Below, piece by piece: positions 1 through 64,000 of a DNA stretch of 64,000 nucleotides. The DNA is from Lama glama (taxonomy: Eukaryota): NCBI GenBank assembly GCA_028534125.1, contig CM052816.1, positions 36,706,001 to 36,770,000 of the forward strand, in the 5' to 3' direction. Every line of letters begins with the position of its first letter. Within the stretch, counting starts at the first letter, position 1. Under the pieces are notes generated by a model, which was given only the letters and a program-made list of their open reading frames with translations, did not search any database and had not been told where the DNA came from. Both the position numbers and the translations under genes were made by a program.

Positions 1-14
1 ATGCAGTCATGCAT

Positions 15-190
15 GTGAGAATACAGCTGAAGAATGACACTGGAACTAGAGATCTAAATTTGGCACTAGACAGCAAATAGTATTTCAAGCCATGGGACTA
101 GATATGATCACACATAAACAGATTGTGAGTAAAGAAGATGCCAGAAGTCTGATTCAACCAGAACAGCCAGGGAGGTAGGAGGAAAGAAGG
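15..190 (-). mobile_element. L2 LINE fragment
   Basis: 'gagatctaaatttggc...tatttcaagccatgggactagatatgatcac' resembles antisense L2; boundaries approximate. Confidence 0.65.
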
Positions 191-1920
191 CCTTTTAATG
201 ACCTCTTAATACATACCTATTTAAATAAATAAAAGTACCTATTTATAATAATTCGTAAATAAATTGGTTTGCATATAAATTGCAATCCACAGTGAATTTT
301 GTCACAGAGAACAAGACCTTTTTCTCATTTTTTTTTGTTCTTCATTTTTATGAAAGACACCCACTATTGATCCGAGTCAAGCAAACCAGGAACTTAGGAC
401 AGTCTTTTGACATCAGACTCTCTGATGAAGCACTGGATGTTTCCCAGAAAAATAAATCTCTCCATAATATTCATTTCCACATTTAATACCAACATATATA
501 ATTATTTGAAAGAGACAGTGAATATGTGTATCCATTTCAGATAAGACATAAGACATGTAATTATGATTTAGGGTTTTGTAAGACAGGAAACTATCTGGTT
601 TGCAAACTTTCCTATAACTGTAGCTCTTATCATTATATTAGAGCTGGATGCATTAGTGTAAGATACAAACAGTATCATTTCTGTTACCGATATAGAACTA
701 TTATTATTAACGATTTCATGTTTTGCATTCAACTGCAACATATTTCTCTTTCTTAATTTAACTAAATTTTATGGTCCATGTGTGTTCCAAATGTCTACTC
801 AATGGTCTGCAGATGCCAAGAGTTTGAGAAATGGTCCATTAATGAGTAGCCTGAATCTATAAACCAACTATTTCGAATATATGCCAGTAGTTAGTACCAA
901 AAATAGTATTTATCTGTTTTCTTAGCGTACACTCTTTGTTCTTAGAAAAAAGCGAAGTGTGTGATGGTTGAGAAAGATAGATAATTCTCTTTCAGGGCCC
1001 AAATGTCATTTGTATTTTCTGTCTAATGCTGGATACATTTAATTGACAATATACAATAGGTCACAGCTTAATCATGGGGATTATAGTAATATTTTATTCC
1101 TGCTCCATCAAAGCATGTTTTTAACATAAATATATTTTTAACAATTATTTTAAAAGGTGTCAAAAGCCTTTTGAAAATACTTTGTATGATGTAATTTTAC
1201 ACCCTTCTGTGAGAAATAAGTTTGTTTTGTTCTTAAGCATGTCAAGACATAGACTTCCTTCTATAACCTTAGGAAAATGAGAATAAGAAGTCAAAGAAAA
1301 TATTCATGTGTATTTGGATTTAGGCTCTTCCTTCCTTGAAGAGAGTTGCAAGAATGGCCTTAGAGATTTTCCCCTGAGCTTCTTTGATACTATGCTGTAA
1401 TGTGTTGAAGTCATACCCATTTTTAACTCCTAAACTGTTTTTAATTAGGCAGGCTTGAAATTCTTGAAATAAAACATGTCTTCAGATCTTTGTATTCTTA
1501 AAGTTGAGAAGAAAAACTGGCAGTAACTGGAGGGGACCTTGCATCCCTATAAACCACTTATTATTTTATGGGATTTCATTGTGATAAGAAAAATGGAGGG
1601 CATGTTTAGCAAACAGAGAAACTTCATCAGAATCTCTGATTAAGTTAGTGATGAGGCTGTTTAAGAAAACAGAATACAAAGGAGCCTCTCAATTTATGCA
1701 GTGGACTTACATTTTACCCAAAACTGCTTTCTAAGGACAAAATATTTTGCTTTCATTTTGATGCTTCCTGAGTCTCCCAGTCCTGCTTTTGATTAGGTTT
1801 TCCAAGATAAAAGCATATTACTGAAATTGTCAGACACAAAGAATGAAAGAAAAGATCCCATTTCTTGTATTTTCCTTTCCAGAAGATCCAGGCAGCTGCT
1901 AGTCACTATATTTCAAGTAT

Positions 1921-1969
1921 AGAAAGAAAAAGAAAGAAGGAAGGAAGGAAGGAAGGAAGGAAGGAAGGA

Positions 1970-2020
<51 letters not shown>

Positions 2021-2208
2021 GAAGAAAGAAAAGAAAAAAGAAAGAAAGAAAAGAAAAAAGAAAGAAAGAAAGAAGGGGAAGAAAGAAAGAAGAGGAAGAA
2101 AGAAAGATGAGGAAGAAAAGGAAGGGAAGGAAGAAAGAGAAGGAGGAAGAAAGAAAGGAGGAAGAAGGAAGGAGGAGGAAGGAAGGAAGGGAGGAAAGAG
2201 AAAAAAAA
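1921..2208. repeat. Compound (GAAG)n/(GAAA)n polypurine microsatellite
   Basis: About 290 nt, almost entirely A/G, with GGAA and GAAA tandem units; explains the low-complexity ORFs 1865..2110 and 1913..2299. Confidence 0.98.
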
Positions 2209-3334
2209 TAGGGCTAGTTTTATCTGGTTTATTATAACTATCTCCTGATTTGAGTCTCATAGTTAATATAGATGTCCAGTAAAATCTACTAGGCTTCATA
2301 TATCTATTATATTATTAACTATCCCTGCTTTATTGGCTAATTTAGAATTTCACTGAAATATCTACAAATGAGGCTATATATCTCAGTGATAATAGTTCTA
2401 AACTGCATTAGGCACCTAATCTGCTTACTATCACTTCTTGGCATAATACTAATTTTTAATAGTGACTTTAATTTCAGAAATGCTCTGCAGATTCTAAAAT
2501 TTTAAAAGCAATGGTTACCACCAGCAGAATGGCTTCTAGATAAGTGGATAATTATAATCTTTCTCAGAGCTAAGTTAATTAGCTACCGCCTTTTCCTAAG
2601 GAGAACGCTTTGTACTTTGCACATTTCTCAGTAGCTATTTATTAGACAGAAGAGCCATGACTAAGCAAGTTAGGCTATTTACGATCATTTAACTTGGTAT
2701 AATAAAACAGAACCATGCAGTGATGGACTGAATTCCTTATGTCAGAACTAGACAGAATTCTGAGACTAATAATGGAACAGAGCCTGAAAGGACACAGCAC
2801 TTAAAACCTCTACTGAGTTTACTTGATTTTACTTGTTGGAGAAAGTAATTTCACAATTTTTTCAAAGTAATATCAAGATTCAATTGCTAATAGGTAAAGA
2901 TGAAGCAACACTAACATTTTGAAGAACAAGGATGCTAATGCAAGTGAAAGTCTCTGTGGCCCTCCTATTTCCTAGGATTTCATAACCTTCACTATGGGAC
3001 TTGAGAATAGGGTTGAGAAATTTTATAGTGCTTTGCAAAGAATACTTGCAGTACCAATGTGATAAGCATTCAACAAGCACACACATCTCTTTGAAACAAT
3101 TTGGCTTAGAATTTCAGGCTAAAATAGTTCTTTTAAAAGATAATAATGGGATTGTAGAGCTACTTTATTTTAGAACAGTGTTTCTAGACTCAGATTAAGA
3201 AACAGAAAGATTCCTAAGGGCTTTTAAGAGAAGTGAAATGATTTCACTTCACACAAGGCTCGTAACAATACCCCATGAATGTGACTTCTGCATTTGTAGA
3301 GTACCTAGTGTGACTTGGCTCAATCACTTACTAT

Positions 3335-3995
3335 CTATGTGACCTTAAGCAAATTACTGTGCTTCAGTATTGTCTTTGGTAAATGGAGATAACGTAACAA
3401 TGTTATAACAATTAAATAAATTAATACATGGAATTGGCTAAGAATCAAACTTAATGCATGGATGTTGTTACCAGGTCCAAACTCATTCTGCTCACCACAT
3501 GACAGGCCAATAAATCGGGAGATGAGGTGTTGGGGCAAAGAATAATGACTTTATTCAGAAATCCAGCAGACTGAGAAGATGGCAAACTAATGTCCTGGAG
3601 AACCATCTTGCCCAAGTCAGAATTCAGGCTTCTATTATACTAAAAAGGGGTAAGGGGTGTGGTTGGTTGTTGCAAATGTCTTGGTTTGAGAATCCTTTGT
3701 TCTTGCAGCTGTCCACATAGGTTAGTCCATGATGTGCCTGTCAATCTCCAACAAGACACAAGTTATTTTCTGTTCTACAACTTTTTATCTCAATATGAAT
3801 GGAATAGTGTTATACCCTTAAAGTTCAGAGCCTTAAGAATGGGCTATCCTGTGTATTACAAAGGTGCAGAACCAGCATGACTAAGCACTGGAAACAGAAC
3901 ACAGGATTTGAGCTAAAGGAATAGATCTAATATGGAATCAGATTTGTTCTTCCCTATTACAGTGTTACTTAAAAATATCTATCATATTACTGTTA
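3335..3995 (+). mobile_element. MIR SINE split by an LTR insertion (MIR parts ~3335-3465 and ~3962-3995)
   Basis: MIR core-like 'tgtgaccttaagcaaattact...gcttcagt...taaatggagataa'; tail-like sequence resumes after the LTR. Confidence 0.6.
3466..3961 (-). mobile_element. ERV1-class solo LTR (MER41-like)
   Basis: 496 bp, TGTTA...TTACA termini, near-perfect 4-bp TSD (atgt/gtgt), AATAAA on the minus strand near 3550, TATA-like motif near 3635. Confidence 0.85.
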
Positions 3996-5419
3996 ATATC
4001 TTGTTTGAAAAAATATAATATTCCCATATAAAAATTTAAGATATTTTTAGAGAAAAAAATACTTGAAACTTTGAAGTTATCAATTTCCGGTGTATTTGGA
4101 TGCAAATCTGGCATTGGTGTACATTCATTTTTTTCCCCTTTACTTCATTCATCATTTGTCTTTTAAAAAACAAAACAACAAATGCAAAAAATATCTTTTC
4201 CAAGAATTTTTAAGTGTAAAGGATGAGAGAATGTGACCTAATATTTAGTGAGAACCTGTGTGATCCAGGTCCTGAGTGTATCTCATTTTGATATTGAAGT
4301 GTCATGAGTCTATGAATATTCCCTCCTCCTTTGTTGCAGTATTTCCCTCAGAGATGACTCACCTGCTAAAACTTTGTTGCCCTATTGATTCACTCTCACC
4401 TGGCTGTTTATCTTTTGTAGCTGTAGCTAATTAGACTCATTTGCAAACAGCATTCCAGCAATTTTTTACTTTCTATTTGAATTCCAAAAAATACTTTTTA
4501 CATCTTCATCCACTATGAGTCTATAAAATAAGGCTTGTATTACATATTAAAAGTTGTTCTTTAAGATGTTGTTTTCTTCATTAAAATGCTTTCTTGATAA
4601 TGTTGGCCTCAGAAGATGCAACATATTTTGCTTATTCAGATCCAAGAGGAAAATCAGCAATATGCTGCATGACAATTATGCCACATTAAGTTTTGTAACA
4701 TAACCTGGAATCTCTTCACTGAAACCATTGCCCATTATTAGCTGATTCATATGACAACACTAAAATATAAATCTAATATTTAAAATAAATTTTGTATGTT
4801 TTATTGCACAATTAAAATAAGGTAATCTCTGGGTTAAATTAGCTACAAAGACTTTAAATTACAATATATAAAATCAATTCATGGATGACAGATATCTTTA
4901 GCATAATACTGAAATGCTGTTTTGATTTTATCAGTAATGAATAATTTTATAATATGTTATAGAACTATGGTCTATTCAAGGAAAAAAATATGTGTAGATT
5001 GAGTAGGTCAAATTTTAAGAAAAGTTACTTTACAACTCTTTCTTTAGTCAAAAATTATTGAAATAATATCCTGCTGGACAGCTGTGTTTCCAAAAGTTAC
5101 TAATGAAAAGAATGCTGCCTGTGCACATGTTAGCACATTTTAAATCCCTTGACTTGAAGTAGTGAGAATATTTTAAAAGCATGTTCAATTTACAAAGTAA
5201 ATGCATTAAGTACTATTAAGGCTGCACTCATTTTAATTTTTCATCTTATTTGTTAATTCTCATTATATTTAATTTTTACCACTTCTCTTAGAATAAAAGT
5301 AAAGATTATAAGGCTAATTCATTTAGGAAACTTTGAAAAAAAAGAAAGTCAAAATTCAGCTGGTTTTTATTTGAATGTAATGGAAAGGATACCAAAGGAA
5401 GACTAAGAAGAAAGGCAAA

Positions 5420-7250
5420 ATCCAATCCATTCAAAATTTTATCATGATGATTACAGACTTGGTCTTTATCCTAAGAACAGTAGGAAGCCAATGGAGACAC
5501 TTAAGCAAAGAGTTGCCTTATTCAGAATTGTGTTTTAAAATATCACTCTTTTATGTCAGTGGTTAATTCAAAGGACCCAGGAGGATATATAGGGACAGTC
5601 TTTAGATCTTTCTAAAAACTGAGGAAAAGCCACTGGCAATAACTGTAGGGGAGCATGTTATTGATGTTAATATGTATTCAAAGTATATATTAAGTGCTTC
5701 AGTCTTATTCTAATTACGTGGAAGTGAAATGAATATGAAAAATGATGTCCATGATCTTAAAGCTCACATTATAATGCACCAAAATATTCAATAATTAATT
5801 AAACAAATTAATTAAACAAGTAAGTGATTAATGAAACAAATAAAGCAGTCAATTCTAACTTCTATAAATGAAAAAAATATGTGATCAATAGTAGTAGCTG
5901 ATTTGAGGATACTGTATATAGTAAAGTCAGAGAAGTACTTTTTGAAGAGAAGTCTGTTGGTCTGAGATTCAAATTCCAAAACTTGAATTGTTAAGAATTT
6001 ATGAAGATTTTCCCAGGAATTTGGCATGCCAAATATATAGGAATTTTGAGGAATATTCTTTTATAAAAAGAAGGCTAGTATGTCTGGAGTTAAGTAAATG
6101 AGAAAACAGAGGTATAAAAATGGCAGTTGAGAGGCAAAAACTAAATGATTTCTAATTTCCTGGGTAGATCAGATTAACCCCTAAAAGCCCAGATCCTAGG
6201 AATGGAAGGCTTTAAAGGAGATGTGATATTTGTTATATTTTTGAAAGATCACTCTGGCAAACCAATGGAAAATGAGAAGCTGGTGAAATGTACAGTAATA
6301 TAAGTAAGGAATAATGAAATTAGGGAAATGGGTTGGAGCCTTTTAAGCAGTACAGGCAAGATAGACAACAGCTTAAAATAGGTTAGTAATATTGGAGACA
6401 AAATTATAATATTTTCCATATCTTTTGGAATTAGGATCAGTAAGATTTGCTGATGCCATGATTTTTAAATCCATCAGGGAGATTGATTTGATTGGACCTG
6501 GTAATGTTTATGTATAGGATGACTCCCATGAATAGGGAGCTGGTGTCCTCTTTGCTAAAATACTAGAATAGGAATGCTGATATCAGTTTTGGACATACTG
6601 AGTTTTAAATTCAAGAGGAGATTCTACATGGGCAGTTAGTTGAGACTTAGTTACAGATACAAGTTTGGAAGCCCATGACATATAATTGGTGATTTAGAGC
6701 ACTTTAGGAAAGAATATATATTGAAAAGAAAATTATATAGGCTCAGCCTTGAAGCACTCCAACATATTAAGTACTGGTAGAGGTCTTGGAAACAACAAAA
6801 GAACCTGAGATACTTTGGCAGAAGAGTAGAAGAAATAATGTGGAGCTATGAGAATCAACAGGAGAAAATGAGGTTGAGTGGTCAACCCTTCCTCATGTTC
6901 CTGAGTGGTCAGTGAAAGAAGGCAGAACGCAAATGTGAAGATTGGCCTTTGATAAGAGGAAGGACTGTCCCAATTTTATCAGATGGGTAGGGGGAAAGGA
7001 GAACGCCAAATGCAGCTCAGTCTGTAGGTGCTTTAGAAAGATGAGGTAGCTCCTGTTCAATATCTTTTATATTATTAGGAAAGTGAGGTCAATTAATGAG
7101 AGTAAATTGGAAGTATAAGTTTGGAGATCGAGGGAAGAGAGGTTTTATATTTTTGGAGAAATAAAGAGAAAGCTGATCAAAGAAATTGAGTGGCTTTTCT
7201 TAACTCATTTTAATGTACAGTTAAATTAAATAATCATGACTTCATGGTAG
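5420..7250 (-). mobile_element. Degraded L2 LINE fragments
   Basis: Antisense L2-like motifs: 'ggtctttatcctaagaacagtaggaagccaatgg', 'tttgaaagatcactctggc', 'cagttttggacatactgagtttt', 'gatacaagtttggaagcccat'. Confidence 0.75.
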
Positions 7251-7734
7251 AGATACAGAGATTTGAATGTCTTTTATCCACTCTGTGAGCAATCACAAAA
7301 TTTTTATTAATTCAGGTAAAGTAAAATGATAACAAATATGGGTAAAAGGCTTTCTGAAATTGGCAAAACAGTTTCTGATTATTTAATATAAATTTAGTAT
7401 AAGTGTGGGGAATACATTGATAAAGGAATTTAGTGTATTTGAAAAAGTCATTGTAATTAGTATTTATATATTACTAGGAAGTTAAAACATGAGGTGTGTG
7501 ATGGTTGAAAGGAATGAAGACTTTAACAGAATATGAGTTTCAAAGGGGTAAAAAATACAGTAGTAATACTTGAACAAAAAAGCTGGTAGAATAATATTAT
7601 GTCAATAATCTGTGGGTTTTTGAAACAGCTAAATTAAAATGTGGAAGCACTCCTAGATTATAAAATTTCTACATAACCTAAGGAATGAGTTCTCAACTTT
7701 AAATTCTGTAGAAGATCCTATACCTATAATCTTT

Positions 7735-9660
7735 CACATAACATTTGTAGTGACATTTTTGACATAATTATGAATTCATATGTAGTTGTAAGAAAAAATG
7801 CAAAAACTGTGTATACTTTATCCAGTTTCTCGTCAATGGTAACACTGTAAAACTGTAGATAATATCACAATCATAATACTGATATTACATAATCCACAAA
7901 TCTTACTTATAGTTTACCATTTTATATGTAGTCATTTGTTTGTGCCAGTGTGTGTACATATTCAGCTTTCTACAACTTTATGACTTGTGTAGGTTTGTGT
8001 ATCTAGTGCTACAGTTAAGGTACTGACAGCACGTACCATCACCATTAAGGGTCCCTCATGTTGCTTCCTTATAATTATAGGCACTTCAGTCCAACACTAC
8101 CTTCCCCCTAGCACTGACCTCTGGCAACAATTAATATGTTCTCTCTAAACTTTTGTCTTTTTAAAGTGCTGTGTTAAGGAATAATATCATATATTATTGA
8201 GAATTGGCTTTTTCACTCAGTATTATTTCCCAGTTTTATCTACATAATTGTTGTGTATCAATGATTTTTTTTGCTTAGTATTTAATAACCTGTATGAACC
8301 ACCATTTAACCATTCACCTTTATTCATTCATTATTTGTATACAAGAATTTTATAAGCAAATAGTGTTAAGTAATTTTCCTTGTTCATTATTATACTTATT
8401 ACTTTTTAAAAAATGTTTTCATGCATAACCTGAACCTTCAGTATGGTATTAAGTAGAAGAGGTGAAGGCAAGCATTGTGTAGGTTTTTGGTAGATGCTAT
8501 ATATTATATCGAAGAAATTCCTACTTCTTCCTAATGTGCAAAAAGGGGTTTTCTTTTTTTTTTTCCAGCATGATTGCATGCTGAAGTTTACTTAATGTTT
8601 TCCTTCATTTATTGGGATAATCATGTAATATTTTTTCCTTTCTCTGGTTAATATGTTTAATTATATTGATTGATTCTCCATCAGTCTTATATTCCTGGAA
8701 TAAATGCCACTTAGTCATGATGTAATATATTTTTTCATATTTCCCTGGCTTGATTTGCTATTGTGGTTTTAGAACTTTTATATTCATAAAGGGATTTTTA
8801 TCATCTCATAAAGTCCTTGTTTTGGTTATTATTAAGGATATGAGGGCTTATGTGAAGATTTGGAAAATATTCCCTCTTTCTTTCTTCTTTGGAAAACTTT
8901 ATGTGAGACTGGTGATATTTCTTTCTTGTATGTGTGGAAGAATTCATTTCCAAAATGATTTCAGCCTGGAGTTTTCTTTGTGCAAAGATTTTAATAATAG
9001 ATTCAATTTTAAAAGAGATATAATAGTATTTAGATCTATTTTCCTTTGTGCCTTAAATATTATTGTTGTTTTATTTGTTAATTATACATATATTTAAAAA
9101 CACAATGCATTACCATTTCTGGTTTCTATACCTAATATGTGGTTATATGAGTTACATTTTTACTCTTTTCATTGTTCATCATTTCTGCTTGTATATTCAA
9201 AAGGGGTCATTATTGGTCTTTGAAGTTCAATATAAATTTAAGAATTTGTTTTGTCTTCTTTTCCTCTCAAAAAGACAAAACTGGCTGGAGTTTTTATTGG
9301 AGCTGTGATTACTCTATAGATCAATTTGGGGGATAATTTATATAGTATTCCATGAAATATTTATGTCTCCTTTAATTCTTAATAGTTTTAGTTTTCATTA
9401 TACATCTTTTTATACAATTTATATATTCCTTTCTATATGTTTGATATTACTGATGTTATAAATGGAAACATTTAAAAATTTCATCTACATTATGTTTTTG
9501 CTTTTGTATAAGTATGCAAAATACTGCAGTTTAACTCAATATAATCTGTTTGCTTGATAAATTCTCTTAGGAATTTTAGTAGGTTTTTTTTGTATATTCT
9601 TTTCTGTACGTACATGTATGTGGTCTACAGTAGAAGCATACAACTCATTCTTCCAATATT
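7735..9660 (-). mobile_element. Old L1 (L1MB-like 3' UTR plus ORF2 fragments)
   Basis: 'atactttatccagtttctcgtcaatggtaacact', 'ggctttttcactcagtatt', 'attcctggaataaatgccacttagtcatgatgt', 'ctatagatcaatttggggga'. Confidence 0.8.
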
Positions 9661-9882
9661 ATGTTTTTTAAGTCTCTCACCCAGCTCCACAGGATTATAA
9701 ACTGTATGTTTTTTGTCTTTCAGATTATTGTAGTTCATACATTTAGCAAGTATTTTACCACTGTGTAATGGTGGGTCACTCTGATTCCAACAATTGTAAC
9801 AGTTTACTCACTGTGCAACACCTTGCCCTAAAGCCAGTGGTAAATATTCAGGGTGCTGTTATGTTAAGAACTTTCTCCTAGG

Positions 9883-10255
9883 TATTAGTTTCTGTGTGAG
9901 TCATCTGTTGTCACCTACTGCACACACCACAAAAATCTCAGCAGCATGTCTTAACCAGGATTCCTTTAGGGCTTGTGGATGTGTATATTGGCTGTGGAAT
10001 TGGCTAGGCTAGTTTGATATACTCCAAATATATCCATTTCACCCTTAGGGATATTGGCTACCTCAAATATATTCTAATCTTGATCAATGTCAAAAACTTC
10101 CAAGAGAGATAATGGAAATGACCAAAATTTCTTAAGGCACAGACTTAGAACTGGCTCGCTGTCACTTCTACCCAAATCCCACAGAGCAAAGCAAGTCATG
10201 TGGTCAAGAACAATAGCAATGGGTGCGAAGTATCTATTCTTCCTGTTCCATACAG
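9883..10255. mobile_element. MaLR MLT1-type LTR (old, degraded)
   Basis: 'accacaaaaatctcagcagc', 'ttcttaaggcacagacttagaactggctcgctgtcacttctaccc...aagcaagtcatgtggtcaag'. Confidence 0.7.
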
Positions 10256-10764
10256 CTTCAGGACTTGGAAAATGTCTTGGGGAGACTAGCTTTATCTTTG
10301 AGACTGGAAATGTTTCCAAGTTATTCACCAGAGTCCTACAAAACCACCAAAATCTTGGCTGTTGTCTCAGTAGTGGCACTGTTAATGGGCAAGGCACAGC
10401 TTCTGAGCCTGCTGCCTGTATCTAGAATCAGAGGATACCTCCAGAGAAAAATCAGCAATAGAAAATTTGATCCATGGTTCTACTGTGTCAAAAATCTTAC
10501 GTCTTCTAGTTCTCATTGCTTGAGTAGCTCACTGATGTCTTTTAATAGTTTGCATTTTTTAACTTACCTTCTTCTCTATTTGTTTCTTTTGGCATTAGCT
10601 ATGCCTTCCTTTCTAGGAGTAAAATTCCCCCAGTTGTTTCTTAAATAAATGCAGTATTAGTGTTATTCTTGAAACTCTTTTAGAAATATGATATGCTTGC
10701 CTTTTTTTTTTTACTCTATAGATATCATCACTAATTTCAAGTTTATTTGGTCATACTTAGTCTT

Positions 10765-11207
10765 GTGGTTGAGAAACAATTTTCCACAACATTTCTGTGT
10801 ATCTTGTATATGCTTTTATTCATACTATCTTTTCAAGGATGTTTCTATAATTAACAGCCTTAAAAAGTAGAGAGAGTACCCTTCCAGGACATAGAATAGA
10901 TTTATCTGCTATCCAGTAATAAAAATAGTATCTTCTGCTGTTGGGTAGGTTTACCATTTCCTAAGATCTGGGTTTCTTAGCTGTGAGGGAGATTCACTGG
11001 GTACATAGTATTCATCTCCATGGGAAATTTCGGTCTAGAGGAACCAAGGTGAATATAAATTTCAAGCTACCTGCTGGGCCTCTGAGTAATAATATCTTTT
11101 GTCTCTGACTCTGAGTATTGTATCTTCTACTAGCATTCATAAAATTATGACATGATGAATTATTAGCTTTAAGAGAGTAAAATCACACCACCTCACTGTT
11201 CTTGATA
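10765..11207 (+). mobile_element. ERVL-class solo LTR, same family as the LTRs at 35560 and 39719 (MER54/73/74/88-like group; exact family uncertain)
   Basis: Its 3' part 'tgtctctgactctgag...tcttctactagcattcataaaa...ttagctttaagagagtaaaatc...gttcttgata' resembles the reverse complement of 35560-35680 and 39719-39830. Confidence 0.7.
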
Positions 11208-11399
11208 TAAGTTTTACACTTTATAACATATGTATGTGTCCAATTATTTTGTATATCTAAACATTTAAATAAGTTATGTCATTTACGTGACAATAGTGTC
11301 AGTTTGGTATGTGTCTAATTATATTTTCTTGTTAGTTAAAGACACATTACCATGTTTACAAATGAAATAAAAAACCTTTTTATAAATTTTATTGCTTTT

Positions 11400-12470
11400 C
11401 AGATTACTTCATCTTTAAAAATTTTTTATATATTTAAAGTTTATATATTTTGCCCAATTTCTTTCCATTTTTTTTCTTTTTTAAAGTTTACTTGTAGGAG
11501 TTAGTTTTATGTCCATATTATTAAAAACTGCAAACTATTTGTCAGTAATATGTTCAACAAATATCATCTCTCATCCAATATCTTACAGTTAACTATCTTT
11601 ATATTTTCCTTTTATTTAAAGAAATGTATATATTGAATTGATCAATTGATTTATCAAATTAGGAATTTCTCAGCATCAGTTATTTATCGATTTTAAACAT
11701 TTATCAGCATATATAATTTTTATAGTTTTGCCTTTTATATCTTATTTAAGCAACTTGTGATTAATATTTTATCCTATATTTTAATTTAAAATAGTGATTA
11801 TTTGATTTTTTGAACTAAGAATTTAGAGAAAGTTTGTTTTCTATCATTTCTTTTCATATTGGTAGCAATTGTGTAATTTTAATCGGTTATGTTTGTATTT
11901 GGAAAAAAAGATTAAGGAAATAATTGAATAGTAAATATTTTTCAGACCACTGCTGTTATGTAATAGGTCTCTTTAATTATGCTGGACTCTTTTAGGGTTC
12001 TCTAAATTCTGTTCCTATAATCTACCTGCACCATACACAACCTATAGTTTCTGTGACTGAAAAATATGGCTTAATATCTTGTATATTTCTATGGTTAAAT
12101 ATTTCTCTTTTCCTACTATATTATTTCTTCATAAATTTATTAGCTATGCATGCCTCTATGATTTTTTATTTTGATTTTTATAATCATCTTGCCAAGATAT
12201 AAAAAACTATCAAAATTTTAATTAGAAACACATTATATATGTATACATACAGCATATATATGTATATGTACATACATATATATAATAAAAAGTTTTGTTT
12301 GAATAGCTTTATCTCCTAGCCTTGAACATGGAATATTGCTCTTTCATTATTTTTAAATATGTAAAATAATGAAATGTAAATATGTAAAATAATTTTAATG
12401 AAAAAATAGTACTTAACTTGCATTGCTAGGGAATGAAGTGTATTGTTAATGTTTCATTTCTTAAGTATAG
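11400..12470 (-). mobile_element. Very old L1 ORF2 fragments
   Basis: 'tttgcccaatttct', 'aattctgttcctataatctacctgcacc', 'ccttgaacatggaatattgctc'. Confidence 0.55.
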
Positions 12471-13099
12471 CATTGGTTTTTGAATAATACTTTAAAAGTT
12501 ACATATACCATTCATGCATTCTGTAATATGAAAGAACATATACAAATAGTTAACAAGGTCAAGAGTGGCGCATGATGTGGAAGTCATATTTGTAATACAA
12601 AGTCAATCATTTAAATTGTTTGATCTTTTACAATAGGCATGTGATATGTTTGCATTTGAAAAAATAATAAAGATTACAGAGAGAAAAAGACCTTTCAATA
12701 AAATTTTAAAATTTTTTCATAAAACTCTTACTCATCTTTTAAGTTTAGTCCAAGAACTTTCTATTTTAAGTGTGAATACCAAAAAACATATTAAAATTAA
12801 TTTTTTGCTTACTTATTACTAGTAGCTTACTACTAGTATACAAGTGTACTTTTTATTATGTATGCTGATTGCACATCCAAAACAATGGTTAAACTCTCTA
12901 ATTTGTTCTAGTACATTAAAAAAGTTCTCGAATTTTATATAGCCAATCACAGCACTGTAAGTGAAAAAACATGCATTTCTTCCCTTTTGTTTATTTATTT
13001 GTTTGTTTGTTTGTTTGTTTAATCTAGTCATCAGCTAGAAATTCAAATGTATTTGTCCCCTAAGTGCAAACAGCTTTTTCTTCATAATGTCAAGTGGAA

Positions 13100-14500
13100 T
13101 GCGATATTTTAGACAGATATATTTTCTATAGGCCTATTTTTGTAAATAGATGTGATTCCTCTAATTTAAGATATGGGGAATGTTTAATCTGTTTTAATCC
13201 TGGATAAATATTAAAATAAAAAAGAAACCTAGATTCTCTTGGCTTTTCTTTTCCTCCCTCAGTATTCTGAGGATATTATCCCCTATTTTCTGGAATTTAT
13301 TGCTGCTGAGGGAAAGTCTAGGATCATTCTCATTGCTTTTCCCTTTGTAGAAAATTTTATGATTTTTTTTTCCTACAGTTTTGCTTTTTGTCTCTTATGT
13401 TCTTTCATTTCATCCTAGTTGAAGGTCCTCTTGTCTAAAGATTCATGTCTTTCTTCAACTCTGCAACTGTTTCAGCCATTATCACACTATATATTGTTTT
13501 CTCCACATTTCTCTTATGACACTCATTAAATGTACAATGGCCCATGTCATTTTATATTCCATTTTTTTAACATTTTTCATGTTTTCTATCATTTTAATTC
13601 TATGGTTACATTTGATTTCCCTTAAATCTACCTTCCAGATTTCAACTTTCCAATGGCCTAATCTGTTATTTAATCTGACATATGAGTCATTAATTTGAAT
13701 GGTTATATTGAATTTTAGTTCTATTTGATTTTTCCCCATATATCTTCATTTAGTCTATGCTTATTTCCTGAATCCCTAACTCATCTCATGTATTATTTTA
13801 AATACTTATTTCTTGTTTTTTCCAATTATCTGAGGTTCTTTGGATTTGTAGGATGTATGAACTCTCATGTAGAACCCCCCCTGTTGCTCGTTTTATACTT
13901 TTTTTTTTTTGCATTACCATCTTCAGTAGGGATATTTTTGTCTGTGGGAATTTCATGTGCTTTGGTTATGAAAGTGATCTTGCTGCAGAAATTTTCTGAT
14001 ATTTCTCTGTGGACCTTATGGGTGTCTATGAGACTGTTCAACTTTCATGTGTTTATTTCCTGGTTTTGTGTTTTCTCACTTTTCACATATTTTGACTTCA
14101 TAAATCACAACCTCATGGGGCCCAGACATGGGATTTAAAATTTTCAAAGGTGGCATTTTTTTTCCGCCTCTCCTTTCCTGTAGATTTATCAGTCATCATT
14201 TTGTTTTGAGCTTTGTGCTTGGTAGACAATTCCAAGCTTCTTAGCACTCACCCAGTGGCTGTGTCTTCTATTCTAGTGTGTTTGTCAGAACCCCATCCTC
14301 AGCAATTAGGACACACATCTGAGACTAGAATGGACTGCCCTGATACCAATTTGTACTTAGTTCTAGGCTTTTAATTTCTCATAACTTGCTTCTTGTCAAA
14401 TCCAGCTACATACATTTTTTTAATTGTGTTAGGGTTCTGGTATGATGTGGGGAGGGGGGACTCCATAGCAGTTTAGTTTTTTTATATTGCTAGAAGCCTC
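13100..14500 (-). mobile_element. Old L1/HAL1 5' region including an ORF1 relic
   Basis: ORF 13482..13739 (RLNNRLG...KMIENMKNVKKMEYKM...VHLMSV) resembles the ORF1p coiled-coil/RRM junction; flanking 'tctaaagattcatgtctttcttcaactctg' is L1 ORF1-like. Confidence 0.7.
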
Positions 14501-16134
14501 CAAAAGTGATTTTTGTATATAAATTTCCAAATCTCTCATTTACTTAAACAAAGCTCTTCAACATTTAGTGATTCTATTTGAGTATTGTAAATAATAGCCT
14601 TCTAGAGTAAAGCACTTTGAGAGTAGAAACCAAGGCTCATTTAAAGTTTTACCCTAATTATATTTTAAACATATATATGGCTAAACAGTATTTGTTGAAT
14701 TAAAATTTATATGAAATACATGTAGATTTATGTTCTAAAATAGAGTGTCCTGGAGAAGGAATGTAGATAAAGAAATTTCCTAATATTTTATAGAAAGTTC
14801 TCCTTGTCTATCATAAGCTCCTACTTAATTAAAAGGACCTGAGATACTTTAAAATAAAAACATACCATAAGTGATTATTTGCAAATGTTGAATGTGCTTT
14901 TCTTCACTCTAGGTAATTGAGTAAAATCTTTAAGATATTTAAGTTGGCAATGCTTCAAGTAAAACAGTGACTTTCAGTTAACTGGTAAAATAATTTTGGC
15001 TACTAGAGAAATATGTTTACATTTATTATAAAGACAAATTCTAACCTACCCATTTTAAAGCAACAAGTTTTTTCTTTTCTAAGAAAATATTTCATTTCTT
15101 CAAAGTGACAAAAACTGAGTATATATTTTTAGGAGAGATGTAGGGAAATTTTGTTAATTGAAGTGTTTTTCATTATATTTCTTACATATCCTATCAGGTA
15201 GACTCTCCTTGTCTGAATTAAAATCAAATAATAATTCATCAGATACCAGCAGATTTCCTTGGGGTAGGTAGCGATATTAAAATAAAAGAATGTTACCATT
15301 TTAAAAGAGTTTGACCTTTTATTAAATCTGTAGAGGCAAAAGGGAGTTAAACATTCTCTGGCATATTTCACAGGCTCCAATTAAGAAACACTGTGATTGT
15401 TATTACAGAACAAACTGAGTCAGTTAGGCTTCTAAAACTTAGGATGCACCACTCTTAGCTACCCTCTCAGCCTACTGTTTAAGTCCTGAGCTGTGGCTCT
15501 CTATAACACTCTTAGCATTTGATTTAGCTTACAAAGAGAAATGAATTATAGCTGTCTCCTAGAGAGTGAAATTGCATTGTAACATGCTGAAGTAGTCTAT
15601 GACTAGAAGGAAAATGAAAAAAAGAAAAAAAAAAGTCTCAGACTTCTTAATATCTTCCACCATCTTCATAAATGTACTGATGAAAAGGAATTAAGGAGAC
15701 AAAACAAACAACACCTAATTCTAAAAATATAGCTCTATTATCTGTGCTGGAAATCAAATCTCTTAAGGAAAAATTACTTCCATCTCTTTTATACAATTTG
15801 TACTACATACTACTCCATACCATAAGCACATACATTTTAAAAAGGAAAATTATAAGGAAGAAACCATAATTTATATATTTGAGTGAGCAGTATTAATTTT
15901 TAGTACTAGTTAAGGTGTGATTTTAAAGTAATTTGGTTGTTTTCATAGGCTTCACATGAAATCCATTCTAACTTCTCTATCCTTCTCAAACTGGTATAAC
16001 CTGGTAGGTTATGATCAACAATTTATATCATGTTTTAATATTTAATTTAGTGGAGAAAATAGTGCTAATTTTTATTACCACTAGTAGCTAGTTAGAAACA
16101 GCTGTCTTCAATCAAAGACCAGCTAGTCATTAAG

Positions 16135-16313
16135 CAGTGGTGCTCAGAATTTCGCACTACCTGGTGGGCTTGTTAAACTAGACATTACTGGGCCCCAGTC
16201 CCTGAGTTTCTGAATCAGTAGATGTGGATTGGAGCAAGAGAATTTTCATTCTTAACAAGCTCCCTGGTGATATTCTTGCTGCTGGTCCTGGGATGACAAT
16301 TTGAGAACCACTG
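16135..16313. mobile_element. MER5A hAT-Charlie MITE
   Basis: TIRs cagtggtgctca...tgagaaccactg; internal 'cttgttaaa...tgggcccca...gagtttctgaatcagtag'. Confidence 0.9.
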
Positions 16314-16324
16314 TTGAAAAGAAT

Positions 16325-16430
16325 AATTGTTCTCAAACTTACATCTGAAAAAGATAACCCTGGGAAGTTGTGAAATATATAGATCTCTGTGTCTGCTGTC
16401 TAGACATTCAGATTCAATAGGGTCCTCAAT
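16325..16430. mobile_element. MER5-family fragment
   Basis: 'ttgttctcaaactt...cctgggaagttgtgaaatata...attcagattcaatagggtc'. Confidence 0.55.
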
Positions 16431-17973
16431 AGTTTAAACTGTAGTTTAACTTCCTCAAAGTACCAGAGGGCCAACTAGTAAGTATATACATTGTCACGTA
16501 TTCATTTTGTTTCAACTATGTACCAAGGCCCTTTCCAGACTCCAGTGGTATCATGGTGAATAGGACAGACATGATCCCTTATATGCTATCAAGTTAGGGC
16601 AGGGTGGTCAAGGAGACCATCATATATTGCTTATAATAGCAAAATGTAAACCCTACCCTGTCCCTAAAGTGTCTGTCTATACACGAGAATACTGTGTAGA
16701 ACTAAAATAGTTTGTAGCAGTTAAATTATGTATCGAAACACTGATGTGAAAAGATAAGGGCATATTGTTGCATGTGAAAAAGCAAGCTCCAGATTAGCAC
16801 AAAAAGAATAATACAATATGTGTAAAATCAAAGTTAAAATGAAACTTTGTATTTCTATGAATACATTTATATCCATATCAAGACTGCGAGAAACATAACA
16901 AAATGGTAACAAGGGTGGGACCAGTATTGAGAAATTATGAGAAATTTATGAAATTGGAAAGTGTTACAAAGTAGTGGGTGAGACAATAGAAAATTGGGCA
17001 AAACGTTCTCCCTCATAAAAGAAAAAATAAAAGTGACAAAATAAAATGACTAACTCAACCACATTAGTCGTCAAGGAAATGCATTTTAAAATATCCACAT
17101 GGTACTTATTTAGACATGATATAAGTGCAAGGGGGAAGAAAATACAAGGTTTGCCTGCTTAGTCCATAAATGATCATATAGGAAATGTCAGACTGGGATT
17201 TGCAACCAGAGCTTAAACAGTCCTCTGTGAACAGTACACAGAAACGGACTGACAGCTTAAACAAGCCCATAGCCTTCAGAATTTGCATCTTGCTTCCTAT
17301 TTCAGGGGATGCTCCTGTGGAATTAGTCTTAAAATGAGTACCTTACATTTCCCAGTACCTACTTCCTCCTTTCAGTCATGACTTGCTCTCTGTACTCCCA
17401 CCATCTAGCTTTTCTACCACAACAGCTTGATGAGAAACTTTTCTCAGCTTCTAACATGTAACTCTCACCAGTGATTTCAACCCTGTTCCTCCCCTCAAGT
17501 GTGCCATCTCTGATTGGTAAAGAATTCTCTGGCTCATAGGAGACAATAAATGTAACTCCTCTCTTGTCATTCTCCTTATATTGGAATCTATAATTAAGAC
17601 ACAGACACAGGTATATAGAGATGGAAATATTAATAAATCAGATAAAGCTAATTAGAAAATTTTAGATCTGTGGCCAAAGCTTGCTAATATTTCACCCTTA
17701 AGTTAGATTTCTGCCACCCAGATACTGGTGCAGCTGGAAAATTGAACTTAAAGCAACAGAGCTTGACATACCGAATTTCTTGCATGGCCAGAGAAAAGAC
17801 CTTAAAGCAACTTCCTGTGAATGGACCAGCCACCAGAAAGATAAGACTTAATTAGCTGAGTTTAGCAGTCTCAAATCCTGTTGTTCAAATTTTCCAATCT
17901 GATAAGACATTCCTTTCTTACTGAAGAGAGAATTAGGAAAGAAAAGCGAGGAGGAATATCTTGTAGCACAATT

Positions 17974-18151
17974 TAGTGGTTCTCAAACTTCAAGGGACAT
18001 CAAATCACATGGAGAGCTTGTTAAAACACAGGCTGCTAGGTCCTAACACCAGAGTTTTTAATTCATTTGGTCTGAAGTTGAGCCTAAGAATGTCTGTAAA
18101 GTTCGTCGATGCTGCTGCTGCTAGTTGGTGATCAAATTTGACGAACCACAG
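17974..18151. mobile_element. MER5A hAT-Charlie MITE
   Basis: 'tagtggttctcaaactt...atcacatggagagcttgttaaaacacagg...gaaccacag'. Confidence 0.85.
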
Positions 18152-18154
18152 CGA

Positions 18155-18310
18155 TTCTACATTAGAATTATCTGAGAGATCTTTTAGACAATACTGATGC
18201 TTCAGCTCCACCCAAACCAATTAAATCACCACTTCTGAGGGTGGAGCCCCAGCCACTGGCATTTGATAGATTCTTTCCAGGTGATTTTAATATTCATGTA
18301 GTGTTAATCA
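18155..18310. mobile_element. MER5A1/MER5B-like fragment
   Basis: 'cattagaattatctg...aatactgatgc...ccaattaaatca...ccaggtgattttaat'. Confidence 0.65.
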
Positions 18311-20229
18311 TTACAACTGTAAGTAATTGTATTACATGGATGCCAGAGGCCAGAGACATTTTAAGTTTTTTTTAAATGTATCTCTTAATTTTCTCTTAAA
18401 TTTTAAACTCATATAACTTAGCCAATGGAGGTTTATAATTCTGAAGACTCAGAAAGGAAAACACAAGTTTGTAGCCATAGATTTTGGTATATAAGGTTGG
18501 ATATACTTTGGAGGCATTGCAAAATGTCAATGATATTTTTCCTTACTTGAATAAGAACCATTTATTATTTTTAAATGGAAGATAAATTTACCTTTATATT
18601 GATGTTTTGATTGTTCACTTTTTCTCTGAATATTAAAAATTTACCAGAAATCATAGAAAAGCATGGCTTTGAGTTACCCTTTTAAAGGAGGTTTATATAA
18701 AACATATGTAAACAAATTTAACTTGAAATGATTATTTTCATTTTGAAAAAGTATTTTTTCTGTTTTATTATGAAACACACACAGACACACAGGATATTAA
18801 GAGTAATAATAAAGAAGCAAACTCTTGAACACTAATCAGCTTAATAATTAAGGCTTGCTTTTGAAGCTTCAAGAGTAACCTAAACTGAATCACATGGGAG
18901 GTAACTAATAACATGAATTTTGTACTTATCATTCCGTTGATGTTTTCATAGTATTATTACAGTACTAAATAGTTTTCCAAAATGGATGTGAAAACTTACA
19001 TCCCTATAGCTGTATATGATTGTCCTCTTTGCTTGAGATCCTAGCCAATCTTTGGTATTCTACAAGGAATTGTCAACACTTAAAGAGCCTAATTTTTATA
19101 ATGTGTACTGTAACTTAATAGGGGAATTTAATTTCACTCAGAAATAAATTTATATAATAAATAAAAGAACAAGCCAGTAAATATAAATAAAATTAATAAT
19201 ATCAGGAGGATGGTTTACCTTAAGGGCCTTCAGAATGTGTCAGGTCTACTTGGTCTAGGTGAATATCCTCCTCTGTGATCCCTTCCACTCCAAGACTACA
19301 ATACAGATAGAAGTGTATCGCTTGTTTGGCAAACAAGTTGCAAAATCCTGTCTACACTTAATTTAAAAGTTGTATCAGTCTGAAACACTACTAGATGTTA
19401 AGAAACTAAAGTCTATTAAACACTAGTTCTTGTGGCAATTGGTCACTAATACCGCCCTCATTATCTTGTAAACACACACTGAATTATGTAGTTATTGTCC
19501 TATTTATTTTGGTGATATTAGGATGCTATATACCAGTTGAAGTAAAATCCAAATTGTGTAGTATGGCTTACACTACACCTTTATAACCTTATTCTCTGTA
19601 TTTTAGCCTTGCTCCTTTTTCAATTTCTCAAACATACCGTGTGTTTGGGTTTTTTTTGTTTGTTTTTTTACCTCTTCTTAAATAGCAGATGCTTTTCTTA
19701 CTTGGTAAAGACACCTACCCTCTGAATTACAAATGAGTGAGTAAGTGGATAATGGTGAAATTTCACTGGTATTACCTGTTACATTTATCATGCTTTGGAC
19801 TTTACCCCCAGGGACCTTTGTGTTCCAGGTTCCTATTATCAATGTCAGAGCAGGACCCATGAGACCTTTTTGGCGTATCTCACATCTAAATACTCCAAAG
19901 CAGTCTCTTTCAGACTTAGTGCACTTTATTTCTCTTGGCTTCCTTCTGTTTATTAAAGAATCAATGCTTTCCTTTACACAGCTTTTTCCATAGTCTGGGT
20001 TTCATGTTGGAGTCATATGCACGTAATGTTTTTTACACCTCTTTGCCCTTTAATCTTTGAAATCTTATAGCTTATGCAGTTTACCAAATTTTATACCAAT
20101 GCATTCATCTTTTACCTTGTTAAACTTGAAAATAATAGTAGCTTACATTTAATTTAATTTAAGAATTTGCCTATTTCTGCTATTTTTCTTGTTTGTGTAA
20201 GATTAAATAATGAAATCCTCTTATAGTAC

Positions 20230-20450
20230 TAGTTACCTCTTATTAGCACTGGGATTGGTGTTCCACAGATGTCACCCATTCATTCTTTGCAGGAACACTG
20301 TAAGCCAGAAATAATTATTTCCAATTAACACAGGAGAAAATTGGCTTCAGAGAGGTTAAGGAATTTATTTAAAGTTGCACTGCTAATAAATAACCCTTGC
20401 AGGTCTGCTAATTCTAAACCAAGCTCCTAGACACTAAATTCTGTATTGCA
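20230..20450 (-). mobile_element. MIR SINE
   Basis: 'acaggagaaaattggcttcagagaggttaaggaattt' matches the antisense MIR core. Confidence 0.7.
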
Positions 20451-20753
20451 ATCTTTTTAGAACACACCTGCATCCACAAAACTTTATTGACACATTTTAC
20501 TTCTAGTTTTTCATCTCTCTGATATTTTCTAAAGTTTCTCTCTCTCTTATTATCATATGTCCAACATAGAAACCAAACCTATATTCCCTTTTCACATTAC
20601 ATACTAATATAAGAGAGAGATACAGAGACAGATAGACAGAAGGACAGACACAGGAGAAGAACTCTCAGTTTGTCTGATCTATTTGGCTTATGATGCTGTA
20701 ATTTTCATATTTGTTAATCACTCAGACTTTGATTCAAATAGTTTTTTCAAATA

Positions 20754-20788
20754 AAGTGAGTAGCTATAAGTGAGTAGCTATAAGTGAG
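20754..20788. repeat. Perfect 14-bp tandem duplication (aagtgagtagctat x2.5)
   Basis: Read directly from the sequence. Confidence 0.9.
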
Positions 20789-21869
20789 AACTCAGTAGGA
20801 GGTCTTCGTGGTATCCTAGGGATAACCTACAGTGTACCTGCCCTTCACTATTGGCACAATGGGTTATCCGTTAGATTAAGTACAGATTTTGACATTTCAT
20901 ATAAAGAAGTGATTGCCAGCAATCTTTCCACTTCAGTGCTAATGTTTGGGTCCTGCATCATACAGTTATGATGGAGACGTATCCAAGCTAGTCAGGCAGG
21001 GAGAGTCTCAGTCTCTCTTTCTCAGTCTCTCTCTGTCTCTCTCCCCCCGCCCCGTCCCGTACACCCTCCCTCTCTTTCACCTAGTTTTTATTTTCTATCC
21101 TTGCAACTGCACACATTGCTGATAGAAGGGGTTATATATACCTGATTAGCTAATTTAAAAGCATATCAGTTATTAGGAATTGTTTTTTCCCCTAACTTTG
21201 AAATTTGAGGGCACTTTGTCTCTGTTTAGAGGACATTGAGTAATGTAATAAATTGTGTCTTCACATGTAGTTTTATACCAAACATACCCACAAAAAATAC
21301 ATTAAACCCTAGTAAAATATGGTTGTCTACTAAGCATTATCCTTTTATCAGGCTTAGTCCTATCTAGGAGAGTGAATCTGAAAGAGAAAAGGAGATAGAG
21401 CCCCTTGCTTAGACTTTTCTGCAACCAGAGGAATGTTCAAACGAAATTGTATGTTCTTATTACACTTGAAATTGGTTGGCCTTTGTTGTTCACATAAAAT
21501 CTAGTGCTTTTGAAAGCACTCAGCAGGCTTCAGGATGACTACCATGGTCTGACAGTTAACCAAGTTTTGCCACACCATGGGGCCACTTATAATTAGGAAA
21601 TATAGAGTGTAATTTTGAAAACTATACCAGTAAACCCTTACCAGTAATGGTAAGTACCGAGCACCTTCATTGACTTTTATTGCCTTGTGATACAAATCTA
21701 GTCAGAAATTTAAAAGCCTTTGGGTGGTTTTGTTTCCTCACTAGATTCTTCATTTTAGGCTTAGGCTTAATACAGTTTGGGCTTTCAATGTTGTCTTCAG
21801 AACTGGTTTCTTCTTGGTTACTTAATAGATAATGTGCAATTCAAAAAAGGGAAACTATTATCTGGGCAG

Positions 21870-22245
21870 ACATCATAGGTTGGCTCATTTAGCACTCATT
21901 TCCTATTCTTCTGCCTGATTTTACTCCAGTAGAAACATAAAAGTCCTCATTTACTCTGACTCTCTTGAAGCTAGAATGGCCAATGAGATGTAATAAATCT
22001 TAATAACTCAGCCTGTTCCACCTTCATCCTGTATCTGCCCTGAATGCTGGCAAGGTGGCTGGACCTATAGAGCTAATGTGCTTACTGATAACTGCCAGAG
22101 AAGGACCTAGGAGATTAGAGATGTCTTGGCTCTGATTCCACTGAAAACCTGACCAACTTCTTAACTGCCTATCTCCAGAGTATATATTATGTAACAAAAA
22201 TTTAAGCATACTTTCTTATGCTACTGTAGGTGGTTTTCTGCAATT
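21870..22245. mobile_element. Old MLT1-type MaLR LTR
   Basis: 'tctcttgaagctagaatggccaatgagatgtaa', 'tgccctgaatgc', 'aactgcctatctccaga...tgtaacaaaaatttaagc'. Confidence 0.6.
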
Positions 22246-22247
22246 TA

Positions 22248-22293
22248 AATTACTTTAAAATAAAATATAATTACTTTAAAATAAAATATAATT
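22248..22293. repeat. Perfect 21-bp tandem duplication (aattactttaaaataaaatat x2)
   Basis: Read directly from the sequence. Confidence 0.9.
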
Positions 22294-22534
22294 TAACAAC
22301 TAACATATCCAACATAGTATGAATTGTGGATGAGTAATACTACTCACCTCGCTCATTTAATAATGAAAAACGAGGTCTCTAACCATGAAAGAAAATTGAC
22401 GTTAACAGTGATACAATTTTCTATAGCCTTATTTTGAGGCAAGAAAGTTTGGACTCCCTTTCAAAAAACTCAAAAATTATTAAAAATTATGATTTCCTTA
22501 AGAAGTATCCATTCACAAGTATTAATATACTGAA

Positions 22535-23102
22535 CATCTGTTGGTTGGCATAATATCATTTATCCCTCCTCTTCCTTTCCTAAGAATACCAGGAATTTCC
22601 CACTTACAATGTTTGCAAAGGATGGATTATACCACCTCTGTTTCTAGGAGTGCACTAGGATTAGCTAAATCCAATTAACGTGACCCATTTTCCTGGACAA
22701 GATAATTTTTCCAGTAAGTCATATGAAAAAGTCAGGGCAAGTAGTGTTGATACATCACAATTACATGGCTTTTATTTGTCTATTAGGGAAGCAGACAAAA
22801 TAAGAGATATTACCTGCTGTATATGAAATTGGGAGCTTTTAGTAGAGGATGGTAGCAGCTAAATTGGGAATGCAAAGACAGAGAGGCCATCATGGAATGG
22901 AGGCATGGTTATTAAATTAAAAAAAAAAAAAGAGCTGAGAGTGAATGAACTTTGTCCTGGTTGTATTGCCGGACACCAGGCCTATCTTGAAACTAGAACA
23001 TCTCATACTTTGCATATTGAAGTGACTTCGAAATTCCCTTTATTTTAAAAATTGTAATGAGTTGGATTTTCTGTTACTTGAAACAGAAAGACTCCTAATA
23101 TA
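22535..23102. mobile_element. Old MLT1-type MaLR LTR
   Basis: 3'-end-like 'gagttggattttctgttacttgaaacagaaagactcctaata'; start-like 'tccctcctcttcctttcctaagaatacc'. Confidence 0.6.
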
Positions 23103-23944
23103 TACATTATCTTTTTGCTTTGTAAATGAAAGTATCAAAATAAAGGGGATTGTAATAGTTTGTAATATTTGGTCACTATTATAGAATTGTGTTCTCCCTC
23201 CCCTTCTCACCCTGCCCCCTTCTCTTATTTTGCTACATGTGACTAAATATAATTTCATTCTGTTTTCCTGGGTAATTTTATAGTGTTGTCCAGAGGAATA
23301 AGCAATAAACTGAGAACTACATTATTACTCTATAAATTCACTCTCCTTTACACTTTTTTTTTTTTTATCTTTTGGGTTAAGAAATATAGGGAGAGAATAC
23401 TTGGTCCAGTTTTACACTTGAACTTTGAGTCAAGCATAGATTGAAATTACTTCAACCCTTGATCCATTCAGTAAAGTCATCTAATAAATTCAGTTTATTT
23501 TAAAACTTTACTTAAGAGTTGAAGAAGATGGTTTCCAAGTCTGTGACATTAAGGCCTTGCCTTCCTTGCTTCTTTGAACAGGCTCCTCATAGGATGAATC
23601 CTATATAGACGCTAAGCCAAATACAAAGTATTTGAGAACACCTCTCTACTTTGAAAGTAAAATGCAAAATTAGTCTTCCTGTCATAAGTCGAATACACAC
23701 TGTGACTAGGAGTAGTCCAGGGAATCTGTGTGAGCACCTTCACGTAAACTCACTGGACTTTGCAGACTAGTGGTGGCTGTACATGGCCAAGTTTTTGATC
23801 AGCACGAGTCTGGAGCATATGTTCCCAAAACCAGTTTACTTATCTGATCCCTGAGAACCTGTATTACACTATATGATCAACCTCTCAGAGGCCAGACTTT
23901 TGATTCTCATAATTTAGTGTGCATAAGTACCACCCAAGAGAGGC

Positions 23945-24836
23945 TGAAAATTTCATTTTATTTTGCAACTGAAAGATTGTACCTCTTAATCTGCCTCATG
24001 TTCTTATTTCTCTCTACCTCCTCCCCTTTGGCAACCACCTGTTTGTCCTCTGTGTCTATAACATTGTTTCTGTTTTGTAATATTTGTCTATTTATTTGCT
24101 TTATTTTTTAGATTCTATGTGTAAGTGAAATCATACAGTATTTGCCTTTTTCCTTCTGGTTTATTTCACTTACATGATACCCTCTAGGTCCATGCATGTT
24201 TTCACAAATGACAAGGTTTCATTCTTTTTAATGCCTAACTAATATTCTGTTGTGTATAAACACTGCATCTTCTTTATCCATTTATCTATCAATGGGCACT
24301 TAGGTTGCTTCCATATTTTGTCTATCGTAAATAATGCTGCACTGAATATGTGTATATCTGTCATAATAAAAGTTTTTCCCCCTTTGGATAAATACCAGGA
24401 GTGGAATTGCTGGATTATATGGTAGTTCTACTTTTAATTTTTTGAAGAATCTCCATTTTGTCTTTCAGAGTGGCTGTATTGATTTACATCCCCAAACAAT
24501 GCACAAGTGTTCCCTTCTGTCCAGACTCTCACCAACTTTTATTTGCTCTTTTTTTGATAATAGCCATTCTGACAGGTATGAGGTGCTATCTCATTGTAGT
24601 TTTGATTTGCATTTCCCAGAAGATTAGTGATGTTGGACATCTCTTTATGCCTGTTGACCACCAGAATGTTTTCTTTTAAAAAATGTCTCTTCAGATTCTT
24701 TGTCTATTTTTTTTTTTGATGTTGAGTTGAATGAGTTCTTAGTTCATTTTGGTTATTAACCCCTTACTGGATACATCACTTACAAATATCTTGCCCCACT
24801 CAATAGGCTGCTTCTTCATTTTGTTGATAGTTTCCT
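23945..24836 (-). mobile_element. L1 3' region (ORF2 C-terminus plus 3' UTR, L1MA9-like)
   Basis: 'gtaagtgaaatcatacagtatttg', 'taggttgcttccatattttg', 'tagccattctgacaggtatgaggtgctatctcattgtagttttgatttgcatttc'. Confidence 0.9.
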
Positions 24837-24837
24837 A

Positions 24838-25195
24838 ACGTAGTGTTGTAGGTCAATTATACTTCAAAAACAAACTTATAGAAAAATAGATCAAATTTGT
24901 GGTTACCACAGGCATGCCTGGGAAGCAGATAAGGCAGTCAAAAGGAAAAAAACTTCAAAGTATAAGATAAATGAATATTAGGGATGTAATGTACAGCATG
25001 ATAAGTGTAATTAACACTCCTGGATATTCTATATGAAAGTTGTTACAAGTACTCCTGAGTTCTCATCACAAAAAACTATTTTTTTCTATTTCTTTAATGT
25101 TGTATCTATATAAGATGATGAATGCTCACTAAGCTTATTGTGACAATCATTTCATGATTTATGCAAGTCAAATCACTATGTTGTACACCTTAAAA
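24838..25195 (+). mobile_element. L1 3' UTR fragment
   Basis: 'aacaaacttatagaaaaatagatcaaatttgtggttacca', 'gggatgtaatgtacagcatgat', 'gttgtacaccttaaa'. Confidence 0.85.
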
Positions 25196-26244
25196 ATAAA
25201 CAGAAAGTAAACATCTTTCAGATTTATACACACACACAAATATACATAGAAATAACAACTAGAAGGAAACATGTGCAAAGTAATAGTGTCATGAAAGAGA
25301 TGTGAACTCAGGATAATAAAGGCAGAAAACTTGTACTTGAATAAAACTGTGTTAATTCTTGAAGTTTCAAATTATTTGGTTATAATTGGTTAGGATGGTT
25401 TTATTTGCAATTGTTGTAGTAATTAGAGATGCTTTGTTATAAATAGGAAATTTGATGTCAGTTTATAAATATTATATTGTAGTTCAATATTGATTAATTA
25501 TTCTTTGGGAAAATGCTAGTATTTAATGGGATTATTTAAACATTATATTTTAGTTATAAATATACAGTACAAAAATTGTTATAGCCTTTCAATAGGAGAA
25601 ATATACAATAGAAGGATGGACTAATCTAAGAAAAGACACGCAACGTCAGCTAAATCATAGTTGGTTTGCCCCTTCAAGGAAAAAGTTTCATGAATCAGAG
25701 CACACTGTGACACATTATTTTAAAATTGTGGAAATAAAGGAGATATATCCATTAACAAACACACTTTATGTGTTTTTGACATTAGATTTACAAATTTCTA
25801 AACAATTATGCAAATTTCTGTGAAATCTTAGCTGAATACCAACTTATAAAGTAGAATTAAGAAGAGGAAGAACTAAATGACTGCCACAATTACTAGCTAG
25901 AGAATATACAAAGTTTTCTTTACTTAGATTGTAAGTTCAGGATAAATATGATTTTAATCTTTCATTGGTCACATATATTAAACTAAAATATTGTGAAATG
26001 AGTCATAGGGCAAGTAGTTCTCCTTTTCTTCAATAGCTTGCACAGCAAGCAGATTTAATATTCTTTATGTATTAGTAGTTTTTAAATGATATGATTTTTG
26101 TAAAGATAATTTCCCTCGATTCTAATGTAGATATTATTAAGTTCTGTTCATTGTACATGAGAATTTTAACAACCATAGTGTGACTTTCTCTTCATTGAGG
26201 GTTCAAAATCTATATTCTTGAACACCTTTGGAATGGGGGAAAAA

Positions 26245-29200
26245 TTTCAAATTAAAAAACTTAACTTTGTACATCAAGGAAATAGAAAAAGAAGAACAGG
26301 AAGGCCCATAGTTAGCAGCAGGAAGGAAATGACAAATATCAGAGCAGAAATAAATGAAATAGTGATTAATGTAAATTAGGAATTTGGGATTAACAAATAC
26401 ATACTACTATATATAAAATGGGTAAAAAGGACCTAGTGTTTAGCACAGGGAACTATATTCAATATCTTGTAATGACCTACAGTGGAAAAGAATCTGATGT
26501 TTCTTTGCTCTTCACTTGAAACTAACACAACATTGTAAATCAACTGTACTTCAAAAAAGTTAAGGAAAGAAATAAGCAAAATTGACACATTTTAGCTAGA
26601 CTAAGAAAATAAGAAAGGACTCAGGTAAAATTGGAAATGTAAGAGGAGACATTTCAGTTTATACCACAGAAATATAAAGGATCATAAAAACTACTGTAAA
26701 CAATTACACACCAACAATTTGGATAACCTAGAAGAAATAAGCTAATTCCTGGAAACATACAACTAAGACTAAATCCTGAAGAAATAGAAAATCTGAAGAG
26801 ATCAATAATGAGTTAGGAGATTCTCAATAATCAAAAAACCTTCCAACAAACAAAAGCCTGGCACCAGATGGTGAATTCTGCAAAATATTAAAGGAAAAAT
26901 TAATGCCATTCTTCTCAAACCCTTCTAAAAAACTGAACAGGAGAGAATACTGCAGAACCTTGATACCAAGGCCAGATAAGAACACTAAAAGAAAAGGCTA
27001 ATATCCCTGAATAATGTAAATGCTAAAATTCTCAACAGAATATTAGCAAACTCAATTCTGTAGAACTTTAAAAGGATCATATACCATGATCAAGGGGTGT
27101 TTCTTCCTAGAATACAAGGATGATTCAACATGAGCAAATCTATACATGTGATATACCACATTAGTAGAATATAAGGTAAAGTTTATATGATTATTTCAAT
27201 AAGTGCAGAAAAAGTGACAAAATTCAACATCCTTTCATGATGAAAGATCTCAACATAGGGGTTATAGAATGAATGTAGCGCATATAATAAAGGCCATATA
27301 TGACAAACCCACAGCTAACATCATCCTCAAAGGTAAAAGGTTGAAATTTTTGAGACCAAAACAAAGAAACAAACCAAAAAAACCCACCACCAACAAAAAA
27401 ACAAGACAAAGGTGCCCACTATCACCAATCCTATTAAACATGTTGCTGGAAGTCCTAGCCGGAGCACTTAGACAAGAAAGAGAAATAAATAAAATCCAAA
27501 TCAGAATGGAAGTAAAATTGTCCCTGTTTGCAGGTGATATGATCTTATATTTAAAAAACACTAAGCCTGCCCTAAAACTGTTAAAGCTAGTAAATGAATT
27601 CAGTGAAGTTGTAAGATACAAAAATCAACATCAAGATATTAGTTGCATTTTTATACACTAACAAAGAAATGTCTGAAAAAGAAAACAATCCCATTTATAA
27701 TGGCATCAAAAATAATAAAATACTTAGGAATAAATTTAACCAAAGAGATGAAAGATCTGTACACTGAAAAGTACGATTTGATCAAAGAAATTAAAGAAGA
27801 CACGAAATAAATGGAAAGTTATTTGTATTTTTGGATTGGATGAATTCATATTTTTAAAATTTATATAATAGTCAAAGTAATCTATAGATTCAGTATAATA
27901 TCTGTGAAAATTTCAATGGCATTTTTCACAGAAATAGAAAAAAAATCCTAAAACTTATATAGAACCATTATAGATTCCAAATAGCCAAAGCTGTCCTGAG
28001 AATGAAGAACAAAGCTGGAGGCATCAGACTTCCTCATTTCAGATTATATTACAAAGCTATACTAATCAAAACATTTTGGTACTGACATAAAAATAGACAG
28101 AGAGACCAATGGAACAGAATCAAACACCCAGAAGTAAATCCCATATACTGTCAGGTAATATTTGACAGATGATCCAAACATATTGAATAGGGCAATAATA
28201 GTGTCTTCAATAAATGATGTTAGGAAAACTGGACAATCATATGCAGAAGAATGAAATTGGACCCCTACTATATACCATTCACAAAAATTAACTTGAAATT
28301 GATTAAAGACTTGCACATAAGGCTCCAAACTGCAAAACACTTGGAAGATTACCAAGGGAAAAACTCCTTGGCATTGGTCTTAGCAGCAATTCTTTTGGAT
28401 ATGACACCAAAAGCATTAGCACCAGAGGAAAAAAAATAATTTGTGAGACTGAATTAAACTAAAAAATTTGGCAAAGCAAAAGAAACAACAAAATGAAAAG
28501 GCAACCTATAGAATGAAAGAAAACATTAGCAAACCATCTATCTGACAAGGGGTTAATATCCAAAATATGTAAGTCACTCTTGCAGCTCAGTAGGAAACAA
28601 ACAAACAAGCTATCTGATTAGAAAATGAGCTGACTGTACATTTTTCCAAAGAAGGCACATCAATAGCCAGCAGGTACATGAAAAGATGTTTAATATCACT
28701 AGTTATCATAACCATGGTGAGATACCACTTCACATTGGTTAAAACAGCTATTTTCAGAAAGGCGGGGTATCAAAAATTATGGCTAGGATGTGAAGAAAAT
28801 GTAACCCTTCAGCACTGTTGGTGGAATTGTAAATTGATGCAGCCAATTTGGAAAACAGTATGGAGGTTCTTCAAAAGATTAAGAATAGAACTACTGTATG
28901 ATCCAGCCATCCCATTTCTGGGTATATATGCAAGAGGAATGAAATCAGGGTCTTGAAGAGCGATCTGAACTTCCATATTTATTGTAGCATCATTCACAAT
29001 AGCCAAGATATGGAAATAACCTAAGTGTACATTGACAGGTGAATGGATACAGATGCGTTTACACAGGAATATTGTTAAGCTGTAAGGAAGAAGGAAGTCC
29101 TGCCACTTGTGATGACATGGATAGACCTTGGAGGCATTTTGCTAAAAAAATAAGTCAGACAGAGAAGGACAAATACTTTATGATCTCACTTGTATGTGGA

Positions 29201-29598
29201 ATCTAAAAAGATTCTAAAAATCTAAAAATCTAGAAAGAGAGTAGAATGGTGGTTGCCAAAGGTCAGGAGATAGGTGAAACAGGGAGATGATGCTAAAGGA
29301 TAAAACCTTCAAGTTACAAGATGAATCATTTCTCAAGAACTAAGGTTCACCCTGGTAACCATAGTTAGTACTGTACTGTATAATTTGAAAGTTGCTAAGA
29401 GAATAGACATATTTTCACCACACAAACACACACATACACATAACACACACACAAAGGTAGTTATGTGAGGTGATAAAGGTGTTAAGTAACCCTATTGTAT
29501 TAATCGTTTCACAATATATATGTGTATCAAATCATCATGTTGTACACTTTAAGCTTACACAATGTCATATGTCAATACCTCAACAGAGGTGGAAAAGA
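26245..29598 (+). mobile_element. 5'-truncated, inactivated L1 (most of ORF2 plus 3' UTR)
   Basis: ORF fragments with RT motifs ([37 protein letters not shown]), MKLDPYYIPFTKINLK and CWWNCKL...YDPAIPFLGIY; many stops and frameshifts; L1MA-type 3' end. Confidence 0.95.
26372..26558 (+). mobile_element. Younger L1 3' end nested in the older L1
   Basis: 'aattaggaatttgggattaacaaatacatactact...agcacagggaactatattcaatatcttgtaat...acattgtaaatcaactgtacttcaaaaaa'. Confidence 0.9.
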
Positions 29599-30512
29599 GA
29601 ATATATTGTGCATATCTTAACTTGGTGCTTCATAAACATAGTTTCACGTGCACATTGTAGAGGATATTTGTAAAAGTAAGTATATTCTGTAAACATTATC
29701 ATGATATTAATATGTCTTTGTATTTTCCTTCAGAGTTCTCACAGTTATTTTTGCTTTGTTGCTCTTTCTCCCATATTCTCTATCTCTGTTGAATTTTGTT
29801 AATTGCATAGGCATTCTGTTTTGTGACGCAGTGTCCCCTATAGCCCTCTTATTAAAGCAAATGTAGTTTTTCTGTCTTTCGATATCCATATCAATATTTT
29901 TCAAATTTAAATGAAAATACTTTTTACCCTAGGAACACATCTATTTAGACACTCTATTTCTAATTATACACAAATGATTGGACATTTCTGTCAACATTGT
30001 AAAAGCTCAGGCTGTATTTTAATCAATAAATTAGTATTTTTACATCCATTTTCCAGAACTGCTTATGTGGTCTTTCGTATATATATATATATAAATATGC
30101 ATGTGGAAATGTTAAGATGCGTAAACACGTGGCAAACTGGGTCAGGGTTATTCATCATATGCATTTACAAAAATCAGTTTTCTTTTCATCTACAATTCTC
30201 TTAAAATTAACCTTGTTATGGTCCCAAATTTCTTAACATAAATTAAAATAAACCTCTAAATATAATAGCAGAGCAACTCTCAAAATCTAAATAATTACTT
30301 AAAAATGACTTGTATCAGTGTCTAGCTGAATATTTGTATTCCAAGAACTTAAAATTATGCCATTTAAATACTATATCACATAAAAGATACTGAAGTGATC
30401 CTAAGGAAATAATCATACTCATTTCTCAGTATCATTTTTAAAAGAACTACTGTTTTCCTATTTTAATCCAGGGATTTTTCAGTTTTTAATCCAAATAAAA
30501 AAATACCTTTTA

Positions 30513-30670
30513 TGATGGAGAAAGCAAAAGCTTCACAGATAAACAAAAGCTAAAAGATTTCAGCAACACCAAACCAGCTTTACAACAAATGTTAAAGGAC
30601 CTTCTCTAGTCATCAAGCCATGAGAAAAGAGACCAAAAAAAAGAAAGAGAAAAAAAAGAGACCTACAAAA
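30513..30670 (+). mobile_element. L1 ORF1 C-terminus and inter-ORF spacer
   Basis: Translates as DGESKSFTDKQKLKDFSNTKPALQQMLKDLL*, the ORF1p C-terminus. Confidence 0.9.
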
Positions 30671-30950
30671 GATTGCTTTGGCTATTTGGGGTATTTCGTG
30701 GTTCCTTATAAATTTTGGAATTGTTTGTTCTAGTTCTGTGAGGAACGGCCCGAGTGTTTTGATGGAGGTTGCGTTGGATGTGTGGATTGCTTTGGGTAGT
30801 GTGGCCATTTTGATGTTGTTAATACTTCCAATCCAAGAGTGCAAGAAATCTTTCCATTTCTTTGTGTCATTTTGGTTTTCAGAGTATAGGTAACCTCCTT
30901 GGTTAAGTTTATTTCTAGGTATTTTGTTATTTTTGATGTAATGGAAATGT
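30671..30950 (-). mobile_element. L1 ORF2 fragment (post-RT), antisense
   Basis: SWIGSINNIKMATLPKAIHTSNATSIKTLGPFLTELEQTIPKFIRNHEIPQIAKAI in ORF 30560..31012. Confidence 0.9.
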
Positions 30951-31004
30951 TTCTGCCAGTTATAAAATTCTGGTTTTTGAAGTGGAAAAAAAAAGTGAAT
31001 AAAG

Positions 31005-31055
31005 GGCTGCAAATGGCAAAATATCCTTTTTTATGGGGGAGTTGTTTTCCATTAT

Positions 31056-31088
<33 letters not shown>

Positions 31089-31225
31089 AAATTCCATAAT
31101 ATATATATGCTGTATCTCCATTATCTATTCGACTATTGATGTGCATTTAGGATGCTTCCATATTCTGGCAATTATAAATAATGTTGCTGTCAATAGCAGA
31201 GTGTGTGTATATTTTTCAGTTAATT
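31005..31225 (-). mobile_element. L1 3' fragment containing a (CA)n/(TA)n microsatellite
   Basis: 'gctgcaaatggcaaaat', 'tttaggatgcttccatattctggcaattataaataatg'. Confidence 0.8.
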
Positions 31226-31351
31226 CATATTTTGCAGTGGGCTTTATTCCTTTGATAACTATGTTAAGTTTAAAAAGCTAAAGCTCTAAACATCCTTAGA
31301 AACAATGAATAGTATGTATATGTAAATTTAAAAATATATATGCAGTTAAAA

Positions 31352-31875
31352 AAAAAAGATCTATCAAACCATGAAAGACATAGAAGAAACTTAAAAGATA
31401 CATTACTAAGTGAAAGAAGCCAGTCTGAAAAGGCTACAAACTGTATGATTCCAACCAAATGACATTCTGGAAAAGGCACAGCTACAGAAACAATAAAAAG
31501 ATTGTGGTTTCCAGGCGTTTGGGGAGAGGAAGGGAGGGAAGAATGAATAGATGGAGCACAAGGGATTTTTAGGGCAATGCAATTATTCTGTATGATAATA
31601 TAGTGGTGGCTATATGCTATTATGCATTTGTCAAAGCCCATAGAGTGTACAACAAGTGTGAACCCTAATGTAAACTATGGACTTTGGTTGATAATAATGT
31701 GCCCATGTTGTTTCATTGATTGTACCAAATACGCCATACTGATGAGGGATGTTGACGGTAGGGGAGTATATATGTGTGGGTAGGGAGGGCTATGTGCGAA
31801 CTCTCTGTATTTTCTGCTCAATTCTGTTGCAAACCTGAAACTGCTCTAAAAGAATAAAATCTATTAAAAAAAAAA
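31352..31875 (+). mobile_element. L1MC1/2-like 3' end with AATAAA and A-tail
   Basis: 'ctaagtgaaagaagccagtctgaaaaggctaca', 'ccctaatgtaaactatggactttgg', 'aaacctgaaactgctctaaaagaataaaatctattaaaaaa'. Confidence 0.88.
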
Positions 31876-34749
31876 GTACCTTTTAAAGACAACTGAAAAG
31901 CAAATTAGAAATTCTACTACTCAATTAGTACAAAAATACCAAGAACACCTAAATGAATTTATTTATTTCCTGATTTTGTTTAAAACTAAAACAAAAACTT
32001 ATCTTATAAAGGGGTGGCAAATTTTGCTTAATAAATATTCAGTTAGTGAAGAAATATAATTATTTCTTATATTCTAGATGTAAACTTTCTAGTAGTCTAG
32101 ATCTAAACATTCTAATCATTTCCTATTTTTCTAAGGTAGTCCAAAAGCTGAATATTTTAATTTTGATGAAAGCATTTCTACAGACTTCATTCTTCATGCA
32201 CAGTCATTCTGCTATTGTCCTGCAGTTATGTAAAATCAAAAAGACATAGTTTGTATGGCAAGTGAAATTCTGGTAGGATAACCAGCATATTTTAGAGCTT
32301 ATGCAAGATACTAATATATTTGAACACTGTCTCTAGCCATTATTTAAAATAGACCTAGAGGAAAAATTTGCCAGTATCGTAAGACTTGGGAATTTGAATA
32401 TCAAAAAATGTATTTGAATCAACAATTTAATTGAAGATAAATCTTGATCTACTCTCTTCCCCAAAATAATGTGAGATGGGAGTGTAGGTTAAGAACTTAT
32501 ATTGAGTGCTAACGAAAGAATCCATTTTTGTTCTAAAAGTGTCATGACATAATTCTGAGATGCAGTTTACTTTTATCAGTTTCTCTTGAAAGAAGCCATG
32601 ATCTTGCCTGAATAGAAAGCCAAACCAAACAAAAACAAAAACATAATCATCTAAAAACATAGATCGTATCAAATAAATAAGTTTTAGACAAATTGTAATT
32701 TGGGGGACAGACTGTCAGGCAACTAATTTCAACTTATACTTTTGACCAAACAAAACAATTATATAGGATACAAAAGTGCCAACAGCATTTTAATTACTTT
32801 TCCAAAGTTAGAGAATTCCATACTGTTTATGAATTCAGACTATTACTGATCTTAATTGTCTCCTTTAACTAATCTGATTATCTTGAGTATGCTTTGTTAA
32901 AAAAAATCCTGATATTAATGTTCAAAATACTGGAGAAAAATAAAATTTACCCTTAATATAATTTTAGTTCTCTTACTTGTATTTACTTACATGATATAAT
33001 TTAATTAGTAAAGAAATGTTTGGTCAACAGGGGCAGGTACTAAATATGTCTAATATAACTTTTAGTGCATTTGGGTAAGAAGATGAGGATTTATATAGCA
33101 AAGGAGGTCCCAGAAGTATCTGTTGTTTAATGTGACTGAAATTCACTCATATAAAGTATTATCACATTTCTGAGTCATTTCAAGACAATATTGATAGAGA
33201 CTTATCCCATTTTCCTCTTCTTGTTTTTCTTAGATCTTAATCAGACAGTATCTCAATCCAAAGTAGATATATGATGCCTATACAAATAGGATCTTCTTTT
33301 CCTTTTCACCATTGCATTATTTCCCTGTGATATGTAATGTATAGTGTTGAGATTGATGTAGTTAATAAGTTACAGAAGACAGTAAGATACCAACTTCTAT
33401 AAATGCTAGATGTGAAATGGAAATTCATACAATTGGAATCAAAGGAGGATCCTTCATGTCAGCTTTTGTTTGTCAACTAAGAAAGCTATATCCACATATG
33501 GCAATGAGTATCCCTATTAGCTCTAAGTCTTAAAAAAGGAATATAAAATATCATAGTATTTCAAAAACTATCTTCATCTGGTATTTTTTTCACTGAATTA
33601 ATTCTTATGTCTGTGCCAGATTTTGCTAACACTAAGAATTTAGCATTTACATAGGTTATACTTAAAAGTCTATTTATCAATGTGCCTATTGGAATGTATC
33701 ACTTTGGGGAAAATTTAGATATTACTTGTAAAATTATTTGTATGGCACAAAGTATCATTGGATAATTAAATCCACCTATTTTAATATTCTTGACACATTA
33801 AACAAATGCTAGCTTACTTAAGAGTATATTAAATTTTTGAATTGGTCTCATGAACTAGGGAATGTCTAAATAAAATGATATTCGGCATGCATATCTGATC
33901 TAAAGAATAACTACATGTATCAGACATTTTTTTAAAATGATTTGAAATTGGCTCAGTGAGATAATCAGTCAGTTGCCAAAGCATTGAATTAATATTCCCA
34001 AATACAAGCAGTGCATCAGACTGAATCAACATTTGTTACAAGAAGTTCGTTCAAAATCATAATTCTAGCAGAAAAAAAGATATTTTTAAAGAACCAATAG
34101 TAATTCTTGGTTCATTTTGTCTCTCTGAAGGATAGCAATGGAAAATAACTAGAACATTGGATGATGTTAGCTCAGGAGGTTCATTTGATCTAATTGATAA
34201 CTCAATATGATATTTATAAAGCTCCTACCAAAGGGTATGGCTTACTGTAGGCCTTCAATTAGAAATAGCTCCTTTACCTTCTAAGTTAAGAAGACAAAGT
34301 AGAAAAGAACCACATCAGCTGCAATTGTAAATTATAGATTCCTTTTCTACTGTTTTATAATGAGTTTATGTGGACAACAATAACTCTGTATCTGTTTCCA
34401 TATTTTCATTAACTATTTGATATGCTTTAAAAAATGAAGTTTTGTGAAACAGCCAAATCTGCTTTGATTTGGTTGATAGTTTCTTTTGACTGAGACTGCA
34501 TTAGATATCTAGATGAATTTAGGGAAGAAGTAATGTCTTAGTAAGGGTATGTCTCTCATCCATGATTATGGTATATCTGTTATAATCACATGATTAAAAT
34601 TATTTGTTTCTAATTCTAAAGATAAGCTTTACTACTTGAGTTCAATTTTTGGTGAATTTTTACAAGTTGCAGTGTATGTTCAGGACTCAGTTCATTTCTT
34701 TAAGACAGAGATATACATTAGTTACAGTTATTGATTTTTTAAATTAATA

Positions 34750-35290
34750 AAGAAAAATACTTAGATGCAAAATAGATTAACATAAATAAACATATTACTA
34801 GATCAAAATCAATTAAAGTATGTGTTGATCCTTCAATTCCAATTTCAGGAATTTATCCTAGAGAATGTAAAATAATGAGGATGTTCATTTCAGTATTGTT
34901 TATATATCAATAGAAAAATAAGTACCTAGACACCATAATATTGTTTAAGATAAGAAAATGGTTAAATACATTCCAATATACCTATGCACCAGGACCTTAT
35001 GTAGTTGATAAAATGATGCAGATGTAAATGTACTGATAGGTAATGTTGCAGGAAACTGTAAACTGCAAAATTATATGAATTCTTTGATTTTCTAAAAACT
35101 GTAGGTATATGTCTACACCTGTTCTCAAAATCGTTCATCTTAAATACCTCCTGAAGTGTAGTATCTGAAAAAATATTTTGTTATTTAATTTGTACACTAT
35201 TAATATTTAATTTTTATTTAATTTGTATAAACTATTTTTTAAAGTTTTTCTATTGATCAGATCCTTCTTTGAAATTCTTTTTAAATGAAA
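34750..35290 (+). mobile_element. Degraded L1ME-like 3' fragment
   Basis: 'caattccaatttcaggaatttatcctagag', 'aggatgttcatttcagtattgttt', 'aaaatggttaaata'. Confidence 0.55.
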
Positions 35291-36983
35291 AAATGGAGAA
35301 ATAAATGTATAACTATTAATTGTTGGAGAACTTCTAGTTGAATAAATACTATCATTGAGGTAAAAATCTCAAACACCAGTGATTAAGTACCTGATTAGCT
35401 GGAAGCATATAATTTTAATTCTGGATATGCAAACAAATGCAAACAATGTAATTTTCTATTTTTTTTAGTCAAGATAACTAATTTTTAAAATTGGATATAA
35501 AAATTCTTCTTTGAATATAAACAGTCTTGAATTCTGTGATAAATAAGTATTTACAAATCTGTTAAGGACAATAGAAGTTTTAAGATTTTACCTATTTGCA
35601 AACTAATCGGCTAGCCTGCCGCAGTTTAAGTATGCTCTCAGAAGGCACAAGGTGAGAACGAGAACAGAGGACTTCACATCACAGCAAACAGTGTGAACAT
35701 CATATTTGCACTGGTTCCCCTTGCACCTCAAGTCCTATGAGGCAATACAGAGGGGTCATGATATATGCCTGCACTCAAGTTACATTATAGGACAGAAGTC
35801 CTGAGCTTAGGAAATCCAAATAGTTTATAATAAGCAATAAGCATGCCTGTTTGCTCTGAAGGAGACACACTGTTTTCCAAGTTTGTTTGCTAGATGTGAA
35901 GAAATGTGAGAAATCTGTTAGGAGTTGTCTCCCAACAATACCCACCCCTTGCTTCAATATCATCTTGGGACTCATTTTTTTTTTCCCATGACTATACCAC
36001 CTTGTCAGGCACTCTAATTAACCAGAGATTGGCATCGAATACATTCAGTTGTTTTATTCAGCATTTAAATACCAATGCGACTTCAGACTGCAAAATGGGA
36101 CCAGCCTACATGGTTTCAACCATGCCTACAAGTGTCCCCTATTAAAAATTCTATAAACCGCTAGGGTCTAACTTGAAACACCAGGTGGCTTTCTCCGTCT
36201 AATTGCCATTTCTGTACTGACCTTTCCTTTTAGTGAAGGCTTCTGTCCAGCTACAGCATGACATATTAGTAACTGCATAGACTTCATTTTGTCCACAAAG
36301 AGGGCACCTAAGGAGATTCTATCATCTACAACTACCCCTGGTTAGTGAGCTGAGTCTGAGTTGAATACTTCTCAGGGCTGAGGTAGCATCAGTGATCTCT
36401 TTAGCTAAACTTATAGTCACGTTTCATACCTTTTCTATTTGTATAACTTCCACGGTAGAGACAACCGCCTGCACTGTGTATATGGATAAGTCAGTCCTCT
36501 CCCAAAGAAATTCACCTACATGACCAAATGTTACCCAGTTCAAGTGAGATCACCTCAGTTGTCTGAGGGCTATATGTTCAATAGGTGGTTTCCCCTCAAA
36601 CAATTGCAGTTCCCCATTAAAGTGCATGCACATCACTCTTTTGGGAAGGAATGTAAGTTAAGGCTTGGCTTCCACACAAGAAATATAGTCCCAGAGATGC
36701 ACATTGCATCCCTGGAAAGTAAATGTTATTTAGAATTGTTGGGATCCCCTAAATGAGACCTATATTAGGAAGAGGCCACAGGTTGATGGTGTTTCCAGTG
36801 CCTCCATTGTTCATGGTGCATTTCCCTTCCTGCTAGTAAGTCTTTGAATTTACCAGTTCAGTAAGAATAATTGAGTCTACCCTTTGTGCTTAAGGTACTG
36901 CCTAAGGGAAGTCAGCCTACTCTGTTCTCTGTCTGTCCCAACAGCCAGGTGGTGTTTTCCTTGGGATGGGATGATTAGCCATG

Positions 36984-37636
36984 GTATACTACTTTTCTGC
37001 TGCAGCCTAACAAATCAATACTAACTTAGCCTCTTAACACAACACGCTTACTATGTCACATGTGTGTAAGAAGAAGTCCGTATGTGAGAAGCCTGGGCAC
37101 AGCTTATATGGGTTCTCCTACTCAGGCTCTTGCTAGGCTGCAATTCAGGTCCTCCCTGGTTCTGTGGTCACATCAGAGGCCTGACTGGAGAAGGATCCAC
37201 TTTCAAGTCCATTTCTATTGTTGACAGAATTCATTCATTTGTGGCTGTACACCCGAGGTCCTCGTTTTCTGATGGCTATTGGCTAGGAACAGTTCCTTCC
37301 CATATGACTCTCTCTATGCCATATTGTCCTCTCTTGCCATATGACCAACCCTCTTACATAGTAACTTACTGCTTGAACCAACAAAGGAATTTTCTCTCAC
37401 CATGATAACAACCAGTCTTAATGTATTAAGTAATGTAATCTCAAGTGTGCTAGCCCATCACCACTGCAATATAACATAACTTAATCAAAGGAGAGACATC
37501 CCATCACTTTGCAATATACTATTGTTCAGTATCTAGTCTCAGAACCCATTACACTCAATTCGGAAGAAATTCAATGATAACATCAATGGGGGAGGGTGGG
37601 AGATGCAAGAAGCTAATTTAGATTCTACCTAACACA
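36984..37636. mobile_element. MLT1E/F-like MaLR LTR nested in the provirus
   Basis: 'gaggcctgactggagaaggatccactttcaag...gttgacagaattcattcatttgtggctgta', ending 'ttctacctaacaca'. Confidence 0.75.
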
Positions 37637-38139
37637 AAGGGCTTCAGGAATTAGGGTGGGAAAAGAAAATCCAGAGTGAATGTTTATTCAAGAGAAGGGC
37701 TCCAGGGATAGCTCTGAAAACAAAAAGATCATTTATACTATTCTGTCCCTTATACTTTCAAGGGCTAATGTGTTACCTGTAAAAGTGAAATGATTGTTAA
37801 CCCTATCTCTGCAAAATTGGTGTTTTCCCTTCCAGGAACTATACTGCAACTTTAATTTTAATCATATCCTCCTTATATCTAAGGCTTTCGTCTAGAAAAG
37901 TTAGAAACAAGAGAGAGGAGGGGACTTTCATAAAACTAACAGAGATCTCTATGTACTTTGCATAAGTCGCTATGGGGGACTTGGCAAGCAATGTACTCAA
38001 CCCATTAGTTTTTTCATCGCTCTCTGATCTTTGCCACAAATGAGAGATGAGTCCTTTCTGAGGACATCTACATTTATATGAAGAAAGAGGATTACTAAAG
38101 TGTTTAAATCAGGAAGAGATGACAGACATGGAGTCAGAA

Positions 38140-38560
38140 ATCTTTTTGAGCAATATTGGAGATCAATCCAATACTCAACAATACCAGATGCCTCTGTATC
38201 TTAGGTATTGTGGGAGGTCCATTGAAGGACTGTCAACCCAAGGCTGAGTACTTTTTTGCAATAAAATTCATACCTTTTACAGATTGCAAATAATCTGCAA
38301 AGTCAAAAACATAATGCAAATTAGTTAAAGGGCTTCAGTGGTGTGGAGAGCACAAGTTGATTAAATGAGAATATCAACACTGTAACCTGTCAAGTTGTAG
38401 ATATAGAGTTCCAGTCTATGATTATGGATGTATTGCTGTATCTGAAATGATAATAAATCCAGGCAGGCAACATAGGTAGTAAAATATGGTTAGTGCAATT
38501 TCAGTCAGCAGTTTAGTTTCAGTCCATCTCATCAGAAAGCAGGCCTTACTGTGGGCAACA
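38140..38560 (-). pseudogene. Retroviral pol relic: RNase H tail plus integrase
   Basis: Frameshifted translation VAHSK / SDEMD*N*TAD...AWIYYHFRYSNTSIIIDW ... LHYVFDFADYLQSVKGMNFIAK / TQPWVDS / QWTSHNT*DTEASGIVEYW, which resembles the ERVL integrase core (SDxG...F.A...W...W..H.P..P.A.G..E.W). Confidence 0.75.
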
Positions 38561-38563
38561 AAG

Positions 38564-39047
38564 TGTATGTTTATTGTTCTAGGGCTGCTATAACAAATTA
38601 CTACAGCTTGACAGTTTAAAACAACAGAAATTTGTCCTCCCACAGATCTACAGGCTAGAAGTGCAAAGTCAAGACGTCGGCAGGATTGGTTCTTTTTGGA
38701 GGCTCAGAGGGAAAATCTGTTCCATACCCCCAATACTAGCTTCACTCTGTAGGCAATTCTTGGTGTTTTGCGGCTTGTAAATTTATTGCTTCAATCTCTG
38801 CCTCAGTCTTCACATCACCTTACTCTTTGGGTTGCTTATGTTTTGGTGTCTCAAATCTCTCTCCTTTTTCTTATGAAGATACAAATTATTAAATTTAGAG
38901 CCTACCCTAAATCCAGGGTGATCTCATCTCAAGATCCTTAACTTAATTACATCTGCAGTGCAACTATTTCTAAATAAAATAAAATTCATGGATACCAGGG
39001 GTCAGTATTTGGAGTATCTTTATAGGACCAATATTCAACCCACTCTA
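38564..39047. mobile_element. MLT1B/C-like MaLR LTR nested in the provirus
   Basis: 'ctagggctgctataacaaattac...ttaaaacaacagaaattt', 'tctcatctcaagatccttaacttaattacatctgca', ending 'attcaacccactcta'. Confidence 0.85.
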
Positions 39048-42000
39048 ATGACCTAGTTGGTTCAATGAGAAGCCATGATTTGTTTCTACAGTTTGTGGCC
39101 CCAAAGAGATGTACTTTAACCTGAAGTTTAGTCTTCAATTTGGGTTAGGTTAAAGAGGGAGGAAAGAAACAGAGGTACCGAGGGAGAGAGTGCCTATGAT
39201 TTATTAAGCAAGGTTTTGCATTTACTTTCATTTTCAAGCCATATCGCTCAACAACAACAAAACAAAGTCTAATGTTTACTTTCCACTCAAAGCTCTTGAA
39301 TTGCAAGTTTCTCACTGCAGACAATATTTGCTTCAGCTTTAGACATCTTGGTTTCATTGCCATGGAGCCATGGTCTTCTAGCAAAGACTAGAGAGCTTGC
39401 TTCCCCATTGCTGTAATAACATCCTCTTCTCATTATTACTCCTTCTCCCTTCAAAGGAGAGTGAACAACAAACAAGGCACCATTTAGACAGTTTGTTTTG
39501 ATGCTGTCTTTACCTCAGCTTCTAAGAATGAATTCTTCTCCTGTTCATTAACAGGTGTCATTGGGATATCCTTCCTCCTAGCTCCCTACTACTAGGGCAA
39601 GAGCATGCACTACCAGATCCCAACGAGTCATCTTATATTTTCTATCACAGCCCAAGAGCCCTCAACCTTCCTGTTTTAAGAAGCCATTTCTATGAACATC
39701 ACATTCTCATTGCCAAACTGCCCAGAACTGTGAAAGGTCTGTGATCATATACTACTTGCAAGCTAACAAGTGAGCTTGTCATGGTTTTGTGGATGCTGAC
39801 TAATACTGCTAGACAGAAAGGACTTTATTTCTCACATCACAGTAAGCATTGTGAGAATTAATGCATTTTGAGCCAGTTCCTCTTACGCCTAAGTTTCATG
39901 GGGTGATGTAAATGGGCTTAGAGTGATGCCTGCATGTGTGTATTTGTCCAAGTCATTAGACTGTCATGATAGTTTCATAGCAGATGTCCATCTTTTCTAG
40001 AGTGAAAAACAGTAACTTTATTAAGACCACTTATACCATATTAATCCACAGGGAGATATGGTTTTTGATTTTATAATGTTTATGTGATATAATATATAAA
40101 TACAAACACAAATACTAGAGCTTTTAAATGTATAGTCTGTATGGGTTTTGCTGCATGAAATTTAGATTATAAATAAAAAACAATTTAATAGAAGTGAAAA
40201 AACAAACAAAAGGCACATGTTTGATAATATACCAATATGCTAACTCAATGCCTCGTTCCCAAATAATGGTATTTGTATCCTGAATAAAAATATAAAATTG
40301 ACTGAAACTCAGCTATAATGCTATTTATTTAGCAGGTACTGATTTTGGTAGTAGAGCACATATTTCTTAAAAACAAATTTCTCAGTGAAAGTGGATTAAG
40401 TAGGAAAACTTGCATTTAGTGTTTACTTACTGGATATATGTAAAAAGAGGCTGCTTAACACTTGAACTCTTAAGAGCGAATGCTTGGATCAGGTAAGATT
40501 GGACTTAAAGTATATATGTGCATACAGCGAACTCTTTCTTGATTTTATGATTCTATCAGGAACCTCTAATGTTTATTTTATTGGTAAGGTGCTAGCTAAA
40601 ACTCCAGTGACATCTGATTTTGAAAACTACCCCACCTAGTTGTTACTCTAGAACACATGGGACTCCAATAATATGGGGGATATCCTTCCTAAACTTATAA
40701 GAAATTAAATTTAAAGAAAATGATAAAATTGTAATACATAATCAGAGGAAACATATACTTAATATACTAGTAATTAATTTTTTTTGAAATTTAATAGATT
40801 AGCATGAAACTCAGAGACCTATTTTTTTAATCAGACTAAAGTATTCCTACAGAGAATTCCTCTTGGTGTTTTCCCTCAAATTTCTTCTCAGTTTTGCATT
40901 TATCCCTCCTCTTCCCAATAGTGGATATATGTTAATATTAGATATGATATTATAACTTTTATTGTTAATATGTAGACTACTTTCTCCTTTTATTTAAGGG
41001 TATGCATATTTTCAGTATTGACCTAAATGTTGCACACTTAGAGATGGCGTTTGTAAAGTGTGTATGCATACATGTGCACACCCACACTGGTGTTTCTTTT
41101 GGCAGCATTGTGAACACTAGATATACTAGAAATAATATGGATTAACGGCAACAACATTATTGTACCATCAGTACTCTTCCTTCAGTTTTCAGAAAATGTA
41201 TTTCTCAAAATTCATTCTTTTAGGCATAGGATCTTTTTTATTTTTATTTTAGTCAAAAAATTATATCTTGCTTTAGTATAATATTATTTTCTAAGGCAAT
41301 AAATGTTGCATAGTTCTTCAGTTTTTGTTGTTGTATTTTTCTTTTTGCTCTTTCTTTGAAATGGTAAAGCGTAACTTTGTATATCTTATGTGGATTTAAT
41401 TTCTTGGTTTTATAAAATAATGTAATTTTTTAAGATGCCAAACAAATTTCATAAGCTTTGATCACATAGATCATTCAGAAAACAGTAGACCTTCACCAGA
41501 AGTACCCTACACTGGTACCCATTTTTTACCCCTAGAGACTTTTTTCCATTGCTATGTGAGTATTATTGTTAAATGAACAACCTTTCTTACAAATTTCTCA
41601 CTCCAATGGTATAAACTAGGCAGTGAGTTAAAATGTAGGTCACAATGTTGGTGCTATGAATATTTATATATTTTGACATTTAGGAAGAATATGCCTTTCT
41701 GTACTGTAACCTCAAGCAGTGTTTTAGTTGATATATTTCTAAAAATGGAACAATTCATTTATACTATGTTACTTTGGACTTAAGGGACATATAACCTACC
41801 TTTCATAGGCATAAAGTTCAGTTGTCTTATTTCTACTGAATGAATTATGTTTAGAAGCTGTGCAGTCACATAATGCTTTAATGCTTTCTGTTTCTACATT
41901 TATGTATCCCTAGGTAGCCACATTCACACAACTGGCAGGGATATCAAGAAGTTGCAGGATCTACATGTAGAATGTCATCTTAAATACATGAAATAGCTCT

Positions 42001-42409
42001 TTCTTTGTTAGGCTCTCCAGAAACTGAGAATCTCCAGATTATTTTGGAAATTTGCTTAGGCTTCACCAAATATAGTATCAAAAAATTCTTCTGATCTTGT
42101 GTAAATCTTCCATCTGTAGTTTAACTTTTTCTTGTTTCACTTGAGGAAAATGGGGTTCTTTTTACTTTCTTATAACTGAATCAAGAAAGAACAACAGCAG
42201 TAATATGACCCATAGGTCTTCTCTTCATTTCTGATGAATTAAGCTATCCTAAGTCCTTTTTCTATTCTTTCATTCATAGAATCTAAAACTTGATCAGCAT
42301 CAGGAATATTCCAAGAAAAATATGTGAGTAACATAATTATTTTAAAGGCTTGCAGACATTGCTGTAAAGTTTGTGGATTTTGAATTTAATCAGTGAATAT
42401 TCATGGTTT

Positions 42410-44600
42410 CTAGTTCTTTAAAGTTCAAAGCTGTATTGTCAGGGCTTTAAGTCATCCATCTGAAGTACATAGGTAATGAATTTTGACAAATCAATATGCC
42501 CATGTAACCAACACTGAATCAAGATATCAAAAATTACTATTATCACAGAAGTTCCCTCATACCACTTTTCTGTCAATCCTTACCCACATTAATCAACCAC
42601 TGTTTTGATTTTGAATACCATAGATTAGTTTACCTGGTTTTGAAGTTCATATAAATGAAATCATACAGTATTTCATTTTTTTTACTGTACATACTGTTTT
42701 AGAGACATCTATGTTGTTGTGTATATTACCAATTCATTTCTTTTTTTTTTGTTGAATGGCATGCCATGTGTGAATATACTAGTTAATCCATTTTCCTATT
42801 GAAAGACATTGTGGTTCTTTAAAGTTACTGGCTATTATAAATAAAACTGCTATAAATATTTTGAAAAATCTTTTTGCTTACATATGCTTTAATTTCTCAT
42901 GGGAAAATACCAGGAGTGAAGTTACTGGGTCACAGAGAGGATATATGTTTAACTTTATAAGGAATCACCAAACAATTTTACCAAGGTGGTTACATTGTTT
43001 TAAATTATCATCAACAATGAATTAAAGTTCTAACTTACCCATATCCTTACCAATATTTGATGTCAGTTTTTGTGATTTTAGACATTCTAGTGGGTAAAAA
43101 GTAGTATATATTATGGGTTCACTTTTCATTAACCTAATGAATAATTTGGAATATATTTTATGTGCAGAGTCTGTTCAACTATTTTGCCCATTATTTAATG
43201 GGTTCTTCATCTTTTTTACTATTGAATTATAGAAATTATCTATATATTCTGGGTATGCATTCTTTATTGGATATAATACTGATAATATTTTCTTCCAGTA
43301 TGACTTGCCTATTTATTCACTTTATGATATTTCTGAGGAGCAAAACTTTGTAATTGTGTTGAAATTTAATTCATAATTTCTTTTTTTCAGTTAGTATGTT
43401 TATTAGATATAAAATAAAGATCTGCCCACACTGAGATAATTTTCTCTTCAATTTCAAACTCTCTTTGTGTATTCAGTTATCTTTATACTCTGTATACATT
43501 TTAGAATCAACTTATTAATTTCAACCTCAAAATCTCTTTCTGGAATTCTGATTAAGACTAAGGTAAATCTATAGACCTACTTGTAGACTATTGACGTTTT
43601 ATAATACTGAGTACATCTACTTAAAACCATTAATCTCCATAGCAAGATTTGTTTGTTTTCAGAAGGTTTTGTAATCCTTCATTGGATTTATTCCTAATAT
43701 TTTTTGACAGTAGTGTAAAGGAGTTTGTTAAACATTTATTATTAATTTTTAAACCTTTGCAAATTTTTAAAATGCAATAGTTTTTTTTTCTGATCTTATG
43801 CCCTGAATATTGCTGAATTCACATTTTTAAAAATTTGCATGTTTCATAGAATTTTGAAGGTGAACAGTAATGGCATCTTCCAGTAATGGCAGTCATACTT
43901 TGTCATTTCTGATATTTTTTGCCTATATATATGTATAGATATATATAATATGCTTTTTAAAATTGAAGTATAGTTGATTTCCAATATTGTGTTTATTTCT
44001 AATATACAGCCTACTGATTTAGTTATACATATATTTATACACATATATATATTCCTTTCCATATTCTTTTTCATTATAGGCTATTATAAGGTATTGAATA
44101 TAACTCCCTGTGCTATACAGTAGGACTTTGCTGTTTATCTATTTTATATATAGTAGTTAGTATCTGCAACCAAACTCCCAATTTATCCCTCCACCCTGTC
44201 TTTCCCCTCTGGTAACCACAAGTTTGTTTTCCATGTCTGTGAGTCTGTTTCTGGTTTGTAAATAAGTTCATTTGTCTCTTTTTTAGGTTCCGTATGTAAG
44301 TGATATCATACGGTATTTTTCTTTCTCTTTCTGTCTTACTTTACTTAGTATGACAATTACAATTTATTTTTCTTACTATATTAAGTTAATTGGAATTCTA
44401 ATACAATGTTGAGAACTATTAAAAGTGAGCGTATTTGCCTTTTTGTAATCTGAGGCAAAGTGCTGAGTTTTTCACCACTAAGAATAATGTCAGCTATAAA
44501 TTTTTCTTAATGAGCTTTTACAGATTGAGGAAATACTATTCTATTCTTAGATTTTTGAGAGTTTTTTTTTTAATCATGAATGGGTGTTGATTTTGAATTT
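42410..44600 (-). mobile_element. Old L1 (3' UTR into ORF2), interrupted by a younger L1
   Basis: 'cccatgtaaccaacactgaatcaagata', 'aataccaggagtgaagttactgggtca', 'ttttcaccactaagaataatgtcagct', 'taatcatgaatgggtgttga'. Confidence 0.85.
43954..44358 (-). mobile_element. Young lineage-specific L1 3' end
   Basis: 'ttgaagtatagttgattt...ttgaatataactccctgtgctatacagtagga...gtaagtgatatcatacggtattt'. Confidence 0.92.
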
Positions 44601-45189
44601 CTTATTTATTACATGATTGATTGCATAGTCTGCCCAATATTATAAAAAGGGAACCTATATAACCACCTTAAGCCTAAAACTCAGTTTCCTTGGATATAAT
44701 TATTAATTATGACTAATATTCTGACAAGCTTCTTGTTCACATTTTAATCTATTTTCTGTTCTAATGGTAAAGATCTCTTTGATTCACAATAGGAGAGTGA
44801 ATAGTTGGAGGCCTGAGGAATAACAATAGCATTTAAAGATAAATATCAGTAGTGGACTCCCAAAACTTATTTTTTTAGGAAAGGTGTTGTTTTTATACAT
44901 GACTTTTAGTTTCTAAGACAATATTTTAATATAGTTTTCTAATTAAAATATTAATTAAATTCTATGTGAAAACTTTAATTATTCCATTCACAAAATAGAA
45001 ACTCAAAGTGTTTTTCTTGTCATGTCACAATCACCTTTGACTAATGTGTTATTTTTGCTCTATCTAAAGTATTACATTTTGCAGTACAATCATTAAAGTG
45101 GTAAGAAGTATTATTTTAAAAGGATACTATAGCCCATTTACTGTGTATTGCTAAAGACCTACATACCATTCATAAAATCATCAAAACAT

Positions 45190-46300
45190 TTATGAGAGAA
45201 AACATTTGCGAATTATGTATCTATAAGGGGTTAATATTAGAATACATAAAGAACTCATACAACTCAATAGCAAAAGAACAAAAAATTTGGTTAAAAAATG
45301 GTCAGAGGAGCTGAATGGACATATTTACATATGAATAATCAACAGGTACACATGTAAGTGTGTTTAACATCACTAAGCATTAGGGAAATGCCAATCAAAA
45401 CCATAATGAGATATGACCTCACACCTGTTAGAATGACTATCATCAAAATGGTGAGAGATATGAAACATTAGTAAGGATGTGGAGAATAGGGAACCTTTGT
45501 GCACTGTTGGTAAGAATGTAAATTGATGTAGCCACCATGGAAAACAATATGGAGTTTCCTCAAAAACTAAAAATAGAACTATCATATGATCCAATGATCT
45601 CACTTCTGGGAATATATCAAAAGGAAATGAAACCACTATCTCAAAGAGATATCTGCACCCCCTATGTTTATTGCAACATTATTTACAAGACATAAGACAT
45701 TTAAGCAAACTAAATGTTCATGAATGGATGAATGGATAAAGAAAATATGAGATATATATATGAATATATATATGTGTATGTGTACAGTAGAATATTTTCA
45801 ACCATAAAAAGAAGGAAATCTTGCCATTTGTGACAATGTGGATGGACCCTGAGAACATTATGCTAAATGAAATGTCAGACATATTACTATACGCTATCAC
45901 TTATCTGTGGAATCTTAAAAAAAAAAAGGAAAACAACAACAAACTCTTAGAAAGAGAGAACAGGTTGATCATTGCCATAAATGGGAGTTAAGGGGTGGGG
46001 AAATGGGCGGGGGTGGTCAAAAGGTACAAACTTCCAGTTATAAGATAAGTAAGGCCTGTGGATGTAATGCACAGCAGGGTGACCATAGTTAACAACACTT
46101 TATTGTATATTTGAAACTTGCTAAGGGAGTGATCTTAAAAATGTTCTCTTGGCAAGAAAAAACTGTAACTCTGTGAAGTGATGATGTTAACTAAACTTGT
46201 GCTAATCATTTCACAATGCATACATATATTAAATTATTTTTGTACACTTTAAATGAGTACAATATTACATGTCAATTATATCTCAGTAAAACTAGAAAAC
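45190..46300 (+). mobile_element. L1 3' region (L1MA9-like)
   Basis: 'catcactaagcattagggaaatgccaatcaaaaccataatgagata', 'aatagaactatcatatgatcca', ending 'tgtcaattatatctcagtaaaact'. Confidence 0.92.
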
Positions 46301-46534
46301 ACTGAAAATTCTCACACCACTTATGGAGTATTTTTAAAAAGAAAACATTTTACAATTTTTTTAATCTATTGAATTTCCATAATTTTAATTGAAATAGTGG
46401 TTATTTTTTAAGAAATTTATTCTTTAAAAAATTCATGTACTTGTCTGTATACTTTTCGATTATGTTGTGCACTGGAAACATCTTAAAACAAAGTAATTAG
46501 CCTTAGAACAAAGTAGTTAGCTATGATTTAAAGC

Positions 46535-46700
46535 TCTGTCTTGACTGTGGTAGTGGTTTCATTGGTGGTATACATCTATCAAAATTCATTAAATTGTACA
46601 TTTGAAATATGTGTACTTTACTATACAGGAACCATACCACAATAAAGGTGTTTAAAAATTAAAAAATAAATATGCACATATCATATGACCCAGCAAAACA
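46535..46700 (+). mobile_element. Old L1 3'-terminal fragment
   Basis: 'ttgactgtggtagtggttt...tcaaaattcattaaattgtacatttgaaatatgtg...caataaag'. Confidence 0.65.
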
Positions 46701-49700
46701 AAAGGTCTATCATGCATATGATGTTCATCTTGTATAATCAGCCATAGCTTTATTAAAAAAAATAATAACGTATACAACTGTTGCAGGTGTTTGGTAAAAG
46801 CAAACAGCCAGATCTTAGAATGAAGTAAATCACTGAATCATTTTATATATATGCTTTTTCTTTTTCTTTTCTTATACTTTGGGCCTGAGACTGTCTTCCC
46901 TTGCCAATATGTTCAGATATGTTGTGATGTGGCAGGCAGCTATCCTGTCTCCTGTGTTCCATCTGAATTGAAATAAGTGGTACTTAGGTACCCAGTGGCT
47001 CATCAACTCCCATATATCTTGGTTGTTAGCTTGCAATGTAGAATTCTTAAATGACAGTCACTTTAGATAAACATCACTTACCTGATCTAGTGACTCCATT
47101 GCAGTCACAATTTCAGTCACAACTAAAGCAATTTATTGTTGTTGCCATATGCTGAAGCTGTTTAATGTTTGTCACTCATAGATCCTAGCCCACTCCATGG
47201 AACTGCAGAAACTGTTTCATGATAATAGGTAGTTCTTTGCAGATAATGTGTGTGTTAAACCCTTTCTGGTTAATTCATTAATAACCTTACATATTTGAAA
47301 TGTTTCAGCACTGCTTTGATTTTACTATAAAAAAGAAAATCTACTCAGTAATATAAGAGGATAGTGAGGTTGCAAGGCAAAAGAGCAAAACTATTTATTT
47401 CAAATTTTTTCTTATAAATTTTTTATGCTGTGATTTCAGACTCTCAAAATTGTTAATATTGTTGAAAATTTCATTTGTGATCTCATTATTTGATGTCTTA
47501 GAACTGTCTTTACTAAAGTGTACCCAAGAAACATCTAGTTATCATCTGAGAAGTACATAAACTTTGAAAGTATAAACAGACCATATAAAAGGTTTGAATA
47601 ATTCTTTAACATTTTTTATTTGGAAATTAATTATCTGTCTATGCCCTACTAGTTCAAGTTCCTACTTCATTTCTTAAGTAATTGCTTTCCTCTCAAAGAA
47701 GGACCACATCATAAAAGTTAGGGTAGTATAAATTTATCAAAATATCTCAGTTATTGAGTCTGGCATAATTTCTTAAGAAAATTTAGAGTGATACTGAGTT
47801 TGCATATCTCATGGCCTAATCTAAAATTTTACTCTGAGATGCTGAATAGGAAGTAAAAATGAATTGAACTGATAAAATGTAAGAATCACTGTATGCAACT
47901 AAAGCCCAAACCTGTGGAGGAGAGTATTTGTAATATGCAAAACAATATTTGGGAAATCTCTGCAAAGGATGTACAAAAAAAATCCATACATAGTTTTCCC
48001 TCATTTTATGTATATATGGAAATACCTGATATAAGTGAGAGCTTTTAAGTTGCATAACAGAAGTGATTAAAATATGTATTAAACCATGTTTGTAATAAGT
48101 TACTTTAAAATATGAATAATCACTCTTAAGAAACTAGCCTTATTTATTTATGGTGTTAGTTAATTATTTTACATTTAAAATATACAGATATTTTTATTTG
48201 ATGTACTACAAGATCAGTTTGAATGTACTGAATGGTTATGTTTTAATTCCACAATAGAGAAGAGACCATTAATTTAGACATGGGAAAAATTTCATTTAGC
48301 AGAATAAAAAGTTAAAATCCAAGTGATTTTTTAACTTGTGAAGAATGAATTAATTGGGAAATTTGAATGAATTTTTGTGGAGTCAGGAAGACAACCATTC
48401 CCCCAAATAAAAAAATTAGGAAGTACTCCATGCCTGATGGTCTCTTTTTCCAAATGATTTTTTTGTTGTCTGCTAATTGATCATTTTCCATGAGTTCTTA
48501 CTCCTCCAAAAGTCATGCATGATGTGACCTTGTTAACAAGGTACTATTACGTTGTGATTGTTAATTGCTTAGAGTTCTGATCATAGTTATTTCTTTCGAG
48601 ATTTATATGAGTATCAATTCTAAGTTGTGTCGTTAGAAGGTGAAAAAAGTTAAATGCAACTTTAACATACAATTTTGCAACCTTAACTTTGGTCATAAAT
48701 CAAACTAGGAATTTGACTGCTATCACATTTGTCCCTCTAGTCATCTATGTGCCATTTTTGCCCACTAGAATACATCTGCTTCCACCTGAGAATATCCAAA
48801 TTTATGTCTTCCTTGATTTTTTTTTTAAACCAACACTTGAGCTCTAAGAGACTGAAATACAAAACTCCATATGTTAACATCTGGGCATGTGAGTTTGTTA
48901 CGTGTCTGCTAAAATCTCTGAATTAGATTTCTTTTCTTGTAAGCACATGTAAAGCAATTTCCTGACATAGAAGCATTCAATTATAAATCTAAATAAAATC
49001 AAATACCTAAATAAAACCAAATTCTGAAGATTTAATTTAGCAGGATGTCCATCTTAATAAAAGAAGGATGTTTGGAGGTGAAAATTTGTTCCTCCTTTTT
49101 ATTTTTACGAAGATATTGTCATTTTCCATCTTTGAAGCCAATGTTCACTTTCAGCTTATACCAGAAGTTTAGATGATCATGAACATTTGACAATTTGTAA
49201 TTGAATGCTTGCAGGCTAAAGAGGTTCTGCTCTTTCATTTGATGGATTCTGTCATGCCAGAGTCTGGCAGTGCATTTTATTTGACCTTTCTCCTTAACTC
49301 CATTCATCTTAAACCCCTTGTCACATGAGTGACGGGCCATCATGATGTGATAGAACACAAAACTTCAAGAAGATGCATCACCTTGTCAGATAAATGCAGA
49401 TCAAAAAACCTTTTTTAAAAATGTTTAGTGAGTTGGAGGACAACTTAGGCTACATTAGGTTGTAATGTTGAAAAATAGAAGAATATACTTCAGAGAGCAA
49501 AGATTGCTGTTGGAATAAATTTAATAACACTTACAAATAAAAATAAGAATAATATGTATAATCTTTCCCATAAAATGGGGAAAATGACAAGACACAAATT
49601 TTCCTAAGAATGTTATTAGTGAAAGAAAACAATTTAACTAGGTGTGTGTGCATAGATGCACGCATGTGCACACACACACAAACACACACCCTAATTAAAT

Positions 49701-50584
49701 TTCGGGCATTTATTAAATTAAAAAAAACTCTGTTTATAGGGAGATACACAAAACTTAGTTCATTTGGGGCCCATGATACTGTTAAGATACCTCTGAAGAT
49801 GAGCAGTTTTATATTCCTTGAGCAGAAATCATCTATCTACTCACAGAACAGACCTCATTGAGGTGAAGAAAGGGGTAGATTTCCTCATCTTTTGTAGGTG
49901 ATTCATCTCACATCCAAGACTTTTTATTACAAAGTCCTGAAAGATTCTCTGCTTTGTGTGTTTATACCAATAGACAGAGGCCATTCATATTGTAAATCAA
50001 TGAACTAGTTTCTTATTTTGGCAGTATCAGCAGTGATTTAGTGGTGGAATATAAGCACAGAGTAAAGACATTGACCTGACACATTTTTATCCCTTCTCAT
50101 GTGAAGAAATTTTTTCTATCCATAGAGCAGAAAAATATGAGAAACAAAATAATCTAGCTAGAAATACTGTTACCCTGGAACAGAAATGGAGAGAGGTAGA
50201 AACCTGAGTCCTCTTTAACAAGATACTGGAATTTGGTAATATTGTTTAGCTATTATAAGAATGTACAACATCCATATGTAAACATATAGATACATATACA
50301 CACACACATGTTGGCATTAATATTTTCTTTGTTCATTCATGTTTTTAGTCATTCAAAGACATATGTTGTATATTATTAAATAATAATGCAACCAACAAAG
50401 GCAACAAAAATAGTCTCAATGTCTGCAAAATTTAACAAATATGAATTAAATATATACATTCATACTCTGGAACAACTAATTTATTTATATTTTTTTCTCT
50501 ATTATTATATGATCTATTTAACTTAGGTCATACATTTTGTCCAATTCTCTCTTCTTCATAAAATTATAAAATCACTGTTAATCC

Positions 50585-51347
50585 AAAGTAAATTAGTACA
50601 GCCATTATAGAAAGCAGTACGGAAGTTCCTCAAAAAATTAAACACAAAGCTACCTTATGTTTCAACAATTCCATTTCTGGATATTTAACCCAAGGAAATG
50701 AAATCACTATCTTGAAGAGATATCTGCATCCCATTTTTGTTACAGCATTACTCACAATAGCCAAAGCATGGAAACAATCTAAGTATCCTTGGATGAATGA
50801 ATAAAGAAAATGTGGTATATATATACCCAATGGAACATTTTCAGCCGTAAAAAAAGTAGGAAATCGTGTCATTTGTGATAACATTGATGAACCTGGAGGA
50901 CATTAGTGAATCAGGCACACAAAGACATGTATACTTTATGATCTCTCTTCTATGTGGAATCTAAAAAAGTCGAACATAAAATCGGAGTGTACAATGGTGG
51001 TTGCCAGGGTTTGGGGGATGAAAAAAATAGCAAGTTATTGATTACATGGGACAAATTTTCAGTTACCAGATGAATAAATTCTGGGGATCTAATGCATAGT
51101 ATGGTGATTATAGGTAATACTTAATTGTATACTTGAAATTTGGTAAGACAGTAGTAGATCTTAAGTTTTCTCACCACAAAAATAAATATAGCTATGTGAC
51201 ATGATGAATATAATAACTTGATTGTGGTAAGCATTTCACAATGCTTATGCATATTAAATCATCACATTATACCCCTTAATAATCACATTGTACAACCGAA
51301 ATATAAACCATTTTTATTTGCCAATTATACTTTAATAAATCTGGAAA
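50585..51347 (+). mobile_element. L1 3' end (L1MA8/9-like)
   Basis: 'gtaaattagtacagccattatagaaagcagtacggaagttcctcaaaaaattaaa' through 'ccaattatactttaataaatctggaaa'. Confidence 0.92.
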
Positions 51348-52019
51348 GAAATCCTAAGTGGAATAAAATAATGTTTTCTGACTCTTGATTGTTAGGACAC
51401 ATGTGCCCTGTTTTTATAGTTTTCCTTTCTTTTTCTATTACCTTTTCTTTTGAAAACACTGTTTCTTGGCATAAATGAATCCCAACAAGAAATGACATTT
51501 TTATCCAGTTATTGTAGGATATGTGTATCATCGACAAAATATTTTATATAATATCTTCTTACTCTTTCTATTGCCTTTCAAACTTAAGTAAAATCATGTA
51601 AACATTACACATATTTAACTGGCAGTAGTTTTTGCTATAAATTCTGAAAGCTAAGCTTTTCTACTTCAGTAAGTACTTACTTTCTATGAACATTATTTTT
51701 TACTACCAAAGTAGATTTGGAAGAGGATAAATTTTTAGATGAAAACTATTATCGGCGAGAATATACAGAAAAGATGAGATGCTAACCAGTAGTGAAGTAA
51801 AGAGATATAAGAAAATTAGTGTAAATTGAAAATATTATTTTTAAGGCTGGAATTTTGCATCAGTAAGATTCTTAAACACTACCCATGTTTGCAAAACTCA
51901 TCTTAACTCTGCGTCTTTCTGTGACTATCTCATGGCTCTGGCTCCTATTCATAGCCAGACTTCTTCAGAGAGTCACTACCTAATATTCCAGTAGTTCTGC
52001 TTTTTGTGTTTGTTGTTGT

Positions 52020-54670
52020 TGTTGTTAGATTAATATACAGAATAGTACATTAAAGCACAAGCAAATACATAGAAATAACTATACAGTTTAAAGAATAATT
52101 ATGAAGTAAGCACTTGAGCAGACAAGATTTCCTCGTGGTGAAGAGAGAACACTTGCCCAGATGCCCAAAGCCCTACAGAAAGACCATAACCACCTCCATC
52201 AATCCTATGACTAACCAGTCTCCTGACTTGTTTGAAAATTGTTTAAGTGCTTTGCTTTTAACTTTTAAAAATTGATGTGTAAACTATTTAAAATAATTTC
52301 AATAGTTTTAATGAACTATAACAATAATATTGAACTATATGTATTTGCTGTCTCTTCTTTCCTAAATACTATTTGTGGATTTTCTGCATTTTGCATATAA
52401 CCACAATTAATTCATTTTTTGTTGCTATAAAGTGCTATAAACAATTCATTTACTGATTTTGATGTTGAGGGACCTTTGGGTTATTTTAAGCATTTGCTCA
52501 TGCAAGGCTGCCATCATCACTCTTGTACATGTCTCTTTGTTCACATAAGCACAGATTTCCCCAGGGAATCAATCCAAGAATGGAATTGCTAGTCATAGGC
52601 TAACCATATCTTCAACTTTTCTAATACCATCTACATTTTTCCCAAGTCATTATTCCAATTAAAATTCTACCAGAAGTTCCTGTGCCTCCACTTCTTCACC
52701 AACATTTTGTATTGACAAACTTCCTTCACCCCCTCCATTCTGGTGTGTATGTATCAGTATTTCTCTGTGGTTTTAATTACAGTTTCCCCATTACCAATTA
52801 GGTTAAGCATTATTTAATATTTTTATTTATTGGCCATCATTTGTAGTTCCTCTTTTGTAAAGAGCCTGTTCAAATTAACTTGCTCATTTTGGTGGTGGAT
52901 TTTGTTGTTGTTTATCGAATCCTTGGAAGGTCTCTCTTTATTTTTTGTTTTACTTTTATTTATTTTTTAATTGAAGTATAGTTGATTTACAAAGTTGTGT
53001 TTCAGGTGTAAGGCAAAGTGATTCAGTCATCTATACATACATACTTATGTATATATATTCTTTTTCAGATTCTTCTCCATTATAGGCTGTTGCAAGATAT
53101 TGAATATAGTTCCCTGTGCTATACAGTAGGTCCTTGTTGTTTATCTATTTCATGTATAGTAGTGTGTATATGTTAATCATAAACTCCAAATTTATCCCTC
53201 CTGCATCTTTCCCCTTTGGTAACCATCTTTTGTTTTTTATGTCTGTGAGTCTATTTCTAGTTTGTAAATAAGGACATTTGTATCTTTTTTAAAAATTTCA
53301 GATATAAGTGATATATGATATTTTTCTCTGTCTGACTTACTTCACTTAATATGATGATCTTTAGATCCATCCATCTTGCTGCAAGTGGCATTATTTCATT
53401 CTTTTTAATGGCTGAGTAATATTCCATTGTGCATATATACCACATCTTCTTTATCTATTTATCTGGGACATTTAGGTTGCTTCCATGTCTTGGCTATTGT
53501 AAATAGTGCTGCTATAAACATTGGGTTGCATGTATCTTTTTGAGTTGGGGTTTTCTCCCGATTTATGTCCAAAAGTGAGATTGCTGGATCATATGGTAAC
53601 TCATTTTTTTTTGTTTTTTAAGGAACCCCGTCATTCCATTCTCCATAGTGACTGTGCCAATTTATATTCCCAGCAACAGTGTGGGAGGATTTCCTGTTCT
53701 CCCCACCCTTTCCAGCATTTATTATTTGTGGACTTTTTAATGATGGCCATTCTGACTGGTGTGAGGTAATACCTCACTGTAGTTTGGACTTGCATTTCTC
53801 TAATTGTTAGAGATGTTGAGGATCTTTTCATGTGCCTGTTGACCAACAGTGTTTCTTCTTTGAAATAATGTCTATTTAGGTCTTCTACCCATTTTTTTTA
53901 TTGGGTTTTTAGTTTTCTAGATATTAAGCTGTATGAGCTCTTTATATATTCTGGATACTAAGATACTAGGTTAAATTTACAGCAAATATCTTTTTCCAAT
54001 ATGCAGTGAATATTTTACTTTCTTTTACTTTATTGTAAATATATATGATATATATTTTATACTTTGTATTTTAATGCCATTCAGCTTAATTTTTTAGGTT
54101 AGTGCTTTTTACTTCATTTTAGAAGTCTCCAAGTATTTGGAAAACATGAAGATAATGTGTGTTACCTTATTTCTCTTTATAGTTTTGTTCTGTAATAATT
54201 CATCAAAAAATCCTGTTCTTTTCCACCAATATGCAGTTCTAACTATGTAAAATATCAAGTATTCATGTATGTATGGTTTGTTTAAAGTTCATTTTTTCTG
54301 CTTAGTTGACATTAATTTACCATTATGTCACTTTGACACTATTTTTATTACTATAGGTTTATAATATTTTACTAACAGTTAAGTTAAATTCCCACAAATC
54401 AATCTATTCTTTTTCTTCAAAATTTTATTGGATAGTCTTGGCTCACACATTTTAAAATTCATATTAACTTTTACGAAATTTGTGAATTCTTGTAGAGATG
54501 GCTTTGAATCTATAGATATTTTCATGAAAATGACATTAAAATATTGAATTTTGAATCACTGAACATAATGTATCTCTCCATTTATTTTGGCTTTTTAAAT
54601 GTCTCTCATTAAAATTTTATATATGAAACTTTCATACATTCATTAAATCTATTTTGAAATGACTTTTGTT
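52020..54670 (-). mobile_element. Old L1M element, interrupted by a younger L1 at ~52942-53940
   Basis: 'tttaaagaataattatgaag', 'gaatggaattgctagtcatagg', 'tcttcaccaacattttgtattg'; degraded ORF2 continues after 53945. Confidence 0.75.
52942..53940 (-). mobile_element. Younger L1 3' kilobase (ORF2 C-terminus plus 3' UTR)
   Basis: ORFs MWYICTMEYYSAIKKNEIMPLAARWMDL and [36 protein letters not shown]-rich tail at the left end. Confidence 0.95.
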
Positions 54671-54704
54671 CCCATTTCTGTGCTGAAACTCCCTTTCCAG
54701 TAGC

Positions 54705-55700
54705 ACTATCTGTAGCCAAATACAAAGATATGTTGTCAGTCTTCATCTTACTTGATCTCTCAGCAGTACTGACAGAGTTGACCACTGCTTCCTAGATCTC
54801 TCCTTCCTTATCTCCCATGACACTATTCTCATTTTCCTTCTAGCCTTATTTTCCCAGCTTTTTTTTTTTTTTCGCCAGACCTTCTAAGGCTTCTCTCTTA
54901 TACATATAATTCTATCCAGCTGATTTCTTCCATTCCCATGCTGTATATCTTCCCTGTTTACCAACAGTATGTAATTTAAAAATTATTTTCCTCAGACCTT
55001 TTTCAGAGCACCTTTCTAACAGGCTCTCCATAGTGATGTATTAGAATTATCCCAATATTAACATGCCCCAAATTGGACCCTTGATTCCCAACTTAAATAA
55101 ATTTAAATAAATAAGAAAATAATGTTCTAAGAAATTTATCCCCTAAATCAGTAAATTATATCAACTGTCAAATATGTAGAGTGGCTAAAATAAATATTAT
55201 TTTATCATTCTTAAAATATTTCACTGTTTCCTATGAATTTAGAAAATAAATTCAAATTCCTTGATAGGATTGTGAGACCTTGATTACTGAAATTTGTATG
55301 TCTCTTCATTTTTTAACTCCTTTCTTCATTCACCATCTCTCTTTTTTTTAAATTTTCTTTAATGTTTTCAGTTCTTTTCCCCATGACAATTTTTGAACAT
55401 ACTCTCAATTATTATCTCTTGGTAATAAATCTCTCCCTCTCTTCTTTCTGTTTTGAAACTGTAATTATTATTTTGCTCCCAGCTTGAATACCAGTTTCTC
55501 AAAAACTTCCATGACTACCCTACTCTGCCTATATTAGTACTAAAATCTCCATGTAATTCTTTCTCAAAATCCTGTTGGTTGTATGTATGTGTAAGAGTTT
55601 ATTCTCTCTTGCATTAGACTATAAACTCTGTAAGAACTACAGAGTGATTAGCACATATAATCTATCTACTAACAAACAAGTTGTGAAATAAATGGATTGA
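54705..55700 (+). mobile_element. L2 LINE (RT region to 3' end)
   Basis: 'cagtcttcatcttacttgatctctcagcagtactgacagagttgaccact' corresponds to the L2 LLDLSAAFDTVDH region; 3'-end-like 'tagactataaactctgtaaga...ttgtgaaataaatgg'. Confidence 0.8.
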
Positions 55701-56686
55701 TCTGAGATGTAACATGGTCAGTGTTTAGTGTTAAAAACATATATTTTATTAATTTCTAATCTTGTTTCAATGTATTGTTAATAGAAGATTGGTATTAGTA
55801 CAAGTTCTTGTGTCCAGAATCATGCCTATCATTTCCCACTATAACTGAGGTCATTGGAATGAAACACTGTTCTAGGTATTTAAATGCTACAGTTTATTTA
55901 TTTATTAATTTATCACATAACCAAGGAAGGTAGACTTTTAATGATGCACTTACCTGCCCAGATTGAAGCTCTTATAGCTCTCACTAAATCCCTTAATATC
56001 GTGTATGTGTAATGTATTCTGATTTTATATAGCAATTAGACCATAAAATTTATAGGAAAAGGTTATACTTAAGAACATACCTGGAATTTTATTCTATGAT
56101 AGAGTCTGTGATACAGATATATAGTTCAGTGGCTGGCCTTGGATATTATCCCATAGTAAAATGTTTGTCCTTGATCTACTTTTTACTCTTCAGTCTTATT
56201 TAGATCACTATTTTATAACTCTTAGATTACTTTTTCTTTGATGCTGATTATTCTCAGGTTACGTACAGCTATTTCTTTTGCATTTAAAATTGACTGTTTC
56301 CACAGAACAAAAGACAACAGTCTTCAGTTGCATAACACTGAAAAAATTTACATTTAAATTAATTATAAATATACATTATTTAAATGGGATTATGAAATGT
56401 TTGGAGTAACTGAAGAATTAGGGAATGTACATTCTGATACCTTAATTTTACAAGGAAACTATTTTTAGATTGATCAGTTTTAATATGTCCAATATTAAAC
56501 TTTTCAAATTTTACTTTAAATTTTTATTTCTGTATTCTGTAGTTGTTTCAGGAAAGATGTAAGAAAGATAAGTTTTAAAAAACACTTTCAATGAAGTCCA
56601 AATTTGAATTATTTCTGTGCTCCCTGAATATCCACAGATGTTTTATTGGATTAAATGAGAATACCACATGTAATAGTAAGATAGGG

Positions 56687-57034
56687 TGTTAATCTGCTAG
56701 GGCTGCCATAACAAAGTACCACAAACTGGGTGACTTAAACAACAGAAATGCATTTTCTCATAGCTCTGGAGAGCAGAAGTCCAAGATCAAAGTTCTCATG
56801 AGGACTCTCCTCTTGGCTTGCAGATGGCCACCTTCTCACTGTGTCCTCACATGATCTTTCTGTGAAGATTTAATCATGGTGTGTATTCCTGTTTGTTTCT
56901 TAGTTCTATTGGTATCCTTTATGACCTTGTTTAACCTTAAATACTTCCTTAAAAGCCCTAACTCCAAATACAGTTACATTGGTCTTAGGGCTTCAACAGA
57001 CGGATTTGGGAGTAACATGATTTGATCTATAACA
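56687..57034. mobile_element. MLT1A-like MaLR LTR, inserted in a MIR fragment (~56600-57055)
   Basis: 'ctagggctgccataacaaagtaccacaaactgggtgacttaaacaacagaaa...agggcttcaaca...tataaca'; MIR-like 'ggattaaatgaga' on the left. Confidence 0.88.
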
Positions 57035-60000
57035 CTGGGTATTCAAAATATTGACCAACTGATTTTTCATTATTGTTGAAAGTAATAAATAACTGACAAT
57101 TTTAGTAAGTAAATAAGAAGGAAATTATTTCTGATCTTCTTTAATGAAAACTAAAACTGATTATATAATATAACTATAACTAATTGAGGAAGGACAGCAT
57201 AATTATTTCATACACACACACCCCCTCTACATACATATTTGGGAAACATAACATTTGCAGTTCAGATTCAATTTTCCTGCCTGAATGCTGGATCTAGAAT
57301 TTCTTTGTAAGTGAGGATTAGTAAAAGACTTCTGGCCAAAAGTATCCATGTGGTGAACATGTGCAGGAGTATGTATCTATGTTTATATGATTGTCCGTAT
57401 TGAAGTAGTCTAACAAATTCACCTTAAAGATGAATCTTCCTAGCAAGCACACAATTTTGTTTAAGTTTTATGTTCTCCAAATATCTTAGCGCTTCTCCTG
57501 ATAAAGACTGTCCACACATGAGGCACTTTGATTGGTCTTAGGAAAACTTTAAAAAGCTGTGAAGACTAGAAACTGTAGAATAGTTACAAGCACGCCAGCA
57601 CTACTTGGGTGGAGTAGGGGAGAACTTAAACTACATTTGAAAAATGAAGATATTATCATATAAAGTGTCCTATGTCTGTTTCTCTCAGATTGATGGAGAT
57701 TGTATGTGTATGTCTGTGTATGTGAGTGTGTGCACACTTTCTGCTCTCATAGCACTGATATGTTCTAATCTGTACTATCAATTTTGCAGTAGACAATTGT
57801 TCTCCACCTGTTAGCTTTGAACTCCACAGCTGTTCTCGGAATATGATAATCAAAGCTTCTAAGAGTCTTATCTTACCTTTTTGACAAAATTTTAATGTTT
57901 TGCTAAACAGTCCCAGGATGTGTTACATGAGATATGCCATGATGTATCCTTAATTAAAATTATGAAAAATGCTACAATACCTACTTATAAAAGAATAATT
58001 TAATGTAAAAATGATAATAGAGATAAAAATATAAATGATGTGAAAACAAAAAGTGATGCATACACATACAGACACACGTACATACAGCACACACATTTTG
58101 GGGTATGTATGTGGATAAATATGATTATGCCTGGTCACTAAAACTACATGGAACTTACATTGCTGAAACTAGGAAAGAAAATAACAAAATCCTAAGACCA
58201 TAATAAATTCTTTCTCTGTGTGTTTTTAATTATACATACCTTTTCAAAAGAATCTGTACTTTTTTACCCACCCCAGGTCCATCATAAGAATTTCTTTCTT
58301 GGAAAGCCTACTCTCTTTTCTAATGTTTGTCATGCCCATATTTAATATAGCTAAAAACTGGCTTAAAAAAATCCCATCACATAAAGTGTACTTCACATTA
58401 ATCAGTTTCTTCCCAAATATCTTTTATTAACCATAAAACTTAGTCTTTCCTACTATCTTCTAAGTTACCTTCCTCCTTTGAAATTCTGTAAGCATAGCAT
58501 TCACATTGGATCAAGCCATTTGGAGAGTTGAGACTGCCTAGTTATTCAACATGATCTTTTGAACTGATGACACACTTGTCAGTTGGAAACTATATTGAAG
58601 AATCCCAAATTTTTTTCATCACTAAAATAGGTAAACCATTATTTTGCTGGAGATCAGCCTATGGAAAACACAGTAAATAGGAAATATACACTCAATACAT
58701 GTTAGACAATACTGCTTTGAAAGCATTACAATATGTTTGTTTTCAAAAAATTTGCCGTGCTACATATAAATTCTCTTATAATTTTTAACAAAACCTGAAT
58801 TCTAAGAGGTAAAGAGGGAAGAATTTTTATTTGTTCTTTGAGTTAGAAGGTAATGTCAGAATATTAATGCTGGATATTTTGTGTATCAGAATAAAATGTA
58901 GAATGTAAGTTGGAAACTTTTTGTTAGATTAGTGGGAGCTCGTTGGATGGGGATAAGGCAGAAGTGAGGAAAAGAGCAAGCAAAAAATGCAATTTTTAAA
59001 TAGAATAGTGGTGTATTGCAACAGCAGTAATGCAACTACATAATTTGTTTTCTTTAAGTGACCCAAATAGTTGCATTACTACTGTGAATAAACCATTTAC
59101 ATTTGTGGTTAGAAAAGTTTATTTTAGCAATTTCCACACTAAAGGCTTCTCACTAAACAAAGATTCTATGGTGGTAACTTTTTGGTGTGTATAATTGTCC
59201 ACAAAACTATGCCTGAAACTGACATTTCGTGTCATTCATATACAAGTATTCAAAATATAATAATAGCAATAATAATAATAGTAATAAAAGATTTACAAGG
59301 CCAATTATTTAAAAAACAGGGGTCTTTCAAATGTCAAAGAAATTTCTTCGTACACACACATATTAAAATATTGTGGTTCAAATGCAAAAAAGTAGAATAC
59401 AAATTACCATGAAACATATTGATCAGAAATGACCTTTGCTGTCACAGCTTTCTTTTTTAAGAATCTGTTTTCATCTAGTTTATTGTTTCAACATTCCTAA
59501 TGCAGGCAAATGGCACTAGCAAAATGTTTAGAATTTGTTTAATATTTTCTAAAATATTAATTTTATTAGTTACCATAACCAAGAAGTAATTGTCCTTTAT
59601 ACATATTTTATAGATGTGCAACATTACCAAAGAACTCTGGCTTTTAAACGTATATATATTTAACTTGAGGCAGAAAGAAAAGATTCTCATTGTAAACCCA
59701 TCTGGAAACTAGTGCAACCCTTAGGACAGCCTGAGTTTTAGCTGGCCTCAGAGAATATTTACAAAAACTGATGAAATTTCATCATTACAGCTCTCAGTGA
59801 TTGAAGCCAACATATCCAATAAACCTCTATTGAACTTTGTGCTGAGGTTATGAGCATGATGCAGAGATAATTTGGTGTAGGGTAGGAGTATTTTGTTTTG
59901 GTTATAATGAGTTTTTGTTCAAAAAAATGTGTGCTTATAAAATAATGGGACTGATTTTTCTTTCTAGTCTCACAAAACTTATAAAGCTGCTTTTACAATT

Positions 60001-60934
60001 ACAGAGTTTCCAATATTTTAAGGAGAGTCAACTTGATGAAGTAAGCATACATCTATTTTTGACAACTTTGAAGAGGGCGATATATAACTGTCATTTTTGG
60101 TATGCTAATTGGAAAGTTTTCTTTAATAATGTATAGCCACATTTGGTATACAGAGATATAAGTTAAAATTTCCTGTCAGTACTATCTTAAATCTTTATAC
60201 CAATTCTTTATACCAACATATTTAATATTACATGATTTCTTATGGGAAAGAGTTACTAATCATTTTCTATTGAAATGAGAAGGTAACTCAGTCTAGTTAC
60301 ATGTCCCTATGATCCCTGAAACATGACAGATAATGTGATTTTCCATTTTCAGCTAAATGCTTCTGCAAAAAAAGGATATTTTTCAGTAACTATATTATGT
60401 TTAATCAATCCTTTTATTTTAAGAATAATGAGGTTTGTTATTAGTCTTCTCAGGGGAAACAAGCAAATAGCTTTCAGGCAAATAAGTGAATTATCTGTAA
60501 CATTGTCATTGACAAGAAACCTATATTTTTATGCACATAAGTAATGAAGAAATAAAAATGAAATTGAAAAAGCTCTCATATAAGATTCCCTTAAAAGCCT
60601 GTGCTTGGCCACTGTCTACTCTAAGACCCTTATAATATAATCATACATACTTAAATTGTTTGATATTAAACTCATGTTTTTCTCATTTATTTGATGAAGT
60701 TAGTTAGCTCCATCTGTTCCACTAAACAATGAGACTTTTCTTCTGCAAAACAGTTTGAGGACACCCTAATCTTCAACTTTCAGAACCAGTAGTCTTCTAC
60801 ATTTTCTGAATGAAAGATGTACGTATATGGTATTGGCATTCATAATATTTGTTAGAGGAAATCATTTTTGTGTCCAATTTTCTAAATCAAATCCATCTTT
60901 CTCATTCCAAATTTCAATGTATATATATATATAT

Positions 60935-61150
60935 TTCTTTTAATTGAAGTATAGTCAGTTTACAATATTGTGTCAATCTCTGGTGTACAGCATAATGCTT
61001 GAGTCATACATGAACATACATATATTCATTTTCATATTCTTTTTCATCATAAGTTACTACAATAAATTGAATATAGTTCCCTGTGCTGTACAGCATGAAC
61101 TTGCTGTTTATCTATTTTACATAAATTAGTAAATATCTGCAAATCTCGAC
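60935..61150 (-). mobile_element. Young lineage-specific L1 3' end
   Basis: 'ttgaagtatagtcagtttacaatattgtgtcaatctctggtgtacagcataat...ttgaatatagttccctgtgctgtacag'. Confidence 0.92.
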
Positions 61151-61777
61151 ACAGTTCTTATTGGTCATCCTTACATTCATCTTTTCCTAACTTCCTGGCA
61201 CAGGTATGACCCTCAACAATCTCATTAGTTTTGTTTAAGGTCCCAATCCCAGTTGCCTCCTACCTTATCAGGATCCCTAATATTTTGAGGTAATTTTCTT
61301 CTTTATATCTGGTAAGCTGCTTGTTTAGTATTTTCAAATACATTTATCAGCACCTGACTAGAGAAGCATGTTGGTGAAAGGGAGCAAACCTATCAATTTG
61401 ACAGCAGAAAGCACAGAAAAAACTCTTTGAAATGCACCATACTCAATGGCATAGGGGATTCCTAAAGACTACATTTAAAGAAATAAAAGGAGTCAATGGA
61501 AATTAGTTAATATTTTCTGTTTACTTGGAAATGTTAACAGAGAGAAAAGCACAAAATAATTTTTAGGATTCAAGAATTAAAACTGGAATATAATAGGATA
61601 TAAATAGTGAATAGAGTTCTTGATGGCTAAGATTAAAACAAAAACAAAAAACCTGAGAGAAAAAAATCCACATAAATCTTATAGTAGGAAAAAAATAAGG
61701 TTTTATTGACTTGTGAAGATGGTAACATCAGGGTAACATATTCTAACATGGACATATCTCTTCCACAAGACACAGGT

Positions 61778-62010
61778 AATAAAAGACTAATGTTTATTGA
61801 GCTTACTTAAAACATAGTTCTAAGGGCTTCTCTTACATTAATTTACTTAGTAGTCACAAAAAAAGACCTGTGAGGTAAGATCCAATAATTTTCAGTTTTT
61901 ATAGATATTAAAACTGATAATATTTCGAAGGTCAAGAAATTAGTAAATGACAGACCCAGGATTTGAACTTAACTGCTCGGAGTCAAGATAGCTCTATTAA
62001 CCATTATGCA
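61778..62010 (-). mobile_element. MIR SINE
   Basis: 'ctaatgtttattgagcttac...cctgtgaggtaag...aaggtca...tagtaaatgacagacccaggatttgaac...taaccattatgc'. Confidence 0.85.
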
Positions 62011-62394
62011 ACCATATTTATCTTTAATTGAAAAAGAAAGATAAATGTGTAACCTGGGAATATCAATAAAGAATGGCACAGCTATAGCTAAAGGGTGCAG
62101 AGTATTCTATAGCAACTCAGAAGAAGGATATCCATCTCCATGATCTGAGAATTTTTTAACTTTTAAAGTTAGGAAAACTTAAAATAAGTAACAAAATAAT
62201 ACAGAAAGACAGAAGGGAGTACTTGGACTTAAATTGTCCTAAGAGTCAAATTATCTTGAGACCTAATGAAAGGAATAACATTAATAACACATTTTATTTT
62301 TTATGTATTAGAATGTAATATCATAATCTACACAGTAATCTCTTGGGAATCCATAAAAAGAGCAATATAATAGCAAAATATAGTCACTTCAAAC

Positions 62395-62995
62395 TTATGG
62401 ATACCAAATGGCCAATAAACATCTAAAGATCTGTTTAACTTCAGTTGTCACCAAGGAAATGTAAAAATATTCCTAGATACATACCCCAAGGAAATATAAT
62501 CTTCTGTGTGTGTGTGTCTGTGTGTTTCACCAAGAAGACGCTTCTCGTAAGGATAGCAAAACTCTTCCAAAAGCCTAAACTGGAAACATCCAAATATTCT
62601 TCTTCATTGGAGTGAATAAGTTCACTATGGTATACAATAAAATTGTATACAAAAATGAGAGTGAACAGTTCACAACCACATAAGTCTCACAAATATAATG
62701 ATGGATGAAAGAAGTTAGAAACAATGTATACTACAGTTTCATTTATATACAGCTCAAATAAAGTAATAATTATTCTATGGTGTTAGAAGCCATGATAATA
62801 GTTTTTCGGTGAGTGGAAACAGTGATGAAAAGGGGTTTGCACATGGACTCTTGAGTAAGGTTAAGGCTGTTTCTTGATCTGTGTGCTAGTTACACAACTC
62901 TGTTCAATTAGTAAAAAGCCATTAAGCTGTGTACTTATGAAATGGTATTTATATGCATGTGTTTTGTGAATATTTCATTTCAATTAAACATTTCC
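62395..62995 (+). mobile_element. Old L1ME/MC 3' fragment
   Basis: 'caaatggccaataaacat', 'ctaaactggaaacatccaaat', 'tctcacaaatataatg...gaaagaag', 'ttcttgatctgtgtgctagttacac'. Confidence 0.8.
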
Positions 62996-63134
62996 ATAAA
63001 ATTAAATTTCATAGGTAGATTTAGATATAGTGGAATATATTCCCCATGGCAAAACATGAAGTGATATTTAAAAGGCCATTGTCTGTATTTAGTAATACTA
63101 TCAATAGGAGATAGTCAATTATCTATACCAGTTT

Positions 63135-63240
63135 TATATATATATTATATATATTATGTGTGTGTATATATTATATATATACACACACATATATATACAT
63201 GTGTACACATATATACATATATATCATTATATATATGTAT
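63135..63240. repeat. Compound (TA)n/(TG)n/(CA)n microsatellite
   Basis: Read directly from the sequence. Confidence 0.9.
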
Positions 63241-64000
63241 CTTCAGTCCTGTATTTATATGATAGGATTTAAGTATTTATATACTAGCATTATTATTATG
63301 GGTTGAAAAATAAAATAAATCTCATAAAGAAATATAATCATTGGTGCTAAAACTTTTTAAAATTATGGAGCTGTGTATATATTTTTAAATGCTTCCTTTC
63401 GAAAATTATATTCATCTAATTGATTGTGAGAGAAGAAAACACATTTTTAGCCTTAAATGTTTAAAGCAAATAACACATTGTTCCTTCAATTAGCAGTGAT
63501 AAAATTAAAGAAATGTTCCATCTAATCTTCAGGACAATGAGTCTCATAAAAAAGTCATTTTTCTCTAATAACATTTACATAATTTATTTAGAATAAAAAC
63601 TCAAATGGCTTTCTTTTGAAAAACTGCACTTTGATTCCTAATGTTTTAAGTTGATCCTTAAGCACTAAAAATGAGGGTGGAAAAAAAGTTACATTTAATA
63701 TATATTCATTTGCTACATAGGAATAAGACTTTGTAGGTAAAACAATAAAACAAATGAGTAATAACAATGCATCTGGAATTAGGCATAGTATCTAAATACT
63801 TTACATGTATGTAGTATACTTTAATTCAACACTATTTTGAAAATCAGTGAAGTTTTAGTTTTCAAAAAATATTTTACTGTCAATAGAAATTATATGACAG
63901 TTATTGGGAATTAGGTGTATGAATTTGAAAAGCTCCATTCTTTTGCCTGAGACTTAAAAGCCACAGATACTGGTTAAAGGAAAGAATCATACCATAATTT

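Follow-up and report, generated by a model that had tools for sequence, protein, structure and literature searches.

A mosaic L1-derived insert, probably a dead half-L1 copy, with a candidate RNA-editing fossil

Introduction

How did L1 pieces of both orientations come to be joined between a single pair of near-identical 16-mers? In the window (i.e., the whole 64-kb stretch of DNA that was analyzed), such a mosaic occupies 1.36 kb. The original prediction was that it had arrived in one event, as a retrocopy of a chimeric RNA, and that it might belong to a composite non-autonomous family. Here, we ask whether its pieces, boundaries, and relatives agree with that history, and what the substitutions in one of its pieces suggest about the RNA that was copied.

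Results

Composition of the Mosaic

Comparisons with Pfam, human ORF1p and ORF2p, and L1 DNA confirm the predicted order of L1 pieces, i.e., ORF1 end (+), ORF2 fragment (-), spacer, L1 piece (-), and L1 3' end (+) (Table 1).

Table 1. Features of the insert and its flanks, in window coordinates.
Feature	Position	Strand	Sequence or evidence
Left target-site duplication (TSD)	30497..30512	+	AAAAAAATACCTTTTA
L1 ORF1 end, the final 31 codons with the stop; insert 5'-truncated here	30513..30609	+	PF17490, human ORF1p
Purine-rich start of the L1 inter-ORF spacer	30610..30670	+	Aligns to L001 past its ORF1 stop, up to 30659
Antisense ORF2 scrap 1	30671..30950	-	Human ORF2p about 745-860; DNA matches to about 30950
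A>G cluster, candidate ADAR editing fossil	30742..30818	+	Substitution counts vs. L1 copies
Spacer without assignment, also in P0003	30951..31005	.	
Antisense ORF2 scrap 2, C-terminal coding end	31006..31225	-	Human ORF2p 1190-1217, L1 DNA matches
AT-rich stretch	31226..31295	.	No match among L1 DNA comparisons
Old mammal-wide L1 3' end, presumably L1MC-like	31296..31869	+	AATAAA 31853-31858, A-run 31866-31875
Right TSD	31870..31885	+	AAAAAAGTACCTTTTA

The first piece matches PF17490 with 30.5 bits (cut-off 22.2) and human ORF1p with an E-value of 3e-5; compared with a single distant L1 copy, L001, the ORF1 part gives 69%. Nothing of ORF1 is present beyond its last 31 codons and stop. Since the stop and the spacer that follows it are kept while the piece starts inside ORF1, the arrangement is as expected of a 5'-truncated half-L1. 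In L001, the L1 ORF1 sequence expected before this piece is partly similar to the left 16-mer (10/14, with a 4-nt gap).

Scrap 1 matches human ORF2p 793-860 over positions 30671-30874 (E 1e-13); this range was compared directly, and residue 745 as the end of the scrap is an estimate from length. The scrap has a 24-nt deletion near 30870. Scrap 2 had been predicted to be an antisense L1 3' piece; it is antisense L1, but actually the C-terminal coding end of ORF2, as judged from DNA matches to other L1 copies and a weak match to human ORF2p 1190-1217 (E 0.14). A (CA)n(TA)n repeat interrupts it at about 31057-31088.

The gap before the old repeat is about 70 nt rather than the predicted ~120 nt, as the homologues of the repeat begin near 31295. 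Positions 31294-31834 constitute a repeat common to 13 proteins of other records at 43-58% amino acid identity. An old shared repeat on the + strand is thus present as predicted; what the comparisons establish is the repeat, which we take to be L1MC-like. Of ORF2, the insert has nothing but the antisense scraps and, in this old tail, a degraded C-terminal remnant, leaving no capacity to code for ORF2p. Neither Rfam nor ARAGORN gave a match in the window, four of the five pieces searched had no relevant match in Pfam, and three PDB searches with short pieces returned no match.

Target-Site Duplication and Tail

The reading of the flanking 16-mers as a TSD is upheld. At most one mismatch being allowed, the 16-mer has only two matches in the 64-kb window (0.01 expected), and none of 100 window shuffles had two. 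Among 21 pairs of piece boundaries, the outer pair has the top score of 14, the maximum for 150 random pairs being 9. Scores of 9 and 11 were obtained for two further boundary pairs, in each case an A-run matching the tail; such matches aside, no TSD surrounds any inner piece. At the left TSD, the cut falls at AT/AAAA, a variant form of the TT/AAAA that PMC13174262 gives as the motif of the L1 endonuclease. The mark of an L1 retro-insertion is a TSD of 7-20 nt at an A-rich endonuclease site; here, the duplication is identical at 15/16 positions (18/20 for the extended pair) and unique in 64 kb.

Of the predicted 3' end, AATAAA and an A-run are both present, but the tail is weak. The A-run begins 7 nt past AATAAA and has 10 A in total, six of which lie inside the right TSD. 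It lies just where the old repeat would naturally end and may be no more than that end.

This last observation would suit a stepwise build-up on the site, starting from the old L1MC-like end, with later insertions and deletions and a chance pair of A-rich repeats. The partial ORF1-likeness of the left 16-mer points the same way, no empty site was observed, and an inner insertion might explain the 11-nt A-run match at 30986-30996. Nevertheless, we regard such a build-up as very unlikely, given the 0.01 chance matches expected for the TSD, the lack of any other inner TSD, the nature of the scraps (tailless fragments from inside ORF2), and the strand-specific A>G patch described below, which points to passage through RNA.

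A Second Copy and the Origin of the Insert

The mosaic recurs in P0003, a protein encoded by a 1,027-nt record, which is 81% identical over the same junctions and has the same 24-nt deletion. It agrees with window positions 30659-30994 at 91 of 112 residues and with 30975-31052 at 81%, crossing three junctions. None of 284 other retrieved proteins has two 5-residue words from its spacer or inter-ORF parts. Since the junctions are the same, the mosaic was assembled before the window copy and P0003 diverged. Their DNA divergence is about 9%, and a value of 5% or less is rejected (p<0.01). Seven derived residues are found only in the window and two only in P0003, and two differ in both.

The recurring junctions also bear on twin priming of an ordinary L1, the inversion from which would place sense and antisense L1 pieces inside one TSD, as seen here. 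However, the scraps run from residue 860 to about 745 and then to the C-terminal end, the reverse of what one inverted segment would give, and the tail comes from a repeat that is much older. This origin, the least probable of those considered, was rejected, as it requires one contiguous inverted segment attached to the sense 3' end of its own L1.

P0003, known as a protein only and without flanks, is the sole second copy found. Ordinary L1 pieces were the only result among the best 120 of 1,274 matches in one protein search and the best 150 of 6,840 in another, and also among 13 of 42 protein candidates, none of which exceeded 58%. Motif scans gave 0 matches in viral contigs and 0 in metagenomes, and a related-locus search of viral contigs with P0001 or A2 gave no match. 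The protein searches returned neither a copy reaching further into ORF1 nor a protein at least 90% identical to the frames of the window; the latter result indicates that the host is thinly sampled. No source locus emerged from the searches.

The insert itself is apparently present in all 14 best DNA runs, which come from seven studies and carry four organism labels. The share of the words of the locus found in the four organisms is 0.72-0.78, implying a divergence of at most ~1%; shares of at least 0.72 are above the 0.63 that length predicts for a locus lacking the insert. The divergence of P0003 is far above this level. RNA runs contain 0.08-0.26 of the words, and as the two largest shares are about what the large contig totals of these runs would give, they provide no evidence of expression.

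These data allow two readings of P0003. The insert might be a one-off retrocopy of a chimeric RNA produced by read-through, as a lncRNA, or by template switching, with no family behind it; P0003 would then be a single source locus or an orthologue in a more distant relative, and the latter it could indeed be. The TSD and tail agree with this, as do the single second copy in all searches, an insertion old enough to be present in all of the best DNA runs, and the documentation of L1 chimeras formed by template switch or ligation in the accessible text of PMC13174262. On the other hand, the 9% divergence comes with lopsided decay, and a match to one particular locus is improbable in a thinly sampled host; meeting one copy there would be likelier if many existed. 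We therefore consider a one-off origin rather unlikely. The original prediction of a chimeric RNA is supported, but its lncRNA, 3' UTR, or transduction variants are less likely than a composite non-autonomous family, whose junctions recur in P0003, albeit in just one second copy.

Arrival of the whole 1.36 kb in a single insertion of a ready-made chimeric RNA is supported by the unique outer TSD, the absence of inner TSDs other than A-run matches, the recurrence of the junctions in a second copy, and the RNA-type A>G changes on the poly(A) strand. The insert probably derives from a non-autonomous L1 of the half-L1 (HAL1) kind, as a 5'-truncated and now dead copy whose scrap 1 had been ADAR-edited in an earlier round. 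The master element, presumably present in many copies, would have had an L1 promoter and a full ORF1 head, followed by the two antisense ORF2 scraps in place of ORF2, and the old L1 3' end would have given it a poly(A) signal. Its RNA would have used the ORF2p of a full L1, which would have nicked AT/AAAA; copying would have begun at the A-tail and ended 31 codons before the end of ORF1, generating the 16-nt duplication. In an earlier round, antisense scrap 1 may have paired with sense L1 RNA, ADAR changing roughly every second adenosine over 80 nt to inosine, which reverse transcription would have fixed as G.

A Strand-Specific A>G Cluster in Scrap 1

In scrap 1, 12 of 24 A within 30740-30820, boundaries picked after the data had been seen, are G, compared with 0 of 19 A outside. 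All 12 A>G changes fall within 76 nt (permutation p 2.5e-4), the control copies having at most 6 per 80 nt. They lie on the poly(A) strand, i.e., the + strand of the window and the transcribed sense of the element, and affect silent sites as well as conserved residues (Y, F, I). A>G was counted at 11/40 vs. T>C at 3/77 (Fisher p 4e-4), the pooled figure for 14 control L1 copies being 45/530. These controls comprised 13 loci and one copy in the window; loci L011 and L013, two of the 16, were left out, as was L014, which had no usable match, and 17 of the 190 columns were uncalled. Against the three closest L1 copies only, A>G stands at 10/32 and other transitions at 6.8% (p 3e-5, or 8e-4 after 24-fold correction). 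The cluster is dense, strand-specific, and of A>G type on the RNA sense. Scrap 2 has no A>G excess (0/10 and 4/27).

At the protein level, 4 of 269 proteins were left out for covering under 55 of the 70 columns, as were 15 of the 70 columns (2 end columns and 13 with under 60% agreement). The excess of the window on its own is borderline (6/19, p 0.053). In P0003, 8 of 14 changes are of A>G type (p 3e-4), several of them common to the window, and so are 6 of the 10 derived residues shared by the two. None of the ordinary L1 pieces (n=265) has more than 5 A>G-type changes.

The patch fits putative ADAR editing of the RNA of the element, with reverse transcription fixing the result. According to the available text of PMC4365171, ADAR-edited sites in repeat RNA are low after G and high before G. 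At the few sites that can be judged, changed A has a 5' T in 5/6, a 5' G in 1/4, and a 3' G in 2/2 cases; high 5' T, low 5' G, and the presence of 3' G agree with ADAR, the counts being tiny. No sense partner for the patch is found within the insert. As any sense L1 RNA complements scrap 1, the two may have paired in trans, or the partner may have been a part since lost.

It is conceivable, if not our preferred view, that the insertion took place as proposed and the patch has another cause, such as a cluster of errors from error-prone DNA synthesis, a strand bias linked to transcription, or a parent L1 that had diverged. The A>G numbers are small, and the L1 copies used as references are from other mammals and not from the parent subfamily of the host. 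Polymerase eta-like synthesis prefers a TA context, which the TA preference seen here also fits. Editing by ADAR1 of transfected sense L1 RNA was not seen in the accessible part of PMC5224506; in the same source, however, truncated L1 pieces that form double strands do carry edits. Against such causes is the change of half of the A in 80 nt, and of none outside, on the transcribed sense, and a divergent working parent L1 is ruled out by the changes at conserved Y, F, and I. GC-biased conversion predicts an equal rise of T>C and was rejected on account of the strand asymmetry; APOBEC and CpG decay were rejected as the wrong substitution type.

Discussion

The closest known counterparts of the insert are HAL1 elements, non-autonomous L1 derivatives deposited in Repbase (e.g., HAL1_Ssc of pig and HAL1-3_ML of bat) that, in the accessible portions of the HAL1 literature, have several independent origins in mammals (PMC5753468, PMC5786205, PMC13756887, PMC6501411, PMC6726744). 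Like them, the insert has an ORF1 end, lacks a usable ORF2, and carries a TSD and a putative poly(A) end; hence it depends on a full L1. Unlike the insert, which shows the ORF1 end only, full-length HAL1 copies have full ORF1, and the 3' part of antisense ORF2 scraps and an old L1 end sets the insert apart. Its family may or may not be one of those in Repbase; HAL1 is absent from the main text of a camelid TE survey (PMC8605555). Chimeric L1 insertions formed by template switch, ligation, or twin priming likewise unite, at an L1 endonuclease site, pieces of mixed origin that share a single TSD; but, as far as the available text describes them (PMC13174262), the partner RNA is 5' of the L1 3' end, whereas the insert has its L1 head 5' of the older debris, and a second record shows the same mosaic.

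Inherited APOBEC G>A clusters are well documented for LTR elements in the sections available of PMC4866542 and PMC2873906. They share with the insert a cluster of a single substitution type gained in retrotransposition and inherited; the insert differs in having A>G on the RNA sense strand of a non-LTR element, as would result from ADAR acting on RNA rather than APOBEC acting on cDNA. Hyper-edited repeat RNA, so far as PMC4365171 could be consulted, has similar dense A>G clusters, low after G and high before G; those are RNA-vs.-genome mismatches, whereas the A>G changes of the insert are in the genome itself. The accessible literature searched, which covered few subscription journals, contained no description of ADAR-type clusters fixed in genomic L1-derived copies.

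The truncated half-L1 copy is ordinary in itself, though possibly of an undescribed lineage-specific family; the point of importance is the edited patch. We tentatively suggest that the half-L1 family may descend from an ADAR-hyper-edited RNA. Annealing of the scrap to L1 mRNA would have exposed the RNA to ADAR and may have brought the two RNAs close enough for a template switch joining the L1 head precisely to the scrap edge; reverse transcription would have fixed the inosines in germline DNA, and all later copies would inherit them and be less complementary to L1 RNA. If this is true, the family would record past ADAR activity in the germline as a dated fossil in the genome. Should the patch prove common to the whole family, it would show that RNA editing feeds back into the DNA of the germline, and a simple screen for such events would be to look through retrocopies for antisense repeat scraps with A>G clusters on the sense strand.

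Structure of the insert

The pair of 16-mers that the original prediction placed at both ends of the ~1.36-kb L1 mosaic (the insert) is present. Within the 64 kb, a search for them with at most one mismatch yields two matches, both of them copies of the target-site duplication (TSD), where 0.01 would be expected, and allowing two mismatches returns the same two only. When 21 pairs of piece boundaries were scored for repeats, the outer pair ranked first (18/20, score 14), the maximum score in 150 random pairs being 9; A-runs account for the scores of 9 and 11 at two further boundary pairs. The cleavage site is AT/AAAA. The A-run at the 3' end has only 10 nt, six of them belonging to the TSD, and the left 16-mer is partly ORF1-like (10/14 with a gap). 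We are highly confident that the insert is a real single retro-insertion.

The predicted ORF1 end and antisense ORF2 fragment (scrap 1) are recovered, and the predicted antisense L1 3' piece (scrap 2) matches the C-terminus of ORF2. The old repeat end is presumably L1MC, and the stretches between pieces that have no assigned origin measure about 55 and 70 nt, the second being shorter than the ~120 nt predicted. Twin priming is ruled out, since the scraps lie in reverse order to one inverted segment. Just past the ORF1 stop, positions 30610–30632 resemble 31361–31385 of the old repeat (both approximately TCAAGCCATGA..AAGA.AC by eye), which is possibly a trace of head joining, or chance.

The setting is AT-rich mammalian DNA (GC of the window 0.28–0.41) with many dead L1 pieces. 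Neither Rfam matches nor tRNA-like genes were found in the 64-kb window.

Features of the insert and its neighbours
Feature	Coordinates	Strand	Remarks
Tandem array	1921–2211		purine-rich (AAAG/GAAG)n, ~290 nt
Upstream sense L1	26240–29600		long, decayed; ORF2 and 3' end; ~0.9 kb upstream of insert
Break in upstream L1	near 26380–26560		apparent; presumably a short younger L1 3' end
Scrap 1 homologue in upstream L1	27704–27991		66% identity
Left TSD	30497–30512
L1 ORF1 end with stop codon	30513–30609	+
Start of L1 inter-ORF spacer	directly after ORF1 stop
Scrap 1, antisense ORF2	30671–30950	-	human ORF2p residues 793–860 for tested part
Scrap 2, antisense ORF2 C-terminus	31006–31225	-	human 1190–1217, E 0.14; DNA matches
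Old repeat end	31296–31869		common to 13/42 candidate proteins, 43–58% identity
Right TSD	31870–31885

A second copy of the mosaic

In a protein search with the ORF2 scrap, 5 of 17 candidates match, one of them, P0003, at 80%. This protein comes from a 1,027-nt NCBI record and runs in the order scrap 2, spacer, scrap 1, inter-ORF piece; it has in common with the insert an 8-residue gap in scrap 1. The two differ at 21/112 residues, corresponding to ~9% in DNA, and a divergence of 5% or less is rejected (p<0.01). Four organisms with the insert locus hold 0.72–0.78 of its words, i.e., they diverge by at most ~1%, whereas P0003 stands at ~9%, which rules it out as an orthologue in these four. A more distant relative may be where it is orthologous; for a camelid host, the split between the two tribes is put at ~16.3 million years ago (PMC6726744). 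No further copies of the mosaic occur among the matches listed in other protein searches, in motif scans of viral contigs and metagenomes, or in a word test on 284 proteins. With the host thinly sampled in collections, such a match would be likelier to come from a many-copy family than from one locus. Derived residues number 7 in the window and 2 in P0003, as if the latter were nearer the source, a difference that is not significant.

Two short contigs in bacterial assemblies (Colwellia sp., Pelagibacterium lacus; loci L015:884-1168 and L016:191-543) encode mammalian L1 ORF2 pieces, most likely by contamination. Several proteins (P0008, P0010, P0018, P0127, and P0128) each contain two matches to one ORF2 stretch, with the order rearranged, and are likely L1 assembly chimeras in metagenome contigs.

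Resemblance to half-L1 elements

The insert is half-L1-like because it starts inside ORF1 and retains the stop and spacer without a working ORF2. In its sequence layout it resembles a 5'-truncated half-L1 and would work like a copy of HAL1, the ORF1-only non-autonomous L1. The likeliest reading, held with moderate confidence, is that it descends from a HAL1-like family as a truncated copy. This way of life is already known: ORF1p is described as the sole product of HAL1 elements, which have several origins in mammals (PMC5753468; PMC5786205; PMC13756887), and a pig family, HAL1_Ssc, is deposited in Repbase (PMC6501411). The main text of one camelid survey (PMC8605555) does not mention HAL1.

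A cluster of A>G substitutions in scrap 1

Scrap 1 was compared with 13 of 16 fetched L1 DNA loci and the in-window copy in the upstream L1, substitutions being read on the + strand over 173 of 190 columns called. The window has A>G at 11/40, T>C at 3/77, G>A at 3/36, and C>T at 0/20 (Fisher p 4e-4); pooled controls have A>G at 45/530 and T>C at 68/980. By plurality call, 12 of 24 A within 30740–30820 are changed to G (one of them, 30812, depending on a weak column), and none of the 19 A outside this patch are. A permutation test of its span gives p 2.5e-4, controls showing at most 6 A>G per 80 nt. With the three closest copies as reference, A>G reaches 10/32 and other transitions 6.8% (p 3e-5; 8e-4 once corrected for four transitions and six pieces). 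Five of the ten A>G sites are third-position; the rest include conserved Y, F, and I changed to H, S, and T. Scrap 2 has no A>G excess (0/10 and 4/27).

At the protein level, A>G-class changes account for 8/14 in P0003 (p 3e-4) and 6/19 in the window (p 0.053), and for 6 of 10 derived residues common to both; none of 265 ordinary L1 pieces exceeds 5 residues of this class. Since both copies have these residues in common, most of the patch is older than their split.

The in-window copy itself shows G>A at 13/35 on the test strand, up to 10 per 80 nt. This may be CpG decay or a subfamily difference, as the copy belongs to an older subfamily than the references.

Possible origin of the patch

The + strand carries the poly(A), hence the A>G changes lie on the RNA of the element. 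Clusters of A>G are described as a mark of ADAR and those of G>A as a mark of APOBEC (PMC2873906), and at ADAR sites G is reported to be rarer 5' and commoner 3' (PMC4365171). The neighbours in the patch (5' T 5/6, 5' G 1/4, 3' G 2/2) follow the ADAR direction, at very few sites; clustered polymerase errors are a possible alternative source. Scrap 1 is the complement of sense L1 RNA. Within the insert, no double-strand partner for the patch survives, so pairing would have been either in trans or with a part since lost. Against ADAR, transfected L1 RNA is reported as unedited by ADAR1 in a study that also notes edits in truncated L1 pieces forming double strands (PMC5224506). On balance, we regard ADAR as a moderately likely cause.

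Inherited editing scars have been described for APOBEC on LTR elements (PMC4866542), and no report of ADAR-type clusters that became fixed in genomic copies derived from L1 appears in the literature covered, mostly outside subscription journals and including the available text of PMC2873906, PMC4365171, PMC4866542, PMC5974252, and PMC5224506. The insert probably carries a fossil ADAR patch. If ADAR is indeed the cause, the patch would be a separate line of evidence for passage of the antisense scrap through + strand RNA, and this would support the main proposal of the original prediction, that the insert arrived in one event as a retrocopy of a chimeric RNA.

What the first reader, a model, noticed from the sequence alone, without database searches (positions are those of the whole stretch)
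30715..30815. Clustered A-to-G changes in the antisense L1 segment: possible fossil of ADAR hyper-editing
Seen: the ORF2 frame reads MATLPKAIHTSNATSIKTLGPFLTELEQTIPKF. The mammalian ORF2p consensus, recalled from memory, is approximately [33 protein letters not shown]. I>T, Y>H, F>S, F>L, L>P and silent AAT>AAC and TTT>TTC are all T>C on the L1 strand, meaning roughly ten A>G changes on the + strand in ~100 nt, several in TAG>TGG context. The stretch is G-rich and contains CpGs, the opposite of the decay seen elsewhere in the window. Known: ADAR A-to-I editing of dsRNA is copied as A>G and favours UAG. Inference: the + strand RNA (the strand carrying the poly(A) of the retrocopy) was edited where its antisense L1 part paired with sense L1 RNA, and was then reverse-transcribed into the germline. 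Some non-A>G differences are also present.
Basis: partly seen in the sequence, partly recalled or inferred. Interest (0 to 1): 0.75.

Follow-up and report, generated by a model that had tools for sequence, protein, structure and literature searches.

The report
Inherited A-to-G cluster in half-L1 repeat
The G-rich stretch is real, but it was inherited rather than made in this copy: every sampled member of an abundant ORF1-only L1-derived repeat family carries the same one-strand A-to-G cluster, which looks like RNA editing of the family's founder.

Summary
The Gs are not private to this insertion.

- **What the element is.** Window 30513-31875 is a 5'-truncated copy, with poly(A) and a target-site duplication, of an abundant rearranged L1 derivative. 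It has ORF1, no reverse transcriptase, and two antisense ORF2 pieces, so it is HAL1-like.
- **This copy was not edited.** Against the majority of 55 other copies it has 72 private changes with a symmetric spectrum (A>G 11, T>C 11). Only 2 A>G fall in 30715-30815.
- **The family founder carries the signal.** I compared the family majority with canonical L1 ORF2 of the same genome and polarised the differences with older L1 copies. The family then has 11 derived + strand A>G against 1 T>C (Fisher 9e-6). Nine of them hit 9 of 21 adenosines in 30715-30820, and T>C there is 0 of 39.
- **The signal is fixed and local.** All 49 family rows carry it. The second antisense piece shows no such bias, and no cis duplex partner was found.

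Best reading: an ADAR-type hyper-editing event on a founder RNA, inherited by the whole family (about 0.55). This is a new member of a known kind.

The parts
30504..30512 (+). 5' copy of the target-site duplication TACCTTTTA, preceded by an A-run
   Evidence: Read directly. The same 9 bases follow the poly(A) at 31877-31885.
30513..31875 (+). One 5'-truncated copy of an abundant rearranged, ORF1-only L1 derivative (HAL1-like family)
   Evidence: The 29 other loci fetched match it colinearly, and so do the 29 fetched, where not 5'-truncated. Other copies run at least 1355 bases further 5' with an ORF1 frame. The window copy has 72 private substitutions in 1363 bases against the majority of 55 copies.
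30513..30609 (+). Sense C-terminal end of L1 ORF1, with its stop codon TAG at 30607-30609
   Evidence: The + frame 30499..30609 reads ...KSFTDKQKLKDFSNTKPALQQMLKDLL*. The same end closes a 247-aa ORF1 in family copy L007, which matches all three Pfam L1 ORF1 domains.
30610..30661 (+). Spacer after ORF1, A/G-rich, running up to the junction with the antisense ORF2 piece
   Evidence: Conserved in all family copies. The alignment to canonical L1 ends at about 30662.
30662..30995 (-). S1: an ORF2 piece lying antisense to the element's own poly(A) strand (about human ORF2p 770-861)
   Evidence: phmmer to human ORF2p 790-861, E 2e-14. blastn and tblastx match canonical L1 loci just 3' of their RT domain.
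30715..30820 (+). Family-wide cluster of A>G changes on the + strand
   Evidence: 9 of 21 ancestral adenosines are changed, T>C is 0 of 39, and only 2 other derived changes occur. 13 A>G are seen against the young canonical majority. The state is fixed in 49 of 49 family rows.
31000..31345 (-). S2: a second antisense ORF2 piece (about human ORF2p 1175-1217 and flanks), interrupted by a (CA)n/(TA)n run at about 31058-31090
   Evidence: tblastx and blastn match canonical L1 loci about 1 kb 3' of S1 in the same antisense orientation. There is a weak phmmer match to human ORF2p 1175-1217, E 0.04. It shows no A>G bias. Its outer limits are approximate, because the alignment beyond 31233 is poor.
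31361..31865 (+). Sense 3' tail, with AATAAA at 31853-31858
   Evidence: Read directly and colinear in the family copies. Its reading as the ORF2 C-terminus plus 3'UTR is mine from recalled L1 motifs. No tool match supports it.
31866..31875 (+). Poly(A) tail
   Evidence: Read directly.
31877..31885 (+). 3' copy of the target-site duplication TACCTTTTA
   Evidence: Read directly.

Best explanation
**What it is.** Window 30513-31875 is an ordinary L1-mobilised insertion, with a poly(A) tail, AATAAA and a 9-base target-site duplication, truncated at its 5' end inside ORF1. It belongs to an abundant non-autonomous L1 derivative. That family keeps ORF1, has lost the reverse transcriptase, and carries two ORF2 fragments (S1, S2) antisense to its own transcript.

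**Where the Gs came from.** The G-rich stretch at 30715-30820 was inherited from the family's progenitor and was not created in this copy.

**How they arose (inferred).** At some point before the common ancestor of the sampled copies, a family RNA, or the RNA from which S1 was captured, formed double-stranded RNA over about 100-250 nt of S1. An ADAR-type adenosine deaminase changed roughly 40% of the adenosines there. L1 reverse transcriptase copied the inosines as G. The resulting insertion became a master copy, and its descendants all carry the changes.

**Shown versus inferred.** Shown: the family membership, the family-wide fixation, the polarity, the strand asymmetry and the clustering. 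Inferred: that the enzyme was ADAR, what the duplex partner was, and that it was one event rather than several.
For: **Family membership.**
- All 40 scored own-genome matches to S1 other than the window itself and one 44-base fragment are 90-92% identical.
- The matches are colinear over 30513-31875.
- ORF1 lies upstream in longer copies, and it carries all three Pfam L1 ORF1 domains.
- The target-site duplication and poly(A) are read directly.

**Not private to this copy.**
- The window has 72 private changes: A>G 11, T>C 11, G>A 15, C>T 14. Only 2 A>G fall in the interval.

**Founder-level signal.**
- Family majority (48 copies) against young canonical majority: 62 differences in 272 well-supported columns, with + strand A>G 20, T>C 5, G>A 6, C>T 7.
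- The A>G excess holds against each of the 7 non-family single-copy references: 6-28 A>G against 2-8 T>C.
- Polarised with older L1 copies: 24 family-derived changes, of which A>G is 11 of 49 adenosines and T>C is 1 of 110 thymines, Fisher 9e-6.
- Clustering: 9 of 21 adenosines inside 30715-30820 against 2 of 28 outside, p 0.005. T>C inside is 0 of 39, p 2e-5.
- Human ORF2p has I, Y, F, I, F, L, I where the family has the T>C-derived residues.
- 10 of the 11 edited sites have U or A as 5' neighbour.

**Fixation.** The number of canonical-type letters per family row over the 11 sites is 0 in 28 rows, 1 in 19 and 2 in 2.
Against: - No complementary partner for the cluster exists in the element or in 1.35 kb upstream of four longer copies. 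Duplex energies are no better than shuffled controls.
- S2 is equally antisense to L1 and shows no bias: A>G 4 of 50 against T>C 6 of 91, and 0 of 18 against 3 of 46 in its well-aligned core. Simple pairing with sense L1 RNA in trans would predict bias there too.
- The ADAR neighbour preferences are not significant with 11 sites. 5' G is 1 of 11 against 5 of 35 (p 1.0). 3' G is 2 of 11 against 6 of 36 (p 1.0). 5' G-or-C is 1 of 11 against 14 of 35 (p 0.07).
- 28 of the 62 differences could not be polarised.
- Aside from A>G, S1 is still about 15% different from canonical L1, so the family has a long separate history in which other processes could have acted.
- No sense-strand control was possible. 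Canonical ORF1 and 3' ends were not obtainable or aligned too poorly.
Confidence: 0.55

Rival explanations
1. The RNA that gave rise to this particular insertion was hyper-edited by ADAR and reverse-transcribed, so the Gs are private to window 30715-30815.
For: The interval is G-rich, and it differs from canonical L1 mainly by + strand A>G.
Against: The Gs are present in 49 of 49 family rows. Against the family majority the window has only 6 changes in the interval, 2 of them A>G. Over the whole element A>G equals T>C at 11 each.
Confidence: 0.02
2. No editing took place. S1 was taken from an unsampled or extinct L1 lineage, or it drifted neutrally in the master lineage, and the A>G excess is a chance or sampling effect of using few references.
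For: The family is deeply diverged from all sampled L1: 77% identity in S1 and about 58-70% in S2. At about a dozen sites it agrees with the oldest copies rather than the intermediate ones. 28 differences are ambiguous. Only 4 informative outgroup copies were available.
Against: The strand asymmetry is 11 against 1 with twice as many T as A sites, p 9e-6. It is seen against every non-family reference. At the 11 sites nearly every canonical and older copy has T: each of the 19 canonical copies and of the 3 older copies covering the cluster shows at most one private non-T letter. The affected codons encode residues shared with human ORF2p. Neutral drift predicts C>T and G>A to dominate, as in the window's own private changes.
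Confidence: 0.2
3. A strand-specific error process other than ADAR caused the changes. One candidate is low-fidelity reverse transcription during the rearrangement that created S1, with dC misincorporated opposite rA under a nucleotide-pool imbalance or at a template switch. Another is strong transcription-coupled A>G asymmetry at the master locus.
For: The changes lie in a segment created by an abnormal reverse-transcription event, an inverted fragment next to a junction. No dsRNA partner was found. The ADAR neighbour motif is not significant.
Against: S2 is also a product of rearrangement and part of the same transcript, yet it lacks the bias. Transcription-coupled asymmetry is, from established knowledge, a modest effect spread over whole transcripts, not 9 of 21 adenosines in about 100 nt. 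That 10 of 11 sites have 5' U or A fits ADAR.
Confidence: 0.15
4. GC-biased gene conversion at a donor or master locus enriched G and C.
For: The stretch is locally GC-richer than its surroundings.
Against: Gene conversion is strand-symmetric. Here A>G is 11 of 49 against T>C 1 of 110, and 9 of 21 against 0 of 39 in the cluster.
Confidence: 0.02

Closest known systems
HAL1 ('half-L1') non-autonomous L1 derivatives
   Same: It encodes only ORF1p, lacks ORF2/RT, and is mobilised with poly(A) and a target-site duplication in many copies. HAL1 is described as a non-autonomous L1 derivative encoding only ORF1p that arose independently several times in mammals (PMC5753468, passage read). HAL1 is also listed among canine L1 subfamilies (PMC13756887, passage read).
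   Different: This family carries two ORF2 fragments in antisense orientation between ORF1 and the 3' tail. Whether it corresponds to a named Repbase or Dfam entry could not be checked, because neither database is on hand and Bao & Jurka 2010 is not held.
ADAR hyper-editing of long dsRNA (inverted Alu pairs, viral RNAs)
   Same: The A>G changes are clustered, on one strand only, and affect about 40% of adenosines over about 100 nt, with a 5' U or A neighbour at 10 of 11 sites. ADAR's dsRNA requirement and its preference for inverted repeats are summarised in PMC4982230 (passages read).
   Different: Here the record is genomic and inherited by a whole repeat family rather than seen in transcripts. 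No duplex partner is preserved, and the neighbour preferences are not significant.
Fossil APOBEC3 G>A editing of retrotransposons (Carmi 2011; Knisbacher & Levanon 2016, PMC4866542)
   Same: The logic is the same: a unidirectional, strand-biased, clustered transition pattern, polarised with a consensus, is read as a deaminase footprint fixed in the genome (methods passage read).
   Different: The direction and enzyme differ: A>G on the RNA-sense strand rather than G>A from minus-strand DNA deamination. A review with RNA editing of retrotransposons in its title (Knisbacher & Levanon 2015) was seen only as a citation. From recall it discusses genomic A>G clusters, but I did not read it.
L1 5' inversions by twin priming
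   Same: An antisense L1 segment sits directly 5' of a sense 3' end with poly(A). As I read it, S2 and the tail abut at neighbouring ORF2 positions.
   Different: This is recalled knowledge and my own reading. The tail could not be aligned to canonical L1. S1 lies 5' of S2 in the wrong order for a single twin-priming event, and the whole arrangement is a family trait rather than a one-off.

Membership tests
HAL1-type (ORF1-only) L1 derivative | Encodes L1 ORF1p | tested here: met
   The 247-aa frame of family copy L007 matches PF17489, PF02994 and PF17490 above their cut-offs. ORF1 frames of 96-247 aa occur in the 4 copies inspected. The window copy keeps only the last 32 codons.
HAL1-type (ORF1-only) L1 derivative | Lacks ORF2 / reverse transcriptase | tested here: met
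   Only about 1.26 kb lies between the ORF1 stop and the poly(A). It consists of S1, S2 and the tail, and is colinear in 55 copies. The ORF2 pieces are antisense.
HAL1-type (ORF1-only) L1 derivative | Amplified by L1-type retrotransposition | tested here: met
   AATAAA, poly(A) and a 9-base target-site duplication are present. 5' truncations occur at varied points in 9 of 29 loci. The first look found 3870-4075 candidates, and all 40 scored were 88-92% identical.
HAL1-type (ORF1-only) L1 derivative | Identity with a named Repbase/Dfam HAL1 entry | not testable with these tools
   No Dfam or Repbase library is on hand, and Bao & Jurka 2010 is not held.
ADAR hyper-editing footprint | A>G on one strand only, with ancestral A established | tested here: met
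   A>G is 11 of 49 against T>C 1 of 110 after polarisation with older L1 copies. The result is consistent against every non-family reference and with human ORF2p residues.
ADAR hyper-editing footprint | Clustering of the edited sites | tested here: met
   9 of 21 adenosines changed in 30715-30820 against 2 of 28 elsewhere in S1, p 0.005.
ADAR hyper-editing footprint | 5' neighbour G depleted and 3' neighbour G enriched | tested here: inconclusive
   5' G is 1 of 11 against 5 of 35 (p 1.0). 5' G-or-C is 1 of 11 against 14 of 35 (p 0.07). 3' G is 2 of 11 against 6 of 36 (p 1.0).
ADAR hyper-editing footprint | Long double-stranded RNA partner | tested here: not met
   No inverted repeat covers the cluster in the element or in two longer copies. 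Duplex energies with the rest of the element and with four upstream regions are no better than shuffles. A trans partner (sense L1 RNA) or a lost cis partner cannot be tested.
ADAR hyper-editing footprint | Bias absent from control sequence of the same element | tested here: met
   S2 shows A>G 4 of 50 against T>C 6 of 91. The window's private changes are symmetric. A sense-strand control (ORF1, tail) could not be made.

The most novel reading that the evidence does not exclude
The whole family, with thousands of copies, descends from one ADAR-hyper-edited RNA molecule, and the editing was not merely tolerated but favoured. By converting about 40% of the adenosines in its antisense ORF2 segment, the parasite-of-L1 weakened pairing with sense L1 RNA. 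It thereby escaped dsRNA-triggered silencing or sensing, which allowed that edited copy to become the successful master.
Probability: 0.1. Interest if true: 0.7.

Novelty: new member of a known kind. Interest (0 to 1): 0.4.

Why it matters
[quoted passage not shown] If the reading here holds, this family is a concrete case. An RNA-level A-to-I event would have been written into the germline and then multiplied across a genome by retrotransposition.

It also gives a practical caution. A>G clusters seen against a generic L1 consensus can be subfamily traits, so a copy must be compared with its own family before an editing event is assigned to it.

For the window itself the outcome is ordinary: one more decayed copy of an interspersed repeat.

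Tried and rejected
- **Fetching more canonical L1.** The loci of a search with an intermediate-age L1 copy could not be cut out. Polarisation therefore rests on copies already held.\n- **Sense-part controls.** The family ORF1 end, ORF1 body and tail found no usable canonical counterpart in held sequence. There were either no hits or only 60-68% matches. The tail's start does not align to canonical ORF2 ends better than shuffles. That is not proof of absence. Bao & Jurka 2010 and Knisbacher & Levanon 2015 were not readable.\n- **GC-biased gene conversion.** Rejected on the strand asymmetry.

Full report
**Observation.** Its central 72 residues align to human L1 ORF2p 790-861 with E 2e-14. The interval 30715-30815 is 37% G, against 16% for the whole window, and holds three CpGs.

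**What the element is.** The L1-like stretch is not an isolated fragment.
- On the + strand, 30499-30609 reads the C-terminal end of L1 ORF1 and its stop codon.
- AATAAA (31853-31858) and a poly(A) tail (31866-31875) close the element.
- The nine bases TACCTTTTA flank it on both sides, at 30504-30512 and 31877-31885.

A search of the window's own genome with 30660-30960 returned 40 further scored matches out of 4075 first-look candidates. Thirty-nine are 90-92% identical and one is a 44-base fragment. The 29 loci fetched match the window over 30513 to about 31875, colinearly apart from a few truncated or interrupted copies. A second search with 31090-31480 gave 29 more loci. All have the same arrangement, and 9 are 5'-truncated at different points.

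Copies that are not truncated continue at least 1355 bases upstream and carry ORF1 frames. The 247-aa frame of copy L007 matches all three Pfam L1 ORF1 domains. No reverse-transcriptase region lies between ORF1 and the tail.

What lies there instead is two ORF2 fragments antisense to the element's own poly(A) strand:
- S1 spans 30662 to about 30995.
- S2 spans about 31000-31345. It matches canonical L1 about 1 kb 3' of S1 and human ORF2p 1175-1217 weakly, E 0.04.

The element is thus a 5'-truncated member of an abundant, rearranged, ORF1-only L1 derivative. That matches the published description of HAL1 elements as non-autonomous L1 derivatives encoding only ORF1p (PMC5753468, passage read). 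I read the last 500 bases as the ORF2 end plus 3'UTR in sense, from recalled L1 motifs. No tool match supports that reading.

**Is the cluster private to this copy?** It is not.
- Against 29 copies, the window differs from the majority at 7 positions in 30715-30815, and only 30756 and 30815 are A>G.
- Of 58 family loci, 3 were exact assembly duplicates and were dropped, leaving 55 non-redundant copies. Against these the window has 72 private substitutions in 1363 bases.
- The spectrum of those 72 is symmetric: G>A 15, C>T 14, A>G 11, T>C 11. Six fall in the interval, two of them A>G.
- One of the three CpGs is a private change.

They are.

**Is there still an A>G signal one level up?** I obtained canonical L1 from the same genome by searching with Pfam RVT_1. 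That search scored 150 of 16301 candidates, and I fetched 30 loci. Nineteen of the 30 had an S1 match of at least 250 bases.
- I aligned 48 family copies plus the window with these 19. Family rows with fewer than 300 bases of S1 were left out.
- There are 272 columns in which both majorities are supported by at least 70% of rows, and 62 of them differ.
- On the element's + strand the differences are A>G 20, T>C 5, G>A 6, C>T 7 and 24 transversions.
- Within 30715-30820, 13 of the 22 differences are A>G and none is T>C.

**Polarity.** The held sequence contains older L1 copies of S1: L035, L073:233-572, window 27684-28009 and L019:3061-3300. I used 15 young copies as the canonical majority. L039, L045 and L035 were listed separately, and L058 was left out. 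A change counted as family-derived only if none of the four older copies shared the family state and at least two shared the canonical state.
- This gives 210 unchanged columns, 24 family-derived changes, 10 canonical-lineage changes and 28 ambiguous ones.
- Of the 24 family-derived changes, 11 are + strand A>G (of 49 ancestral adenosines) and 1 is T>C (of 110 thymines), Fisher 9e-6.
- Nine of the 11 lie in 30715-30820, where 9 of 21 adenosines changed, 0 of 39 thymines changed to C, and only two other derived changes occurred.
- Outside the cluster, 2 of 28 adenosines changed (p 0.005 for the contrast).
- The A>G excess appears against every non-family single reference as well: 6-28 A>G against 2-8 T>C.
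- The affected codons encode I, Y, F, I, F and I in canonical L1, and human ORF2p has the same residues at those positions in the alignment.
- Across the 49 family rows, the number of canonical-type letters at the 11 sites is 0 in 28 rows, 1 in 19 and 2 in 2. Nearly all of the 19 canonical and 3 older copies that cover the cluster have T, with at most one private non-T letter per copy.

**Controls and evidence against.**
- S2 is part of the same transcript and equally antisense to L1, yet it shows no bias. Family-derived A>G is 4 of 50 against T>C 6 of 91, and 0 of 18 against 3 of 46 in the part that BLAST aligns well. The outer third of S2 aligns poorly (117 differences in 281 columns), so those numbers are rough.
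- No inverted repeat or favourable duplex pairs the cluster with any other part of the element or with the 1.35 kb upstream of four longer copies. Energies are no better than for shuffled sequence.
- ADAR's neighbour preferences cannot be established with 11 sites. Ten have U or A on the 5' side and one has G, but the contrasts are not significant. A 3' G is found at 2 of 11 sites.
- A control on the sense parts of the element could not be made. More genome sequence could not be fetched, and the few canonical ORF1 or 3'-end matches in held sequence are only 60-68% identical.

**Interpretation.** The data show four things. The window holds an ordinary copy of a HAL1-like repeat. The G-rich stretch is a family trait. 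The trait is derived relative to L1 ORF2. And it consists largely of clustered A>G changes on the transcribed strand only.
- Strand-symmetric processes such as GC-biased conversion or plain drift do not give 11 against 1.
- Cytidine deaminases give the wrong direction.
- Transcription-coupled asymmetry is, from general knowledge, weak and not local.
- Change of roughly 40% of adenosines over about 100 nt is what promiscuous ADAR editing of long dsRNA produces (general knowledge; the dsRNA requirement is summarised in PMC4982230).

I therefore favour, at about 0.55, an editing event on a founder RNA that was reverse-transcribed and became a master copy. Alternatively, S1 may have been captured from an already edited antisense L1 RNA, which would explain why S2 is unaffected. 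The remaining probability goes mainly to an unsampled parental lineage or drift (0.2) and to a non-ADAR strand-specific error at the rearrangement (0.15).

**Comparison with what is known.** HAL1 families and deaminase footprints in retroelements are both established. The method used here (unidirectional, strand-biased, clustered, polarised by consensus) mirrors that used for APOBEC footprints (PMC4866542, methods passage). A 2016 review says a role of ADAR editing in retroelement subfamily evolution had not been determined (PMC4982230). A 2015 review with RNA editing of retrotransposons in its title was seen only as a citation. Five literature searches found no description of this family or of a family-wide ADAR footprint in an L1 derivative. 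I rate it a new member of a known kind. For the window itself the finding is ordinary, and at the family level it is moderately interesting.

Noticed in passing
window 27684-28009 (+): An older L1 ORF2 fragment covers the same ORF2 region as S1 in sense orientation. It is 72% identical to a young canonical copy. I used it as an outgroup.
   Followed up: partly
window 53378-53546, 24205-24348, 45609-45830, 50708-50875, 28976-29049: Further old L1 ORF2 C-terminal fragments, 64-76% identical to the family's S2. Four of them served as outgroups for S2.
   Followed up: partly
window 31058-31090: A (CA)n/(TA)n microsatellite sits inside S2 of the element. Its length varies among family copies, and most lack the extra CACA units of the window copy.
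   Followed up: no
L008/L009 (G000:C145726), L088/L089 (G000:C106841), L014/L083: L008/L009 are 100% identical over the compared flank, and L088/L089 were dropped as duplicates. Each pair lies in opposite orientation on one unplaced contig, which suggests assembly duplications or palindromic contigs. L014 and L083 are the same locus fetched twice.
   Followed up: no
L090:750-1112: A second, more diverged copy (about 77-79%) carries the family-specific S1/S2 junction beside a younger family copy. It has the family-type letter at the four A>G sites it covers. That hints at older subfamilies that already carried at least part of the signal.
   Followed up: partly
own genome, contig C37: C37 contributes a disproportionate share of the best RVT_1 and family matches, as expected of an L1-rich sex chromosome.
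   Followed up: no
window 30560-31000: Public runs under at least five different coded organism labels each hold about half of the sampled 31-mers of this stretch. The insertion, or very close paralogues, may be shared among related species.
   Followed up: no
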